Origin: a virus
Lineage: Duplodnaviria > Caudoviricetes
DNA: 64,000 nt
Virus record (IMG/VR): IMGVR_UViG_3300025120_010521
Reading direction: 5' to 3' (one strand)
Below the pieces are notes generated by a model. That model searched no databases. It had not been told where the DNA came from and saw only the letters and a list, made by a program, of their open reading frames with translations. The position numbers and the translations under genes are program-made. Shown here in pieces: positions 1 through 64,000 of this stretch (position 1 is its first letter; every line of letters starts with the position of its first letter).

Positions 1-1
1 C

Positions 2-1366
2 AGCTTCTTCTGATTCCGTAGACTCAGTTTCACTCTCTGTGCTTTCAGCTTCCGTTTCTGACGGTTCAGACTCTGTCGATGTTTCAGTACTAGGTTCACT
101 TTCAGTTGTTTCCGTTTCTGTAGTTGGTTCTGATTCTGTTTCAACTGTTTCTTCACTAGTATTTACTGTTTCAGATTCTGTTGTAGGTTCTTCTTCTACT
201 ACTGGACTTTCTTCAATTGGTGCTTCTTCTTCAACTGTTGGTTCTTCCACAGTAGGTTCTTCTTCTGTAGGTGTTGCAAATTCTTCTGTGACCATTTCTG
301 TTACTGCTTCAAAAAACTGTTCTTCTGTAATGCCTTCTTCAACCAATGCTTCTTCAAACGTTTCTGTTAATCCTTCTTCTTCAAGTATCGCTGTAAAGTT
401 CTCTTCAAATGATTCCTGGAATGCCTGTTGTTCGATCTCTACTGTTGGTTCTTCAATTGTAGGTTCCGCTACTTCAACTGTAGGTTCTTCAACAGCAATT
501 TCTTCAACACCTTCCACTATTTCTTCAATAGGAATGTTTTCAATGATGTTTTCTACTTCTTCAATGGCTTCATTTGCTTCTTCAATCTCTTCTTCTTGTT
601 CTACAGTTAATGGTGTGTAATCAATATCAGCTATTGTCATTTCTAATGCCGCACCTATTAAATTTGGTCCTTGTAGGCCACTGGTGTTACTTGAATTATT
701 GCCATCTGTACCTGTCCATTGCCAGTCAAAGTTTCTAGAACCTTCTCCTGTGTATGTTACTGAATCTTGGTGTATAGCTGTATTACTATTGTAACCAGCG
801 TCTGTGTTCCTTGTTTGCTCTACTGTGGCCAATACATTGCCACTGGCATCTTTGATTTCTACTTTAACTGTAAATGAGTCTTGGGCACCTGCAGATGATC
901 CACATTTGTAACTTGAACTTTGCCATTCACAGTTCTGCTGTTCTGTGGTTGACTTTAGTGTAACACCACCATCTAGCATCTGTGCATCTGTTGTAGTTGT
1001 GCCACCGTTTTGTTTGTCTACTGTGATGTTCTCTAATGATCCTGATGTGCCTATTGTTATGTTACCATTTGATTCTATATCTTTGGTTCCAGCAGTTCCC
1101 CATTCTTTACCTGTACCTGATCTTACATCAAACCCTTGATTGGTCGTATCACCTTGTTGGTATGCTGGTTGATTACTGCCTGAACAACCTATACCTGCAG
1201 GTCCATTACCACTTGCTCTGTTGTTCGTACAGGCTTGGTTGCCTGTGTTAGGCAGTAAGTTTCCTGATGTGGCCGTTTCCGCATAAACGTCTGTGTTCTG
1301 CACAAAGGCTTGAATAGCCATCAGTGCTAGTATAAAGAAAAGCGACTGTTTCCAACGTTTAATCAT
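2..1366 (-). CDS. Secreted/surface protein with signal peptide, G/T/N-rich domain and long acidic E/T/P-rich stalk (partial, runs off window start)
   Basis: Not in the track (no stop in window). ATG at 1366 gives MIKRWKQSLFFILALMAIQAFV..., open to position 2, ending in EEPTVEE/TETESTE low-complexity repeats. Confidence 0.8.
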   Translation of the reverse strand, partial: MIKRWKQSLFFILALMAIQAFVQNTDVYAETATSGNLLPNTGNQACTNNRASGNGPAGIGCSGSNQPAYQQGDTTNQGFDVRSGTGKEWGTAGTKDIESNGNITIGTSGSLENITVDKQNGGTTTTDAQMLDGGVTLKSTTEQQNCEWQSSSYKCGSSAGAQDSFTVKVEIKDASGNVLATVEQTRNTDAGYNSNTAIHQDSVTYTGEGSRNFDWQWTGTDGNNSSNTSGLQGPNLIGAALEMTIADIDYTPLTVEQEEEIEEANEAIEEVENIIENIPIEEIVEGVEEIAVEEPTVEVAEPTIEEPTVEIEQQAFQESFEENFTAILEEEGLTETFEEALVEEGITEEQFFEAVTEMVTEEFATPTEEEPTVEEPTVEEEAPIEESPVVEEEPTTESETVNTSEETVETESEPTTETETTESEPSTETSTESEPSETEAESTESETESTESEEA

Positions 1367-1425
1367 TTATAGTGCAACTCCAAAAAGAACTAATCCTATA
1401 ACCACCATTAATGGTTTAATTAAAT

Positions 1426-2313
1426 TTAATCCTTTTTTTTAGCGTCTACTTCATTTATTATAGAATCAGTATGCGGTGCAATTGGCTCTATTATAACCTT
1501 ATCAGTTGTAATAGTTGTTTCTGCTTTTGGCATAAGTGCTTCTGCTTCTTTGGCATTAGCTTCCGCTTGTTCTAATAACTCTGCTTGTAACTTTTGTAAC
1601 TCTTTAATTTGCTTCTCTAAATTTTTGTTGTCTTTTGCAATTTGTTTTATGTTTACTTTTAAAGTTTCATTTTCTTCAAGTACGCCTTCGTCTTTCATAA
1701 TACGTTCATCAATTTCTAAACGTGTATCCATTTTTTCAACATACTTATCGTAATCTGGTCTTTCAATATCGTATTTGTCCCATTGTGCTTTTGCATCTTT
1801 ACCAATCTTACCTTCAAAAGGACATGGCGTACCTGCTTGTTCCATTGATTCAAACACACGTGGATCTTGGCAGAGTATAGCAACTGCGGCAACCTTCATA
1901 CCATAATCGTTCAATAATTTTGACAGTTTCATACGTTCACAATTCATATCTCTTGCAGTTGAACCACCTGATAAACCAACACCTGGTAATTGTAAACCAC
2001 CTGATCTACCAACTGCACAAACATCTTGTGAATAAGCACTCATACTTGGTGCACCTGCACTTGGAACTGGTATAGTGTTTTTGTTATTTGTTGTATTAGT
2101 AGTATCGTTGTTGGTAGTAGAATTGCTAGAAGATCCTGACTGATATGTTGTTGTAGTTTCAGCCGCATAACCACCTGATATAGTAGTGTTTGACCCTGAT
2201 GTGTTTGTTTGTGAATTTGTAGTTGCACCTGAGTTTGTAACATCTGCATAAGCAGATAATGATACAAAACCAAAAAGTGTGGCGATCGCAATTGTTCTTA
2301 TAAAATTGTACAT
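1426..2313 (-). CDS. Secreted protein with Cys-containing domain and coiled coil; candidate -1 frameshift adds a C-terminal membrane anchor ending at 1367
   Basis: Signal peptide MYNFIRTIAIATLFGFVSLSAYA; T/S/N-rich linker; ends GCT AAA AAA AAG GAT TAA. Confidence 0.8.
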   Translation of the reverse strand: MYNFIRTIAIATLFGFVSLSAYADVTNSGATTNSQTNTSGSNTTISGGYAAETTTTYQSGSSSNSTTNNDTTNTTNNKNTIPVPSAGAPSMSAYSQDVCAVGRSGGLQLPGVGLSGGSTARDMNCERMKLSKLLNDYGMKVAAVAILCQDPRVFESMEQAGTPCPFEGKIGKDAKAQWDKYDIERPDYDKYVEKMDTRLEIDERIMKDEGVLEENETLKVNIKQIAKDNKNLEKQIKELQKLQAELLEQAEANAKEAEALMPKAETTITTDKVIIEPIAPHTDSIINEVDAKKKD

Positions 2314-2415
2314 ATGAATTTTTTCTCTCTACTGTTAAACTCATATGTATTTAATTATAACGTACTTTAAGTTAAGTACTGTTTTATTGCATAAATTAGT
2401 ATAAAGGTGTTTATT

Positions 2416-2610
2416 TTAGTGTTTTTCGCAAAAATCTTTTGATGCTGATAAACCACCTTCTTTACCATAGACCCATACGTAACTTGATACTGTACTGCCA
2501 TCTTCGTTGACGTTACATTTTTTACCAAATGACATTCTTGGATCTTTAGGTACTATTGAACAACCTGTAAATAATATTACTGTTGCTAATATTAGTAGTG
2601 TTTTTCCCAT
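2416..2610 (-). CDS. Small lipoprotein
   Basis: Lipobox-like LFTGC after a hydrophobic stretch. Confidence 0.7.
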   Translation of the reverse strand: MGKTLLILATVILFTGCSIVPKDPRMSFGKKCNVNEDGSTVSSYVWVYGKEGGLSASKDFCEKH

Positions 2611-2619
2611 GTTTTCTCC

Positions 2620-3825
2620 TTAGTTAAATTTTTTATATATTTCTTTTAGACAGTCTATAAAGTAATCAACTTCTTGTTTAGTACTATATACTCCTGTAGA
2701 TATTCTACATGATCCTGACCAACCTATTTGCTTATGTAACATTTGTGTACAATGATGTCCTGGTCGTGTAGCAATACCATATGTATCTAAAAACATTGCC
2801 ATATCTTGGTGATGTATATTGCCAATATTAAAAGATATCACTGCACTACGTTTATCTGTACCAATAAATTTCATGTCTGGTAATTCAGACATTCTTTGAT
2901 AAGCATAATTTATTACTTCCTCTTCATGCTTGACCATTTCATTAAAACCTGTTTCTACATAAAAATCTAATGCTTCATTTAGCCCTACTATTTCTGTAAC
3001 TGCTAAAGTTCCTGCTTCCCATTTTTTAGAACCTGTAGCAAAATTAACATCATCATGTGTTACTGACTCTATCATTCCGCCGCCACCAAGTGCTGGATCT
3101 AACTCATCAATCCATTTACGTTTTGCATACATGACTCCAATTCCGCTTGGGCCATACATCTTGTGTCCACTCATTGCATAAAAATCACAATCCAAATCTT
3201 GCATATCAATTTTAATATGTGGTGCACCTTGTGTACCATCGACTGCAACTGCAATATTATGTTTATGTGCAATATCACAAACACGTTTTATATCTACTGT
3301 TTGTCCTGTTGTATTTGACACATGAGTAATTGCAATAATTTTTGTTTTGTCTGATATAAGTGATTCTAATTGATCAATATCTACTTGATGTTGGTCATTT
3401 ACTTTTAAGAACTTAATCACTGACTTGTTAAATTTTCTTTGCAGATGCCATGGTATATAATTAGAATGATGCTCTACTTCCGTTGTAATTATTTCATCAC
3501 CTGGTTGCATTGTTCTACCAAATGCTGTCGAAACCACATTAATTGCTTCTGTGGCTGATTTGGTGAAAACAATTTCTTCTTTATCTTTTGCATTTATAAA
3601 ATCTGCGACTGACTGTCTACTTTTTTCTACTAATGCTGTTGCATGATTTGATAATTCGTGTATGCTTCTTCCAACACTTGAATATTCTTCAGTCATGAAT
3701 CTACTCATTCTATCAATCACACGTTGTGGTTTTTGTGAAGAATTGGCACTGTCAAAATACACTAATGGCTTGCCACTAGGTAACTTCTTATTCAATATTG
3801 GAAATTGTGATCTAATATGTTCCAT
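2620..3825 (-). CDS. sufS: Cysteine desulfurase, SufS family
   Basis: LVYFDSANSSQKP, SGHKMYGPSGIG (PLP Lys), RPGHHC (catalytic Cys). Confidence 0.95.
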   Translation of the reverse strand: MEHIRSQFPILNKKLPSGKPLVYFDSANSSQKPQRVIDRMSRFMTEEYSSVGRSIHELSNHATALVEKSRQSVADFINAKDKEEIVFTKSATEAINVVSTAFGRTMQPGDEIITTEVEHHSNYIPWHLQRKFNKSVIKFLKVNDQHQVDIDQLESLISDKTKIIAITHVSNTTGQTVDIKRVCDIAHKHNIAVAVDGTQGAPHIKIDMQDLDCDFYAMSGHKMYGPSGIGVMYAKRKWIDELDPALGGGGMIESVTHDDVNFATGSKKWEAGTLAVTEIVGLNEALDFYVETGFNEMVKHEEEVINYAYQRMSELPDMKFIGTDKRSAVISFNIGNIHHQDMAMFLDTYGIATRPGHHCTQMLHKQIGWSGSCRISTGVYSTKQEVDYFIDCLKEIYKKFN

Positions 3826-3836
3826 AAAAATCTTTC

Positions 3837-3912
3837 TGGTGGAGGATACAGGGATCGAACCTGCTACCTCCTGAATGCAAATCAGGCGCTCTCCCAGATG
3901 AGCTAATCCCCC
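3837..3912 (-). tRNA. tRNA-Ala(UGC)
   Basis: GGGGGATTAGCTCA...CCTGA-TTTGCAT-TCAGG...GTTCGATCC...ACCA; G3:U70 pair. Confidence 0.97.
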
Positions 3913-3932
3913 AGGTTGTAAACAGTATATAT

Positions 3933-4157
3933 TTATTTTGTTTCATTGTCAAGTTTTTCAAGCTCTTTTGTAATTTCTTTTTGTTGTTTTATACTTTCTT
4001 CTTCTTTAATCTTTTCACATTCTTGTGGAGCAAACATACATCCTAATACTCTAGATATAGATCCATCAAATATAGAAGCAGAAGGAGGTGCTGATTGTAC
4101 TGTAGGTTGTTTAGCCGTACAAGAGGCAAGTATCAACAATAATAGTATATACTTCAT
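3933..4157 (-). CDS. Small lipoprotein
   Basis: MKYILLLLILASC lipobox. Confidence 0.7.
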   Translation of the reverse strand: MKYILLLLILASCTAKQPTVQSAPPSASIFDGSISRVLGCMFAPQECEKIKEEESIKQQKEITKELEKLDNETK

Positions 4158-4160
4158 AAA

Positions 4161-4364
4161 CTACGCCGAGTGTTTTGGCATTTTTTTTTCTACAAACCAA
4201 ACATGTTTTTTAATTACAGGATCATATTTTCGTTGTCTTATTTTCATTGTTCTTTTTTCACCTTTGGTAGGTTTACGAACATAGTATCTTGTTCCTGTAT
4301 CTGGTTTGTTTTCTTCTGGTACTAGCATTTTTAATTCAAATGTTTTCTTACTACTTTTTGCCAT
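4161..4364 (-). CDS. rpmG: 50S ribosomal protein bL33 (Cys-free type)
   Basis: TGTRYYVRK...RKYDPVIKKHVWFVEKK matches the bL33 KYDP...H..F.E.K signature. Confidence 0.85.
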   Translation of the reverse strand: MAKSSKKTFELKMLVPEENKPDTGTRYYVRKPTKGEKRTMKIRQRKYDPVIKKHVWFVEKKMPKHSA

Positions 4365-4575
4365 CGAAATCTTCTTCTAACTTTTTAAGTTTTTTATCAA
4401 TTTTTTTATTTAATTTATCAACTTGTTTATTTAATTGGTCCAAATTTTGCATATATTCATTAAACTTACCTAAGGGTAAAATATTATCTAAGGTTTTGAA
4501 CTCTTTTTGGTCCATTACTTTTTTAATATATAACGGGTGCCTTTTTAAATCAATTATGTTACTCTTTTTGATCAT
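4351..4575 (-). CDS. Hypothetical protein, C-terminal coiled coil
   Basis: ORF track; overlaps both neighbours in operon fashion. Confidence 0.6.
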   Translation of the reverse strand: MIKKSNIIDLKRHPLYIKKVMDQKEFKTLDNILPLGKFNEYMQNLDQLNKQVDKLNKKIDKKLKKLEEDFDGKK

Positions 4576-5491
4576 GTACTCTTTTTACTACTTTTCCTAT
4601 GTTTATTCTATTGTATAACTGATCTCTATGAAATTGATCCCATTGTCTGTCACCTAATGCAATATGTAAACAATTGCTTGGAGTCAATCCATATGTTGCA
4701 CAAACCTTACCTTGTGCTTTACTGTATTTAGTCCACTGATAATCAGGTGAAAAATTCTTCATTAATTCTAAGCTAATTCTATTGTTTAAATGACAACTGT
4801 GTGACCAATCTGCCTGTAATGCTAATCTATCTTTTCTTTTAATTGACTCATACTCTATTCCACCATGTCTTGAAAAACGTATACCAGATCTGTAGTCACC
4901 TGTGCATAAACCTTTAGTAGTTGAAAAAGCAACTTCTTGTATTGCTGGATGTGACAAATCTATATCAATACCTTTACAAGTACCAAACCAAGCCATATCA
5001 ACAAATACTGGAACTTTAAGATCATATGCTTCATCTAACGTTTTAGACATTTGAGAATGTATAGACCCAGTTCCACTAAAAGGACAACTTATAATAATTG
5101 CATCACCTTTAGCTAAAGGTTTATCATCTATAAAATCATCATAAGACCACACATGAACATCTCTATTATAAGGATATTCGCCTCTAAACATTCTAAGTCT
5201 AAGACCATTTTCTAAAATAAAATAATGAAACTCATCTAACGATTGAGTTACTCCAATTGACGGGAAACGATAATTAAAACTATCTAACCCTGTTATACTA
5301 TTAAGTTCACTGGAATCTATCCATCTTGTATATTCTTCAACATAATCCTGTTCACATCTTACGCCTTTTTTTAATGAACTATTAATAATATCGTTATCAA
5401 TTAGATATGATAAAAACTCTCCATTATAAATTGAATTACCGTTGCGTTTAAACTCTGTGTTTGATTCTGTATATTGTGACTTTTCTGTCAT
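4559..5491 (-). CDS. PLP-dependent aminotransferase-like protein
   Basis: VFVDMAWFG (fold-type I Asp) and AFSTTKGL (PLP Lys-like). Confidence 0.55.
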   Translation of the reverse strand: MTEKSQYTESNTEFKRNGNSIYNGEFLSYLIDNDIINSSLKKGVRCEQDYVEEYTRWIDSSELNSITGLDSFNYRFPSIGVTQSLDEFHYFILENGLRLRMFRGEYPYNRDVHVWSYDDFIDDKPLAKGDAIIISCPFSGTGSIHSQMSKTLDEAYDLKVPVFVDMAWFGTCKGIDIDLSHPAIQEVAFSTTKGLCTGDYRSGIRFSRHGGIEYESIKRKDRLALQADWSHSCHLNNRISLELMKNFSPDYQWTKYSKAQGKVCATYGLTPSNCLHIALGDRQWDQFHRDQLYNRINIGKVVKRVHDQKE

Positions 5492-6525
5492 TATAAATTT
5501 ACTACTTGCTTTTTATTATTGATTCTATTATAAAAATCTATACTAGCAAGATTTTTTGCTTTAGATTCACACATAATATCAAAGTCATCTGTAAATGTCC
5601 ATGCCCATTCATTAACGGCATCATTCCAATAGTAATCAGAGTGTGCTCTTAGTTTTGCTTTTTTATAACCTGATTCCAATAACTTTTTATAGTTTGGCTT
5701 AATACTGGCTGTATGACCTGTAAGAAGATCTTCACGGCTAATACTATAATGCATAGCAGGCCTAACCCCACGCCAACTATCAATGACACGTTTAATACGA
5801 TCATCGCTTGGTTGTATATATTCTCCGGCGCTATGAACCCAGTGGTGATGTATGTCGACGACAAGTGCTAAATCCTTTTCTAATTCTAATGAAGCATCTA
5901 AGCCCCATGAGTTTTCATCATTTTCAATTGTAATACAATTTCTTGCTTCTGGAGTAAGCCTTGGTAATACATCTTTAATACCTTGCGGACCACGTCTACC
6001 AGATATGTGTACGTTACATTTAAAATCTTGAAACTTTTTGCCATACCCCATCCAACGTGCAACATCAATATGGTATTCAAATTCTTCAATTGATCTTTCT
6101 ACAATACTATCTGTTTCTGATGCTAGTACTGTAAATTGACCAGGATGCATACTAACACGTACATCTAAATTTCTTGCAAGATCTCCTGCTTTAGCAAATT
6201 CACGTTCACAGTAAGCAATAACATCAGACTTTTTCCAAAAATATCCCCAAGTTGGTTCTGTATATACCGGCAATACATCACTGCCAAGTCTTACCATTCT
6301 AAAGTGTGGTTCTAAATTTCCTACATACGAAATAATATTTCTAAATGATTGAATGTTATGAACCATAATATCCCAAAGCCTTTGTTCAGCGACTTCACGT
6401 GTTTGTCTATTAAGCCAAGCAACAGTTGTTGATTTGCAATTGTATGGTCTTTGAATTTCTTCTAATAGTTTTTTCTTTTGTGTTTGATCTTCATGCATGT
6501 ACTTACAAGCAAAACCTAATCTCAT
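5491..6525 (-). CDS. uvsE: UV damage endonuclease UvsE/UVDE
   Basis: MRLGFACK, VRLGSDVLP, SMHPGQF, ITIENDE, DIHHHW, AHSDY. Confidence 0.92.
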   Translation of the reverse strand: MRLGFACKYMHEDQTQKKKLLEEIQRPYNCKSTTVAWLNRQTREVAEQRLWDIMVHNIQSFRNIISYVGNLEPHFRMVRLGSDVLPVYTEPTWGYFWKKSDVIAYCEREFAKAGDLARNLDVRVSMHPGQFTVLASETDSIVERSIEEFEYHIDVARWMGYGKKFQDFKCNVHISGRRGPQGIKDVLPRLTPEARNCITIENDENSWGLDASLELEKDLALVVDIHHHWVHSAGEYIQPSDDRIKRVIDSWRGVRPAMHYSISREDLLTGHTASIKPNYKKLLESGYKKAKLRAHSDYYWNDAVNEWAWTFTDDFDIMCESKAKNLASIDFYNRINNKKQVVNL

Positions 6526-6986
6526 AATTTTCCTAACTTTTTAACTCTACGTTGATGTCTGCCACCTTCAAAGTCTGTTGTAAAAAATGTTTTTACAATT
6601 TTCTTTGCTTGACTTGTTGTTGTAAAATCTGCACCTAAGCATAACACATTTGCATTGTTGTGTCTACGAGCCATTTCAGCTTCTTTTGGTGTTCTACATA
6701 CTACAGCTCTTATATCTTTAAATCTATTTGCGGCAATACTAACTCCGTAACCTGACCCACATATTAGTATTCCGTGTGTGTATATGTCAAAATTTTTGCC
6801 AAACTCTTTTATTACATCAGGGTAATCAACTGACTTACCAGGTTCATGTGGTTTTAAATTATGTATTACTGCTACATTAAATCTAGTTCCACCATCTATA
6901 TCATCAGGTGCAATAAAATCTAACAGTTTATTTTTAAGGTCTAGGCCTCTATGATCTGAGCCCATAATAAGATCAATTGTTTTCAT
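6522..6986 (-). CDS. rpiB: Ribose-5-phosphate isomerase B
   Basis: GSDHRG, DYPD, CGSGYGVSIAANRF, RRHNNANVLCLG, FEGGRHQRRV; start moved to MKTIDL, just downstream of the promoter. Confidence 0.93.
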   Translation of the reverse strand: MKTIDLIMGSDHRGLDLKNKLLDFIAPDDIDGGTRFNVAVIHNLKPHEPGKSVDYPDVIKEFGKNFDIYTHGILICGSGYGVSIAANRFKDIRAVVCRTPKEAEMARRHNNANVLCLGADFTTTSQAKKIVKTFFTTDFEGGRHQRRVKKLGKL

Positions 6987-6992
6987 ATTATT

Positions 6993-7020
6993 ATTATATA
7001 GCATTTTATATAAAAGTCAA
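6993..7020 (-). promoter_or_regulatory. Sigma70-type promoter of rpiB, likely leaderless
   Basis: TTGACT-16-TATAAT, then 6 nt to ATG. Confidence 0.65.
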
Positions 7021-7022
7021 GA

Positions 7023-7050
7023 GGAAACGCCAGTTATTACTGACGTCCCC
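7023..7050 (-). terminator. Hairpin terminator after the porin gene
   Basis: GGGGACGTCAGT-AATA-ACTGGCGTTTCC stem followed by TCTT. Confidence 0.6.
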
Positions 7051-7085
7051 AATTGATCAAAATTATGTTCTAATTTTGGCCTAAA

Positions 7086-8009
7086 TTAAAATGTAAATTT
7101 AAGACCAGTTGAATAACTGTCAGTATCTACTGTAGATCCTGTATTATCTGAATGTTGATATTCAACATACGTTGATAATGATTCAGTTACTCCGTAAGAT
7201 AATCCAGCAGTGTAGTATGCAGTTGAATCTTCAACTTTGCCATAACCACCAGTTAGTTTTGCACTACCTGTGGTATATGAAGCAACTACTTCATTGCCAG
7301 TTACATCTGTTGCGGCATCTTTTTCAGTATATGTGTAACCAAGTGTTACAGGCATACCTAAAGATGAAGCATCTGCGGTTATACCAACACCATAGTAATA
7401 TATGTCATTTACTTCATCACTTGACATACCTCCTGATGCTGTTATTACGCCGGCGTCATATGTTACTGTACCTTCCGATACATCAACACCATCTTTACCA
7501 GTTGAGCCATCTATTTTGACTAACCCATCAAATGTAAGTGCACCTATATTATTACTATAGGCAATTGTGTTTGTATCACGTGTGAACAAATTTTGATCAG
7601 CACTTGAACCATACACTTCAAATACATCTGTATGACCACTTACATTGTCTGTAAATGGAGATGATTGACGACCCGCTGACAACGATCCTACAGGACCAAA
7701 ATTTAAACCAACAAGGGCCAATCTTGAATCCAACGGATTATTATTCGAATCATCAGCATCAATACCAAATTCAACTTTAGCAAAGCCTGTTATGCCTTCG
7801 CCAATGCCTTCTTCAGCATCAATACCAATAAACGATGAGTTATTTTCAGCTTTCATATATGAATTACCGCTTGAATTTTCATCGTTGCTAACTTTATAGT
7901 TAATTGAACCGTAGATATTAACTTCGGCTTCAGCTTCACTACAAGCTGTCAATGAGAACGCCATTGCTATTCCAAATATAAATGCTATGCTTATATATTT
8001 TCTCATCAT
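7086..8009 (-). CDS. Outer-membrane porin (general diffusion type)
   Basis: Signal peptide, N-terminal VNIYGSINY, G..SAGRQ, alternating beta strands, C-terminal GLKFTF. Confidence 0.88.
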   Translation of the reverse strand: MMRKYISIAFIFGIAMAFSLTACSEAEAEVNIYGSINYKVSNDENSSGNSYMKAENNSSFIGIDAEEGIGEGITGFAKVEFGIDADDSNNNPLDSRLALVGLNFGPVGSLSAGRQSSPFTDNVSGHTDVFEVYGSSADQNLFTRDTNTIAYSNNIGALTFDGLVKIDGSTGKDGVDVSEGTVTYDAGVITASGGMSSDEVNDIYYYGVGITADASSLGMPVTLGYTYTEKDAATDVTGNEVVASYTTGSAKLTGGYGKVEDSTAYYTAGLSYGVTESLSTYVEYQHSDNTGSTVDTDSYSTGLKFTF

Positions 8010-8072
8010 TTCCTCCTTTTCTAATTCCTCTATGGAATTAATTTGCCACGACTCTTCGCCATGGACCTCACA

Positions 8073-8101
8073 ACTATATACTAATAGTTGTATTCTGTCA
8101 A
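8073..8101 (-). promoter_or_regulatory. Sigma70 promoter of the porin, overlapped by an inverted repeat
   Basis: TTGACA-17-TATAGT; CAACTAT-N6-ATAGTTG at 8071-8090. Confidence 0.65.
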
Positions 8102-8114
8102 CACATATTGTGGA

Positions 8115-8384
8115 TTATTTTTTATTTTCTACTATATCTTGTGAGCTTCTAATGAAATTTTCGTCTTGGTCTTCTTTTGCTTTAGTAGGTGATATTATTT
8201 CTTCTAATATATCTTTTGGATCAACTTCGTTGCTTTGTAGTGCCAACATGCATTCTTTAACTGTTGGTCTTAAACCCATTCTATGCATTTTTGAAGCAAT
8301 CAATACTAATTCAAATTTTGATAAATCCGGGTTAGTTCTAAGAACGTCATCTGCTAATACTAATTTTTTTTCTTGTACTGTCAT
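8115..8384 (-). CDS. Divergent RNA polymerase omega (RpoZ)-like protein
   Basis: SKFELVLIASK resembles RpoZ NRFELVLLAxxR; ALQSNEVDPKDILEEII resembles ALxEI...PxDLxExLI. Confidence 0.5.
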   Translation of the reverse strand: MTVQEKKLVLADDVLRTNPDLSKFELVLIASKMHRMGLRPTVKECMLALQSNEVDPKDILEEIISPTKAKEDQDENFIRSSQDIVENKK

Positions 8385-8396
8385 ATAAACCTTTTC

Positions 8397-8472
8397 TGGT
8401 GCCGGCAGAGAGATTCGAACTCCCGACCTGACGATTACAAATCGCCTGCTCTACCAACTGAGCTACGCCGGC
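8397..8472 (-). tRNA. tRNA-Thr(UGU)
   Basis: GCCGGCGTAGCTCAGTTGGTAGAGC-GGCGA-TTTGTAA-TCGTC...GTTCGAATC...GCCGGCACCA. Confidence 0.97.
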
Positions 8473-8490
8473 ACATTGCATTTATTTATA

Positions 8491-8518
8491 TAGAGGAGCA
8501 AAGTTAAATGCTCCTCTA
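8491..8518 (-). terminator. Inverted repeat, probable terminator
   Basis: TAGAGGAGCA-N8-TGCTCCTCTA perfect 10-bp stem downstream of the 8555 gene. Confidence 0.6.
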
Positions 8519-8554
8519 CTCGATATAGTTATTGTTGTTATTTGTAACGAGAGA

Positions 8555-8779
8555 TTACTTCTTGCCTCTATTAGCAAGCCAATAAATAACACCAATAGCA
8601 ATTAATCCTACTACACCGGCATCACCAAGTGATCCAACTAGTGCAACAAGATTGCCGACAACGTCTGCTGGAAAGAATGGTACTGAACCAAACACAACCT
8701 GCAATACAATGCCAAGTAGTAAAAATGTTAATGCCACTTCTGTAAGACTTGACAGTAACCCTTTAATTTTATCAATCAT
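8555..8779 (-). CDS. Small hydrophobic membrane protein (paralog of 20576..20800)
   Basis: LTEVALTFLLLGIVLQVVFG...DVVGNLVALVGSLG..GVVGLIAIGVIYW; SD AGGAGG. Confidence 0.8.
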   Translation of the reverse strand: MIDKIKGLLSSLTEVALTFLLLGIVLQVVFGSVPFFPADVVGNLVALVGSLGDAGVVGLIAIGVIYWLANRGKK

Positions 8780-8826
8780 AATGTTTCCTCCTTATTCATG
8801 ATTCGAACATTTCTTGATCATTTATT

Positions 8827-8855
8827 ATAATACTACTAAAAATTGATAATGTCAA
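8827..8855 (-). promoter_or_regulatory. Sigma70 promoter
   Basis: TTGACA-17-TATTAT. Confidence 0.65.
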
Positions 8856-8894
8856 CTAGAAAAGTTAACAATTGTGGCCAGTGTTATCCACAAA

Positions 8895-10334
8895 TTAAAT
8901 ATTATGTTTTGTTTGGCTTTGTTTTACCCAATTGTTAAACATAGTTTGTGGGTCTGTTTGTTCTTTTAAGCCTTTTCTTACCATACCCATTACACTTGGT
9001 TTAGTAATGATTTTTGATAATTTCATTACAACATCAATTACATCATCTTTGTAACTGATTGGTAAGTCTTTGCCGTTTGCAAGTGTACGCATAGCAGTTT
9101 TAAATCTTGATACTTTGTTTTTTGGTACCATGCCTTGTCTTGCTAACATATCAAGTTTTGATAAATCTTGTTGCGAAAGTGATTCTGCCAATGCTCTTGA
9201 AAGTAAATTTGCTTTGCCTGGATTATTAAGTGCTTTTGCAACTTTTAAAAGCAAAGGTTGTAGTGCTTGTTGTCTTGTTGGATCAATATTATTACCTGAT
9301 GCTAATTTTTTAATTGCAACCATAGTTGTCGCATTTGCATTTGGGTCTGTTTTTTTAAGTAAATCTAATTTTACTTTAATATCTTTAGCATCTTCCGGTG
9401 ATGCATCTGGTGTTGCTTTTGTACGTGATTGTTTTGCCGCCATTGCTTGTTTAATTCCTGGAGTAATAGCATCTTGATCAACATTTGCATTTGCATCTGG
9501 TTCAACATCCATACCATGATTTGTTTTAAACCAACCTTTGACCTGTGCCGCATCTGGGTCACTTTGTTTAAATTGTAAATAACTTTTCCAAACATCATTA
9601 GCAACTTGACCAATGTTTGCTTCAGCATCTGCTTTAGTTTTCATATCCCCTAAACCAGGAACTTTGCCTACAACTTTTTTTGCTTTGTTAACTGCTTTTT
9701 TAATAGCACCAAATGGTGCCTCATCAACTGATTCATCTTTGATTAATTCTTCTTGATGCCTTGCAAGTTCTTCTATCGAATCAAAAACACCTGTCATCTT
9801 ACCATTTTTATATGAATAAAATTTTCCTTTATGATTTCTAGCTGACAGTCCATATTTGTTCATACTTGTTTGCGATGACCCATCTTCAAGTAAACCTAAA
9901 TCATCAATCCTATCTGCAATCCAAACATCTGGATCTCCTTCTCTGGCTTTCATAATACCATATGGCATTTCGCCTGAATTCATATAGTAACCAAATAATT
10001 CATCATACACTTCAGATCCATATTCAATATCATCTGTGCTTTTAATATTGTGTTTGATTAATATTGCTTTGATTGTGTTATATTCAGTTGATTCATTTAA
10101 ATCTTTTTTCATTTGTTCTTTTGATTTGCTGTATTTCTTTTGAAACTCTTGATCTGATAATGTTTTAATATCAGCATCTATGTCTGACATTCTACCTTCA
10201 TTTTTGTTAGGCTTGCCATGTTTGTTGTGTTGAGCCCATGCAATGGCGTATGGTGCACCTGGATCGTCAAACTTCTTTTTTAGTTTTTTAACTTGTTTTT
10301 CTCTTCCTGGTGGTGCTATTTCGCTAAATTTCAT
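8895..10334 (-). CDS. Modular putative virion internal protein
   Basis: N-terminus MKFSEIA; short modules separated by ...KNE/LNE/LLE/VDE/LAE/LKE; SD GTAGGAG. Confidence 0.65.
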   Translation of the reverse strand: MKFSEIAPPGREKQVKKLKKKFDDPGAPYAIAWAQHNKHGKPNKNEGRMSDIDADIKTLSDQEFQKKYSKSKEQMKKDLNESTEYNTIKAILIKHNIKSTDDIEYGSEVYDELFGYYMNSGEMPYGIMKAREGDPDVWIADRIDDLGLLEDGSSQTSMNKYGLSARNHKGKFYSYKNGKMTGVFDSIEELARHQEELIKDESVDEAPFGAIKKAVNKAKKVVGKVPGLGDMKTKADAEANIGQVANDVWKSYLQFKQSDPDAAQVKGWFKTNHGMDVEPDANANVDQDAITPGIKQAMAAKQSRTKATPDASPEDAKDIKVKLDLLKKTDPNANATTMVAIKKLASGNNIDPTRQQALQPLLLKVAKALNNPGKANLLSRALAESLSQQDLSKLDMLARQGMVPKNKVSRFKTAMRTLANGKDLPISYKDDVIDVVMKLSKIITKPSVMGMVRKGLKEQTDPQTMFNNWVKQSQTKHNI

Positions 10335-10354
10335 TGTGTACTCCTACTTTATAT

Positions 10355-10606
10355 TTATCGCTTTAACATAGGATATATGTCTTTTACTTTGGTTCTATAT
10401 GCTAGTGTATCTGCACTATACCCCATTTGTGCTATATTTTTGTGTTTTTTACGTGCATTTTTAAAAATTTTACCAAATGGATCAACTGCTTTACGGGCCT
10501 GTGCTTTTGTAGTACCTGGTGTTATTGGAAATGCAATTGTGGCTATATTACCACTTGCTGTTGAACCTGCAGTTGCATCTTCTGTTATAATGTCATTTAT
10601 ACGCAT
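10355..10606 (-). CDS. Small putative internal protein
   Basis: MRINDIITE followed by a basic mature region. Confidence 0.6.
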   Translation of the reverse strand: MRINDIITEDATAGSTASGNIATIAFPITPGTTKAQARKAVDPFGKIFKNARKKHKNIAQMGYSADTLAYRTKVKDIYPMLKR

Positions 10607-10620
10607 AAAGATATTTATCT

Positions 10621-10845
10621 TTAACTTAACTTTTTCTTAATCCATAATACAAGTGCGTACACAGTAATTGCGTACACTGTAGCAACACCAATATCTAATA
10701 AGTGTTCACGCATATGATATATAAATTCAATACCTGCTTGTACATCGCCCATATTACCAGTTGATGTCGTTTGCATTATTTCAACATTACCGGCACCGTC
10801 ACCGATATTAATTTCTTTTCCACTGTATGGATTATCTTCTGACAT
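10621..10845 (-). CDS. Small membrane protein, C-terminal TM helix
   Basis: IGVATVYAITVYALVLWIKKK. Confidence 0.7.
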   Translation of the reverse strand: MSEDNPYSGKEINIGDGAGNVEIMQTTSTGNMGDVQAGIEFIYHMREHLLDIGVATVYAITVYALVLWIKKKLS

Positions 10846-11042
10846 TATTTTTTTCTCCCTGACTTCATGTTAGCACACCAGTGATACATTTTTGCTTTTT
10901 CTCCTGATGCTTTTTTAGCCTTTGCTCTTAGACTAGTAACTGATCCTTTGCAACTTGCTCCTGAACGTTTTACTCTACCAGGACGTGATTTACCTTTTTT
11001 CTTGCCATCAGCAAAATTTTCTGTTAGTTCTATGTATCTCAT
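10845..11042 (-). CDS. Small basic putative internal protein
   Basis: MRYIELTE followed by a K/R-rich, two-Cys module. Confidence 0.65.
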   Translation of the reverse strand: MRYIELTENFADGKKKGKSRPGRVKRSGASCKGSVTSLRAKAKKASGEKAKMYHWCANMKSGRKK

Positions 11043-11440
11043 TTTTTGTACTTGTTACTAACGTTTTTTGCTTTGCCTTTTCTATCTGGATTTGAATCTT
11101 TTCTGCGTTTTCTATTTACTGCTTGAGCTATTGCTTTCTTACCGCCTTTGGATCTTAACGAAGACGCTCTTGCTTTTGATAAACATTTTGGCTTGCCTTC
11201 ACCTGATTTCGAATCACCACATTTGCCAATTCTTTCGCCTTTGGTGTTGTAACGATCCCAGCCACCGCCACCTGCGCCACCTTTTTTGCCTTTGCCAAAC
11301 CAAGCACGTAGATCTTCTTCTACGTTTTCTTGTGCTTCTTTTTTTACACAGTTAGGAACACGTTTTCCAAATAACATTTTTGTGCCTTTTTTCTGGTAAC
11401 CCTTCCAGCACTTCTCATCTAATAACTCAATTAGCTTCAT
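11039..11440 (-). CDS. Two-module basic putative internal protein
   Basis: MKLIELLDE-KCWKGY...PNCVK; VEE-DLRAWFG...GKPKC. Confidence 0.65.
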   Translation of the reverse strand: MKLIELLDEKCWKGYQKKGTKMLFGKRVPNCVKKEAQENVEEDLRAWFGKGKKGGAGGGGWDRYNTKGERIGKCGDSKSGEGKPKCLSKARASSLRSKGGKKAIAQAVNRKRRKDSNPDRKGKAKNVSNKYKK

Positions 11441-11631
11441 TACTTTTTACTCTTATTTCCCCAATTCTTAGCACCAACTTTTCTGCATTTTACTAGAGCA
11501 CCGCTGGCGTAAGCTGACGGCCACACTTTATAACGTGATTTAACTTTATGATAACAAGCATCTTTCTTTTCAGCAAGTGTATCAAACTCATCTTCTGTAA
11601 GTGCTTTTAATTTAATTTCATTTATTCTCAT
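11440..11631 (-). CDS. Small basic putative internal protein
   Basis: MRINEI...LAE-KKDACYHKVKSRYKVWPSAYASGALVKCR. Confidence 0.65.
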   Translation of the reverse strand: MRINEIKLKALTEDEFDTLAEKKDACYHKVKSRYKVWPSAYASGALVKCRKVGAKNWGNKSKK

Positions 11632-11645
11632 AATGTCTCCTAATA

Positions 11646-12356
11646 CTAATATTTACCAAATGCCCAATATTTTTCTTCACACCACCAACATGTTTCACAA
11701 GGTGTAACATAGCCGTTAGTTTCTTGTGATTCACCTTCACAAGACCATGTTAACGGCAATAACGTATTAATTAACCCGTGTTGCTTATACATATCTGCAA
11801 CAAATTTCTTATCTGTATTAAAAAATGGTCGCATACCCATACCATCATCTTGTATAACTACGTGATTAAGGTCTGGATTTCGTCTATCTACTTGATCAGT
11901 GTCATGCGACATTGTTGTATGTGGTGGGTTAGATGTTATACCATCATACAATACATCCCATGTTCTAATTTCAAAATTATTTTTATCTCTATCTGTAAAT
12001 TCTTTTAATTCAGTTTGATGGGCATCATTTAAATCTGGATAATAAATTACATGATCTTTCATGTTCTTAAAATTTAAAAGTTCAATAACTTTGTTTATAA
12101 CTTGAGATGCTTTTACAGGATTCCATGGGCGTTGTCGTCTGACTGACATTGGTTGCACTTTAATATTTAAGTTTTTATCTTGTACTTGTTTACAAAGTAA
12201 ATATAGTAACAAACTAGAATCTGCTCCACCAGAACACCATATACCCAATGTGTTTACTTCGCGAGTGTTGTTTGTAAATTTAGGAATTACTATATCAATT
12301 GATTCAGACTTATTTGTATTATAATACGTTTGTCTTGTTAATTCTTGCCATTTCAT
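11646..12356 (-). CDS. QueC-like PP-loop ATPase
   Basis: CSGGADS PP-loop; TWSCE...CETCWWCEE Zn-like motif; start at MKWQEL (ATGA overlap with the SOD stop). Confidence 0.65.
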   Translation of the reverse strand: MKWQELTRQTYYNTNKSESIDIVIPKFTNNTREVNTLGIWCSGGADSSLLLYLLCKQVQDKNLNIKVQPMSVRRQRPWNPVKASQVINKVIELLNFKNMKDHVIYYPDLNDAHQTELKEFTDRDKNNFEIRTWDVLYDGITSNPPHTTMSHDTDQVDRRNPDLNHVVIQDDGMGMRPFFNTDKKFVADMYKQHGLINTLLPLTWSCEGESQETNGYVTPCETCWWCEEKYWAFGKY

Positions 12357-12997
12357 CTTCCCATCCTTAGGTTGATTTGATTCCAATCAATAATAGTCAT
12401 TATACTTTTAATGTATTTTGCTTTTGCATCTTTGGCAGGAATATAATCCGTAAATGAATGTTCCCACATATCAATTGGCATTAGTATGTCTGACTTGTAA
12501 GATTGATTTGGTGTTGTTTTAAGTTCGCCTGACTTACTTAAATATACCCAACCACTACCTTGTATGGTCATTGCTGTAGCAATCATTTCTTCTGTAAATG
12601 AATTAAGATCGCCAAATCTGTGTTCAATTAATTCTTTAATGGCACCATCTGGTTTTGATCCATCTGCTTTTTGCAGTTGTTCCCAGAATAGGTTGTGTAG
12701 CATTGCACCACCATAGTTAAAATCTGGATCACCTTCTTTGTTATTATATCTTGTTACGTATCCGTTTGATAATATGTTGTAGTGATATTCTACATTGTCT
12801 TTAGATAGCACTGGTGCTAAATCTTTTGTTTCATAAGCCAACTTTTTTAGTTCTAGTTTTTGTGGTTTTGACTCGTTCATAGATAGTTTCATCCTTTCAT
12901 GATGTCTTCGTGCAAACTCTTTGCGAGGATTTGGCATTTGTATAAAATGCGGATTCTCGCCAATGCCTGCTAGTTGTTTTAATCTTGCTATATCCAT
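12353..12997 (-). CDS. sod: Fe/Mn superoxide dismutase with N-terminal leader
   Basis: EYH...Y, LHNLFW, IQGSGW, DMWEH metal-ligand motifs; about 40-aa leader MDIARLKQLAGIGE. Confidence 0.85.
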   Translation of the reverse strand: MDIARLKQLAGIGENPHFIQMPNPRKEFARRHHERMKLSMNESKPQKLELKKLAYETKDLAPVLSKDNVEYHYNILSNGYVTRYNNKEGDPDFNYGGAMLHNLFWEQLQKADGSKPDGAIKELIEHRFGDLNSFTEEMIATAMTIQGSGWVYLSKSGELKTTPNQSYKSDILMPIDMWEHSFTDYIPAKDAKAKYIKSIMTIIDWNQINLRMGR

Positions 12998-12998
12998 A

Positions 12999-15830
12999 TT
13001 ATTTTATAGCAACTTGGTAAGCCATACCACGTTGCTTTTGTCCTCTTACATAAGTATCGCCAATTGTTACAAATTGCATTAATGCTTCTGTTGGTTCATC
13101 AATTGATATTGTTTGTACTCCATCACTTGATAATCTAACTAATAACATAGAATGTAATCCTTGTTTAACTTTATAACTTTGGAAAGCAATTTTTCCAAGT
13201 TGTAAAGGAGAAACATTTGGATAGTTTACAACTGCACTGTCAATTAACCCATCGTCAGCACTTTGATATGCTGTCTTTAATACTAATTTAAAAATTTGTT
13301 TTTGTTGTTCTGATGTTAACGGATTATTTGGATCCTTAGCATATTGCGGATCACTTAATACTTGAGCTAAATGTGGTTGTTTAACTCTTGTTGTTTTTCC
13401 TGGTAGTGTCCTAACACCAGCAGGAACTAATTCTTTATTTAATAAACTATCTGGTCTATTTAAATATGTTTCTAAAGGAGTATCATCATATGCTGTCCAT
13501 CTGCCTCCGCCGCCTGAACTAGTAGATGCTTTAGCTTTAACTTCAATTAATTTACCGCCCCATTTTAAATCGTAACCAGCATCTGGTGACGTTCCAACTG
13601 TAATTTTTCTGTGGAAAGCCGCTAGTGCAACTTCGCCTGGACCAGCTTCACCGGCAAATTTTCCTTGCAATTGAGGATCGTTAATCATTTTTTGGAACAT
13701 TACTGAAGCAATGCCTGATCCTGTCCACCAATCGTCCATAGATTTAACATCACCACTGCCATCAAATAAAATTTCTGGTTTAATATAATTTTGTCTGCCA
13801 AATTCTTTTAGAAATTGAATTTTGGTTGGTATTGGAACTTCCATATCAACTATTATTTGCGATAATCTATTAATAAATTGTTTAGCGTCACTATCCTTAC
13901 CAAAAGCAAATTTTACAATGTTTCCAATATTTCCTGAACGTAAGATACTTGCAACTTTATTTAAAAGTTTTGGATTATCAGTTTTTTGTATTCTTGTTAT
14001 TATTTGTTTTTTTAAAGTATCTGGATCAACTTCGTCTTCTTTTATCATGCCATGTTTAATTAAAAGTTTTTCTAACTGTTCTTTGACCGGTAGCATGTAA
14101 TGATTCTTTCTGCCTTTGGTCAAGTATGAAAGTGTACGCCAAGTTTTAAACCAATCTTCTGTGCCTGGTTTTGATGTTGCTTTCATTTTTTGATGCATTT
14201 CTGTACCTGGATGTGTTAACAAGCTCATTTCGCCGCCATCATTTTGATATGGAACCTCAGCTGGATTTGATATTGTTTTTTTAGCTTCTTTTACTAGATG
14301 ATTAATACTTTTTTTAATTCCTTGCAAATCCATTTGTTGTTGTAGTGTTAAGTCTTTGTTTGAGCCATTAATTTTAATTAATGCTTCTTGCATACGTTTT
14401 ACACGTCTTAAATTTTTTGGTGTCATTATTGGTGGTACTCCATCTTTAGTTACTTTAAATCCAAATTTAGCTGACTGCTTTTTGATTGCATCAACACCAA
14501 CATCATGTGTAGTGTTTATGCCCTTAACAACTCTGCCACCATGTTCTGTTAAATTATTTTTTTCTTTGAAGTCTTTTATACTGTTTTGTACTTTTGACAA
14601 TGGATCTTCATCTGCTTGATACTTAACACCATAACCTCCACGTTGTAGCCAACCTTGTATATTTCTTCCTCTATCATCAATTAGTATATTTTGTGTTCCA
14701 TCTGATTGTACAGCATATGAATCTTTTCTTCCAACAACAATAATTTCATCTGGTTGTATAGCAAGTTCTCTTTTAATCCATTTAATCTTTTGTACTTTTG
14801 AATTTTCATGGTCACCTCTCAACGGAGATGATAATATTTTGTAACTACCAAATTCTTTTACAATCATTTGTATTAATTTGTCTGTAGTTGGAAATTTTGG
14901 TAATCTATTAAAAAAATCTGTACCAATCATTTTATCTAATGTTGGATCTGTTTTAGCAGGTGGAATATCTTTGTAATTTCCTGTAGTTACTCCTGCAAGT
15001 TTGGCATACTCGGCAAAAAAGTTTGCAAGTACTCCATCCATATCAACATAAGCGATTGGTTTACTTTCTGGTGCTTCTAGTTTTGCACTTTCATTAATAT
15101 CATATGATTTGCTTTTGTGTTTTGTATAACCTCTTTTGTCTAGTGCTTTTTTATCTTTGTGTGATCCTGCCGCACCGCTTTTTCTAATGGCTTCCATGTC
15201 TTTCCAATTTGGATCACGTGATTTGATATCTGGTTTCTTTGGCATCTTTGGTTTATTTGCCATTTCCATAATTCCCATACCTTGTCTTACTTTTGTGTAC
15301 AATTGTTGTTTTAATTTTTCGCCACCATCAATAGTTTGTGAAAATGTGTTAAAGTCTCCTGCTTTTGCAAGTGCTCTTGCCTTAGATGCTGACACACCAG
15401 ATACATCAGTAGCATCTGCATCTCTTTCGCCTGAACTTACTATTGAAAATTTCTCAATACCAAAATCTTTAAGATATGGTCTCATTTGTGATTCAAAGTC
15501 TTGTTTACGATCAGAACCAACTACCATAATAACTTCGTTATATTGTTTACCTAATTCTTCTAATGCTTCCCACGGTGTACGAATTGCTGGATCGTCCATA
15601 ATATTCATATGTGGAAACATTGCTCTTAAGAATGTAATTTTATCTTTGTACTGTAATGGATTTTTTTTTGGATCATTAGTTTTACCTGTAAACACATAAT
15701 GGTCTGCACCGCTAGATGCATTTTTTACAACATCCATTAATCGTGCATGTCCTTTAGTTGGAGGATTAAATCTACCAAATGTAAACACTGCCTTTTTTGC
15801 GTTTGGTTCTAATAATTCATTTATGTCCAT
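12999..15830 (-). CDS. Multidomain protein: cytidylyltransferase-like + HAD 5'(3')-nucleotidase-like + PD-(D/E)xK nuclease-like
   Basis: TFGRFNPPTKGH and VVGSDR; YVDMDGVLANF and LIDD; GPGEVALA...YDLKWGGKLIEVK. Confidence 0.75.
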   Translation of the reverse strand: MDINELLEPNAKKAVFTFGRFNPPTKGHARLMDVVKNASSGADHYVFTGKTNDPKKNPLQYKDKITFLRAMFPHMNIMDDPAIRTPWEALEELGKQYNEVIMVVGSDRKQDFESQMRPYLKDFGIEKFSIVSSGERDADATDVSGVSASKARALAKAGDFNTFSQTIDGGEKLKQQLYTKVRQGMGIMEMANKPKMPKKPDIKSRDPNWKDMEAIRKSGAAGSHKDKKALDKRGYTKHKSKSYDINESAKLEAPESKPIAYVDMDGVLANFFAEYAKLAGVTTGNYKDIPPAKTDPTLDKMIGTDFFNRLPKFPTTDKLIQMIVKEFGSYKILSSPLRGDHENSKVQKIKWIKRELAIQPDEIIVVGRKDSYAVQSDGTQNILIDDRGRNIQGWLQRGGYGVKYQADEDPLSKVQNSIKDFKEKNNLTEHGGRVVKGINTTHDVGVDAIKKQSAKFGFKVTKDGVPPIMTPKNLRRVKRMQEALIKINGSNKDLTLQQQMDLQGIKKSINHLVKEAKKTISNPAEVPYQNDGGEMSLLTHPGTEMHQKMKATSKPGTEDWFKTWRTLSYLTKGRKNHYMLPVKEQLEKLLIKHGMIKEDEVDPDTLKKQIITRIQKTDNPKLLNKVASILRSGNIGNIVKFAFGKDSDAKQFINRLSQIIVDMEVPIPTKIQFLKEFGRQNYIKPEILFDGSGDVKSMDDWWTGSGIASVMFQKMINDPQLQGKFAGEAGPGEVALAAFHRKITVGTSPDAGYDLKWGGKLIEVKAKASTSSGGGGRWTAYDDTPLETYLNRPDSLLNKELVPAGVRTLPGKTTRVKQPHLAQVLSDPQYAKDPNNPLTSEQQKQIFKLVLKTAYQSADDGLIDSAVVNYPNVSPLQLGKIAFQSYKVKQGLHSMLLVRLSSDGVQTISIDEPTEALMQFVTIGDTYVRGQKQRGMAYQVAIK

Positions 15831-15977
15831 TTATCTTCTTTTGCCTTGTCCGTTATATTGTTTATAAGAACGTCTTTTGGATTTATTCATCGATGACATT
15901 TTTAATCTGCCACGACCAATTGTTGTTCTTTTTGCTACATGGTTGATTGTAGACTCTTGTCCCATCATCTTTGCCAT
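15831..15977 (-). CDS. 48-aa very basic protein (below track cutoff)
   Basis: MAKMMGQESTINHVAKRTTIGRGRLKMSSMNKSKRRSYKQYNGQGKRR fills the gap between two ORFs exactly. Confidence 0.75.
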   Translation of the reverse strand: MAKMMGQESTINHVAKRTTIGRGRLKMSSMNKSKRRSYKQYNGQGKRR

Positions 15978-15978
15978 A

Positions 15979-16350
15979 TTATGCTCCTATTTTTAAATTT
16001 ACTTCACTGTACTCATTATCATCCATCTTTTGTAATTCATCATCAGCAATTGATTTAGCCGCTAAATTTCTCACAAGTCCTGGAAACTTAACTCTTGCCA
16101 TTGGACCTGCTTCTTTTTTAGCTACGTTATCAATTAAGTAACGCCATAATTTAATTGCTAGATTATGATCGTAAACACCTTTAGCACGTTTACGCATAAG
16201 ATTTTTAATAATTGGCATATATTGACTTCTATAAAGATCTCCATCATTTGTTGCTAATAATTCTAACTCATCAGCAAGATCTTGAACTTTAGTAGGGTCA
16301 ACAGTACCTTCTTGTACTTCTAGTAAATAATCTTTAAATTGTCTAGTCAT
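15979..16350 (-). CDS. Putative internal protein
   Basis: MTRQFKDYLLE N-terminus; own upstream promoter motifs. Confidence 0.6.
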   Translation of the reverse strand: MTRQFKDYLLEVQEGTVDPTKVQDLADELELLATNDGDLYRSQYMPIIKNLMRKRAKGVYDHNLAIKLWRYLIDNVAKKEAGPMARVKFPGLVRNLAAKSIADDELQKMDDNEYSEVNLKIGA

Positions 16351-16412
16351 AACTAATTCCTAATAGTATTGTATATACTAGTGTATTTATACTGTCAAGA
16401 AAAATTAGAAAC

Positions 16413-16979
16413 TTAATTAAATGTGATATATTCGTCTTTATTAGGCTTTACATCATCATCATTAGTTGAATTTCCAGGTTCTGTTCCTGGAGTCTCTATT
16501 TCTTGCTGTAATATTGGATTCCAAAACGTTCCCATATTTGGACCTGCATATCCTACACCAATAGCTAAATTAATATCATCACCATGATAGCATCCACAAA
16601 ATCCTATATCAAGTCCATAATTTACTGCTGATGTAACTGTAAACATTGCCGCCAAGCCAATTTCCATTAATGAATTGCTGTTTGCTCCTTCATCACCACT
16701 ATCTCTATATGAAAAAGTAAACAAGTACGGAGCCATTACTTGAGGATTGCGTCTATCTTCCGGAGAATCAACATCACACCAAGTATTTTTAAATATTTGA
16801 TTTCGTTTTTCTGGATTTGACCAATCTAAAACTTCAATTTTGTATGGAACTGCGTTTTGCTTACTTGGACAATTATTGTGTACTTCATCTAATATTTGAT
16901 TAATAATGTTACGATCAGGAACTTTGTTAGACCAACTAAACGTTTGCTTTTTGTTTTTAAGTATATCTTGCCAATCCAT
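16413..16979 (-). CDS. Nitroreductase-like protein
   Basis: KQTFSW...PDRNIINQIL...CPSKQN..PY and A...GLDIGFCGC pattern. Confidence 0.5.
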   Translation of the reverse strand: MDWQDILKNKKQTFSWSNKVPDRNIINQILDEVHNNCPSKQNAVPYKIEVLDWSNPEKRNQIFKNTWCDVDSPEDRRNPQVMAPYLFTFSYRDSGDEGANSNSLMEIGLAAMFTVTSAVNYGLDIGFCGCYHGDDINLAIGVGYAGPNMGTFWNPILQQEIETPGTEPGNSTNDDDVKPNKDEYITFN

Positions 16980-17017
16980 ATCTATATAAATCCCTATATA
17001 GTATATTTATAATTGGA

Positions 17018-17611
17018 TTATCCCCATGGCTTCTTATCAAGGTCAACTGTGATACCTTGTGCTTTTAACCCTTTTATTACGTTTTGTACACCAACTACCT
17101 GTCTAAATGTGTCATGTAGTGCATGGTGCTTGTCTGCTTGTGGCATTTGTGCTTGGATTCCAAAGCCAAACAATGTTCTAGTATCTCTTATGTCGTAATA
17201 ACTCCATGGAACTCCAACTTCCATTTTACGCATAATATTGTCAACAATCATTAAATCAAAGCATGATCCATGGCTCCAAGGACGTTTTACACCAAATGAA
17301 AACTTACGCAACTCTTTCATTGCGTCTTGTATTGTGATCCTATCACCGTTGTCACCAAATGCTTCATCTTGTGCTTCTTTTGATTGTGTTGACCACCAAT
17401 TGATTGTTTCTTCGTTGACTTTACACCCAAGTGCTGTGCATGAATCTAAATCAATTCTTCTGTACATAACTTGATGTGGTGGAAGATCTGAAACTTTAAT
17501 TTTGCTATAATCTGCGTGTGGATCAAATCTAATTGCGGCCATAGTAACAATTGCCGCATCGTTAGATGTAGCTAGAGTTTCTAAATCAATCATTAAATCT
17601 GTGTTTGCCAT
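17018..17611 (-). CDS. DEDDh 3'-5' exonuclease (Rv2179c-like)
   Basis: LMIDLETL, WSHGSCFD, IRDTRTL, HHALHD. Confidence 0.85.
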   Translation of the reverse strand: MANTDLMIDLETLATSNDAAIVTMAAIRFDPHADYSKIKVSDLPPHQVMYRRIDLDSCTALGCKVNEETINWWSTQSKEAQDEAFGDNGDRITIQDAMKELRKFSFGVKRPWSHGSCFDLMIVDNIMRKMEVGVPWSYYDIRDTRTLFGFGIQAQMPQADKHHALHDTFRQVVGVQNVIKGLKAQGITVDLDKKPWG

Positions 17612-17617
17612 ATTTTT

Positions 17618-17645
17618 ATTATAGCATCAATTAGTTATTTGTAAA
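17618..17645 (-). promoter_or_regulatory. Sigma70 extended -10 promoter, leaderless
   Basis: TTTACA-16-TATAAT with TGC before the -10; 6 nt to ATG. Confidence 0.65.
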
Positions 17646-17650
17646 GAGGT

Positions 17651-18292
17651 TTATTCTTCTGATTTGTCTTTATATTGCCATTCGTCAGTGTGTCCAACTG
17701 ACCATTTAGGTTCATTTTCAACTGTATAATTTTGTGTACAAACTTTAAAGTCTGGCATTTTACGATCAGGATGTACTAGACTTTGGTCTGTAAATATAGT
17801 TCTATTGTTTGGCTGTGCCGCAAACTGTCCATTGTCTAGTTTAATAAAATTAAATGACTTATGCTCTGGATCATGTTCTGAAAAATTTGTATTAAGTGTA
17901 TTATTGTCTCTATGACAAGTATCAAGTGTAAAAATGTATTCGCCTTTGTGCATATTTTTGTCTTTACCAAAAAATTGACAATCAGCTAACATTGGCTTTT
18001 TAATTACTGTAATATCGTAATCAAAACAATCCCATATTTGTAATGTATCTAAAGGAAGTTGGTTATCTTTGTCGTAGTCTATTTTCCAGACGAATGCTGA
18101 AATTGGAAGTTTATCATATAATGCACCATATTCTGTTAGTAGTGTTTCTATGTATAATGCTTTACCCATTATACTTCTAATTGATATCCAAACTCCAGGT
18201 GTTAGTTCACCATGACCTTTTTGTAGATCATAAAGATATTCTTTTTTTACATATACTTCAATTGGTGGAAGATTGTGTACTAGGAAGCTCAT
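17651..18292 (-). CDS. Conserved marine-phage hypothetical protein
   Basis: HNLPP..VYVKKEYLYDLQKGHGE; QFAAQPNNR; familiar by eye, function unknown. Confidence 0.7.
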   Translation of the reverse strand: MSFLVHNLPPIEVYVKKEYLYDLQKGHGELTPGVWISIRSIMGKALYIETLLTEYGALYDKLPISAFVWKIDYDKDNQLPLDTLQIWDCFDYDITVIKKPMLADCQFFGKDKNMHKGEYIFTLDTCHRDNNTLNTNFSEHDPEHKSFNFIKLDNGQFAAQPNNRTIFTDQSLVHPDRKMPDFKVCTQNYTVENEPKWSVGHTDEWQYKDKSEE

Positions 18293-18304
18293 CCGATGCC
18301 TCCG

Positions 18305-19417
18305 TTACCATGCTCTGCAACTCCAGTAACGAGCTTTCGTTCTTGGACCTGGATTTGAGCAATTATGTCTTGCACGGAATGATTTTCTACGTGCTGGGTT
18401 TGATTTTTTAATACGCATTGTTTTTGAATCTTTGTTCTTGCCGCCACCTTGGTGACCAAAGCGTACCATTTTTACGTTTCCTGTTTTAGGATCTTTTACA
18501 TAAACTTTAAATTTACCTGGCTCATCTGTGCCAGTTCTGATTGGCTTACTTAACTTAACTGTTTTGCCTTTGTACTTGGCTTCAAATGCTTGACCAAAAG
18601 TTCGTGTATTTTCAGCAACACCAAAACCTACAATATCTTCACCTAAGATCTTTGCCGCTTCTGTACAGTTGTCTTCATCAATTTCTGATACACCCATAAC
18701 TTTCATAAATTCTTGGTGCATAGATTTAGTAATTGGCATCATAGCATAAAAAGGTTCTAATCCTTTTTCAGTAACAGCATCTTGACCGTACTTTGATGTA
18801 ACGTTATTGTATTCGTTAATTTCAGCACCATCTGAAAGTATACCAGTGTCTATATAACCTTTTAACATTCCTGCTGGTAATTCGTCTCCGTTGCTTCCTT
18901 CATAATTTTTGTACTTGTTGTACCAAGCCTCTAATGCTGACTTATCAACTGCTTCATTAACATCTTGTTCGTTGTTATCAAAACCTGCTTGTACCATTTC
19001 ATATTCTAAATAATCTTTTACCACTTTTAAGTAATCTGATGCTTTGGTTAGTTTTGATGCTACCCAACCTTCGATACCTTGACGTTCAGAAACCTTTTGC
19101 AACATATCATGAACTGCTTTTGCGTTTTTCATTGCATGGTACATTTGTGATTTGCCCATGTTGACTTCATGGTCTTGTTCTTGTGATTCTTGCTCTTGTG
19201 GTTCTTGTTCCATTTCGCAACCACATGCTTCTTCTAAATCTGAAATAAATTTTAATGCTTTGTCATCTGCTATTACAGTAACAGAGTTTTCATCAATTTT
19301 TTCAATCACTGTTGAAATTAATGCTGTGCTTTCGCCAAACTCAAGATCAATTGCATCACCAACTTGTGGTTTTAGCTGTTCTGATACAATATCAATGTAT
19401 TTTCTTATATCTTGCAT
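18305..19417 (-). CDS. Modular putative internal protein
   Basis: MQDIRKYIDIVSE; acidic modules, then FE-AKYKGKTVKLSKP...RKSFRARHNC...ARYWSCRAW basic module. Confidence 0.65.
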   Translation of the reverse strand: MQDIRKYIDIVSEQLKPQVGDAIDLEFGESTALISTVIEKIDENSVTVIADDKALKFISDLEEACGCEMEQEPQEQESQEQDHEVNMGKSQMYHAMKNAKAVHDMLQKVSERQGIEGWVASKLTKASDYLKVVKDYLEYEMVQAGFDNNEQDVNEAVDKSALEAWYNKYKNYEGSNGDELPAGMLKGYIDTGILSDGAEINEYNNVTSKYGQDAVTEKGLEPFYAMMPITKSMHQEFMKVMGVSEIDEDNCTEAAKILGEDIVGFGVAENTRTFGQAFEAKYKGKTVKLSKPIRTGTDEPGKFKVYVKDPKTGNVKMVRFGHQGGGKNKDSKTMRIKKSNPARRKSFRARHNCSNPGPRTKARYWSCRAW

Positions 19418-19421
19418 AATT

Positions 19422-19793
19422 TTATTTATCTCCTACTGCTTGTTTGTAAGCATCTAAGCCCATTTCCATAGCATCACGTTCTGTATCAGTAAAATTTCCT
19501 ACTACAGGGGTTGTTGATTCTACATCAAAGTCAATTGTCATTACATAATCTAATGCATCAAACAATAATTCTGTTTCGTCTGGGGTTAAGTCTCTAGTAG
19601 TAGGCATGTCATAAGCATGACGTCCATCTTTAATATGATAGAATACATCAGTATTTGATTTACCTGGTTGACTTATGGTTCTTAGTATACCTTCCGGTAC
19701 AATTAATTCAATTGTTTTATATATAATTTGTAGAACTTCATTTGAAAGTTCTTCATCTACGTATACTCTTATATGATGTTGATATGATCTCAT
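19422..19793 (-). CDS. Hypothetical acidic protein
   Basis: ORF track; TAATG-coupled. Confidence 0.6.
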   Translation of the reverse strand: MRSYQHHIRVYVDEELSNEVLQIIYKTIELIVPEGILRTISQPGKSNTDVFYHIKDGRHAYDMPTTRDLTPDETELLFDALDYVMTIDFDVESTTPVVGNFTDTERDAMEMGLDAYKQAVGDK

Positions 19794-20230
19794 TACTTAC
19801 TAGCCTTCATTTTATTTATTGCTTCTCGGTTTTTAGAAATTTGTTCATCTTGAACTTTATCAATAAGTGTTTTAACTCTTTCTGCTTTTTCTAATTCTGT
19901 ATCTATATGTAAATCTTTCTTAATAACTTTCTCAAGTTTTAAAAAAGGTATTCTTTCATTTGGTACATATCTCCAAGTGTACCCACGTTCTGAATATACT
20001 CCAAACACTGTTTGTCTTGCACCAATTTTAACAATCATTGCTAACTCACCGTCTAGTAAACATTCATCACCTTCATTAAATGCCGGATCAAATTTAAATC
20101 TAAGACCTTTTGCTAAACCTATAGCAAAATCTTTAAACCAAATAGCTACTACCAAAGATAGTAATACTGCAATCCATGGTAATAGCATACCTGTTAAATC
20201 CATTGATAATGTATTAAGATCCGGAGACAT
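19793..20230 (-). CDS. Small membrane protein with MscS-like beta domain
   Basis: TM helix, then FNEGDECLLDGELAMIVKIGARQTVF. Confidence 0.5.
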   Translation of the reverse strand: MSPDLNTLSMDLTGMLLPWIAVLLSLVVAIWFKDFAIGLAKGLRFKFDPAFNEGDECLLDGELAMIVKIGARQTVFGVYSERGYTWRYVPNERIPFLKLEKVIKKDLHIDTELEKAERVKTLIDKVQDEQISKNREAINKMKASK

Positions 20231-20493
20231 TAACTTACCTTGCTTCCTTTGGTAGTTGTTTCAATTTTCATTTTTTTACCTGTGCCTGAATTTACATATA
20301 AACCAAACCAAGCCGCGCCTGCACCAACTATTACTGATACAAAACCTGCCTGTGCATTATTTGGGTTTTCTAACAACATAAACCAATTCATTGTTTGGTA
20401 AAAAACAACTGCGTATAAAAAGATTAGTAATCTTGGAATGACTCTCCAGTTATCTAATGTTTCAGGTATCTCATATTTTATGATATTCCACAT
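20230..20493 (-). CDS. Two-TM holin-like protein
   Basis: DNWRVIPRLLIFLY...AGFVSVIVGAGAAWFGLY; basic C-tail. Confidence 0.5.
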   Translation of the reverse strand: MWNIIKYEIPETLDNWRVIPRLLIFLYAVVFYQTMNWFMLLENPNNAQAGFVSVIVGAGAAWFGLYVNSGTGKKMKIETTTKGSKVS

Positions 20494-20542
20494 AAATTTA
20501 CTCCTATTGGTATAATTTAATAGTATTTATGTAAATGAAAGA

Positions 20543-20565
20543 GGTGCCCTAAGAATTAGGGCACC
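20543..20565 (-). terminator. Intrinsic terminator
   Basis: GGTGCCCTAA-N3-TTAGGGCACC followed by TCTTTCATTT on the minus strand. Confidence 0.7.
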
Positions 20566-20575
20566 CTAAATAAGT

Positions 20576-20800
20576 CTATTTTTTAGTAAAAATCCAGTAT
20601 AAGATCCATAGTGCTACTAACCCTACAAGACCTTGACTACCGATTTGATTTACAATGGCAATAATATTTGCAACAACATCTAAATCATAAAAGCCAATTA
20701 GTTTGTCACCAAATAATACTTGCAATACAACACCAAATGAAATTAACGTGATTCCTACTTCTGTTAATTTTCTGACGCCGTCAATTATTCTATCCCACAT
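20576..20800 (-). CDS. Small hydrophobic membrane protein (paralog of 8555..8779)
   Basis: LTEVGITLISFGVVLQVLFG...DVVANIIAIVNQIGSQGLVGLVALWILYW; SD AAGGAG 7 nt before MWDRII. Confidence 0.8.
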   Translation of the reverse strand: MWDRIIDGVRKLTEVGITLISFGVVLQVLFGDKLIGFYDLDVVANIIAIVNQIGSQGLVGLVALWILYWIFTKK

Positions 20801-21037
20801 AAGTAATCTCCTTATCGTTGATATGTGTATCAACTGTGCTTTATTTAATATAGAGTTAATTGACTATTAAAAACTATGTTTATGTAGGTAGTGTTTGTGA
20901 TAAATGCACACCTATCAAGCACTGTAGAGCCCTTAAAATAGGATTAAGACACCAATATAGTGGTATTTTAGTATTATATATTGTTGGTTTTAAACAATAA
21001 TAATATGAATATTTTGGCCAAAGTTGACCTAGTTGAA

Positions 21038-23023
21038 TTATGTTAGATCTTCGTAATCTATTGTGATTGTGTCTGCATCTGTGATCGCACCATAATCATG
21101 ATTACTAATTGCTGTTGTAGATATCGCACTATAATCAGTTACTTCATTAGTTGGAAGTACTGATCCAAGTATTACCCAACTTGCACCATTGTAACCTTCA
21201 AATCTATCTGTAGTTGAATTAAATCTAAACATGCCAACCACTGGAGTAGCAGGTCTTTGTGCTGTTGTTCCAACTGGTAGTATTAATGCACCAGTGCTGG
21301 TAATCTTTGCATTACCTGTTCCGTTTGGTTCTATTTCAACGTCACCGTTTGATGTTGATACAATTTTATTTCCGTTAACATCTAAATCTCCACCAAGTTG
21401 TGGTGTTGTATCTTCAACAACTTCATTTATAGAAACTGCTTGTACTCTAGCAGTTGTGTGATATAAATTACTTCCTTCTGTAATATGATCTGTTGTGCTC
21501 GGTACTGTTAATACACCAGTGCTATTATTGTATGCTGGTGTTCCTGAACCTAAACTTATACCTGCTCTCGAACGTGCATCTGTATAGTATAAATTACTCG
21601 AGCCTTCTGTTAGATTGTCTGTTGTTTTGGTTGCCAATCTATTATCAAAATCTGTGTTTGTGTAACCTGAGTTATCAATCCAAGCATAATCAGAACCATT
21701 CCAACTTAATACATATCCCGAAGTTGGATTTGATTGATTTAAATGTGCATCAACACTAGCATTTGTATATGCCGCAGGTACATCACTTGTTAATGCAACT
21801 GTACCAGTTGCATCTGGTAACGTGATTGTTCTGTCTGCTGTTGGATCTGTTGCTGTTATAGTTGTTTCATATGCATCTGCTGTTGCACCTTCTAAAATAA
21901 TATCTCCACCAGTACCAATATAAAAATCTGTACCGTTTAATAATTGGAATTGGTCACTTCTAAATCTACCTGATATATTTTGTGATCCACCTTTGATAAA
22001 AGCATACTCCAACATACCATCTTCTGAACCATCTGAAGCATCTAATATTTTACCAGTTATTTTAGCATAGGTAATCTCTTGATCTGCATCATTTTCACCT
22101 TTGAATTTAACTTGTCCAATGTAATCAGCATCTGCCGGACTGGCACTATTTCGTTTTAATGCAATAACTGGTCCTGCTGTGCTTGAATCTTCTGTTGTTG
22201 TAATTAACAAACTGTCATCAGTTGTTGTGTTTGCAATTGCAAGTGATCCTGATGCTGTTCCTGAAAAAGTCGGACTTGCTAATGTTTTGTTTGATAATGT
22301 GTCTGTGGTATCTTGTAATACAATTGTGCCTGTAGCATTTGGAATTGTAACTGTTCTGTCTGCTGTTGGATCCGCAACTATCAATGTAGTTTCATGATCG
22401 TCTGCTGTAGCACCTTCAAATGTAAATGAATTTGTTACTGCTATTGTAGATGAATCAATTGTTGTTGTTGAACCTTGTACTGTTAAATCACCTGTTACTG
22501 TTAGGTTTGTCATTGATGACGTGCCAGTTACTGATATTGGATCAGCGAACGTAATTGGATTTGCATTTGAAGAACTAATAGATTTAGTTGCATTTACTAT
22601 AACATCACCATCAAAGTTAACTTGTCCTGCTGATGTAGTAAATGTAATATCACCTGTGCTTGATGTAGTAAAATTCAAACCTGCCGCACTTTGCATTGTA
22701 GTTTGACCTGTACCGTGTGTTTTTATGTGTAAACTTTGATCAACTGATGTTGATAGTGTAATTGATCCTGAATCATCTTCAAGAACTTTTTTACCATTTA
22801 TATATAATGATCCTGGACCTACATATACATCACGCCACATTAGAGTTGATGTACCTAAATCGTATGTAACGTTTGCTGATGGAACTAAATGTCCAGTAAT
22901 TGAAGCAACTGACCCACTAGCACTGGTGGCATTTATGGCCCCTACTTTTAATGTGCCGTTAGCTGATTTGCCAACTTGAAAATCGGAATTACTAGTTCCT
23001 TTTAAGTTATATGTTACTGCCAT
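21038..23023 (-). CDS. Tail fibre / virion structural protein
   Basis: T/S/G-rich; repeated ADxxETTxxxxDPTADRTxTxPxATGT; TTDNLTEGSSNLYYT repeats; PQLGGDLDVNG; GMFRFNSTTDRFEGY. Confidence 0.75.
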   Translation of the reverse strand: MAVTYNLKGTSNSDFQVGKSANGTLKVGAINATSASGSVASITGHLVPSANVTYDLGTSTLMWRDVYVGPGSLYINGKKVLEDDSGSITLSTSVDQSLHIKTHGTGQTTMQSAAGLNFTTSSTGDITFTTSAGQVNFDGDVIVNATKSISSSNANPITFADPISVTGTSSMTNLTVTGDLTVQGSTTTIDSSTIAVTNSFTFEGATADDHETTLIVADPTADRTVTIPNATGTIVLQDTTDTLSNKTLASPTFSGTASGSLAIANTTTDDSLLITTTEDSSTAGPVIALKRNSASPADADYIGQVKFKGENDADQEITYAKITGKILDASDGSEDGMLEYAFIKGGSQNISGRFRSDQFQLLNGTDFYIGTGGDIILEGATADAYETTITATDPTADRTITLPDATGTVALTSDVPAAYTNASVDAHLNQSNPTSGYVLSWNGSDYAWIDNSGYTNTDFDNRLATKTTDNLTEGSSNLYYTDARSRAGISLGSGTPAYNNSTGVLTVPSTTDHITEGSNLYHTTARVQAVSINEVVEDTTPQLGGDLDVNGNKIVSTSNGDVEIEPNGTGNAKITSTGALILPVGTTAQRPATPVVGMFRFNSTTDRFEGYNGASWVILGSVLPTNEVTDYSAISTTAISNHDYGAITDADTITIDYEDLT

Positions 23024-23137
23024 CTCATCTCCATGTCAGCCCTTCTTTTCCACTAATGGACTGTCCGGGCATAAGCCCAAGTCATAGATTATATATGTAC
23101 TTTAATTTATTTATCTATATAGTTAATTTTAATGATG

Positions 23138-23374
23138 TTACAAGTTAAGATGATATCTAAGTTGCCAACGTTCTAACATTAATTTGTCCATTTTTTCTTG
23201 ATTCTCATAACTAAAAATGTGTACCAATTCTTGTATTTCAGCTTCTACTTGTATTAATCTTTGACGCTTAGGATTCTTTGTTTTGTTTCGTGGTGGTTGT
23301 TGGTCATAATGTTTTACATTATTAGGTTTCGCTTCAGCATTGCGTTTTTTAGTATTTTTACGTCTATATATCAT
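23138..23374 (-). CDS. Hypothetical basic protein
   Basis: ORF track. Confidence 0.55.
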   Translation of the reverse strand: MIYRRKNTKKRNAEAKPNNVKHYDQQPPRNKTKNPKRQRLIQVEAEIQELVHIFSYENQEKMDKLMLERWQLRYHLNL

Positions 23375-23380
23375 AATTTG

Positions 23381-23456
23381 TGGCTCCGCAGGCAGGACTC
23401 GAACCTGCGACCAATTGATTAACAGTCAACTGCTCTACCAACTGAGCTACTGCGGA
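23381..23456 (-). tRNA. tRNA-Asn(GUU)
   Basis: TCCGCAGTAGCTCAGTTGGTAGAGC-GTTGA-CTGTTAA-TCAAT...GTTCGAGTCC...CTGCGGAGCCA. Confidence 0.97.
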
Positions 23457-23698
23457 ATGATGTGAGCTTGAACTGTATATGTTTCTTCATCGTACAACAC
23501 GTCAATTAATCTTCCTGTTTTACGACTTACAATAAATGGCATCATTTTGTGTTGACTATGTTCATAAACAACATCAACATCACAATAGTACATCTTGTCT
23601 ATTCCTTGCTTTGCAAGTTCATCCTCGACACATTCTCGACAACGTCTTTGACGAATTAACAGTGTAATATCTATTATATCTAAATTTTGTTCTGCCAT
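23447..23698 (-). CDS. Hypothetical protein; stop codon lies inside tRNA-Asn
   Basis: TAG at 23449-23447 equals tRNA positions 8-10. Confidence 0.55.
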   Translation of the reverse strand: MAEQNLDIIDITLLIRQRRCRECVEDELAKQGIDKMYYCDVDVVYEHSQHKMMPFIVSRKTGRLIDVLYDEETYTVQAHIIPQ

Positions 23699-23739
23699 AA
23701 TACTTGTACAATGATTGCAAAAGTATTTAGCAAAAAAAA

Positions 23740-24675
23740 TTAAGAAAATAAAGTGCTTACTGACTCTTCGTTACTTACACGTCTTATTGCTTCTCCAATA
23801 AGTTTATCTACTGACACTTGTCTTATTTTAGAAATATCTTCTTCACAGTGATATTCAATAGAATCTGTAATAACAACTTCTTCTAATTTACTATCTTGTA
23901 TTTTTCTACAAGACTTTCCTGTTAAGACTCCATGTGTAATATATGCACGAACACTTAACGCACCTTTAGATAAAAGTATATCTGCCGCATTACAAAGTGT
24001 TCCACCTGAATCAACCATATCATCAACTAGTATTGCATGTTTGTCTTTAACATTACCAATAACGTGCATGGCTTCGCTAACTCCAGGTCTTGATCTTCTT
24101 TTATCAACAATAGCAATCATTCCATTAAATGAGTCAGCAAATTTTCTTGCTCTTACAACTCCACCAGCATCAGGTGAAACAAAAACTGTTTTAGATGATT
24201 CTGATCTTAGTTTTTTCTTTATGTCTTTAGTAAATAAAATTCTCGATGTTAAGTCATCAACAGGTATATCAAAAAATCCTTGTATTTGACCTGCATGTAG
24301 ATCCATTGTTAATATTCTATCAGCACCTGCTTTAGTAATTAAGTTAGCAACTAACTTGGCACTAATTGGTGTACGTGATGCACTTTTTCTATCTTGTCTT
24401 GCATATCCAAAATATGGCATAACTGCTGTAATTCTTTTTGCTGATGATCTTTTTAATGTATCAATTATAATTAATAATTCCATTAAACTGTCATTTACTG
24501 GCGAACTGGTTGATTGAATTATAAAACAATCTTCTCCACGAACATTCTCTAATAACTCAACTGAGCATTCACCATCTGCAAATCTTCCTATCTTTGCTGG
24601 AACAACTTTAGTAAAACAATGCTCTGCAATAGACTCTGCCAAATTTAAATTTGACTGCCCTGCAATAATTTTCAT
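23740..24675 (-). CDS. prs: Ribose-phosphate pyrophosphokinase
   Basis: [43 protein letters not shown]. Confidence 0.95.
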
Positions 24676-24685
24676 ATAGTACCTC

Positions 24686-25738
24686 CTATTTTACTGTATA
24701 ACTTTCATAAACTTTGTTTATGTTGTTATACGTGGTTACAAAACTTGCACATTTTGGCATATCTTTTAATCTTCTAGCACCAATATATGTACAAGCACTT
24801 CTTACCCCGCCGAGAATATCTTCTACTGTGTGTTGAACTGGACCACGATATGGTAGTTTGATAAGTCTACCTTCGTTACCTCTATATCCATCTTTTCTTT
24901 TACCGTGTACTTGTCTTGCACGGTCTGAACTCATTCCATAAAATTCAACATGCCCATCAACAACTTTCTGTTCTGATTCATCATGACCTGCTAACATGCC
25001 ACCAATCATTACCATATGAGCTCCGGCACCAAACGCCTTAGCAATATCACCAGGGTGTACACATCCGCCATCAGCAAGTATGTGTCCATCTACTCCATTG
25101 GCCGCATCTGCACAATCTAATATTGCTGAAAATTGCGGAACACCTACACCAGTCATTGTTCTTGTTGTACATACTGATCCAGGACCAATACCAATTTTAA
25201 CAACATCAGCACCATTTATAATAAGTTCTTCTGTCATTTCAGGTGTAACAACATTACCAGCAATAATTACTTTATCTGGAAATTCATCTCTTACACGTTT
25301 AATAAAATCTACAAAATTTTCATGATATGCATTTGCAACATCAACTGTAATAAATTTAATGTCTGGAAATGACTTTAACACTTGTTGCATATTACGATAA
25401 TCTTCTGCTTCTGGATCCCACATTTTATTTGTGCCTGTACATACAGAAACACTTTGTAATCTTACACCATTACCTACTGCTTGTCGCCACTGTTCAACAG
25501 TAGTTGATTTTGTAATTACAGTCATCATTTTATGCTCTTGTAATACTTTAGCCATACTAAATGTTCCTACGCCATCCATGTTTGAAGCAAAGATAGGTAA
25601 AAAGTTTACAACTTTACCAGAGTTTCTAAATGTAAACTTTCTTGTCATGTCAACATCTTTACGACTTGATAATGTAGAACGCTTTGGTTCTAATAATACA
25701 TCATCAAAATTAAGTTTAGGTTGTGTGTTAATACGCAT
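24686..25738 (-). CDS. guaC: GMP reductase
   Basis: [50 protein letters not shown]. Confidence 0.92.
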
Positions 25739-25742
25739 GATA

Positions 25743-26717
25743 TTATCCTTTTAGTTTTTTTTTGACCTGTGGTCCTAATAATTCTTTTGTGAACGTTGAA
25801 TACACATCTGGTTTGAAATGAATTTTATCTGAATGCATTTCATTAAATGCTGTTTTACTACCTGCTTTTTGTTTAGCCCAATTAATAAAAGACCAATCCA
25901 TTTTTTCATTTAACCAATACTCCGGCTTATCTAAAACATTTTTATATGTATCTGTAAATACATGATTTTCATCATATTGTTTATCGCAGTGTGTAAACAA
26001 TAAAAATTTAACATCTAATGATTTTAAGGTATTAATAATATTCATCATATTTGAAAGATAATTAGAAATGTCTGTATCGCTCATATCCATAAACACAGAA
26101 TAAAAATAACAATAAATTAACATATTTTTAAATTGTTCATCATTATTACCTAATGCTTTATATAGCTCATCAAATTTTCTTTTTACATTGTCTCTTTCAT
26201 GCTCACTTAAACTTGCACTTCTATAAAAACCTTCTACTGTCCAAGTTGTTTTACCTTTAAAAAAATCACGTACAGATGCTTTTGTATCAGCACCATGATA
26301 AAAATCAACACATTCTTGTTTTGAAAGACTTTTTCTATTTGGCCATCCATACTGTTGTCCTTTAGACCAATCTTTAGTTAGCACTCGTTGTCTTGAATAG
26401 ATGGGATGATAATCTTTTTCTTTATTAATATATGTTCCAGTGATATGACTAGAAATTTCTACATCTACTTTATCAGTGTCGGGTACTTCTATAACAAACA
26501 TATCTGGTTTATACTCGTTATAAAAATTTAATATTTTTGTTGGATAAAAGAAAGACGAAAAAGAACTTTCGCCGCCATTGTATATATAATTCTCTATTCC
26601 ATTTTGTTCTAAATATGTACTTAAATGTCCAGGCCATCCACTTTTAAAAGGATAAGGAATTCCGTTTCCTCCGCCAAATGTATGACTAGTGCCTAAGCAA
26701 ACAATTTTCTGCATCAT
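25743..26717 (-). CDS. SGNH/GDSL hydrolase-like protein
   Basis: IVCLGTSHTFG block I; late SDKIHF (DxxH). Confidence 0.6.
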   Translation of the reverse strand: MMQKIVCLGTSHTFGGGNGIPYPFKSGWPGHLSTYLEQNGIENYIYNGGESSFSSFFYPTKILNFYNEYKPDMFVIEVPDTDKVDVEISSHITGTYINKEKDYHPIYSRQRVLTKDWSKGQQYGWPNRKSLSKQECVDFYHGADTKASVRDFFKGKTTWTVEGFYRSASLSEHERDNVKRKFDELYKALGNNDEQFKNMLIYCYFYSVFMDMSDTDISNYLSNMMNIINTLKSLDVKFLLFTHCDKQYDENHVFTDTYKNVLDKPEYWLNEKMDWSFINWAKQKAGSKTAFNEMHSDKIHFKPDVYSTFTKELLGPQVKKKLKG

Positions 26718-26723
26718 GTTTTA

Positions 26724-26752
26724 ATACTACTATCTTTAAGATAAAAAATCAA
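26724..26752 (-). promoter_or_regulatory. Sigma70 promoter, leaderless
   Basis: TTGATT-17-TAGTAT, 6 nt to ATG. Confidence 0.55.
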
Positions 26753-26754
26753 CA

Positions 26755-27030
26755 TTATTCATTCCATAATTGCCAATTTTTATCTTTTGGTTTCCAATTT
26801 ACAGGAATAGGAAAAATCCAATCTTTTTCTTCCATTTCTACCCAGGCTTTTTCAAACATGTCATCTAACTTATTTTCTAAAGGATTTTCTTCTCCTTCTT
26901 CTTTAGTCATTTTTTCTACACGTTCTAAAAATTCTTTTATTTCTTCGTACATTTTTTCTTTATTGTACACTCGTAATCGTTGATGATCGTAATACTCTTT
27001 TAGATGATTATACTCTTCTTTGCTAATCAT
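26755..27030 (-). CDS. Hypothetical protein
   Basis: ORF track. Confidence 0.6.
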   Translation of the reverse strand: MISKEEYNHLKEYYDHQRLRVYNKEKMYEEIKEFLERVEKMTKEEGEENPLENKLDDMFEKAWVEMEEKDWIFPIPVNWKPKDKNWQLWNE

Positions 27031-27099
27031 ACTTTCTTACATATACTAATATGCCTAATATAACTACTGTTACTATCATACCTAAAAAAAATAGGCCTA

Positions 27100-27330
27100 T
27101 CATTCTACAATCTCAACTTTTGCTTCAGTTTCTATAACAACTCTAGCACCGCAACTAAGGATAGGCTTATCATTGCCGCCATAACGCACAACACTATCGC
27201 CCAATATTTTAACTGCATGACAATAGTCATTCCTATTTCCACGTTTAACAGTGATAACCGGTTCATCAGTTCCATTCTTTTTGTTGCTCCTAATTTTATG
27301 TTGATTAACGTGTATATATGTTTTTACCAT
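27100..27330 (-). CDS. Conserved phage hypothetical protein
   Basis: IHVNQHKIRSNKK...PILSCGARVVIET. Confidence 0.7.
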   Translation of the reverse strand: MVKTYIHVNQHKIRSNKKNGTDEPVITVKRGNRNDYCHAVKILGDSVVRYGGNDKPILSCGARVVIETEAKVEIVE

Positions 27331-27632
27331 TTAACCTCTTTTTTAAATTTGTCAATTGCTTTGTAAAAAGGATTTTCAAGTCCATAATGTTTAGAAACAG
27401 CCGCATGTATAAATTTAAAAGCCAATGCAAGATCAGTTTGAAACTCTGCATCATCAATTGGAAAATTATGTGCATGTAATGAATGCAACAATGCCGCAAC
27501 ACCATCTCGTGTAATTACTTCTGCTGAACCAACATCTCTCATTTTTTTCTTTCTTCTAAACTTTTTTATATCAATTACATCATTCATTTGGTTTCCATCC
27601 TGATACAACTTGAATTGAATGATCAAGTTCAC
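27324..27632 (-). CDS. Hypothetical protein (true start probably MNDVIDI)
   Basis: ORF track. Confidence 0.55.
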   Translation of the reverse strand: MNLIIQFKLYQDGNQMNDVIDIKKFRRKKKMRDVGSAEVITRDGVAALLHSLHAHNFPIDDAEFQTDLALAFKFIHAAVSKHYGLENPFYKAIDKFKKEVKW

Positions 27633-27753
27633 GTATCTGTTCTTCTAACTTTTCTATTGTAGTATCACTAAATGCATATTGCAATTGTGATTCAAGTTCT
27701 TTCTTTTCTTCTTTTAGTAGACTTAACTTATCGTTAATGTATCCAACGTTCAT
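27580..27753 (-). CDS. Small coiled-coil protein
   Basis: Start at MNVGYI with SD AGGAGG. Confidence 0.6.
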   Translation of the reverse strand: MNVGYINDKLSLLKEEKKELESQLQYAFSDTTIEKLEEQIRELDHSIQVVSGWKPNE

Positions 27754-27863
27754 TATATTCCTCCTGCATGATTTAATGACAATACTATCCCAAATACAAA
27801 CATTAGGATTATCCAAATCATAGGTAAATTATCCAGTATTGCCCATTTAATTTTATTAAGCAT
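27753..27863 (-). CDS. 36-aa membrane peptide
   Basis: MLNKIKWAILDNLPMIWIILMFVFGIVLSLNHAGGI, coupled to neighbours. Confidence 0.55.
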   Translation of the reverse strand: MLNKIKWAILDNLPMIWIILMFVFGIVLSLNHAGGI

Positions 27864-27984
27864 AACTTACCCACACTATCCAAGAAATAATTGCAATAAA
27901 TCCTGCAATCAAAACATGGTTGCCTAAATTCCAAGCACTTGTTCCTACTGTATTTGGATTTTTAGGATCAATTATTTTATTCAT
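27856..27984 (-). CDS. 42-aa membrane peptide
   Basis: MNKIIDPKNPNTVGTSAWNLGNHVLIAGFIAIISWIVWVSYA; SD AAGGAG. Confidence 0.65.
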   Translation of the reverse strand: MNKIIDPKNPNTVGTSAWNLGNHVLIAGFIAIISWIVWVSYA

Positions 27985-28146
27985 GTTCTTCTCCTTTTAT
28001 TTTATGAAAAATTTTTCCTTTTTCAATAATATGTAGTTCTTTATCAATTTTTTTAATTTCTTGTTGCAAGTGATTTATGTTTTCCATAAATCCAAGTTTC
28101 TTTCCTAACAAAGACATTACTTCTGAATGATCTGCTATATTAGTTT

Positions 28147-28518
28147 TCATTCGTGTTCTCCTCCTGGATCATCTTTTGGCAAATCAACTCTAAAAGGATT
28201 GCCAAATTTATCCCTATATATCACATACTCACGTCCTCGACCATAACTGTGATATCCCCAATTGTATTTGTTTTTTTTAACATTATGAAATTGTTTGAAT
28301 GTAAAATACATTGCAAATAAAATTGCTATGTGTCCTACTACTAATCCTGTCCATACATCAGCATATAATTGACCCCAAAAGAATAAAGTAAATGCTGTTG
28401 ACCAAACAAAACTCAACACACTTAATAACTGAAGCCTTACTGTCTTTGGTAAAGCACGAAGATCATTTTTTGAATCATCAAAAAGTATAGTCGCCGCAGA
28501 TATCATCCATTGTTTCAT
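28147..28518 (-). CDS. Two-TM membrane protein
   Basis: NDLRALP..VRLQLLSVLSFVWSTAFTL; C-terminal DPGGEHE. Confidence 0.7.
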   Translation of the reverse strand: MKQWMISAATILFDDSKNDLRALPKTVRLQLLSVLSFVWSTAFTLFFWGQLYADVWTGLVVGHIAILFAMYFTFKQFHNVKKNKYNWGYHSYGRGREYVIYRDKFGNPFRVDLPKDDPGGEHE

Positions 28519-29834
28519 TATATTTTTTCTCCCTGTTCAAAACCTCTAAATCTTAAAAATCTAGGAAATCTTAAACTCCATTCATTTTCTGCGTCTTGGT
28601 TTTTAGTAATAGCATCAGCTCTAACTTCTACTATCTGACCAACTAGTTTTTCTTTACCAGCCCAAAACTCGTCTCTGTTATCATCAGTTAGTCCACTACC
28701 AACGTTAACTTTGATAAACTTATCATCATCAGTACCTTCACAAATAAGAGCACCTAGTTTACCTTCGTTTCTACCTGTGCCTTCTTCTGTTGCTACTACT
28801 TCTAATGAAACTTCAATAAAAGGTTTTGCTTTTAACATATAATGACTTCGCTTACACTCATATGGTGCATTTCTATCTTTGATCATTATACCTTCAAAAC
28901 CTTTTTCAATAGCCATTGTGTTGTAATCTTTAAAAATCTTTTGTCCTTGTTCAGTATCAAAATTACATTCTACTTTTTCTACTGGAAAAATGTTACTGTA
29001 CAGTGGATTTAGATCTAAAAATAATGCTTCAAGTTGTTTGTGTCTATCCCAACATCCTAGTTCTGACGTTCCTGCTTTGAATTCTTTTAATGTTAGCACA
29101 TCAAATACGGCAAACTTGGCGTCTGTTGCTTCTACATTGTCTTTTCTATGCACTTGTTTCATCAATGCTTGAAAAGAACTTGATACCATTTCGCCATCTA
29201 ATACCATTGACTCTGTAAATTTATCTGAAAATGCATCTACTATTTCTGTTTCAATATGACTAAAATTAATAAACTGCTTACCATTACGTGAATACATAGT
29301 AACTGACTTTGATTCAACATCATATATAGCAAGTACTCTCACACCATCTAATTTGTAATCTAATAGTTTTTCACCTACTAGTTTCTTTTCATGATTGGCA
29401 CTATCATGTGCCAGCATACATTTAAAAACAGGTATAGTGTAATCTTTGTTTACTTTTTTAACCACATTGTTGATTGTCTTTTCACTTACACCACAACGTA
29501 GGTCTTTAATAAGAATACGTCTATACCAACTGTTCCAATTAGATTCAGTTGATTGATCCATTGCTTCAGCAACAGCATCTCTGGCCGCATGACCTGTAAG
29601 TTCACGTTTCATTAATTGATCAGCAAGATCACAAAATTGATTCCAACTAAATCCATTACCATTGGAATTTGTTTTTTCAGGAACTTGTTTAACACCAAAT
29701 GAAACTAATGGATCAAGTGCAAGTTGACAGCCTTGAAAAAACTCAATGTTGTTTGCTTTTGCTTCTCGTTTAATTACATCTTCTTTAAACAATCTTGAAT
29801 TATTAGATTCTAATTCTTGTATTATGCTGTACAT
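28518..29834 (-). CDS. lig: ATP-dependent DNA ligase
   Basis: DYKLDGVR (motif I), LDGEM, EGIMIK, LKAKPF, VGSG, LRFPRFLRFR. Confidence 0.95.
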   Translation of the reverse strand: MYSIIQELESNNSRLFKEDVIKREAKANNIEFFQGCQLALDPLVSFGVKQVPEKTNSNGNGFSWNQFCDLADQLMKRELTGHAARDAVAEAMDQSTESNWNSWYRRILIKDLRCGVSEKTINNVVKKVNKDYTIPVFKCMLAHDSANHEKKLVGEKLLDYKLDGVRVLAIYDVESKSVTMYSRNGKQFINFSHIETEIVDAFSDKFTESMVLDGEMVSSSFQALMKQVHRKDNVEATDAKFAVFDVLTLKEFKAGTSELGCWDRHKQLEALFLDLNPLYSNIFPVEKVECNFDTEQGQKIFKDYNTMAIEKGFEGIMIKDRNAPYECKRSHYMLKAKPFIEVSLEVVATEEGTGRNEGKLGALICEGTDDDKFIKVNVGSGLTDDNRDEFWAGKEKLVGQIVEVRADAITKNQDAENEWSLRFPRFLRFRGFEQGEKI

Positions 29835-30040
29835 ATTTTTTCTGCTACCTCTCTGCTGTGTTTACATTTACCGTGGTGTGCAAATCCTATGCACGAACAC
29901 ACAAACCCTTGCTCAGTCATTTCAACACCGTATTTTTTTCCTGTCGATCCAATAACTGGCCACTCAACACCAACCATATGATTGTTTTTAAAATTAATTT
30001 CTTCTGGTGCGTAATATCTTAATTTAAATTTTCTCATCAT
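29822..30040 (-). CDS. SWIM zinc-finger protein
   Basis: CSCIGFAHHGKCKH (CxC...CxH). Confidence 0.75.
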   Translation of the reverse strand: MMRKFKLRYYAPEEINFKNNHMVGVEWPVIGSTGKKYGVEMTEQGFVCSCIGFAHHGKCKHSREVAEKICTA

Positions 30041-30281
30041 CTCTCAGTGGTGTCATAAAATTTGGACACCCATCATCTGTGCAATATTCTGGATTTGGTT
30101 CACACATTGCATCAGTGTGAAATTGTACTCCAGGTAAAGTTACGTTTATAGAATTAAATTTGTTTTCTTCTATTACACATTCTTCCATTGTATCATATGA
30201 CGTAGTAAAAGAAAACTCTTTTGGCTCCATCGAATCAGTTGGAATAATTGTAAACCAAATTGTTAATAACCATTCTCCCAT
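30024..30281 (-). CDS. Hypothetical protein
   Basis: ORF track. Confidence 0.5.
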   Translation of the reverse strand: MGEWLLTIWFTIIPTDSMEPKEFSFTTSYDTMEECVIEENKFNSINVTLPGVQFHTDAMCEPNPEYCTDDGCPNFMTPLRDDEKI

Positions 30282-30529
30282 TATAGTTTATCTCCTGTAA
30301 TATCAAATGCCCATTGATCCCATGGTTCAGTTTCAGTTGCTTTTAAGCAAGACTTAACAACTTTATAACCTGTGAATGTTTGTAATGATTCTACAATTGT
30401 TTGTGCTGTAATTTGATTAACATAGTCACACCACATAGTACCGTTTGAAAACCAAGGGTCAATTTTTTCTTGATGTTCGACTGCAACTTCATACTTTACG
30501 TGATCCATTGCCATTTTTTCAAAAGCCAT
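30281..30529 (-). CDS. Hypothetical protein
   Basis: ORF track; TAATG coupling. Confidence 0.55.
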   Translation of the reverse strand: MAFEKMAMDHVKYEVAVEHQEKIDPWFSNGTMWCDYVNQITAQTIVESLQTFTGYKVVKSCLKATETEPWDQWAFDITGDKL

Positions 30530-31245
30530 TATTTGTCTCCTATTCTTAAAACTTTAATTCTGTTAACAATAGTTTCTTTACCACCATTGTATTTGTTAAT
30601 TTGATGATCTTTAACATACGCACTAATTTGTAAATTAGCACCAACAACAATTCCATCATCCTCTGGATTTGACGGTGTAAAATGTTTTAGAATGTTACTA
30701 CCTTTCATAAAACTTACAATGTATAATCCTTTATGAGGTAACGGTTTTACCATTTCAACTACAACATCAAATATATTACGTTTTTTAACATCGCCTACAA
30801 AAGAACTTTTAGAAGCTAATTGTTCTTCTTTTAACTTTCTAGCTTCTTTGTCAAGAGTTGTTGTATAAGTATGTGGTAATGAAGCTAGTATTCCTATATC
30901 TCTTGCTTTAATAGTATCATGTGCAACACATGAAAGAACTGCTTCTTGGAAATTATTTTGCTGATCACCTAATCTAAAAAGAAGTAACCCTTGGTAGTGT
31001 TCAATTATATCATTAGCAACTGTTAAATCTTTTTTAGTGTATTTTGGAGAAGGTTTTGCAAGTTCTTCAAGAACAAGAGATTTATTAGATTTACGTTCAT
31101 TATATCCAGACTCAATAGTCTTAACATAACCTTTTTTACGATAGATCGAGTTAGAAACTGCTAGTGCTATCTTTGTATCAAATCTAGATTCAACCTTACT
31201 CATTAATAATCTCCCATGTAACTCTTTTTGATCCCAAATTAGCAA
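30529..31245 (-). CDS. Hypothetical protein, possible C-terminal OB fold (start probably MSKVE, 31203)
   Basis: ORF track. Confidence 0.55.
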   Translation of the reverse strand: MLIWDQKELHGRLLMSKVESRFDTKIALAVSNSIYRKKGYVKTIESGYNERKSNKSLVLEELAKPSPKYTKKDLTVANDIIEHYQGLLLFRLGDQQNNFQEAVLSCVAHDTIKARDIGILASLPHTYTTTLDKEARKLKEEQLASKSSFVGDVKKRNIFDVVVEMVKPLPHKGLYIVSFMKGSNILKHFTPSNPEDDGIVVGANLQISAYVKDHQINKYNGGKETIVNRIKVLRIGDK

Positions 31246-31381
31246 GTATTGGTTTAAGATCTTCTACTGTATAAAGATCACTAAATGATTCTGGGTCTAG
31301 TATATTAACTAGCTTAACTGCTTTGTATAGCTTTGTGCTTTTTTGTGCTGACACATTTTTAAATATTACTTTTGACGACAT
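31196..31381 (-). CDS. Hypothetical protein
   Basis: SD AAGGAG; upstream TTGACA-16-TATATT promoter. Confidence 0.65.
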   Translation of the reverse strand: MSSKVIFKNVSAQKSTKLYKAVKLVNILDPESFSDLYTVEDLKPILANLGSKRVTWEIINE

Positions 31382-31554
31382 TTGCGTACTCCTTGTTTCT
31401 GTTATTATATTAAATATAACATAGAATACTGATCTGTCAACCAGAAAAATAGATAAAAAAATGTAGTAAAATCAATGGTTTAGGAGGGCGTTAAGAACTA
31501 AATCTGCCTTTTTCTGCTACTATTATTTAAATGAGTAGTTAATAATATAAAGTA

Positions 31555-32790
31555 CTAGGTTAATATACTATTAACTAGTTTTTTTAACGTACTATGATTA
31601 TCCTTATATGGTTCAAAATACTTAACTTTTTCATATAATTCGTTATTTTGTATTTCATAGCTATTTGTTATCCATCCAGTTACTATATCTTTTTCTGGAA
31701 TTTCTGGGTGATAGTACGATCTATTATTTCTTACTTGATCACCAATATCTGTATAACTGTTAATGCATTCGGAAAAGAACTTATCTTTTGCAAAAGATTC
31801 TTGCATTTGATCTATTTTATCAAGATTAATCATAAAGCATTGCCTTGCTAGTTCTTTTCCATTATTTGACCACCCACTAATAATACTATTTGTTTGTAAA
31901 TCTTTAATATAGTTTGATATGTTTTGATTATGCCATACAAATCCTCCAAAAAATACTAGGCACTTCTTAAATCCTTTTTGTTTTAGATTATTTAAAAATT
32001 TTAGATTGTTTTTAAATGGGTGTGTTGTGACAGCAATATTTTTAAAATCATGTTGTAATAAATTTTGCAATGTCATTATCATTGCCCAATCTGTTTGTTT
32101 TTTCATTAACATATCTTTGTTCCATACAGCAAAGCATACGTTGTTAGTTGAATCGTAGTTATAAATTGTTTTTGTTTTTTCGTATTCTAAATTAATTGTT
32201 AATCGTATAAGCAATGAATTTCTTTCAACTCCTAATGTTGGCTTATGCCAAGAATTATTATTAGATATCATTATGTATCCATTATTTGGAATAAAGTTTG
32301 TTTTGTATACTTGCTTATTATTTTTAGTAAAAGATGTTCCATATTCAGATAGAGAATTATCTGTTGGTAGATAAAGTTGAAGTGTTATTGTTGACAAACT
32401 ATCTTTTTGATCTGAGTGTGCATTATCTACTTGATGTGGATATTCTGTATGAAATGTAATATTAATTTTTGTATTTTTTAATACTTTATGATCATAGTTA
32501 AATTTATCTAATAAAGATTTTTTAAAACTATCATTATTAACATGTTGCCAAAGCTCTTCATAAAACAAATCTTGTTTTCTAATGTTTTCAAAAGTAACTA
32601 TAGATGGATCTTGTCCTTCTTTAGGATATTCACTACTAGCAAATTTTGTTTTAAATGTTTCAATATCGTTTGATATTTTATTATAATGATCTAACGTAAA
32701 AAGATTATTAAGATCATAAGCATCAACATGATCGTGTAATAGATCAAGTTGTTGTGCATCTTTTATTTTTTTATCAATATAGTCAAACAT
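31555..32790 (-). CDS. 2OG-Fe(II) oxygenase-like N-domain fused to an unknown C-domain
   Basis: AHSD (HxD), TLQLYLP, GTSF, SWH; start moved out of tRNA-Glu. Confidence 0.6.
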   Translation of the reverse strand: MFDYIDKKIKDAQQLDLLHDHVDAYDLNNLFTLDHYNKISNDIETFKTKFASSEYPKEGQDPSIVTFENIRKQDLFYEELWQHVNNDSFKKSLLDKFNYDHKVLKNTKINITFHTEYPHQVDNAHSDQKDSLSTITLQLYLPTDNSLSEYGTSFTKNNKQVYKTNFIPNNGYIMISNNNSWHKPTLGVERNSLLIRLTINLEYEKTKTIYNYDSTNNVCFAVWNKDMLMKKQTDWAMIMTLQNLLQHDFKNIAVTTHPFKNNLKFLNNLKQKGFKKCLVFFGGFVWHNQNISNYIKDLQTNSIISGWSNNGKELARQCFMINLDKIDQMQESFAKDKFFSECINSYTDIGDQVRNNRSYYHPEIPEKDIVTGWITNSYEIQNNELYEKVKYFEPYKDNHSTLKKLVNSILT

Positions 32791-32799
32791 TATTTCTTT

Positions 32800-32874
32800 T
32801 GGCATTCCCTAGGAGAGTCGAACTCCTCTTTCCTGGATGAAAACCAGGTGTCCTAACCGATAGACGAAGGGAAC
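32800..32874 (-). tRNA. tRNA-Glu(UUC)
   Basis: GTTCCCTTCGTCTATCGGTTAGGACA-CCTGG-TTTTCAT-CCAGG...GTTCGACTC...GGGAATGCCA. Confidence 0.96.
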
Positions 32875-32882
32875 ACATCCAT

Positions 32883-33104
32883 TTACTTAGATTGATATTT
32901 TAGATCAATCTTTGCTTGGCTATATGCATAATATATTGTACCTATTAGAAATATAAATCCAATAGCAACAATATGTCCCCATGCATCATTCTGCATTTGC
33001 GAACCTGCAAATTTGCCAATTTCAATACCTGCCCATGCAAATCCAAATACTGCAATTATAAACAGTAGTGCTTGGCCAAAATGTTTTAAAAAGTGTTTCA
33101 TCAT
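32883..33104 (-). CDS. Two-TM membrane protein
   Basis: Two hydrophobic segments; SD GAGG; upstream TTGACA-16-TATTAT. Confidence 0.7.
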   Translation of the reverse strand: MMKHFLKHFGQALLFIIAVFGFAWAGIEIGKFAGSQMQNDAWGHIVAIGFIFLIGTIYYAYSQAKIDLKYQSK

Positions 33105-33156
33105 AGTAACCTCTCTTTTTGTTAAGTTATTATATGTGTACTATAATAGCACGATA

Positions 33157-34368
33157 CTATATATTGTCAAGAACTTCTTTTAATACTGGTGCAACTTTTT
33201 CTAACGATTGATTTCTTGACTTATCTACTTCTACTGTATATTCTACAAATTTTTTATTATGATTAGTCCAATCTTCTGCCATCATATAATTTATAAGTCC
33301 TTCAACTTTGTCTTGTTTAATCCAAGGTTGTAATCGTTTTGCCGCTTCTTCTTTTAAGTTTTGTGGCAGTACTCTAACATTTAGATAATCAGGATGATCA
33401 AGTATGTTTAAATATGGAAAATAACCAAACTGCATTGTGTATTCAAATAATTCATTTAAATCTAGTACATTATATATTTGTACTGTAGAATGGACTTGTA
33501 CTCTCATTTTACCTTGTTTTTCCATTTCAGCGAATGCTGATAAATTTTTATGTACAGATTTCCAGTTAGTTGGATATCTAATGTATCTGTTTAATTGATC
33601 ATACCCGTCAATTGATGCATTTATTTTTATTTTTTTAAAATGTTTCCAGTATTCAATCATTTTTGGTGGAATATTAGTTAAATTTGTATTGTACTTTAGA
33701 ATAATATCTTTAGCTTTGTTTAGCTCAATACAGCGATCAAATAACTTATACTGCTCAAGTGCAAGTGTAGGTTCACCACCTGTAAGATATATTTCTTCTA
33801 CAGTATCAATAATAGGCATTAAATTTTCCCAAGTTTTTTCATTTGTTGGCCAATTCATATGTGCTAATCTATCACGTTCTTCTTGAGGAATATCAGTTCC
33901 GTCATATGATGTTTTTGTATTCCATTCTTCAACCCATTGGTTTGAAGCCCAAGGATTGCACATCCTACATTTTAAATTACATAAATTACCTAAACGTAGA
34001 TCAACATATACTCCTTTTACTGGTGCTGAACCATCTTCTTTAGTATTTTTTAATGCATCATTAATATGATCTTTATACGATTCATTATACCCTTGACGTG
34101 CTGACTTAATTCCTGTTGCTTCTTCTCTCCAACATCTTACACACATTTTTGGTTTTTTGCCATTTAATAAATCTAATCTTAATTTTTTATATACTTCTGT
34201 ATTCCAAATATCCTTTGGAGAATTTTTATAAATTTTATAAGGTGTTCCTGATTCATCAGTAATAAAGTTTTGTCCCGGTGTTGAATTGCAACACACTCTA
34301 TAGTTGCCACTTGAGTTCGTAGCAACATGCATCCACGGTAATATACAAAATGTATCAGACTGTTTCAT
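33157..34368 (-). CDS. Radical SAM protein with N-terminal Twitch/SPASM-like Cys motif
   Basis: FCILPW...RVCC; CNLKCRMC; LTGGEP. Confidence 0.9.
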   Translation of the reverse strand: MKQSDTFCILPWMHVATNSSGNYRVCCNSTPGQNFITDESGTPYKIYKNSPKDIWNTEVYKKLRLDLLNGKKPKMCVRCWREEATGIKSARQGYNESYKDHINDALKNTKEDGSAPVKGVYVDLRLGNLCNLKCRMCNPWASNQWVEEWNTKTSYDGTDIPQEERDRLAHMNWPTNEKTWENLMPIIDTVEEIYLTGGEPTLALEQYKLFDRCIELNKAKDIILKYNTNLTNIPPKMIEYWKHFKKIKINASIDGYDQLNRYIRYPTNWKSVHKNLSAFAEMEKQGKMRVQVHSTVQIYNVLDLNELFEYTMQFGYFPYLNILDHPDYLNVRVLPQNLKEEAAKRLQPWIKQDKVEGLINYMMAEDWTNHNKKFVEYTVEVDKSRNQSLEKVAPVLKEVLDNI

Positions 34369-35653
34369 AATTTCTCTTAAATAATTCTTTCAATTGCGGT
34401 ACTATTTGTTTAATATCAGTTTTTCTAATATTATCTAAATCTAATGTAAATTGAACAAACTCCTTTAAATACTTTTTCTTTTCTTCAGTACTATAGTAAT
34501 TATCATTTTTTAATCCACTAATAATATTTTTAAAGCCAATACTTCCTTGTGGTTTTTCATTATCATCATATTGCCACCAATCATCTAGTGGAAGTTGCTC
34601 ATTAACTAATAACTTTACTGCTTGTTGTTTAATTTTATTAGGTAGTACATGAAAACTAAGATATCTTGGATTAACAACAACATTTTTAAAATATATTTCA
34701 TTTGTTGGCTTACGTATTTTTAAATACCATTTCCAAATATTTGCAATATCAAATATGTTATATGCTTGAACTGTTACTGTGTAGATTATCATTGTATTTG
34801 CTAACATATTGAAATTTTTAATATTATCTTCTAACTGGTTAATTGTAAAATTATCTCCACCTCTTATATATTGGTATAATTCTCCTGTTCCTTCTATACT
34901 AATATGTAGTTTTACCATCTTAAAGTTTTTTGCAATTTTATATAATCTATCATTAAAGATTGTACCATTAGTGTTTATATCAAGTATAACATCTTTAGCA
35001 ATTCCCCATTTGATAAATTGTTCCATTATTTGATAATTTTGTTCTTCCATTAATGGCTCTCCGCCAGTTAATTTTAAGAATTGTAAATTTTTAAAATGTT
35101 CTTTTTTATCTAATAAATTTTTGATAATATCAAATTCTAATTTTTCATATTTGCCTATTTCTCTATCTGGCATCCATGATGGAAACTTTTCTTTTAACTG
35201 TATTTCATCTTTTATCCAAGTACTAGATATTAAACCTGAACACATTCTACATTTTAAATTACATTTGTTTGATGGATTAATTTCCAAATACCAAATATCC
35301 GGATCTGAGTTAGTTTTGTATGTTGCCTTTTGTATTTGTTCAGGCTCAAAATTACTATAAAAATATTGTCTTCTTGAGCTTCCACTTGTTTGTTCTTTTT
35401 TCAAACACTTTATACAAACTGGATTATCAAACTTACTGTTACTCCAGCTATCTCTTAATTTAACTGCTTTATCTAAATACCACATTTCTGATAAAGTATT
35501 TTCATAAAGATTACCATATGGCTCTGTTGCTACTGCATCTGCATAAACATTTCCTGTCCAGTCAATAGTAAGACTATGCCATGGTGCAAGACATTTTTTG
35601 TTAATTGTCTTGTGCCAATCCCAATCTCTATCAAAGTAATCTTTATTAATCAT
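34355..35653 (-). CDS. Radical SAM protein
   Basis: CLAPW; CNLKCRMC; LTGGEP; NTNGT. Confidence 0.9.
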   Translation of the reverse strand: MINKDYFDRDWDWHKTINKKCLAPWHSLTIDWTGNVYADAVATEPYGNLYENTLSEMWYLDKAVKLRDSWSNSKFDNPVCIKCLKKEQTSGSSRRQYFYSNFEPEQIQKATYKTNSDPDIWYLEINPSNKCNLKCRMCSGLISSTWIKDEIQLKEKFPSWMPDREIGKYEKLEFDIIKNLLDKKEHFKNLQFLKLTGGEPLMEEQNYQIMEQFIKWGIAKDVILDINTNGTIFNDRLYKIAKNFKMVKLHISIEGTGELYQYIRGGDNFTINQLEDNIKNFNMLANTMIIYTVTVQAYNIFDIANIWKWYLKIRKPTNEIYFKNVVVNPRYLSFHVLPNKIKQQAVKLLVNEQLPLDDWWQYDDNEKPQGSIGFKNIISGLKNDNYYSTEEKKKYLKEFVQFTLDLDNIRKTDIKQIVPQLKELFKRNYETV

Positions 35654-36735
35654 TAAAAATAATTTTCCTGGTTACCTTTACGTCTAACGTCAGATGTTAA
35701 ACAATGTACTCCGCCATCCCAAAAATATTGATGTCTGAATTTCCAATATATAGGAGTAACTCCATTTTTTTCTAACTGTGCAAATACTTCTTTATCTGTT
35801 CCTGTGCAAATAACTTTATCTTCTGATATGCTTAAAACATTTACATCAAATACTGTTTCATCTACGTATCCAATCCAATGAGATAACCAACGTTCAATAT
35901 AGTCTTTGTAAAATCTTTGTTTACGTGTTGTTTTAAAATCTTCTGGAAATTTTGTTCCAGACTGTGCAATAATGCAATCCCAAGATTTTAATTTTTCTGG
36001 TATCCAATCTTTTTTCCATGTTAATAGTAATCCAGGTTTGATTAATGCAATCTTACCATCTACATGTCCACCGACTGGTACTTCATTAAATGTAAATTCA
36101 GATAGCTGTTGTTTATACCAATTTAAACCCTGTTCTGTACCTTTTCCTTTTACAGGATCTTTTTGGTTAGACTGTGAATGAAATATATCTTTACCGCATT
36201 TAATTAAATTTGCAGAATGAAATAATACTTCTCCATTACGCCAATATTCGTGATATGTTTTTTGATTTAGTTGTGGCTGTGGCATAGATACCCATTCAGC
36301 CCCATACGTATTATATTCTTTTAATATATCTCTAGAACATAATGTTTCTAAAAATCTTGAATAATCTTTTGTATATGCTTCGATAATTTTATTTCCAAAA
36401 CACCCAATCAAATCTCTTGGCTGTAAAGGTTGATTTATATATTCTATTTCAAACCCGCCTACATTATATTTTTGCAAAGGATTGTGCAACGGTTTTGGTC
36501 GCTGTACGATAACACTTTCTTTTTTTAGTATATCAACAAGTACTTCTAAATCTTCTGCCGTTTCAGTTAATACTTTTTTTAATAAGTCTTTTGCTTCTTG
36601 ACTAAACTTATCACTATGATCAAACGTATCAGCATTATACGGTGTTCCGACTATTACTTCTTCTAGCTTTTGAAACTCTGAATATGTTTGTACTAAAGGT
36701 TTATCTGCAAAAAACTCGTCATAATTATTAACCAT
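35653..36735 (-). CDS. Amidinotransferase (glycine/inosamine amidinotransferase family)
   Basis: LEEVIVG, PRD, GHVDG, FWDGGVHCLT (catalytic Cys). Confidence 0.82.
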   Translation of the reverse strand: MVNNYDEFFADKPLVQTYSEFQKLEEVIVGTPYNADTFDHSDKFSQEAKDLLKKVLTETAEDLEVLVDILKKESVIVQRPKPLHNPLQKYNVGGFEIEYINQPLQPRDLIGCFGNKIIEAYTKDYSRFLETLCSRDILKEYNTYGAEWVSMPQPQLNQKTYHEYWRNGEVLFHSANLIKCGKDIFHSQSNQKDPVKGKGTEQGLNWYKQQLSEFTFNEVPVGGHVDGKIALIKPGLLLTWKKDWIPEKLKSWDCIIAQSGTKFPEDFKTTRKQRFYKDYIERWLSHWIGYVDETVFDVNVLSISEDKVICTGTDKEVFAQLEKNGVTPIYWKFRHQYFWDGGVHCLTSDVRRKGNQENYF

Positions 36736-37310
36736 TATTTTTCAAACTCCTTACTATCATAATTACTATCTCGGTATCTTCTTTTAACTATACCGTCATA
36801 ATATTTTTTATCCCATTTATCATAATACTTTGTATTTTGATGTACCCATTCTGATTTTTCATTTAAATCACTTAATACTTGTAATTGTATAATTGCTAAA
36901 CCTTTATTGCCAGAACCAATTCCAGCAACAGGACCTTTTTCTGTGCCTACTGACTTTTGCTTGTCTTCTGCTGTATAGGATGTATAGATATAAAGATCTT
37001 GCTTAACTGCTTTTTGTTGATTATCCGTTTCCCATTTTTCAAGTTGTTCTAATGAATAATCTTTTGGATCTGCAATTAGCATAACTAACTGTTTTCCTTT
37101 TGGATAGTTTAACATTTTAGCATCAGCTTGTTCAAATAAATCAGTTTTTGTCCAAACTACATCAATTTCGTCTCGTTTAAATCCCATCTTTGCAAATGGG
37201 CAAACAGCCATACCGTTAAGTTCTGGTCGCGACTTTGTTACATGATCTTTCATGTCTTGCCATTTTTTTTCTAATTTAGATTGTTCCGCCATCTGCAAGT
37301 TCTTTTTCAA
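36735..37310 (-). CDS. Hypothetical protein (DUF1415-like VCPFA motif)
   Basis: LNGMAVCPFA. Confidence 0.5.
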   Translation of the reverse strand: MKKNLQMAEQSKLEKKWQDMKDHVTKSRPELNGMAVCPFAKMGFKRDEIDVVWTKTDLFEQADAKMLNYPKGKQLVMLIADPKDYSLEQLEKWETDNQQKAVKQDLYIYTSYTAEDKQKSVGTEKGPVAGIGSGNKGLAIIQLQVLSDLNEKSEWVHQNTKYYDKWDKKYYDGIVKRRYRDSNYDSKEFEK

Positions 37311-38745
37311 GTTTTTTATCTATACTTTCACCTGCATCTGTTTGAACTAAAGTGTCTTTTGTTTCATCTAACAAATCAGCCATTTCAGGAAAAACTTCTG
37401 CAAAGTTTGTATTTCTTTGTTTATCAAATTTTATTATGTATTCTCTAAACTGAGGCATACGTTGTGACCAGTCTTCACTCATCATAAACTTAACCATACC
37501 TTGCAATCTTTTAATACCATAATTTGCATCAATAAATTTTTCTTTTGACGGTGCTCCCGACAACTGCCAATTTTCTTCTAGCCAAGGATAAAATTCCTCA
37601 TACTTTTGTTTTACTTTATCTTTAAACCATTGTGGAAATACTTTTACATTTAATTGTCCAGGCCAGTATACAAAATGATAATTGATCATGCCAGCACCAA
37701 AAGGCCATATGTTAATTTTTTTAAAGTTTTGTTTTAATTTCCATTTAATAAAATCTGGAACGTAATAAATGTTTAACGCCTGTACAGCACACGCCACAGT
37801 AACTTCAATGTTATCACCTGTATTATCTAACAAATGAAACTGTTTTACTGTATGATCCCATTTACTTGGGTACCTAATATAATCGTTCATTTCACCAATT
37901 GAATCTACTGAATAATGAAATATTACTTTTTTAAAATGACTCCATATTTCAAATAATCTTGGTGGCATTTCTAATCCATTTGAATTATATCTTATTTCAA
38001 TTTGTTTAGCATATCCGCGTTTAATAACTTCTTCTAATAGTGTATAGTGTTCTTCAATAATAGTTGACTCACCACCTGCAAAATATAATTGATACATGTG
38101 AGGTATTTGTTCATACAATTGATCCCAAAATTTTGGATTGTCTTTATGCCAGTTATATGTTGCACCGTCATTTTTTCCTTTATTATCCCAACCCATTGTT
38201 TGTTTTAAATCTTTATTTTCAATAGTAGGATAAACATCTAACCAATCCTTAATCCATAATGATGAATCATGTGGCGAACACATAATACATTTTAGATTAC
38301 ATTTAGATCCCATACGTAAATCCAAGTATCTAATTTTAGGAGGTATACCACCATCTTCTGCTGTTTCACCTATAATTTCATCAATAGAATAAATGCTTGT
38401 CCATTTGTCTGTTTCCCATTGACGTTTACTTAAATGTCCTGCCGCTTCTTCTTTGTAGCACTTTAAACATGATGCAGGCATTTCGCCATTAAGCATCTGC
38501 TTACGAACATTTTTCATATAGTCGTTGTTCCAGGCTTCCATTAAATTTGAATTGTTTAAATTAGCTGGTTTACCATTTTCAGTTTTTAATACACCTACTT
38601 GCCCACCATGTTTTTTATCGTTAGTTGCACCTACTGAACTTGCGTTAGCCGTACAGCATACTCGCATATTACCGTCTGGTCTTGTTGATAAATGCATCCA
38701 AGGTAAAGCACAAAATGTTTTTGATGGTAAATTTTTTTCACTCAT
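37276..38745 (-). CDS. Radical SAM protein with Twitch-like N-domain
   Basis: FCALPW...RVCC; CNLKCIMC; FAGGE. Confidence 0.9.
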   Translation of the reverse strand: MSEKNLPSKTFCALPWMHLSTRPDGNMRVCCTANASSVGATNDKKHGGQVGVLKTENGKPANLNNSNLMEAWNNDYMKNVRKQMLNGEMPASCLKCYKEEAAGHLSKRQWETDKWTSIYSIDEIIGETAEDGGIPPKIRYLDLRMGSKCNLKCIMCSPHDSSLWIKDWLDVYPTIENKDLKQTMGWDNKGKNDGATYNWHKDNPKFWDQLYEQIPHMYQLYFAGGESTIIEEHYTLLEEVIKRGYAKQIEIRYNSNGLEMPPRLFEIWSHFKKVIFHYSVDSIGEMNDYIRYPSKWDHTVKQFHLLDNTGDNIEVTVACAVQALNIYYVPDFIKWKLKQNFKKINIWPFGAGMINYHFVYWPGQLNVKVFPQWFKDKVKQKYEEFYPWLEENWQLSGAPSKEKFIDANYGIKRLQGMVKFMMSEDWSQRMPQFREYIIKFDKQRNTNFAEVFPEMADLLDETKDTLVQTDAGESIDKKLEKELADGGTI

Positions 38746-38746
38746 T

Positions 38747-39844
38747 TTATATATTTACCTCCTCAAACTGAGCACCAAATGGATCAAATTCTGTACCACA
38801 TTTTACTGAACAAACTTTTAATTTTCCATCGCCACCATTACAAGAAGTTTTTTTCCAACTTGATTTTATGTTATTAAAAAATTCACCTTCTAACACTTTT
38901 TTAAATCCATGTTTTAATACTGACAATTCATCTAGCCCACCTACGTTATCAATGAATCTCCAAATTTGATTTTCACCTGGCTTTTCCCACCACTTGTACA
39001 TTTGTCCTGCTACCCAACAACACGGCATTAAGTGTCCTGTTGCACTAACATAAACGTTCATGTCTTTTAAAACTTTGCAATTAATACTAGCTTTGTCATA
39101 ATAGTTGTTCATTGTTCCATATTTTTCTTTTAAAATATCTTCTTTCTTAAGAGCTTTGTTTACATATTTTTCATCTGGCTTCGTAAGTTTTTGTGTTTCT
39201 TTTCCTTTACGATTTACGCCTTGGTGTTCTTGTTTTCCTTTTGCTTGGACATTACTAAAAAATCTACCTGTTTTTTTACTCATAAACTTTTCAAAACCCA
39301 TAATCTCTGATAATGCTTTTGCTTCTTCTACTTGATGTTGATTATGACCAAATATTAAATAATCCCATCTTGCTCTACCGCCTGCTCCAATAAATGCTTC
39401 AGCTGAATCCATACATATATCCCAATTAACATTTTGTCTATACAGATGATTAGTATCTTTTAATCCATCTAAGCTAAAGATTACATGGCCTTTGCGACCT
39501 ATTACTTTTGCAAGTTCACTCCACCATTCTGGTTTTTTAGCACCAGCATTGGTATTCATACTTAACCATAAATTTGAATTCTGACTACGCAAATATTCCA
39601 TTACTTCCAATGAATCTTTTGCTACTACAGGATCGCCCAAGTTTCCACACATAAACAAACTGTCTAATTGTTTTACTAAATCAGGTTGGAAAATTTGTTT
39701 ACAATCATCTAATGATAATTCATCTAAGTTTATGTTTGGATTTAAATCTCCGCCGTTTATATTACGATCACACTGTAAACAAGCCGCTTGGCATTTTGCT
39801 GTAATTTCTAAATGAACTGTTCTAATATCACTATATGCATACAT
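38747..39844 (-). CDS. Radical SAM protein with C-terminal SPASM-like Cys cluster
   Basis: CQAACLQC; MCGNLGDP; MPCCW. Confidence 0.88.
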   Translation of the reverse strand: MYAYSDIRTVHLEITAKCQAACLQCDRNINGGDLNPNINLDELSLDDCKQIFQPDLVKQLDSLFMCGNLGDPVVAKDSLEVMEYLRSQNSNLWLSMNTNAGAKKPEWWSELAKVIGRKGHVIFSLDGLKDTNHLYRQNVNWDICMDSAEAFIGAGGRARWDYLIFGHNQHQVEEAKALSEIMGFEKFMSKKTGRFFSNVQAKGKQEHQGVNRKGKETQKLTKPDEKYVNKALKKEDILKEKYGTMNNYYDKASINCKVLKDMNVYVSATGHLMPCCWVAGQMYKWWEKPGENQIWRFIDNVGGLDELSVLKHGFKKVLEGEFFNNIKSSWKKTSCNGGDGKLKVCSVKCGTEFDPFGAQFEEVNI

Positions 39845-39845
39845 C

Positions 39846-40841
39846 TTACTTGATTCCTATTATCATGTATCTTGTATACTTACCAAGAACCAGTTCACCT
39901 CCATAAAGATGTGTTGTCATAGGAGCAATTGATTTAAAATGATCAACGTTATCTACACAATTAATATGTTCTGGTAGTTCTTTGTAGTCATTTGATTGTA
40001 AAATACACAATTTTCCGTTAGGAATATTATTCCACCATTCACTCCAATTCTCAATATGCTCACAACTTGTATTAATAATTGTATTTGGTTTATCAAAAAG
40101 TTCACGTGCTGTACCGTTTGATCTTAATGTTGTATATTGGTATTCATTAAAATTAATTTTATGTATATCTTGTGTAGTTGCTTTAAATTTCCATTCATCC
40201 ATTACCCATGGTTTGTTAATAGATTCTGCAATTCTCCAACAAGACTCATCTATATCAAAACTTCTTATCTTATCTAAATGTACTTTTTTAGATTCAAATA
40301 GCATAGTTGCTAATGTACCATACCAACCTGCACACAAAAATACAGTACCTAAATGCATACCAATTTTTTCAACTTCAGATACCAACCATTTTTTACTATG
40401 CAATTGCCCTCTAGCAAATGCATCTTTTATATCACTTTTAGGAAAGTTTCTTAAAGTTTTTATTAATGTATCTAGTGTTTCACTTTTAACAAATAATGAT
40501 AATGTTCTTCTTAATACTTCAATATCATCACCTTTGTTAATAACTGAGTTGCGAATTAGATCAATGTTTTCGTTTCCATCAATTGCTTGTATTACTCTAA
40601 ATATTGAATGTATATTTTTTTCTAAAACTGCTTTACGAAGTTCATTGAACAAATGTCGTGTTTTTGTATTTGTGCCAATCAAACGAAATATACTTGATAA
40701 ATCTTGATCCAAGACTGCTCTTCTTAGATCTTTTAATTCATCTACATTGTCATACAATAATTCAAATCTATCTAATAACTCGTATGTCTCTAGATGAGAT
40801 TTGGATTTTGTTGAACTGTTGTTCGAGCCATCCAAAGTCAT
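39846..40841 (-). CDS. Class I SAM-dependent methyltransferase-like protein
   Basis: VFLCAGWYG, IRSFDID, INTSCEH. Confidence 0.55.
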   Translation of the reverse strand: MTLDGSNNSSTKSKSHLETYELLDRFELLYDNVDELKDLRRAVLDQDLSSIFRLIGTNTKTRHLFNELRKAVLEKNIHSIFRVIQAIDGNENIDLIRNSVINKGDDIEVLRRTLSLFVKSETLDTLIKTLRNFPKSDIKDAFARGQLHSKKWLVSEVEKIGMHLGTVFLCAGWYGTLATMLFESKKVHLDKIRSFDIDESCWRIAESINKPWVMDEWKFKATTQDIHKINFNEYQYTTLRSNGTARELFDKPNTIINTSCEHIENWSEWWNNIPNGKLCILQSNDYKELPEHINCVDNVDHFKSIAPMTTHLYGGELVLGKYTRYMIIGIK

Positions 40842-41499
40842 TTATCTTGCTTAATGCCTCCATGTTGTTTTTGTTTGCTTCACCATATTCTCTACCAGCA
40901 ATTGCACCTGCTATAGCAAATTCGCCAAATCCTCTATCGCCGCCAACACTACACCATATATTTAAACGTTGTTCGGTTTCAGCATCTTTTTGTTTATCAA
41001 TAACTTTACTTGCAAGTTTAGTACATTCTCTAAATGCTGATTTAAATGTGTTAAAAGGATCAGTATTAAATGCTGTAATATTACTTATCGATGGCATAGC
41101 TTTAAAGGCACCTTTTTGTCCTTCTTTGTTTGCAACTGATGTTGTAAAATCAATTCGCCAATCATTAGCTTCACGCAACGCCTGAGTTGGAAATAATTTA
41201 ACTCCGCCATATCCGTATACTAGATCGTTTATAGGATTTTTACATCTCCAAACATGTACACAATGCTCATCCCATGAGCTAGGTTTAAATGAAAAATCAA
41301 AGTCTTCGTTAAGTTCAGCATCGGCATCGACTACATAAAAACTTTTAGTATATGCCAATTCTGCACATTTTTTGTGTGCTTCAAATATTCCTTTTACACC
41401 TTGTACTCTACGAGCATAGGGAAACTTACTAATAAGTTTTTCCCATGTTTGTTCAGCATAGGGTTCTTTGTAACTTAAATGAAATATATCTAATGCCAT
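40768..41499 (-). CDS. GT-A glycosyltransferase-like protein
   Basis: VKGIFEAHKKCA; YVVDAD (DxD); YGYGGVKL. Confidence 0.65.
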   Translation of the reverse strand: MALDIFHLSYKEPYAEQTWEKLISKFPYARRVQGVKGIFEAHKKCAELAYTKSFYVVDADAELNEDFDFSFKPSSWDEHCVHVWRCKNPINDLVYGYGGVKLFPTQALREANDWRIDFTTSVANKEGQKGAFKAMPSISNITAFNTDPFNTFKSAFRECTKLASKVIDKQKDAETEQRLNIWCSVGGDRGFGEFAIAGAIAGREYGEANKNNMEALSKINDFGWLEQQFNKIQISSRDIRVIR

Positions 41500-41505
41500 G
41501 TGTTT

Positions 41506-41534
41506 ATTATACTTGTTTTATTTAAAATAATCAA
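41506..41534 (-). promoter_or_regulatory. Sigma70 promoter, leaderless
   Basis: TTGATT-17-TATAAT, 6 nt to ATG. Confidence 0.65.
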
Positions 41535-41718
41535 GAGGAAATGAATAAATTCCTAGTGTTTGGATATCTGGATATCTTAATTTTACAATAACATATTGTT
41601 CATCAGTTACTGCAACAATACTATCTGCGTGATTAGGAATATAAGTTCTTGGAATTGTTTTATCTTGTGAAAACTTTTCATGTCGATCGTAGTCTTCGTA
41701 TCCAACTAACGTGTACAC
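41518..41718 (-). CDS. Hypothetical protein
   Basis: ORF track. Confidence 0.55.
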   Translation of the reverse strand: MYTLVGYEDYDRHEKFSQDKTIPRTYIPNHADSIVAVTDEQYVIVKLRYPDIQTLGIYSFPLDYFK

Positions 41719-42326
41719 TACCTGCTTTCAACAATTTTATCAATTAGGCCAAACTCTAATGCTTGATCCGGATTCATGTAATTATCACGTTCCATTGCAT
41801 CTTCGACTGTTTTAAGATCTTTACCACAGTGTTTTACATACAGGTTATTTAATCTTTTCTTTGTATCTAAGATATCTTTTGCATGTATTTCAATATCTGT
41901 TGCTTGTCCTTGAAATCCTGCTGATGGCTGATGTATCATTATTTTTGAATTTGGTAATGATATCCTTTTACCAGGTGCTCCTGCCATTAGTAACAATGAC
42001 CCTGCACTTGCAGATAAACCAATACTTACTGTTGATATATCAGGTTTTACATATTGCATAGTATCATACATTGCCAACCCTGCTGTTACCGAACCGCCTG
42101 GCGAATTGATATACATGTAAATGTCTTTATCTTTAGAATCTGATTCTAAAAATAATAATTGGGCACAAACTAAACTTGATGTTGCATCATCAATTGGGCC
42201 AGTTATAAAAATAATTCTTTCTTTAAGTAAACGTGAAAAAATATCGTAACTTCTTTCACCTCTTGACGATTGTTCAACAACCATTGGTACTAGATTCATA
42301 TTCATCTCCTTAGACATTAAATTCAA
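41718..42326 (-). CDS. clpP: ATP-dependent Clp protease proteolytic subunit (true start probably MNLVPM, 42299)
   Basis: [36 protein letters not shown]. Confidence 0.96.
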
Positions 42327-43806
42327 CTCCTTGTGCCAATGGCAAGTCTGTTGAGTAGTTTACAGTTACCGTACTTCTACGCATGTATTGTTTCCATGCA
42401 TCAGAACCACTTTCTCTTCCACCTCCAGTGTGTTTTTCACCACCAAAGGCACCGCCAATTTCAGCCCCACTAGGACCAATATTAACATTTACAATACCAC
42501 AATCAGATCCATTTGCTCCAATAAACAATTCCGCTTCTTGTAAATCTTTTGTAAAGATACAACTGCTTAAACCTTGTGGTACATTATTGTTAATTGCTAT
42601 TGCTTCTGCTAGTTCATCATATGGTATGATATAAAGCAAAGGTGCAAAAGTTTCTGTTTTTGTAATTTCTTCTGCTTTAGTTAATTCAACTATTGCTGGT
42701 GTTACATATACACCATCACGTTCTAATTTTGTTCCGCCAGTAACAGTTCCAATACCTTGTTGCTCACATTGTGCTATTGTTTCTTTCATATTTTCATATG
42801 CTTGTTCACTAACTAACGGTCCCACTAGTGTGTTGCTGTCTAAAGGATCGCCAACTGTAATTTTTGCATAATATTTTTTAAGAATTTTTACTAGCTGTTC
42901 ATGTATTGATCTATGCACAATAACTCTACGCAATGTTGTGCATCTTTGTCCTGCTGTTCCTACAGCACTAAACAGTATGCCTCTAATTGCTAATTTCATA
43001 TCTGCATTTGGTGTAACTATCATTGCATTGTTACCACCAAGTTCCATTAATACTCTGCCAAATCTTTCAGTAACTTGTTTACCTAGTGCTTGACCCATTT
43101 CTGTTGACCCTGTTAATGAAACAAGATTAATATGTTTGTCTTGTGCTAACCATTCTGCATGTTCGTTTTTACCTATAACAAGTTCTAATATATTTTGTGC
43201 TTGAGCTATACCAGAACGTTCTACTGCTTTTTTAAATATTGCCTCACAAGCAAAAGATACTAAAGGTGTTTTAGGCGATGGTTTCCAAATTGTTGTATTA
43301 CCGCAAACTGTTGCAATAGCAAAGTTCCAACTCCATACTGCTACAGGAAAATTAAATGCTGAAACTACTCCAACAACTCCTAACGGATTCCACATTTCTT
43401 GCATACGGTGACCAGGTCTTTCACTTGGCATTGTTAGTCCGTATAACTGTCTTGATAAACCAACTGCAAAATCACAGATATCAATCATTTCTTGAACTTC
43501 ACCTAAACCTTCTTGAAATATTTTACCATTTTCAATAGTAACTAATCTTCCAAGCTCATTTTTATACTTACGAAGTTCTTCTCCAAATAATCTAATTAAT
43601 TCACCTCTTTGCGGTGCAGGAACTGTTCTCCAATCAATTTGTGCTTGTTTAACATTAAGTACTTTTGCTTCATACTCTTGCCTAGTAGTATGTTTTACTG
43701 TGGCAATTTCAGTAGCATCGATTGGGGATACTACTGATTCACCATTTTGTACTGTATATAAATTTTGATCTACGCCTATAGATTCTAATATCTGTTTTGT
43801 GTTCAT
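42310..43806 (-). CDS. Aldehyde dehydrogenase (ALDH7/aminoadipate-semialdehyde-like)
   Basis: [42 protein letters not shown]. Confidence 0.9.
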
Positions 43807-43809
43807 AAA

Positions 43810-44028
43810 TTATTTTTCAAAATATTTTTCAATAACTTCAAGTTGATCATGATATTGAGCAATTATCGCCAATTCTTTTTCAATTGCTTCAAGAATGTCT
43901 GGATGTTCTCCAATACCTGCTGAATTTTTAAGATACACTTCAACATTCATTGCATGTTTGGCAATATGTCCTTTTGCGTGTTCTTTAATTGCTTGTATCA
44001 TGTTCTCTCTATTGTACTCGTTTGCCAT
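43810..44028 (-). CDS. Conserved marine-phage hypothetical protein
   Basis: NVEVYL....GIGEHPDILEAIEKEL. Confidence 0.7.
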   Translation of the reverse strand: MANEYNRENMIQAIKEHAKGHIAKHAMNVEVYLKNSAGIGEHPDILEAIEKELAIIAQYHDQLEVIEKYFEK

Positions 44029-44118
44029 TTGCTTTCTCCTATGTAATACTCTCTGTCATTACACCGGACTTGTAAACCCCTAAGGTGCTTACGCCAATGT
44101 CTTATTATACACTATTTA

Positions 44119-44427
44119 TTAGAAAATGCCAAGAGCTAATTTTGCCTCTTCACTCATCATTTCCTGTGAAAACGGAGGGTCAAATGTTGTTTCAATAAAA
44201 CATGAATCAACACCCTCAACAGTTTCGGCCGCATTTTTGATGTCTGCTACAATTTGGTCTGCCGCTGGACAAAAAGCCGATGTTAGTGTATGTGTAACTG
44301 CTACTTTAGGTAGTTCTGATATATCAATGTTATAAATTAGTCCAAGATCATATATATTAATAGATATTTCAGGATCATAACACTGTCTAAGATTTTCTAT
44401 AATTTTTTCTTTTATTGCTTCTGTCAT
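44119..44427 (-). CDS. sufT: Fe-S assembly SufT/DUF59 (MIP18) protein
   Basis: YDPEISINIYDLGLIY; TLTSAFCP; TFDPP. Confidence 0.85.
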   Translation of the reverse strand: MTEAIKEKIIENLRQCYDPEISINIYDLGLIYNIDISELPKVAVTHTLTSAFCPAADQIVADIKNAAETVEGVDSCFIETTFDPPFSQEMMSEEAKLALGIF

Positions 44428-44996
44428 ACTGCTTCAACTGTATGTACTTCGGGTATATAATGTTTTAACATATTTTCAATGCCCATCTTAAGTGTTGCTG
44501 TCGAACTTGGACATCCTGAACAAGCACCATACATTTCTAAATACACAGTTCCTTTATCAAAACTATGAAAAATAATATCGCCACCATCCATTGCTACTGC
44601 TGGTCTAACACGTTCATCAAGTAATTGTGTAATTCTTTTTGTAATTTTATCTGTACCTGCATCATTGTTGATTGTTTCACAAGCAGGTTTTGTTTCTTCA
44701 ATAATAAATGGTTTATCATGGTAGTTCTGAATTTCAGAAATTACTAATGATTTAAGATCTTCCCATTCAACTGTATCAAGTTTTCCTATAGTAATAAAAT
44801 CAGATCCAAAAAATACATCTTGAACTCCTTCAATTTTAAAAAGATTATATGCTAATGGTGATTCTTCTACCGGATTATCTTTAGGATCTTTTTTATAAAA
44901 TAACGGAGACTTAATCCCTCTTATTTCTCTACCTGGTAGAAATTTAAGTGCGTTTGGATTAGGTGTTGGCTCTGTTTGTATCATCATTGTCATCAT
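44424..44996 (-). CDS. nfuA: NifU/NfuA Fe-S carrier
   Basis: QTEPTPNPNALKF; VRPAVAMDGGDI; GACSGCPSS. Confidence 0.9.
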   Translation of the reverse strand: MMTMMIQTEPTPNPNALKFLPGREIRGIKSPLFYKKDPKDNPVEESPLAYNLFKIEGVQDVFFGSDFITIGKLDTVEWEDLKSLVISEIQNYHDKPFIIEETKPACETINNDAGTDKITKRITQLLDERVRPAVAMDGGDIIFHSFDKGTVYLEMYGACSGCPSSTATLKMGIENMLKHYIPEVHTVEAV

Positions 44997-45004
44997 ATAC
45001 CTTT

Positions 45005-45032
45005 ATTATAGCTTATTTAATATTTTTGTCAA
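45005..45032 (-). promoter_or_regulatory. Sigma70 promoter with embedded TAAATA
   Basis: TTGACA-16-TATAAT, 8 nt to ATG. Confidence 0.65.
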
Positions 45033-45035
45033 GTG

Positions 45036-46001
45036 CTACTTTAATTGAGATTCAAATTCTCTTAGACGTTTATATACACTAGCCAATTCAATAATTGTTG
45101 GCCATGCTTTTAAAAGATATTGCATTGAGCCTTCAACTCTTCCAAATGCTCTTATAATTTGTTGCATAACTCCAAGTGTTACTACACCTGCTACAATGGC
45201 TGGTGCTAAAAATACATAAGCAGACAATACGTTTGCTTGTAAGTATGCCATACGTCCTACATTAAAGTATAGATATCGTATATAACTTAAAAAATGAATA
45301 CTACGAACATCTGCAAATAGTTCATCGATTCTTTTTGGTCTTACATTACCATCATCTTCTGCGATAACTAATATTTTTCTATAGGCCGCTTCTTTCTTTT
45401 GTAAGTCATATTCTACGCCTACTAGTCTAAGTATCCATCCTAGTCCTATTAAGAATGCAGTACCACCAAGTGTCCAAACTAATGCACCAGTAATTAAACC
45501 GTATTGCCAATCACCAAAAAAGAAAATTGGTATACCAACTGATAAACCTAATAAGATAGGAACAAATTGAATTAGAACCATTACTGATTCAATAAAACTT
45601 GTGCCTAAGCCTTCCATAATTCTTGTAAACTTAATTGTGTCTTCTTGTACCCTTTGTGACGCACCTTCTATATTTCTTGCTTTATCATAAACACTATGAT
45701 ACCACTCTACCATTGCTGTACGCCATCTAAATAAAAAGTGTGCTGTAAAAAAACTAATTGCAACGTACAACGCAATATAAATTCCTGCTAGTGTAATAAA
45801 TGATAATAGACTTGCAAAATATTCTTCTATTGTAACTGCATTAGGAGTAGCAAGTGCTTTTTGTATCATGTCATAAAATACACCAAACCATTCATTTATT
45901 TTTACATCTATTTTAACTTGTACCCAAAGTGAAGAAAGAATGATTGCTGAGCCAAGCCATGCCCACAATAACCACTTTCTGATTGTAAAGAATTTAAACA
46001 T
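45036..46001 (-). CDS. sbmA: SbmA/BacA-like inner-membrane peptide transporter
   Basis: INEWFGVFYDMIQ; FRWRTAM; IEGASQRVQEDT; ELASVYKRLREFE. Confidence 0.85.
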   Translation of the reverse strand: MFKFFTIRKWLLWAWLGSAIILSSLWVQVKIDVKINEWFGVFYDMIQKALATPNAVTIEEYFASLLSFITLAGIYIALYVAISFFTAHFLFRWRTAMVEWYHSVYDKARNIEGASQRVQEDTIKFTRIMEGLGTSFIESVMVLIQFVPILLGLSVGIPIFFFGDWQYGLITGALVWTLGGTAFLIGLGWILRLVGVEYDLQKKEAAYRKILVIAEDDGNVRPKRIDELFADVRSIHFLSYIRYLYFNVGRMAYLQANVLSAYVFLAPAIVAGVVTLGVMQQIIRAFGRVEGSMQYLLKAWPTIIELASVYKRLREFESQLK

Positions 46002-46004
46002 TGA

Positions 46005-46316
46005 TTAAACTTTTTCTATTGTGCAGTTTAAAGGATGTCCTTGTGACCTTGCCTGTGCTGTAGTTTCAATTGCTTTTTGCTCTGCAATTTCATGTGAGTA
46101 TGTACCTGCTATGCCTTTACCATCTTCATGTATTTTTAACATAACAGCTTCTGCATCTTGTGGTGATTTTCTAAAGATTGTTTTAAGGATTTCTGTAACA
46201 AAGTCCATAGGAGTATAATCGTCGTTTAGTAAGTACACATGGTATAAACTTGGTTCAGTAATTGTAGTTTGTGTACTTGTTGAAGCTTGTACGTTTGCAT
46301 TTCCTTGTTCTGTCAT
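46005..46316 (-). CDS. clpS: ClpS N-degron adaptor
   Basis: YHVYLLNDDYTPMDFV; MLKIHEDGKGIAG; HPL. Confidence 0.93.
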   Translation of the reverse strand: MTEQGNANVQASTSTQTTITEPSLYHVYLLNDDYTPMDFVTEILKTIFRKSPQDAEAVMLKIHEDGKGIAGTYSHEIAEQKAIETTAQARSQGHPLNCTIEKV

Positions 46317-46327
46317 TACTTTTCCTT

Positions 46328-46897
46328 TTATTGTATATTTTTTTCTAATATTATAGCATCTGGCAAAATGTAAGGAATAAACTCTTGTCTATCTTCTCTT
46401 TGATTTCCAGTATGTGTTTCCATTTGTTCTTTGCCCTCATCTTCTTTTATTAAAGTGATTGGCATTGGTTGTCCTTTTCTCATCTCTTCCATTTTTGCAA
46501 CTTGTTCATGCATTTCTCTATTGTATTGTATAACATAAACACGTGGTTGTCTACCATTAATTGCATGTGCTACAATATCTACCCATGATTTTCCTTCTAC
46601 ACCTTTATTATTGTCAATTAACCAAAGATAAATTGCTCCGGAACCTGGCTTTTTTATTTCAGGTTCTTCAACATGAGACCCAATCATAATATATTTTTCA
46701 TTATCTGGCCATTGGTGATATGGATATCCATACATAGTTTTTAATCCAATCCATGCACTAAGAATTGAAAATAATATTATTGTTGTTAATAAAGCCTTTA
46801 AATACCATTTTGTACCAGTTGATGCAATAAAAATCCAAAGTACAGTTGCACCAATCATCATTAAAAGTAAAACTAAAAATACATGTCCTTGTATCAT
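46328..46897 (-). CDS. Membrane protein, third gene of the MotA/ExbB-like module
   Basis: Two N-terminal TM helices; GAIYLW...PRVY. Confidence 0.65.
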   Translation of the reverse strand: MIQGHVFLVLLLMMIGATVLWIFIASTGTKWYLKALLTTIILFSILSAWIGLKTMYGYPYHQWPDNEKYIMIGSHVEEPEIKKPGSGAIYLWLIDNNKGVEGKSWVDIVAHAINGRQPRVYVIQYNREMHEQVAKMEEMRKGQPMPITLIKEDEGKEQMETHTGNQREDRQEFIPYILPDAIILEKNIQ

Positions 46898-46898
46898 T

Positions 46899-47579
46899 CT
46901 ATAATCCTCCAGGTGCCCATGAAACTCCAGAACTTGTTGATGATTCTTCTTCTACTCTTCCAACTATTCCATAAGTTAAAGTGTTGAAATTATCTACAGA
47001 CCCATCTTCGTTTACTGTAAATCTTACAACCGTTGTTTCTTCACCTTTTCTTCCTAAAAATACTTCTCTTGCATATACAACATTATATGGGTTTATTTTT
47101 TCAACTTGTACTTGAATTGGTAACGGCACATAATTTTTTTCACCTATTTGCTCTACAGCAATTTTTTTGTTATACCAATGTACATTAACAATATATTCTC
47201 CTGGTATAATACCTCTTATTGTAACCATTTCTTCATTACGATAAACTACAATTGGTTTACCTTTAGGATCATAAACTGTATCATTTGATGTACCTAAATC
47301 ATCTCTGTTTAAACTCATTAAACCAACATCTTTTGATTTGAACCCTACATAGTTACCTAGTGGATCTCTCATCCATAAGTCAACATCAGAAGGTGAATCT
47401 TCTGGCCAATGTATCTTAACAATAAATTCTGCAACTACTTCTACGTTTGATTTTTTTGCTACAGGATTAATTAAAATAAATGCCATTACAAATAAAAATA
47501 CGAATCCAACAAGTGTGTTAAATAACAAATCAATAAAAGCTACTTGTGAACCGTAACTACGATGACGATTGGTTGCCAT
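46899..47579 (-). CDS. MotB/ExbD-like single-TM partner with extracytoplasmic domain
   Basis: AFIDLLFN (TM Asp); SDVDLWMRDP. Confidence 0.6.
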   Translation of the reverse strand: MATNRHRSYGSQVAFIDLLFNTLVGFVFLFVMAFILINPVAKKSNVEVVAEFIVKIHWPEDSPSDVDLWMRDPLGNYVGFKSKDVGLMSLNRDDLGTSNDTVYDPKGKPIVVYRNEEMVTIRGIIPGEYIVNVHWYNKKIAVEQIGEKNYVPLPIQVQVEKINPYNVVYAREVFLGRKGEETTVVRFTVNEDGSVDNFNTLTYGIVGRVEEESSTSSGVSWAPGGL

Positions 47580-47581
47580 TT

Positions 47582-48145
47582 TTAGTTACCTTTCTGCTCT
47601 ACAACTCGCTCAACTAATCTTTCTGCTTGTAATGTTCTGTAACGTTCAAGATCTTGATCTAATCTAAAGTATTGAACTTTAAGAATTGTACTTGTAATTA
47701 AACCAGTCAGTGTTGTATATAGTGCAGTGGACATGCCAACTGCCATACTTGCCAATGCAGTTTGTACTGATGAAACGTTTGCAATGTTAATTCCTGTGAA
47801 AGCGCCTGCCAACATAAGAATAAAACCTGCTACTGTTCCTATCAAACCAAGTGTTAATAATACATCTGATGCAAACCAACCTGGTTCGTGTCTTGTATCT
47901 AAATTTTCTAATTTGTGTAACTCGCCATTTGCAAGTTGACTTAACTTCCAACTTTCGTAACCACAATGTAATGTCATTGAATAAAAAATGAAAAGAATAA
48001 AGAAAGATAATTTAGTTTTGTCATTATTCCATAAGTCTTCGTGTACACCAAAACCAGCCAATACAACTGTTAGTGCTATTATAAGTGTAAAAAACCACCA
48101 CCATTTAAGGAAGATACTATGTTTTTTTAGTTTTGTAAGTGCCAT
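47582..48145 (-). CDS. MotA/TolQ/ExbB proton-channel family protein
   Basis: LGLIGTVAGF...GMSTALYTTLTGL. Confidence 0.8.
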   Translation of the reverse strand: MALTKLKKHSIFLKWWWFFTLIIALTVVLAGFGVHEDLWNNDKTKLSFFILFIFYSMTLHCGYESWKLSQLANGELHKLENLDTRHEPGWFASDVLLTLGLIGTVAGFILMLAGAFTGINIANVSSVQTALASMAVGMSTALYTTLTGLITSTILKVQYFRLDQDLERYRTLQAERLVERVVEQKGN

Positions 48146-48186
48146 GAAATTGTTTCCTTAATATATAGTTATTTATCGTATTCAAA

Positions 48187-48216
48187 CGAAACCCCGGCTA
48201 TGTTTTGCCAGGGCTC
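48187..48216 (-). terminator. Terminator after hsp20
   Basis: GGAGCCCTGGC...GCCGGGGTTTC stem, then GTTT. Confidence 0.55.
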
Positions 48217-48241
48217 CGCATAAAGTATTATGTTTTTAAAG

Positions 48242-48682
48242 TTACTTAATATCAATAGTTTTTGGCTTTTTGCTTTCTGGAATAATTCTTTCCAGTGACA
48301 CACGAAGCAAACCATCTTTAAGTTCAGCACCTTTTACTTCTACATCATCTGCAATCGTAAATGCTTTTGTAAATTGTCTTTTAGAGATTCCTTTATGGAT
48401 AACTCCGTCAGTAGACTCTTTATCTTCATCAGATTTTACAGATTTAATAGTAAGTGTATTTTCAGCATACTCTACATTGATGTCTTTTTTGCCAAATCCA
48501 GCAAGTGCGACTTCTATATCGTAGGTATTATCACCTGTCCTTACAATATTGTAAGGTGGGTAATTTGTCATAGGTGCTGTGAAAACGTCTCCATCAAACA
48601 TTGATTCAAAATGATTGAAAACTTCATCAAACCCAATAGTTACAGGACGTAACTGATTAAAAATAGATAGATTTCTTGTCAT
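48242..48682 (-). CDS. ibpA: Small heat-shock protein Hsp20 (IbpA-like)
   Basis: NYPPYNI, IEVALAGF, HKGISKRQF, GLLRV, PKTIDI. Confidence 0.95.
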   Translation of the reverse strand: MTRNLSIFNQLRPVTIGFDEVFNHFESMFDGDVFTAPMTNYPPYNIVRTGDNTYDIEVALAGFGKKDINVEYAENTLTIKSVKSDEDKESTDGVIHKGISKRQFTKAFTIADDVEVKGAELKDGLLRVSLERIIPESKKPKTIDIK

Positions 48683-48742
48683 AATAACTCCTCCTTTTAA
48701 GCAAGTTGTTTTAATGTAGATCCTATCAAAGCAATCTACATT
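48683..48742 (-). promoter_or_regulatory. ROSE-like RNA thermometer candidate
   Basis: AUGUAGAU/AUCUACAU stem enclosing UUGCU..AGGA; second UUGCU-UAAA-AGGAG covering the SD. Confidence 0.5.
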
Positions 48743-48808
48743 TATATTTATACAGTTTACTGTATATATATTATATAAGCATGAATTTTAAAAAGTCAAG
48801 AGTCTAAT

Positions 48809-49051
48809 TTATTTTTTTTCTATTTTTTCTGAAAAAAGTTCAATTTTTTGGCCAGGTCCAACTTTACTAGGTAAATCACCATATGTTTCTGCATATTTTT
48901 TTATTACTTCTATATAGAATACAGTAGAATTATGGTGACATTTTTTATTAATTTCTGATAATCCATTATTTGTGCTATCAATGTGAGTTGCTAAAGCCCT
49001 TGCGGCCTCTTTTTGTAGTGTACGTAAATCTAATGTTTCTAAATCTATCAT
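48809..49051 (-). CDS. Hypothetical protein
   Basis: ORF track. Confidence 0.6.
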   Translation of the reverse strand: MIDLETLDLRTLQKEAARALATHIDSTNNGLSEINKKCHHNSTVFYIEVIKKYAETYGDLPSKVGPGQKIELFSEKIEKK

Positions 49052-49052
49052 A

Positions 49053-49328
49053 TTATTTCTTTAACTTATTTAATACACGATCATTTGCTGATATTCTTGT
49101 TTTTATCATATATCCTTTTGCACCATTATATGGATTTTGCATATAAGATTCATTTACCCAATAATATTTAAAAAAAATCATATCTCCGTCATCAAGTTTT
49201 ACTGGATACCAGGCAAAACATTTTCTCCATCTTGAATTCCATTGTGGTAAATTCATTTTTTGCTTACCCCAATTTCCTAGATAGTTGACATCTATAATTT
49301 GTATGTTTCTTGATAACCACTGCAACAT
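49053..49328 (-). CDS. Hypothetical protein (start uncertain)
   Basis: WRKCFAWYPVKL motif. Confidence 0.55.
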   Translation of the reverse strand: MLQWLSRNIQIIDVNYLGNWGKQKMNLPQWNSRWRKCFAWYPVKLDDGDMIFFKYYWVNESYMQNPYNGAKGYMIKTRISANDRVLNKLKK

Positions 49329-49353
49329 TTTTTTTCATACCTTTTAATCTTTG

Positions 49354-49430
49354 TGGCGGGAGTGAAGGGACTCGAACCCTCGGCCTTCCGCGTGACAGGC
49401 GGACGCTCTAACCAACTGAGCTACACCCCC
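49354..49430 (-). tRNA. tRNA-Asp(GUC)
   Basis: GGGGGTGTAGCTCAGTTGGTTAGAGCG-TCCGC-CTGTCAC-GCGGA...GTTCGAGTCC...CACTCCCGCCA. Confidence 0.97.
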
Positions 49431-49996
49431 ATTAGAGGTTCTCCCATTCTATTCTTGATATCTTGATAAAATGCTTCAATCAAAATCTCAATGGCTTTTG
49501 ATTCAGGTATACCTCTACTTCTAAGATAAAATACCTGCTCTTGATCCAGTGGACCTGTTGTTGCACCATGTGAACATATTGTATCATCATTTTTGATATC
49601 TAGTTCTGGTTTTGAAAATGCAAAAGAATCATCATCTAATAATAAATTTTTATTCAACATATGACTTTCACATCCTGTTACACCTTTTGGAATGGTAATC
49701 TTTCCTTCAAAAGAACTTTCACAGTCCTTATTTACGAATCTAAAATCTTGATCACATTTAGACTTCTTGCCTTTGTGTGTTACTTTTGTAACGACCTTCG
49801 GATCTCTTCCTTCATTATGGAACAAGCCATACATTTCACAAGAAGCGTTCTCTTCTAAATCTATATTAATCTTTACATCAACACCAGCACGATCATGGAA
49901 AAATAATCTAGCGAATGAGTTTGGTTTCAAAGTGTAATTTAAAACTGCGTCCTTTTCTAAGTTTATAGTTTCTGTGTGAGTATTTTTTATTTCCAT
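49421..49996 (-). CDS. sufD: Short SufD (C-terminal beta-helix only); stop inside tRNA-Asp
   Basis: FEGKI, NKNLLL, KPELDIKNDDTICSHGATTG, FYLRSRGI. Confidence 0.85.
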   Translation of the reverse strand: MEIKNTHTETINLEKDAVLNYTLKPNSFARLFFHDRAGVDVKINIDLEENASCEMYGLFHNEGRDPKVVTKVTHKGKKSKCDQDFRFVNKDCESSFEGKITIPKGVTGCESHMLNKNLLLDDDSFAFSKPELDIKNDDTICSHGATTGPLDQEQVFYLRSRGIPESKAIEILIEAFYQDIKNRMGEPLMGV

Positions 49997-51444
49997 TATC
50001 CCACAGAACCTTCCATGCTAACTTCTAATAATTTGTTGGCTTCGACAGCAAACTCCATAGGAAGTTTTTGGAATACTTCTTTACAAAATCCTGATACTAG
50101 TAAGTTGGTTGCATCTTCTTCGTTTAAACCTCTTGCTCTCATGTAGAATAATTGATCTTCATCTATCTTAGATGTTGTGGCTTCGTGATTACAAGTACTC
50201 TTTCTTGTTTTACTATCAATGTAAGGAATAGTTATAGCAGAACATTCATTGCCCATCATTAAAGAATCACAGGCAGTAAAGTTTTTGGCTCCTGTGGCAC
50301 GTTTACCAATTTGAACTAATCCTCTGTAAGTGTTAGTGGATTTACCTGCTGAAATACCCTTTGAGATTATTGTGCTTTTGGTATTTTTTCCTATGTGTAT
50401 CATTTTAGTGCCTGTGTCTGCCATTTGATATCCATTTGTTAATGCAACTGAAAAGAATTCTCCAACAGAGTTATCTCCTTTTAGTATACATGAAGGATAC
50501 TTCCATGTCAATCTACTTCCTGTTTCAAACTGTGTCCAAGTTATACGAGAGTTTTCTCCTTTACACAAACCTCTTTTAGTTACAAAATTATAAATACCAC
50601 CTTTGCCTGTTTCAGGATCTCCTGGATACCAATTTTGTATTGTTGAATATTTTATTTCTGCATCTTTCATAGCAATTAATTCTACGTTGGCCGCATGTAA
50701 TTGATTTTCGTCACGCATTGGTGCTGTACAGCCTTCTAAATAACTTACATAACTACCTTCATCAGCAACAATCAGTGTTCTTTCGAACTGTCCTGTGTTT
50801 GAAGCATTTATTCTAAAGTATGTTGATAGTTCCATTGGACATCTTGTGTTCTTAGGAATGTAACAAAATGTACCATCTGAAAATACTGCTGAATTAAGTG
50901 TAGCAAAATAATTATCTGAACGTGGAATAACTGTGCCTAAATATTTTTTAACAAGGTCAGGATATTTTTCTACTGCTTCACCAAATGAACAAAATATAAT
51001 TCCTTTTTCTAATAATTCTTTATGATACGTTGTTGCTACAGATACAGAATCAAATACAGCATCTACTGCCACTCCTGCCAATGCCGCTTGTTCTGATGTA
51101 GGAATACCTAACTTTTCAAATGTAGCAAGTACTTCAGGATCAACTTCATCCATTGACTCTAGTTTTGGTTTTGGTTTAGAATAATAACTTAATCCCTGAT
51201 AATCTATAGGATCAATTTCAAGTGTTGACCAATCTGGTTCTTTCATTTCTGTCCAACGTTTATATGCTTTTAACCTATAGTCCAACAACCATTCCGGCTC
51301 TTTTTTCATTTTTGAAAGTCTTGTAACTATTTCTTCGTTGAGACCTGGTTCAAATGTTTCACTTTCCACATTGGTAACGAATCCAGCACTATATTCTTTA
51401 GATAAGTTATCTTCAATTTTTTTTCTATCTTTTACTTTTGGCAT
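49996..51444 (-). CDS. sufB: Fe-S cluster assembly protein SufB
   Basis: [43 protein letters not shown]; start moved to MPKVK. Confidence 0.96.
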
Positions 51445-51455
51445 ACTACTATTTA

Positions 51456-51531
51456 TGGTGGGTAATACAGGACTCGAACCTATGACCCTCTCGGTGTAAA
51501 CGAGATGCTCTACCAACTGAGCTAATCACCC
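51456..51531 (-). tRNA. tRNA-Val(UAC)
   Basis: GGGTGATTAGCTCAGTTGGTAGAGCA-TCTCG-TTTACAC-CGAGA...GTTCGAGTCC...ATTACCCACCA. Confidence 0.97.
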
Positions 51532-51920
51532 TTAATATTGATTTCTGTTAAGCCTCGTTCTCTATTCAAATACTTGTACTCAACTTTTACAGGATCAAAT
51601 TGTTTAATTTCTTCAAATATAACATCTGTTGGTAAACTACCACAAGTATATACGTCAAGTTGTAATAATCCTGGATCTGTTTCGTCCCAACAATGTAATG
51701 CTATATGAGATGTTTCAATAATCACTAAACCAGTTAAGCCTCTATTACCAGGCATGTTTAGATATGTTGTAATTGGTCCTTGACATATTTGCATACCAAT
51801 TTTTGCTACTAAATCTGTTAACCATGTATGAGCCCATTTTTGATTAGTAGGTGGTTTTTTTACTTCAGCTCTAACTATTAGATGTTTGTGTTCAACTGTC
51901 ATTTTAAAACTAATGGACAA
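51522..51920 (-). CDS. speD: S-adenosylmethionine decarboxylase-like proenzyme; stop inside tRNA-Val
   Basis: [18 protein letters not shown]...LDVYTCG. Confidence 0.75.
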
Positions 51921-53263
51921 TATTCTTCGATTGCCATATTCCTATTTTTATCTAAAACTTTATTAAACTTAACAAAATCATCATAGTACTTTTTATGCTT
52001 GTTATCATTTAGGCAACTTGTTAACCAATGAATAACATTATTAAACTGTGTTTCTAATCTATATCTATCTTCTTCACTATGCATTGTGCTTTTTAATAAG
52101 TCTACATTTACTTTTTTTATTTTTTTTATACTTTCATCTAATATACTAACAGGTAATACATTAGAATGCAAGTGTTTAGGCCATTGTAATCTTGATGTGT
52201 GCCAATTACATTTTAACTCATTAACTATCCATGTTCCTGTTTCTGCCAAATATGGAGTATTTAATGCTTGAACTGTTGTTGTAGCTTTTATTTCTACTTT
52301 ACTTCCAAGTTCTTTTCTTACTATTGCTAGATTTTCTTTTAATAACCAACTATCAGCACCATGTCTTATATATTCATTTCTTTTTGGATCACCATCAATA
52401 CTAATTGTAAGTTTAATACTTTTAAATTTTTTCCAAAGTTCAATAATATCCATTTTTTTACTAAAGTTTAACTTGCTAAGATTAGTACTATATTTTAAAA
52501 TAATATTTTCAGTCTTTATGTTTTCTTGTTCGCCTAGTATCTTTAAAATTTTAAATACTAAAGGATCTAATAAAGGTTCACCGCCTGCAAATTCTACTTC
52601 ATCTAATGACGGGGCAAGTTCTTTAAATTCTTCAATAAAGTTTTTCTGTTGTTCAAATAAATTGATTAGCGGACTTTTATGCATGTTGAAACGTTTAATA
52701 TCATTTTCAACCGGGCCTCTATCTCCTTCCGGATAAAACTCTTTTACACTATCCCAATCTGCCATCCAAGGTGTAGAATCTTTTGGCCAACACATTCTAC
52801 ATTTAAAATTACATAAATTTGATGGCTTTAATTCTAATACTGGAATTGTAAAAGGAAATGTATCTGATTTATTATTTGAATAGTCTATCCAATCTTTTAC
52901 ATTTTTAGAGTATCTATCTATTCTTGTAATATTTTGTCCTTGACGTAAACTCATTATACCTTTATTTTCCATTGACCAACAATTTACACATTCAGGTAAA
53001 TTATTTTTGTTGCCACTAATCATATCTTGTCTAATTTTGTTCATACGGTCACTATACCATATATCTTTAAATGTAGTATCTGAAGCATCTGCTATTTTTT
53101 GAGACCTACAGCACAAACGTATTTGTCCGTTTGGTGTTGTACTTAAATGCATAAAAGGTTGTATACAGAACGTATCAGTATTTAAATCATTATCAAGTTT
53201 TTTAGATAATTGATTTATCTTATCAACTGAGTATTTTTGTTGTTCGTCATTAGAGTTAGCCAT
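51899..53263 (-). CDS. Radical SAM protein with Twitch-like N-domain
   Basis: FCIQPF...RLCC; CNFKCRMC; FAGGEP; ATG start chosen over TTG. Confidence 0.88.
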   Translation of the reverse strand: MANSNDEQQKYSVDKINQLSKKLDNDLNTDTFCIQPFMHLSTTPNGQIRLCCRSQKIADASDTTFKDIWYSDRMNKIRQDMISGNKNNLPECVNCWSMENKGIMSLRQGQNITRIDRYSKNVKDWIDYSNNKSDTFPFTIPVLELKPSNLCNFKCRMCWPKDSTPWMADWDSVKEFYPEGDRGPVENDIKRFNMHKSPLINLFEQQKNFIEEFKELAPSLDEVEFAGGEPLLDPLVFKILKILGEQENIKTENIILKYSTNLSKLNFSKKMDIIELWKKFKSIKLTISIDGDPKRNEYIRHGADSWLLKENLAIVRKELGSKVEIKATTTVQALNTPYLAETGTWIVNELKCNWHTSRLQWPKHLHSNVLPVSILDESIKKIKKVNVDLLKSTMHSEEDRYRLETQFNNVIHWLTSCLNDNKHKKYYDDFVKFNKVLDKNRNMAIEEYCPLVLK

Positions 53264-53291
53264 ACATTTTACCTTCAAAAAGTAAGCCTAA

Positions 53292-54041
53292 CTACTTTTT
53301 TTTAAAAATTGGAATTGGGTCCATTTTATGTAGATTCAGCTTTCTTATGCTATGATATTTATCTAGTAAATCTATGTCTGGTCCAATTGCAATAGCACCT
53401 TTTTCGTCTAGTTCCATTGCTCTTTCCATTTGTTCATAAGATAAACCGCCTAGCTGATCTTTATCTGTTCTACCATCTTCCCATAACCCATCGGTTGGAG
53501 GTGCATCAATTATTTCTTGTAGGACACCTAAATCTTTTCCTAGTTGCCAAACTTCTGATTTCATTAGGTCTGCTAATGGAGATATATCAACTCCGCCATC
53601 ACCATATTTTGTATAAAAACCTACTCCAAAGTCTTCTACTTTATTACCTGTGCCTACAACAAGTCCTTTTTTAGCACCCGATATATGATGTAGTGTAAGC
53701 ATTCTAAGTCTTGCTTTTGTGTTTGCAAATGCATGTTCACTGCCGTAATCATTAAATGTATCTAACCAAAATCTTTCATAAGTCCTATTTAGATCAATTA
53801 CTTCATGTGTTACATTGTTAAATTTTTCTTCTAACCAAGATCCATGATCCATACTTAAATCATGTTGATCTTCAATTTGGTTTATTGGCATAGAGACTGC
53901 AATGGTTTTCATTCTAGTCATAGCACACAATGTACTGACTACTGACGAATCAATGCCTCCTGATATTCCTACTACTAATGTTTTACGATTATTTTCGTTG
54001 GCGTATCTTTTTATCCATTTAGAAATGTCGTCTTGTATCAT
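53292..54041 (-). CDS. nadE: NH3-dependent NAD+ synthetase
   Basis: VGISGGIDS, NTKARLRM, GTGNKVED, YTKYGDG, PTDGLW. Confidence 0.95.
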   Translation of the reverse strand: MIQDDISKWIKRYANENNRKTLVVGISGGIDSSVVSTLCAMTRMKTIAVSMPINQIEDQHDLSMDHGSWLEEKFNNVTHEVIDLNRTYERFWLDTFNDYGSEHAFANTKARLRMLTLHHISGAKKGLVVGTGNKVEDFGVGFYTKYGDGGVDISPLADLMKSEVWQLGKDLGVLQEIIDAPPTDGLWEDGRTDKDQLGGLSYEQMERAMELDEKGAIAIGPDIDLLDKYHSIRKLNLHKMDPIPIFKKK

Positions 54042-54047
54042 GGAGTA

Positions 54048-54404
54048 TTATCTCCTTTTGACTTTTTTCTTTGGAGTGCCGTATTCAGCCGCCTCGGCTT
54101 CTTTCCTTAATTTAAAAGCTCTTCTTATTGCACGTTTTTTATCTTCACGTTTTACAAAAGATGGCTTCATGTAGTATCTTCTATCACGAAGTTCTTGCAT
54201 GACTCCTTCTTTTAATAACATCTTTTTAAGTTTACGCATAGCTTTTTCAACGTTGTTGTCAACAACTGCAACAGCCATACCTGGTAACTTAGGTGGACGT
54301 GGTCTTCTCTCTTTGAAATCTCTTTTGTTAGAATTAGAATTATATTCTATATCAAAAGATTTTACATCAATTTTTTGTCTAGGTTTTCCTGTTTTCATAT
54401 TCAT
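54048..54404 (-). CDS. rpsU: 30S ribosomal protein bS21 with basic N-terminal extension
   Basis: NNVEKAMRKLKK...EGVMQELRDRRYYMKPS..KR. Confidence 0.88.
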   Translation of the reverse strand: MNMKTGKPRQKIDVKSFDIEYNSNSNKRDFKERRPRPPKLPGMAVAVVDNNVEKAMRKLKKMLLKEGVMQELRDRRYYMKPSFVKREDKKRAIRRAFKLRKEAEAAEYGTPKKKVKRR

Positions 54405-54413
54405 AATACTCTT

Positions 54414-54441
54414 ATATTAACATCTTTACAATATTTGTCAA
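54414..54441 (-). promoter_or_regulatory. Sigma70 extended -10 promoter of rpsU
   Basis: TTGACA-16-TAATAT preceded by TGT. Confidence 0.55.
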
Positions 54442-54998
54442 CTCTTTTTTGTATCACTATCTTTATCTTTAGTAATAACAGCTATAATTCTGTTTCCAGC
54501 TTGTTTTGGTGGTGAATCATATTTAGTTTGCTCTAATTTTTTAACCATCATATTAATTTGATCAATGAACATTCTGCCGTTTGGTATTTCTCTACCTCGT
54601 AGCTTCATAACTATTTTTACCTTATCTCCATCGTTAATAAACTCTTGAGCTTTTTTAAGTTTAACATTAAGATCATGTACATCAATATTTGGCCTAAATT
54701 GTAATTCACGTAACTCTATTCTATTTTGTCTTTCAAGTTTTTTCTTTTGCTTGTCTTTTTTTTGTTTTTCATAGTTCCATTTTCCAAAATCCATAATACG
54801 ACATACAGGCGGATCAGCTTTTACTGTTGTGCATATAAGATCTAAATTACTTTCTTTTGCTTTTGAAAGTGCTGTTTTATTATCAACTATTCCAATAAAT
54901 GCTCCATCTGGGTCAATAAGTCTAACTTTTGGAAATGTAATTGCTGAATTTAACAATACACTTGGTTGTTGATTTCTGTAACGAAATGGTTTTTTCAC
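54438..54998 (-). CDS. infC: Translation initiation factor IF3
   Basis: VRLID, DPPVCRIMDFGKWNYE, ELQFRPNIDVHDLNVK, KVKIVMKLRGRE; ATG start. Confidence 0.93.
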   Translation of the reverse strand: MKKPFRYRNQQPSVLLNSAITFPKVRLIDPDGAFIGIVDNKTALSKAKESNLDLICTTVKADPPVCRIMDFGKWNYEKQKKDKQKKKLERQNRIELRELQFRPNIDVHDLNVKLKKAQEFINDGDKVKIVMKLRGREIPNGRMFIDQINMMVKKLEQTKYDSPPKQAGNRIIAVITKDKDSDTKKS

Positions 54999-56254
54999 TA
55001 TGCTCCGTTTTTCTTATCTACTGTTTTGTAAATTAGCATTGGTGACTTACTTTCTGTTATTACTGTATCATTAATTACAATTTTTTCAACATCTTGTTGT
55101 TTTAGTAATGGCAATTCATATTGTAATTCTAATAGAATTTTTTCAAGAACAGAACGTAATCCTCTAGCACCAATTTTCTTTTCTAATGCTTCACTGGCTA
55201 CAACTTCTATAGCTTCTTTTGTAAATTCTAATTTTACTCCATCTAACTTAAACATTTTTTCAAATTGTTTTAACACTGCGTTTTTTGGCTTGGTTAAAAC
55301 GTGTATAAGGTCTGTATGCGTTAAACTATGACATGCTACTACAACTGGCAGTCGACCTACCATTTCTGGTATAAGACCAAATTTAACAACATCATCCGGT
55401 TGTACTTTTGATAATATTTGATCAAATTCTTCTTGTGACTCAAAGTTAGACATAAATCCCATTGATGTGTTTACATTTAATCTACGTTTAACAATTTCAT
55501 CCAAACCAACAAATGCTCCACCACATATAAACAAAATATTTGTAGTATCAACTTCAATTAAATCTTGTTGTGGATGTTTTCTTCCTCCTTGTGGCGGAAC
55601 TCTAACAGTTGTACCTTCAAGTAATTTTAATAATGCTTGTTGTACACCTTCACCTGATACATCTCTTGTAATTGATGTGTTTTCTGACTTACGTGACTTT
55701 TTGTCTATTTCGTCAATATATACAATACCTCGTTGGGCACGGTCAACATCAAAATCACAACTTTGTAACAGTCTTAGAATAATATTTTCAACATCATCAC
55801 CAACATAACCACTTTCAGTTAATGTTGTTGCATCTGCTTGGGCAAATGGTACATCTAAATAATCTGCAACTTTCTGAGCCAACAATGTTTTACCGCAACC
55901 ACTTGGCCCAGCTAATAATACATTTGACTTTTCTAATTCTACTCCGTCAACAACAGGATTATTTAATCTTTTATAATGATTATAAACTGCAACACTTAAA
56001 ACTTTTTTTGCTTGTTCTTGTCCAATTACATGTTCATCTAAATGTAATTTTAATTCATCAGGTATAATAACTTTTAAGGCTTTAGTTTCTTTGCCGTCTG
56101 CTTTTTGAATATCGTTTTCTTCTAATATTGAATAGCATAAGTCTACACATTCATTACATATATAAACTTTAGGTCCTGCAATTAGTTTTGTAACTTTAGA
56201 TCTTTCTTTACCACAGAACGAACAACTGTAGGAATCATCTTTTTTCTTAACCAT
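54998..56254 (-). CDS. clpX: ClpX ATPase
   Basis: CSFC...CNEC Zn finger; GPSGCGKT; YIDEIDK; [14 protein letters not shown]; MGF loop; GARGLR. Confidence 0.97.
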
Positions 56255-56255
56255 T

Positions 56256-56438
56256 CTAATCCTTCTTGTCTATTTTACCAACATAAGGTTTAATCCAACC
56301 AACCGGCTTTGGCTTATCCTTTGATTTTTTTAAACTGTCAGCTTTTATTGTTTTATTTATAATAGCACGATTTTGCTCAATGTCAATCTCTTTTTTAAAT
56401 TCTTTCATAGACAATCTAAGGTCTTCTTTAAATTTCAT
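56256..56438 (-). CDS. Track ORF; probably the tail of the -1 frameshift product of 56597..57991
   Basis: Frame is open 55 codons further upstream, to the A9 run at 56603-56611. Confidence 0.55.
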
Positions 56439-56596
56439 TATTATTTCTGGCCTACCTAAAAGTTGACTTACTTGTATTTGTTCTTTAGGTTTTATTTCTA
56501 TTTCTTCAACCTTAATTTGTTTGTGAGTTATTTCTTTTTTCTCTGGAATTATATTAACATTATCTTCAATATTTAATTGAATTCTGTCATTCGCGG

Positions 56597-57991
56597 TCAG
56601 TCTTTTTTTTTCTTAACGTCATCATTTGATTTGACATTTATCGACTCATCGATGTTAATAACTGTTTTTTCTGGTTTTTCTTTTGCTATTTGATTCTGAT
56701 ATTCTAATTGCTCTTGTAATTCTTGTTCTGTTTGTGAAAGTTTTTCACGAAATTCATCTAGTTCAACTTCATGTCTTTTTTTTAGATCATCAATAACTTC
56801 ATCATCTAAATTAGATTGGTTATCATCTTGTTTAGGTTCTTCACTAGTAGAATACTTTTTTACTAATTCTGGATCATATTGTTTTTCAAACCCTCTACCA
56901 AAGCGTCTAATAAACGACATGTTTGCCGCAATTAAAAGTAATACAGCAAGTGGATCAAATACAAATATGATAATAATAATTACCCAACGTACTGCCGCTT
57001 CTAATAAATTTTGATTTGCTTCTTGTCCATACACGAATTCAGCAATATATTTTAATGGACCAACTTCAACTTCTAATTGTGCTTGTTTGCTAATTAATAC
57101 AATTTTATCTTCATTAACTGTGTCAATTTTATCTTGTTCAGCTTCAATTTGATCTTCTAGTGCAATAATTTTACCGTCAATATCACCTGTCTTTGTGTTT
57201 GCTTGGCCTTTGTAATCTTGTATTATTGTTTCAATACTTTTAATTTGATCAGTATATTTAGAATCGACTCCAGCAAGATCTTCTTTTAATTTAGTTTGTG
57301 TTTGTACTATTATCTTTTGAGCCGCTGATGCTACAGCAAGTTCATTTGCTGTTGCTTTTGCTATTGCTTCATCTAAACCTTTTTTACTAAATGATCCTTT
57401 AAAACGTTCTTGTGCCGCGGCAATGTCTGCTTCTTTACGTTCTTGTGCTTGTACAAGTCTATTGTTTTGTAATTCAATATCTTTATCTGCTTGATCTCTT
57501 AATGTTTGTTTTTCACTGTCAATACGTGCATATAGTTTATCTAGTTCTACAAGCTCTTTATCAATTAAATTATCAACTCTAACATCTTCGCCTTTTGATA
57601 ATCTTTGAATATCTAAAGACCAACGTTCTATTCTATTTTCTGAACGTAATAACTTTTCTTCAATGGTTGCTAATTTTTCTGTACCAATTGTACCTAATGA
57701 TGTTTGCTCAACATGTGCTTTGGATAAAAAACCAAATATACCCATTGACGTAATAAACATTAATACTACTACTGCTATAGACAAATATGATTTAATAAGA
57801 ATTGGCGTTACTTTCCAATTTTGGTATAGCCATGAAGCTGTAACAAGTTTTCCAACTTCTAATACTGAACCCATAACCATAATTGGAATCGCCGCACCTG
57901 CAAAGATTGCCGCCAAACCTAGTATGGAATAATATATTGCAACTGCTGAAATACTTAGGGCAGTCACCAATGTTAATAGCGCCATAAACAT
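56597..57991 (-). CDS. Multi-TM membrane protein with long coiled coil
   Basis: N-terminal TMs (LEVGKLVTASWL), coiled coil, EVGPLKYIAE, IFVFDPLAVLLLIAAN; ends AAG AAA AAA AAA GAC TGA. Confidence 0.85.
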   Translation of the reverse strand: MFMALLTLVTALSISAVAIYYSILGLAAIFAGAAIPIMVMGSVLEVGKLVTASWLYQNWKVTPILIKSYLSIAVVVLMFITSMGIFGFLSKAHVEQTSLGTIGTEKLATIEEKLLRSENRIERWSLDIQRLSKGEDVRVDNLIDKELVELDKLYARIDSEKQTLRDQADKDIELQNNRLVQAQERKEADIAAAQERFKGSFSKKGLDEAIAKATANELAVASAAQKIIVQTQTKLKEDLAGVDSKYTDQIKSIETIIQDYKGQANTKTGDIDGKIIALEDQIEAEQDKIDTVNEDKIVLISKQAQLEVEVGPLKYIAEFVYGQEANQNLLEAAVRWVIIIIIFVFDPLAVLLLIAANMSFIRRFGRGFEKQYDPELVKKYSTSEEPKQDDNQSNLDDEVIDDLKKRHEVELDEFREKLSQTEQELQEQLEYQNQIAKEKPEKTVINIDESINVKSNDDVKKKKD

Positions 57992-58014
57992 AATAATATT
58001 ATTTATATGAAATT

Positions 58015-58383
58015 TTAGCCATTCTTTGGCTTGTTATTGAATACCATTGTAAGATACATTTCAGTTTCACCTGTGTTTGTTATATAATGTTCTTCTTTTC
58101 CATCATATAAAATAACAGATCCTTGTTGGATTTTGAAAGTATTTTTACCAATTGTTATAGTTCCAGTCCCTGAATGAATATAATAAATTTCATCATTGTT
58201 TGGGTGCGAATGACTGAAGGACTTTTTACCAGGTTGAATTGTTATGCCTCCAAGTGATAGTGTTTCTAATTGGTTTGTTTCAACTACAGAATAACTTTTA
58301 TTTTCATCTGTAGTTTCACCATTAATTTTATAATCTTTAAAAATGTTAATTTCAAACTTTTCTTTTAATACATCATCTATCAT
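58015..58383 (-). CDS. Cupin-domain protein
   Basis: HSHPNNDEIYYIHSGTG...EEHYITN. Confidence 0.85.
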   Translation of the reverse strand: MIDDVLKEKFEINIFKDYKINGETTDENKSYSVVETNQLETLSLGGITIQPGKKSFSHSHPNNDEIYYIHSGTGTITIGKNTFKIQQGSVILYDGKEEHYITNTGETEMYLTMVFNNKPKNG

Positions 58384-59039
58384 ATTGTTTCTTTCATTTG
58401 AAAACTATCAGTAAATTTTAAAAACCAATTCATAAATTCATTTTGATTTATTACCCATTTTAACTTCTCTTCGTTTGAAAAGTCATTTTGTCTCACAGAC
58501 AATTTGCCATTAATTTTGTAATTTGGAATATCTTCAAACCATATTAGTTTTTCAATTTTTAATACTTTTTGTTTTTCTTCTAAATCTTTTAGCCTGTAAA
58601 CCATATCATCAAACCATTCTTTTTTATAATAAAAATCTTCGCTTAACCCATTTTTTGATTTTGATTCTGGATCAAAGTTTACCCACTCATTAGTAGTCCA
58701 ACCAACTCCATAACTTATAAATTGTCCTAGTAAATCTTTTCTTTTTACAAGAATCACAGGCGCTTCTGATATGTAATCAAATATATGTTTGCTCATATCT
58801 GGACCTGGATGCATTTTCCAAATAGTTTTATCTTTGAGGGTTGCTATTCTTAATTTTGTTTCTTTGTCAATTCCTTCAACATCACCAAGTTTTGGCCATC
58901 CAGGATGGTCTGGTTCAAAATGTTCAAACCCTTTATCTTCTGATAATGCTGTATACTCTAGATATTCGTTTGAATACCATCTAGTAATAAAACTAGATCC
59001 ACTCCTCGGTGTACCTAAAATAATTTTGTGGTTTTTCAT
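58380..59039 (-). CDS. Sulfotransferase-like P-loop protein
   Basis: IILGTPRSGSSF; WKMH; VKRKDLLGQFISY. Confidence 0.6.
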   Translation of the reverse strand: MKNHKIILGTPRSGSSFITRWYSNEYLEYTALSEDKGFEHFEPDHPGWPKLGDVEGIDKETKLRIATLKDKTIWKMHPGPDMSKHIFDYISEAPVILVKRKDLLGQFISYGVGWTTNEWVNFDPESKSKNGLSEDFYYKKEWFDDMVYRLKDLEEKQKVLKIEKLIWFEDIPNYKINGKLSVRQNDFSNEEKLKWVINQNEFMNWFLKFTDSFQMKETI

Positions 59040-59488
59040 TACACTTTATAGATAGCTGAATTGGCACCATGTTCCATGCATTCGCAACTAATTACGTAGC
59101 ATCTGTTATTTGTTGCTTCTCTAATAAGTCCATCTGCATATTCAAAGGCATGTTGAGCAAACTTTTCTGCTCCTACACCATCAAACAATCTAACTTCTGC
59201 AAGATCTTTATCTTGTAGTTCCATAAATGTTGACAAGTGTGGATCATTCTTATCTAAACAAAGTTTGTGATCAAAATGATCTTCAAGCCACTTTTTTAAG
59301 GGCTTTAATCCGCCAAAGTCAACTGCCCAATTTTTATTATCAAGCTCTGTACATCCAAAAGTAAATTTAAATGCTAAACTATAACCATGTAGTAGGTGAC
59401 AGTGGGAATGATCTGCGTTTGGTTGTCTGAATACTGCACTCAACCCAATGTTGTGTCCGTAATGTTTTGTACTATAGTAATTTGCCAT
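59039..59488 (-). CDS. queD: 6-carboxytetrahydropterin synthase QueD/PTPS
   Basis: HCHLLHGY, VDFGGLK, FDHK, GAEKFA, EHGANSA. Confidence 0.88.
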   Translation of the reverse strand: MANYYSTKHYGHNIGLSAVFRQPNADHSHCHLLHGYSLAFKFTFGCTELDNKNWAVDFGGLKPLKKWLEDHFDHKLCLDKNDPHLSTFMELQDKDLAEVRLFDGVGAEKFAQHAFEYADGLIREATNNRCYVISCECMEHGANSAIYKV

Positions 59489-59548
59489 ATGTATCTCCTG
59501 TTTCTAACGGCAGAGTGTTTTGTGAGGGTTGACGTTGAGTCCTCAAAT
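59489..59548 (-). ncRNA. Candidate riboswitch-like leader of queD
   Basis: UGAGG-13nt loop-CCUCA, then CAAAAC tail; loop AACG can pair with CGUU; anti-SD CUCUG. Confidence 0.35.
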
Positions 59549-59574
59549 GCAAAGTGCGTTGTAGCATACTGTTA

Positions 59575-59603
59575 ATAATACACTAAACAACGCACTTTGT
59601 CAA
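59575..59603 (-). promoter_or_regulatory. Sigma70 promoter of queD inside a 13-bp inverted repeat
   Basis: TTGACA-17-TATTAT with TG; CAAAGTGCGTTGT/ACAACGCACTTTG arms. Confidence 0.7.
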
Positions 59604-59608
59604 GAAGA

Positions 59609-59827
59609 TTACTTATGTGGGTCAAAATCTTTAGTTATTTTAGATTCTTTACCCTTAAAGTAGTGTTTTGATGGTTCGTAGGATAACCATCTCTTAAAGT
59701 GTTTCACGTTGTCCGACTGGTCGGCTGGCTCTCTTAATGATCTTCGCTGTTTACTGAATACAGCACCGAACATAAGGATCCCGTCGCCCATGGACCTAAA
59801 TATTTTTTCCATAGACTTATTCTCCAA
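59609..59827 (-). CDS. Small hypothetical protein (start probably MEKIF)
   Basis: SD GGAG; YEPSKHYFKG. Confidence 0.55.
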   Translation of the reverse strand: MENKSMEKIFRSMGDGILMFGAVFSKQRRSLREPADQSDNVKHFKRWLSYEPSKHYFKGKESKITKDFDPHK

Positions 59828-59910
59828 TTGTTAATTGGGATCGGCTTACCGTCTTTTGATGTAATCTGAGGCGTTGGGCTTACTACCAAATGTACTTATA
59901 TTTTTTTCTC

Positions 59911-59931
59911 AAAAGAAGCCTATAATAGGCC
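59911..59931 (-). terminator. Probable terminator
   Basis: GCCTA-TTA-TAGGC followed by TTCTTTT. Confidence 0.45.
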
Positions 59932-59937
59932 GTTTTT

Positions 59938-60108
59938 TTAAAGATAAAATCTGTTGTACAATGAACGAAAACTTCTTCCGTTAAATTGACGTCTGTCTAG
60001 TTCACGTTGACGTCTTTCTAGGTCAGCAAGATCTTTTGATTTTGACAGATATACTTCTTCATCTGTCATTGATAATCTGTGTAACCAATTCTTTATTGCT
60101 TTAATCAT
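59938..60108 (-). CDS. 56-aa DUF3563-like protein
   Basis: EEVYLSKSKDLADLERRQRELDR. Confidence 0.65.
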   Translation of the reverse strand: MIKAIKNWLHRLSMTDEEVYLSKSKDLADLERRQRELDRRQFNGRSFRSLYNRFYL

Positions 60109-60260
60109 TTAACCTTTTTTCCTTCTTTCAACATTTGGTAAGCATACAATGGGTCGTTTCTAAATTCTGTTATTGCATACTGCCACAATGGGTCTGATGT
60201 CTTCTTACTATTTGCAGGAGCACTTATTAAGCTACTCCAAAGTCCTCTTAAATATTTCAT
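60105..60260 (-). CDS. 51-aa hypothetical protein
   Basis: MKYLRGLWSSL...LWQYAITEFRNDPLYAYQML; coupled at both ends. Confidence 0.65.
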   Translation of the reverse strand: MKYLRGLWSSLISAPANSKKTSDPLWQYAITEFRNDPLYAYQMLKEGKKVK

Positions 60261-60316
60261 TACTTGTTCTTTCTCTTACTGATCCAATCGATCTCTTCTT
60301 CCGTATAAGGCCACAT
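60260..60316 (-). CDS. 18-aa micro-ORF MWPYTEEEIDWISKRKNK
   Basis: SD GAGGAG; TAATG overlap with the next gene. Confidence 0.55.
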   Translation of the reverse strand: MWPYTEEEIDWISKRKNK

Positions 60317-60489
60317 TGCCTGATCTCCTCTGTCATTAATGATAGATTATGTGATTTGTGTGGTATTGCTACCAAACTTATTTATAGCTAATATAACACA
60401 AAAAATAAGATTTACAACTGTTTTTAACGCAAAGCAGGTATGCAATTTTGATATAGCTAGTTACTTAATGCTATGCAATTTTATTATAT

Positions 60490-60912
60490 CTACTCTTTTA
60501 TAGATATACTCATAGAACGACATGATCCTTCTACCTGAGCCATTGCTTGTTCTATAGTAAAAGCATTCATATCTTCCATTTTTTCTTCGGCTATTTTTTT
60601 AATTTGTGCTTTAGTAATATACTTAATTGTATTACGCCCTGGTGTTTTACCACCTTTTTTAAGACCAACTGCTTTTAATATAAAATATGTAACAGGTGGT
60701 TTATTGAGAGTAAATTTAAAACTCTTGTCTTTATAAACTGTAATTAGACAAGGTATTGGACCTTCTAAGGCTTTTGTTTTATCATTAAAGCTCTTACAAA
60801 ATTCCATTATATTAACACCACGTTGACCTAGTGCAGGTCCAACTGGTGGGGCTGGTTTAGCCTGTCCAGCCTCTATTATTAATTTCAGAGTACCAGTTAC
60901 TTCTTTTGCCAT
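60490..60912 (-). CDS. rplK: 50S ribosomal protein uL11
   Basis: [29 protein letters not shown]; ITVYKDKSF; KPP; GSCRSM. Confidence 0.95.
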
Positions 60913-60931
60913 AAACCTCCAAGGTTATGTA

Positions 60932-61183
60932 TTATGCTGATTCAGTATTTGATTCAGCAGGTGTTTCGTCAGCAGTTGCTTCAGTTAATTTTAACTGAGT
61001 TGCAACAGGCTTACCGTTATGTTCAGCAACAATATACTCCATTGCTTGGCCTTGATCTACTTTTGTTATTCCTGCATCTTTAAATGCTGAAACGTGAACA
61101 AATACATCATTGCCACCTTCATCCGGTACTATGAATCCAAAACCTTTTGAAGCATTGTACCATTTTAATTTACCTGTACTCAT
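60932..61183 (-). CDS. cspA: Cold-shock protein
   Basis: KWYNASKGFGFI; DVFVHVSA. Confidence 0.95.
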   Translation of the reverse strand: MSTGKLKWYNASKGFGFIVPDEGGNDVFVHVSAFKDAGITKVDQGQAMEYIVAEHNGKPVATQLKLTEATADETPAESNTESA

Positions 61184-61413
61184 CTGTACTCCTTATTATA
61201 GTATACTCTGTAAGCACCATTTGTAGGCAGTAACTCACAGTGTTTTAAGCTATCATTGGCGTCAACCCATAGCTCAAATTCTTCTTTAATCTTACCTTGT
61301 CCTGTAATAACAGTAACATACTTAAGACCTTGATGCTTGTTTTCATGAACAAACTTTGTAAATTCTCTCCAAGCATCTTGTACATAATAACCATGTAAAT
61401 CTAAACTATACAT
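61180..61413 (-). CDS. Smr domain protein
   Basis: LDLHG; VITGQG; NGAY. Confidence 0.85.
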   Translation of the reverse strand: MYSLDLHGYYVQDAWREFTKFVHENKHQGLKYVTVITGQGKIKEEFELWVDANDSLKHCELLPTNGAYRVYYNKEYR

Positions 61414-61442
61414 TATTATATACTAACATTATTTATAGTATC

Positions 61443-61853
61443 CTATATTTTATCAGCTTCTAATAACCTTTTACGGTTCTCTAAATGCTGATCTTCTATA
61501 GCATCTTTACTTTGTCCATTATATAATACTGCATACGATTCGTCAACCATTATTTTATTAATAGTTGTATCTTTCCAAACTAGCTCTCCTAATATTCGTC
61601 CAAACTTGCCTGTTTTGTCTTTATGTGTTCTAAGTGTTGCTGTACTACCCACTGGATAATGGTCTTTTACAAATTGTTTAGATAATAATCCAAACTTTTT
61701 TTCTTCTAAATCTCTTGTTCTTGACTCGGGGGTATCTATACCTAAAAGACGTACTCGTTCTTTGTGCATCCAAATTCCAAATCCTAAGTCAATATCAACG
61801 TCAACTGTATCTCCATCAACTACTCTTAATATTGTACATTTATATTCGTGCAT
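61443..61853 (-). CDS. Thermonuclease (SNase) family
   Basis: VVDGDTV; VRLLGIDTPE; GKFGRILG. Confidence 0.9.
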   Translation of the reverse strand: MHEYKCTILRVVDGDTVDVDIDLGFGIWMHKERVRLLGIDTPESRTRDLEEKKFGLLSKQFVKDHYPVGSTATLRTHKDKTGKFGRILGELVWKDTTINKIMVDESYAVLYNGQSKDAIEDQHLENRKRLLEADKI

Positions 61854-62565
61854 AATTCTTTATCCCTCCTATTGTATTTTTTATACTGTTATCATAAAAG
61901 GATTTTGTTTTTTTATCAATTTCAGTATCTGCATTTATTGTAATATGATACCTAACTTCATCACTAAGATTCTGTATCATATGATAATTTTCAGTATTTA
62001 GTTTAATTGCAGATCCCTCTTTAAAAGGAACTACACCAATATAGTCATAATCTTTAAGTTTTGTTTTATCCATTGGATTAGGATAAAACATTACAACTTT
62101 ACATTTTGTTGGATTGTTAAGTGCTAGATTAATTTGCCCAGATACTTCGTTGTGTTGTAATTCACTATAACCGTTTGGCTCTAAAGCCATTATTTTAATA
62201 TCGTGCAACTTTACTAAATTAACTGTATTTGGAAAAACATCTTTTAGCCAAGATGTCATTGCTGGACAATTTTTAATAATATTTTCGTTCCATGTCTTAT
62301 CACTGTATACAGAAATATATTTCCAGCCTTTACCATATTCAGTTTCAAAATTAGAAAATAATTTTTCTTGTTCTATAATTTTAGATAGCCAGGTTTGCCA
62401 ACTATAACTTACATCCATCTCTATCCAAGGGAAGTGATATTTCTTAACTGCTGTAGTATAATCGTATTCTGGTTCAGAATCTAATAATGGTTTAATTTTA
62501 AAATGGTCTCTATTAACCATTGGCAATTTCCAGGCATCGGTGCCTAAATAATCAGGAATAAACAT
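61840..62565 (-). CDS. Asp/Asn beta-hydroxylase-like 2OG oxygenase
   Basis: IMALEPNGY..QHNE; NLALNNP; HMIQN...RYHI. Confidence 0.55.
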   Translation of the reverse strand: MFIPDYLGTDAWKLPMVNRDHFKIKPLLDSEPEYDYTTAVKKYHFPWIEMDVSYSWQTWLSKIIEQEKLFSNFETEYGKGWKYISVYSDKTWNENIIKNCPAMTSWLKDVFPNTVNLVKLHDIKIMALEPNGYSELQHNEVSGQINLALNNPTKCKVVMFYPNPMDKTKLKDYDYIGVVPFKEGSAIKLNTENYHMIQNLSDEVRYHITINADTEIDKKTKSFYDNSIKNTIGGIKNYARI

Positions 62566-62573
62566 TTTTTATT

Positions 62574-62756
62574 TTATATGTTTTGGAATTGGCTTTTTGT
62601 TTCTATTGTTGTAATTTTATCTTTTAACCAAAGTTTGTGTTTTTTCATTACTATCAATTTATTTTCATCTGATTGATTGTTATCTAACATTCGTTCTATA
62701 GCTGTGTGTAGTTTGTTATGTTCAGATCTTAATCGGTCTAGTTCTGAATTAGACAT
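62574..62756 (-). CDS. YdcH/DUF465-like protein
   Basis: LRSEH..L...I.....MKKHKLWLKDKI. Confidence 0.65.
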   Translation of the reverse strand: MSNSELDRLRSEHNKLHTAIERMLDNNQSDENKLIVMKKHKLWLKDKITTIETKSQFQNI

Positions 62757-62759
62757 ATA

Positions 62760-62945
62760 TTACTCTTCACTCTCTTCACTGTTAAACGATACTACAACTT
62801 TTGCGCCTTTGTCGTCTAATTCGTAAACAAGGTTTCCAGTTGCTTCTCCGTTACCTAATTCTCCAGTATCATAAAGATATTGTGCAAATGCATCTACTAC
62901 TTGTTGGTTTGTTAGCTTAAATATTTTTTTGTTTTTTTCTGACAT
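62760..62945 (-). CDS. Hypothetical protein
   Basis: ORF track. Confidence 0.5.
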   Translation of the reverse strand: MSEKNKKIFKLTNQQVVDAFAQYLYDTGELGNGEATGNLVYELDDKGAKVVVSFNSEESEE

Positions 62946-62974
62946 AATATATCCCGTTCTTTTTTATTTATCAC

Positions 62975-63466
62975 TTATAGATAATTTCTTATCTGTATAA
63001 GTCTTGATAACATTTTCGTGTCTTCTGTATTGTATAATTTCTGCAGTTTTTCTGCATATCGACACTTATCCATAAATTCCTTATACTCACTATTACTATC
63101 TTCTGTTGTATGCAACCATTCTTCTTTAAACTGACTGTAGGTTGTATCAATGTTCTTCCATGCTTCAGTTCGTTGTGTTCTTAAATCAACCCACCAATTA
63201 TATAGTATTTTAATTTCAGTTAGTGCTAACTGGTATGTTTGATCATTTGTTTTTTGTGAATACAACCAATCTAAACCTTGTATACCTTTTTCCTTATTTT
63301 TATAAGTGTTATCAGACGTTCCGGTATATATTTGTGCAATTTGATATTCAACAAAATTTTGTAAATGAGTAAAACTGTCATAGAGTATTTGATCACCTGT
63401 TGACATTGTTTCTGCAATGTCTGGTGCTGTACTAAACCATTGGCGAATAATGTTTACTAATGACAT
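62975..63466 (-). CDS. Hypothetical protein
   Basis: ORF track. Confidence 0.55.
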   Translation of the reverse strand: MSLVNIIRQWFSTAPDIAETMSTGDQILYDSFTHLQNFVEYQIAQIYTGTSDNTYKNKEKGIQGLDWLYSQKTNDQTYQLALTEIKILYNWWVDLRTQRTEAWKNIDTTYSQFKEEWLHTTEDSNSEYKEFMDKCRYAEKLQKLYNTEDTKMLSRLIQIRNYL

Positions 63467-63496
63467 AACTTATTGTAGCATAAAAGTAAGGTTAGA

Positions 63497-64000
63497 TCAA
63501 TCGTCTTTTTTAACTAAAGTAAATTGCTCTGCTATGTTACCTTGGAATTGGTATGATCCATAATGGTCTAAATTAACAGAAGGATCCATCCAAATTTCTC
63601 CACCTATTTTTTGCCAACGTCTACAAAACGTAAAATCTTCTGATAGATATCTATTTGTATCTGGATCAATCATAGTATCAAACATTGCATAAAAATATGG
63701 ATTTAATATAGGATCTGTATTAAGATCATTTGTGTATCTAGTTTCGGAATATTCTTTAACCATTTTATCTATAACTTCACGTTTAATCATCATAAATCCT
63801 GTTCCAGCATCTAGTACAGGTATTAATCCTTCCACTAGTGGAATTTCTTGTGTTTCCATATGATTACGTTTGATGTTTAATACATACGACGCTTGAAATT
63901 TTGCAAGTTCTAACGGGTCAGTTGGTTTTTGATCTATTGCAACCCCATGCACTGCTTGCCAGTTAATTGATTTTTTAGGATATGCTCCTGTAACAATATC
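63497..64000 (-). CDS. GT-A glycosyltransferase-like protein (partial; frame continues past window end)
   Basis: AGTGFMMIKR; YLSEDFTFCRRW...GGEIWMD. Confidence 0.7.
   Translation of the reverse strand, partial: DIVTGAYPKKSINWQAVHGVAIDQKPTDPLELAKFQASYVLNIKRNHMETQEIPLVEGLIPVLDAGTGFMMIKREVIDKMVKEYSETRYTNDLNTDPILNPYFYAMFDTMIDPDTNRYLSEDFTFCRRWQKIGGEIWMDPSVNLDHYGSYQFQGNIAEQFTLVKKDD

Follow-up and report, generated by a model that had tools for sequence, protein, structure and literature searches.

A full-length ribosomal protein uL11 gene in an uncultured T4-like marine jumbo phage

The uL11 gene and its product

The window is the whole 64,000-nt stretch of DNA that was analysed, from IMG/VR virus record IMGVR_UViG_3300025120_010521 (Duplodnaviria; Caudoviricetes). 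All of its genes are on one strand, and its GC content is about 0.32 and even (0.30-0.35). Positions 60490-60912 on the minus strand hold an ORF of 140 codons with an ATG start, which was identified as a gene for ribosomal protein uL11. The features of this locus and the other translation genes of the window are listed below with the support for each.

60490..60912, minus strand: uL11 (rplK-like) coding sequence, 140 aa (both Pfam domains, fold, dN/dS)
60916..60920, minus strand: Shine-Dalgarno GGAGG, 3 nt ahead of the uL11 ATG (GGAG conserved)
60914..60926, minus strand (letters as on the plus strand): AACCT-TGG-AGGTT palindrome over the Shine-Dalgarno (judged incidental)
60932..61183, minus strand: cold-shock-domain protein (CSD), 83 aa (Pfam CSD, 70.7 bits)
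61180..61413, minus strand: mini Smr-domain protein, 77 aa (Pfam Smr, 38.6 bits)
61430..61437, minus strand: TATAAATA, T4 late-promoter consensus, 16 nt before the Smr ATG (invariant in 13 loci)
61443..61853, minus strand: Staphylococcal-nuclease-like protein (SNase), upstream neighbour (Pfam SNase, 50.2 bits)
60379..60386, minus strand: second TATAAATA, in the spacer past uL11 and ahead of two small ORFs
54048..54404, minus strand: bS21 with an N-terminal extension, 118 aa (Pfam Ribosomal_S21, 54.5 bits)
54438..54998, minus strand: IF3 (Pfam IF3_N, 87.9 bits; IF3_C, 74 bits)
4161..4364, minus strand: bL33-like protein, 67 aa, third ribosomal protein in the window (Pfam Ribosomal_L33, 29.7 bits, cut-off 25)

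The encoded protein matched both uL11 domains of Pfam, Ribosomal_L11_N (PF03946; the N-terminal, factor-facing domain) at 93.6 bits against a cut-off of 32.9 and Ribosomal_L11 (PF00298; the C-terminal, rRNA-binding domain) at 75.7 bits against a cut-off of 21.4. Solved bacterial uL11 chains align with its residues 1 to 138-139, interrupted by one gap of one residue, the best E value being 1e-40 (Thermotoga L11). An AlphaFold2 model built from an alignment of 38 phage and cellular sequences had a mean pLDDT of 77, and a Foldseek comparison of this model with the uL11 of E. coli, T. thermophilus, and M. smegmatis (4ybb_CJ, 2nxn_B, and 5o60_J) gave TM scores of 0.88-0.91 at an rmsd of 1.5-1.8 Å. 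Phage and cellular uL11 have 30 invariant columns and 21 nearly invariant ones in common across 38 sequences. The invariant ones include L11, G16, A18, P20, P22, P23, G25-G29, F38, C39, N43, T46, K111, D114, and G129, and M1, A2, K3, and K40 are nearly invariant; Ala2, Lys3, and Lys40 of the phage protein correspond to the residues methylated by PrmA in E. coli. The window gene is a genuine full-length, two-domain uL11 with the uL11 fold. An original prediction, made from the letters of the DNA, had described an intact uL11 with its characteristic helix in a phage genome; the Pfam domains and the end-to-end match to solved chains bear out the first point, and the helix is present, its proline-rich stretch P20-G29 being kept.

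The same prediction placed the Shine-Dalgarno of uL11 within a small hairpin. The palindrome exists and covers GGAGG, but the fold of the region is at the level expected by chance when compared with shuffles (z = -0.16), and the left arm is absent from 6 of 10 related upstream regions (L003-L008). A regulatory Shine-Dalgarno hairpin was ruled out on these two grounds, and the hairpin is incidental. The GGAG itself is retained in all 11 of the related uL11 upstream regions.

Gene neighbourhood and viral location

The CSD gene lies 19 nt upstream of uL11 and adjoins it in every related locus read, and the end of the Smr gene overlaps the CSD start by 4 nt in a position that is conserved among relatives. 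In a sister clade (L005-L007 and L104), an EF-G gene (689 aa) is inserted between SNase and Smr. On the 3' side of uL11, a spacer of 229 nt is followed by ORFs of 51 and 56 aa. The cellular order (secE)-nusG-rplK-rplA-rplJ-rplL is present in the bacterial comparators and absent at the phage locus: neither nusG nor rplA was found beside the window uL11, and tblastn of the related viral uL11 loci found no nusG, rplA, or rplJ. The predicted placement of uL11 between a cold-shock gene and micro-ORFs, away from nusG and rplA, thus agrees with the ORF and Pfam calls. Two small minus-strand ORFs of the region also recur in relatives, one downstream of uL11 at 59938-60108 (DUF3563, 30.6 bits) and one upstream at 62574-62756 (DUF465, 43.3 bits).

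The T4 late-promoter consensus TATAAATA ahead of the Smr-CSD-uL11 unit is unchanged in 13 of 13 aligned loci although the spacer around it varies, and the sister clade has it ahead of the EF-G gene at the head of the unit. The window holds nine copies of the motif, eight of them on the coding strand, and seven of these eight fall in the intergenic 10% of the window (binomial P of about 7e-7, although AT-rich spacers inflate the expectation somewhat). The intergenic sites, all on the minus strand, are at 8483-8490, 16384-16391, 17004-17011, 48745-48752, 58000-58007, 60379-60386, and 61430-61437. Copies stand 3-98 nt before gene starts, including those of Hsp20, a 464-aa membrane protein, and a tRNA-Thr/omega-like ORF. 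Late transcription of Smr-CSD-uL11 is likely because the motif before the unit is invariant, and the three genes probably form one tight unit that is expressed late with uL11 as its last gene. The second copy, past uL11, suggests that transcription of the unit either stops at uL11 or starts anew there. This late-promoter reading is a prediction from the motif rather than from mapped transcripts. A sigma-70 promoter candidate inside SNase (TTGACG-17-TATAAT, 11/12) was rejected: promoter-like sites numbered 22 against 19.7 in shuffles, and the candidate is coding sequence, conserved for the sake of the protein. In two more distant T4-like contigs (L105 and L106; IMGVR_UViG_3300017911_001817 and 3300017914_002840), SNase is followed 2.5 kb on by a Smr gene whose product is 42% identical, with no CSD, uL11, or EF-G; this arrangement may represent an earlier stage of the uL11 cluster.

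The surroundings of uL11 are viral. Tail-fibre and baseplate matches to PHROG families are found in the window, as are a DNA ligase and six tRNAs scattered along it. An identical uL11 protein is found on nine contigs that were read, and at three of these places (ENA, JGI, and NCBI) the order is SNase-Smr-CSD-uL11-small ORFs-QueD-...-ClpX-IF3-bS21. Proteins 78-95% identical to it are encoded in the same gene order on IMG/VR contigs and on other metagenome contigs, and this synteny was seen in the IMG/VR contigs L001-L004 and in L005-L010. A sister genome, IMGVR_UViG_3300020477_000990 (G002; loci L104 and L180), has 328,149 bp, direct terminal repeats, a CheckV completeness of 100%, and a T4 Gp23 capsid gene (322 bits). 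The uL11 gene belongs to a T4-like marine jumbo phage, an uncultured one with a genome of about 330 kb. The original prediction named a chimeric contig as what would speak against it and asked for the flanking synteny; the gene order is conserved across contigs, and chimerism is excluded because the same junctions occur on independent contigs and a complete sister genome carries uL11.

The explanation that the contig is chimeric or derives from a streamlined bacterium, with uL11 an ordinary cellular rplK, is already refuted and retains next to no probability. It could draw on the host-like genes in which the window is rich (Suf, Clp, IF3, and NAD synthase) and on the deposited phage collections, in which the uL11 matches inspected were cellular, as in MW495066 (tRNA-Trp-secE-nusG-rplK-rplA). 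Against it stand the many independent assemblies with identical junctions, the lack of nusG, rplA, and rplJ nearby, the complete sister genome with its terminal repeats and T4 capsid gene, and the T4 late-promoter motifs in intergenic DNA. A search with one genome per prokaryote species also gave at most 63% identity among its best 80 loci, the top match being a Pelagibacterales isolate.

A tblastn search of 50,697 phage records gave 19 uL11 matches, none of them in Pelagibacter or cyanophage genomes, and the matches opened were cellular (MW495066 and a Salmonella contig). No PHROG family was matched by uL11. The record MW495066.1, deposited as 'Microcystis phage MaAM05/PhiMa05', has its uL11 within the locus 35001-43414 (L091), in the order tRNA-Trp, secE, nusG, rplK, rplA. 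A uL11 was reported, with several other ribosomal proteins, in 'Microcystis jumbo phage PhiMa05' (ISME J 2026, PMC13157829; MW495066). The uL11 stretch of that record is in cellular order and also occurs in Vampirovibrio chromosomes, and the six phage ribosomal proteins published for PhiMa05 may have cellular (Vampirovibrio-like) DNA as their basis. Unlike this copy, the window uL11 is isolated from every cellular neighbour and stands in a putative late unit of the T4 type.

Origin of the phage uL11 and a second viral clade

Phylogeny against host uL11, as the original prediction had proposed, places the phage copies in one separate clade. The 32 distinct phage sequences group together with an SH-aLRT of 98 in a 126-row tree and are monophyletic (support 100/98) in a careful tree of 64 rows, where their stem measures 0.31 substitutions per site. 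Their identity to the uL11 of SAR11-type Alphaproteobacteria is 60-65%. The sister of the phage clade is an uncultured MAG labelled Rickettsiales, in which rplK stands in secE-nusG-rplK-rplA-rplJ-rplL-rpoB. AT-rich Campylobacterales intrude in the same part of the tree, which indicates compositional attraction, and therefore the donor can be assigned only approximately; the alignment behind the SAR11-like affinity has 141 columns. Compared with the rplK of Pelagibacterales (isolate ME-17, L011), the phage gene differs in length by at most one residue, is 60-63% identical, and shares the invariant residues, but the Pelagibacterales gene stands in tuf-nusG-rplK-rplA-rplJ-rplL, and the phage protein has a loop that is one residue shorter and five clade-specific substitutions.

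The 55 pairwise comparisons of eleven phage uL11 alleles gave dN/dS values of 0.04-0.16, with synonymous sites near saturation, and purifying selection maintains the phage uL11 after its transfer. The SNase neighbour gene is widespread among marine T4-like phages. In a set of 80 viral loci anchored on it, uL11 was present only where SNase was at least 75% identical; uL11 is confined to the nearest SNase relatives and is thus a lineage-specific gain that was kept afterwards.

A profile scan of IMG/VR gave 17 more contigs (L187-L203) with uL11 proteins 54-64% identical to that of the window. Near these uL11 genes, nusG, rplA, CSD, and Smr were not found. On IMGVR_UViG_3300020477_001008 (242,646 bp), uL11 (L194:3001-3426) has an HNH-like ORF upstream and a dNMP kinase downstream, with a Gp23 gene about 10 kb away. 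Purifying selection acts on the second clade too (dN/dS 0.04-0.15). Its sister group in the careful tree is Pelagibacterales (92/80), and the window clade pairs with the MAG (97/93); the support for all four groups together (both viral clades, Pelagibacterales, and the MAG) is 90/64. The topology of the best tree suggests two separate captures of uL11. Under the AU test a single viral clade was not rejected, with p 0.81 for the quick tree (where the constrained tree was the better one) and p 0.20 for the careful tree, and two independent captures are not claimed.

Proposed role and precedents

A column-wise comparison of 32 phage with 95 cellular uL11 sequences showed that the near-invariant cellular positions are almost all kept, including the C-terminal rRNA-binding residues. 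At positions conserved in at least 85% of the cellular sequences, the phage clade has the changes N19K, E37D, S90G, L117M, and A133C, of which N19K and E37D fall within the N-terminal domain. These substitutions are conservative. N19K is also found in 8 of the 95 cellular sequences, sphingomonads among them. E37D occurs in 28 of the 32 phage sequences of the first clade and in every second-clade sequence inspected, as against 1 of 95 in cells; its presence in both viral clades is compatible with either shared descent or convergence. The window copy itself has Glu at 37, a reversion. It alone has Asn at 70, where 98% of the cellular and 31 of the 32 phage copies have Lys; the residue directly after it is Lys, and the change is possibly harmless. 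In the phage sequences, P20, P23, and G25-G29 are invariant, and P22 is retained in 31 of 32 copies. Nothing in them suggests a truncated, decoy, or RelA-blind protein.

Beyond the bS21, bL33-like protein, and IF3 of the window, five ribosomal proteins of the sister genome G002 score above Pfam cut-offs, namely bL31, full-length bL12 (132 aa), uL11, bS21, and bL33, with genes at about 122.7, 141.6, 268.8, 275.5, and 327.2 kb, and G002 also encodes EF-G and IF3. A search of G002 found no uL10, PrmA, or RelA/SpoT homologue, and no bL12 was found in three fragments of the subclade of the window. The proteins uL11, bL12, and EF-G belong to one functional site. Taken together, the companions in the window and in the sister clade point to a general retuning of the ribosome. 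With five ribosomal proteins, G002 surpasses the 'up to three' given for viruses apart from PhiMa05 (PMC13157829).

The preferred reading, which is held to be probably correct, is that the gene makes a working uL11 late in infection and that this protein joins the host 50S subunit at the GTPase-associated centre, within a dispersed set of phage translation genes. As the trees suggest, the gene would have been captured long ago from an AT-rich, SAR11-related alphaproteobacterium (the donor being approximate) and kept since by purifying selection. It would be transcribed late, as the conserved TATAAATA predicts, as the last gene of the Smr-CSD-uL11 unit. The protein would bind 23S rRNA at H43/H44 and replace or supplement host uL11 at the GTPase-associated centre. 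It would work together with the bS21, bL33, and IF3 that the phage encodes, joined in the sister lineage by bL12, bL31, and EF-G. Translation capacity would then be kept or biased while much virion protein is needed, in a slow-growing, ribosome-poor host. What the analysis establishes is the identity, integrity, and fold of the protein, the selection on it, its viral location, and the conservation of the promoter motif; ribosome incorporation, expression timing, and phage benefit are inferred. In E. coli, uL11 is dispensable, and supplying it may then give only a modest gain.

The original prediction also had uL11 act on the stringent response. Put fully, the phage protein would blind or force the RelA/SpoT-type sensing of uncharged tRNA in the host and, with a divergent omega-like subunit, uncouple phage expression from (p)ppGpp. 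RelA activity is partly dependent on L11 (review PMC7873864), a SAR11-type genome encodes a single RSH enzyme of the long form (144 bits), the hosts live under chronic nutrient limitation, and the five changed positions of the phage clade include two in the N-terminal domain; yet these changes are conservative, N19K is shared with some cells, and the complete sister genome lacks an RSH. The omega-like ORF (8115-8384) has no Pfam match at E ≤ 0.01 and is 52 kb from uL11. Alterations of the uL11 N-terminal domain or its proline-rich helix, as Yang and Ishiguro reportedly found in 2001, produce a relC phenotype. In the window protein, and in almost every one of the 32 phage copies, neither element is lost or altered, both being wholly intact with Pro22 included, so no RelA-blind variant is indicated. 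With the helix intact, G002 devoid of RelA/SpoT, and the companions of a general kind, action on the stringent response was not borne out and is regarded as unlikely.

Two other explanations leave the stringent response aside. The phage uL11 could be a resistant replacement that evades an attack on uL11 and H43/H44 by thiopeptide-type compounds or by a translation-targeting abortive-infection factor, from the host or from competitors. With its rRNA, uL11 forms the thiostrepton/nosiheptide site (solved complexes are among the fold matches), N19K and E37D are near that site, and E37D has the distribution given above, common in both viral clades and found once among the cells. The thiopeptide resistance mutations, for their part, map to the helix prolines, and these are unchanged in the phage protein; the window copy has gone back to Glu at 37, and we know of no defence system that targets uL11. 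Such evasion is very improbable. The protein could also work outside the ribosome, as an RNA-binding regulator of its neighbours or as a decoy for a host factor that binds uL11, such as the methyltransferase PrmA. Extraribosomal roles are common among ribosomal proteins, and uL11 is tightly coupled to the RNA-acting CSD and Smr genes, but no PrmA was found in G002 or G006, and conservation extends over the two domains and takes in every invariant residue that faces rRNA or factors, which fits a ribosomal role better than a single-surface decoy. The chance given to an extraribosomal role is accordingly very slight.

Ribosomal protein genes were long held to divide cells from viruses, and the known viral ribosomal proteins are mostly small and loosely bound, such as bS21. 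The site of uL11 is where EF-G, EF-Tu, release factors, and RelA act, and therefore a phage-made uL11 would mean that viruses reach the factor-binding centre of the ribosome. A bolder and rather doubtful extension of the preferred reading is that T4-like jumbo phages of SAR11-type hosts rebuild the GTPase-associated centre with parts of their own (uL11 here; uL11, full-length bL12, and EF-G in the sister lineage), made from late promoters with bS21, bL31, bL33, and IF3, so that late in infection partly phage-built ribosomes would be tuned to phage messages; uL11 may in this case have been captured twice. Two captures by different jumbo-phage lineages, if true, would make uL11 a repeatedly selected target. 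The carriers are abundant ocean phages, their likely hosts are of the SAR11 type, among the commonest cells on Earth, and any influence on translation during infection would matter for the turnover of marine carbon.

Virus-encoded ribosomal proteins, uL11 on viral contigs included, are already known, and the window copy is better documented. In Mizuno 2019 (PMC6375957), Ribosomal_L11_N is listed without comment on three uncultivated viral contigs (Suppl. Table 2) and pN/pS of viral uL11 is 0, and Luo et al. 2020 reported one ALOHA viral population with L11. The view that bS21 is the commonest phage ribosomal protein, also part of the original prediction, holds, with 1310 viral contigs in the same Suppl. 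Table 2. Both bS21 and bL12 of phages have been found in ribosome fractions of E. coli, bS21 also in purified 70S ribosomes, and bS21, bL12, bL31, and bL33 were described as peripheral, exchangeable, and virus-enriched (PMC6375957). The window uL11 is like these cases in being a cellular ribosomal gene on an aquatic phage, under purifying selection, for which exchange into host ribosomes is proposed. Mizuno 2019 only counted uL11, and the dynamic proteins listed in its main text are bS21, bL12, bL9, bL31, and bL33; the 32-sequence clade, the fixed neighbourhood, the donor affinity, the late-promoter link, and the second viral clade are added here. New are also the position of that second clade on another T4-like jumbo contig and the five ribosomal proteins that the sister genome encodes besides EF-G and IF3.

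Late transcription of uL11 would match what is reported for phage bS21, which is expressed together with late structural genes (Chen et al. 2022, PMC9723584). The bS21 of Pelagibacter phage HTVC008M and of freshwater Bacteroidetes phages (PMC9723584) is likewise a probably late-made ribosomal protein of large aquatic phages, and the window phage carries a bS21 as those phages do. The two proteins differ in site, bS21 being on the 30S platform and affecting initiation and uL11 being at the 50S factor-binding centre and affecting GTPase factors; unlike the bS21 of HTVC008M, uL11 was found in no cultured pelagiphage among the 50,697 phage records. Borgs of Methanoperedens almost always carry rpL11 (Al-Shayeb et al. 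2022, PMC9605863), and the likeness extends to a giant non-cellular element with uL11 as its most constant ribosomal gene, in a clade sibling to that of the host, but Borgs are archaeal elements, not viruses, and their acquisition of uL11 is unrelated to that of the phage. The window also encodes a full Clp set on the minus strand, with ClpX with a zinc finger at 54998-56254, ClpS at 46005-46316, and ClpP at 41718-42326 (270 bits).
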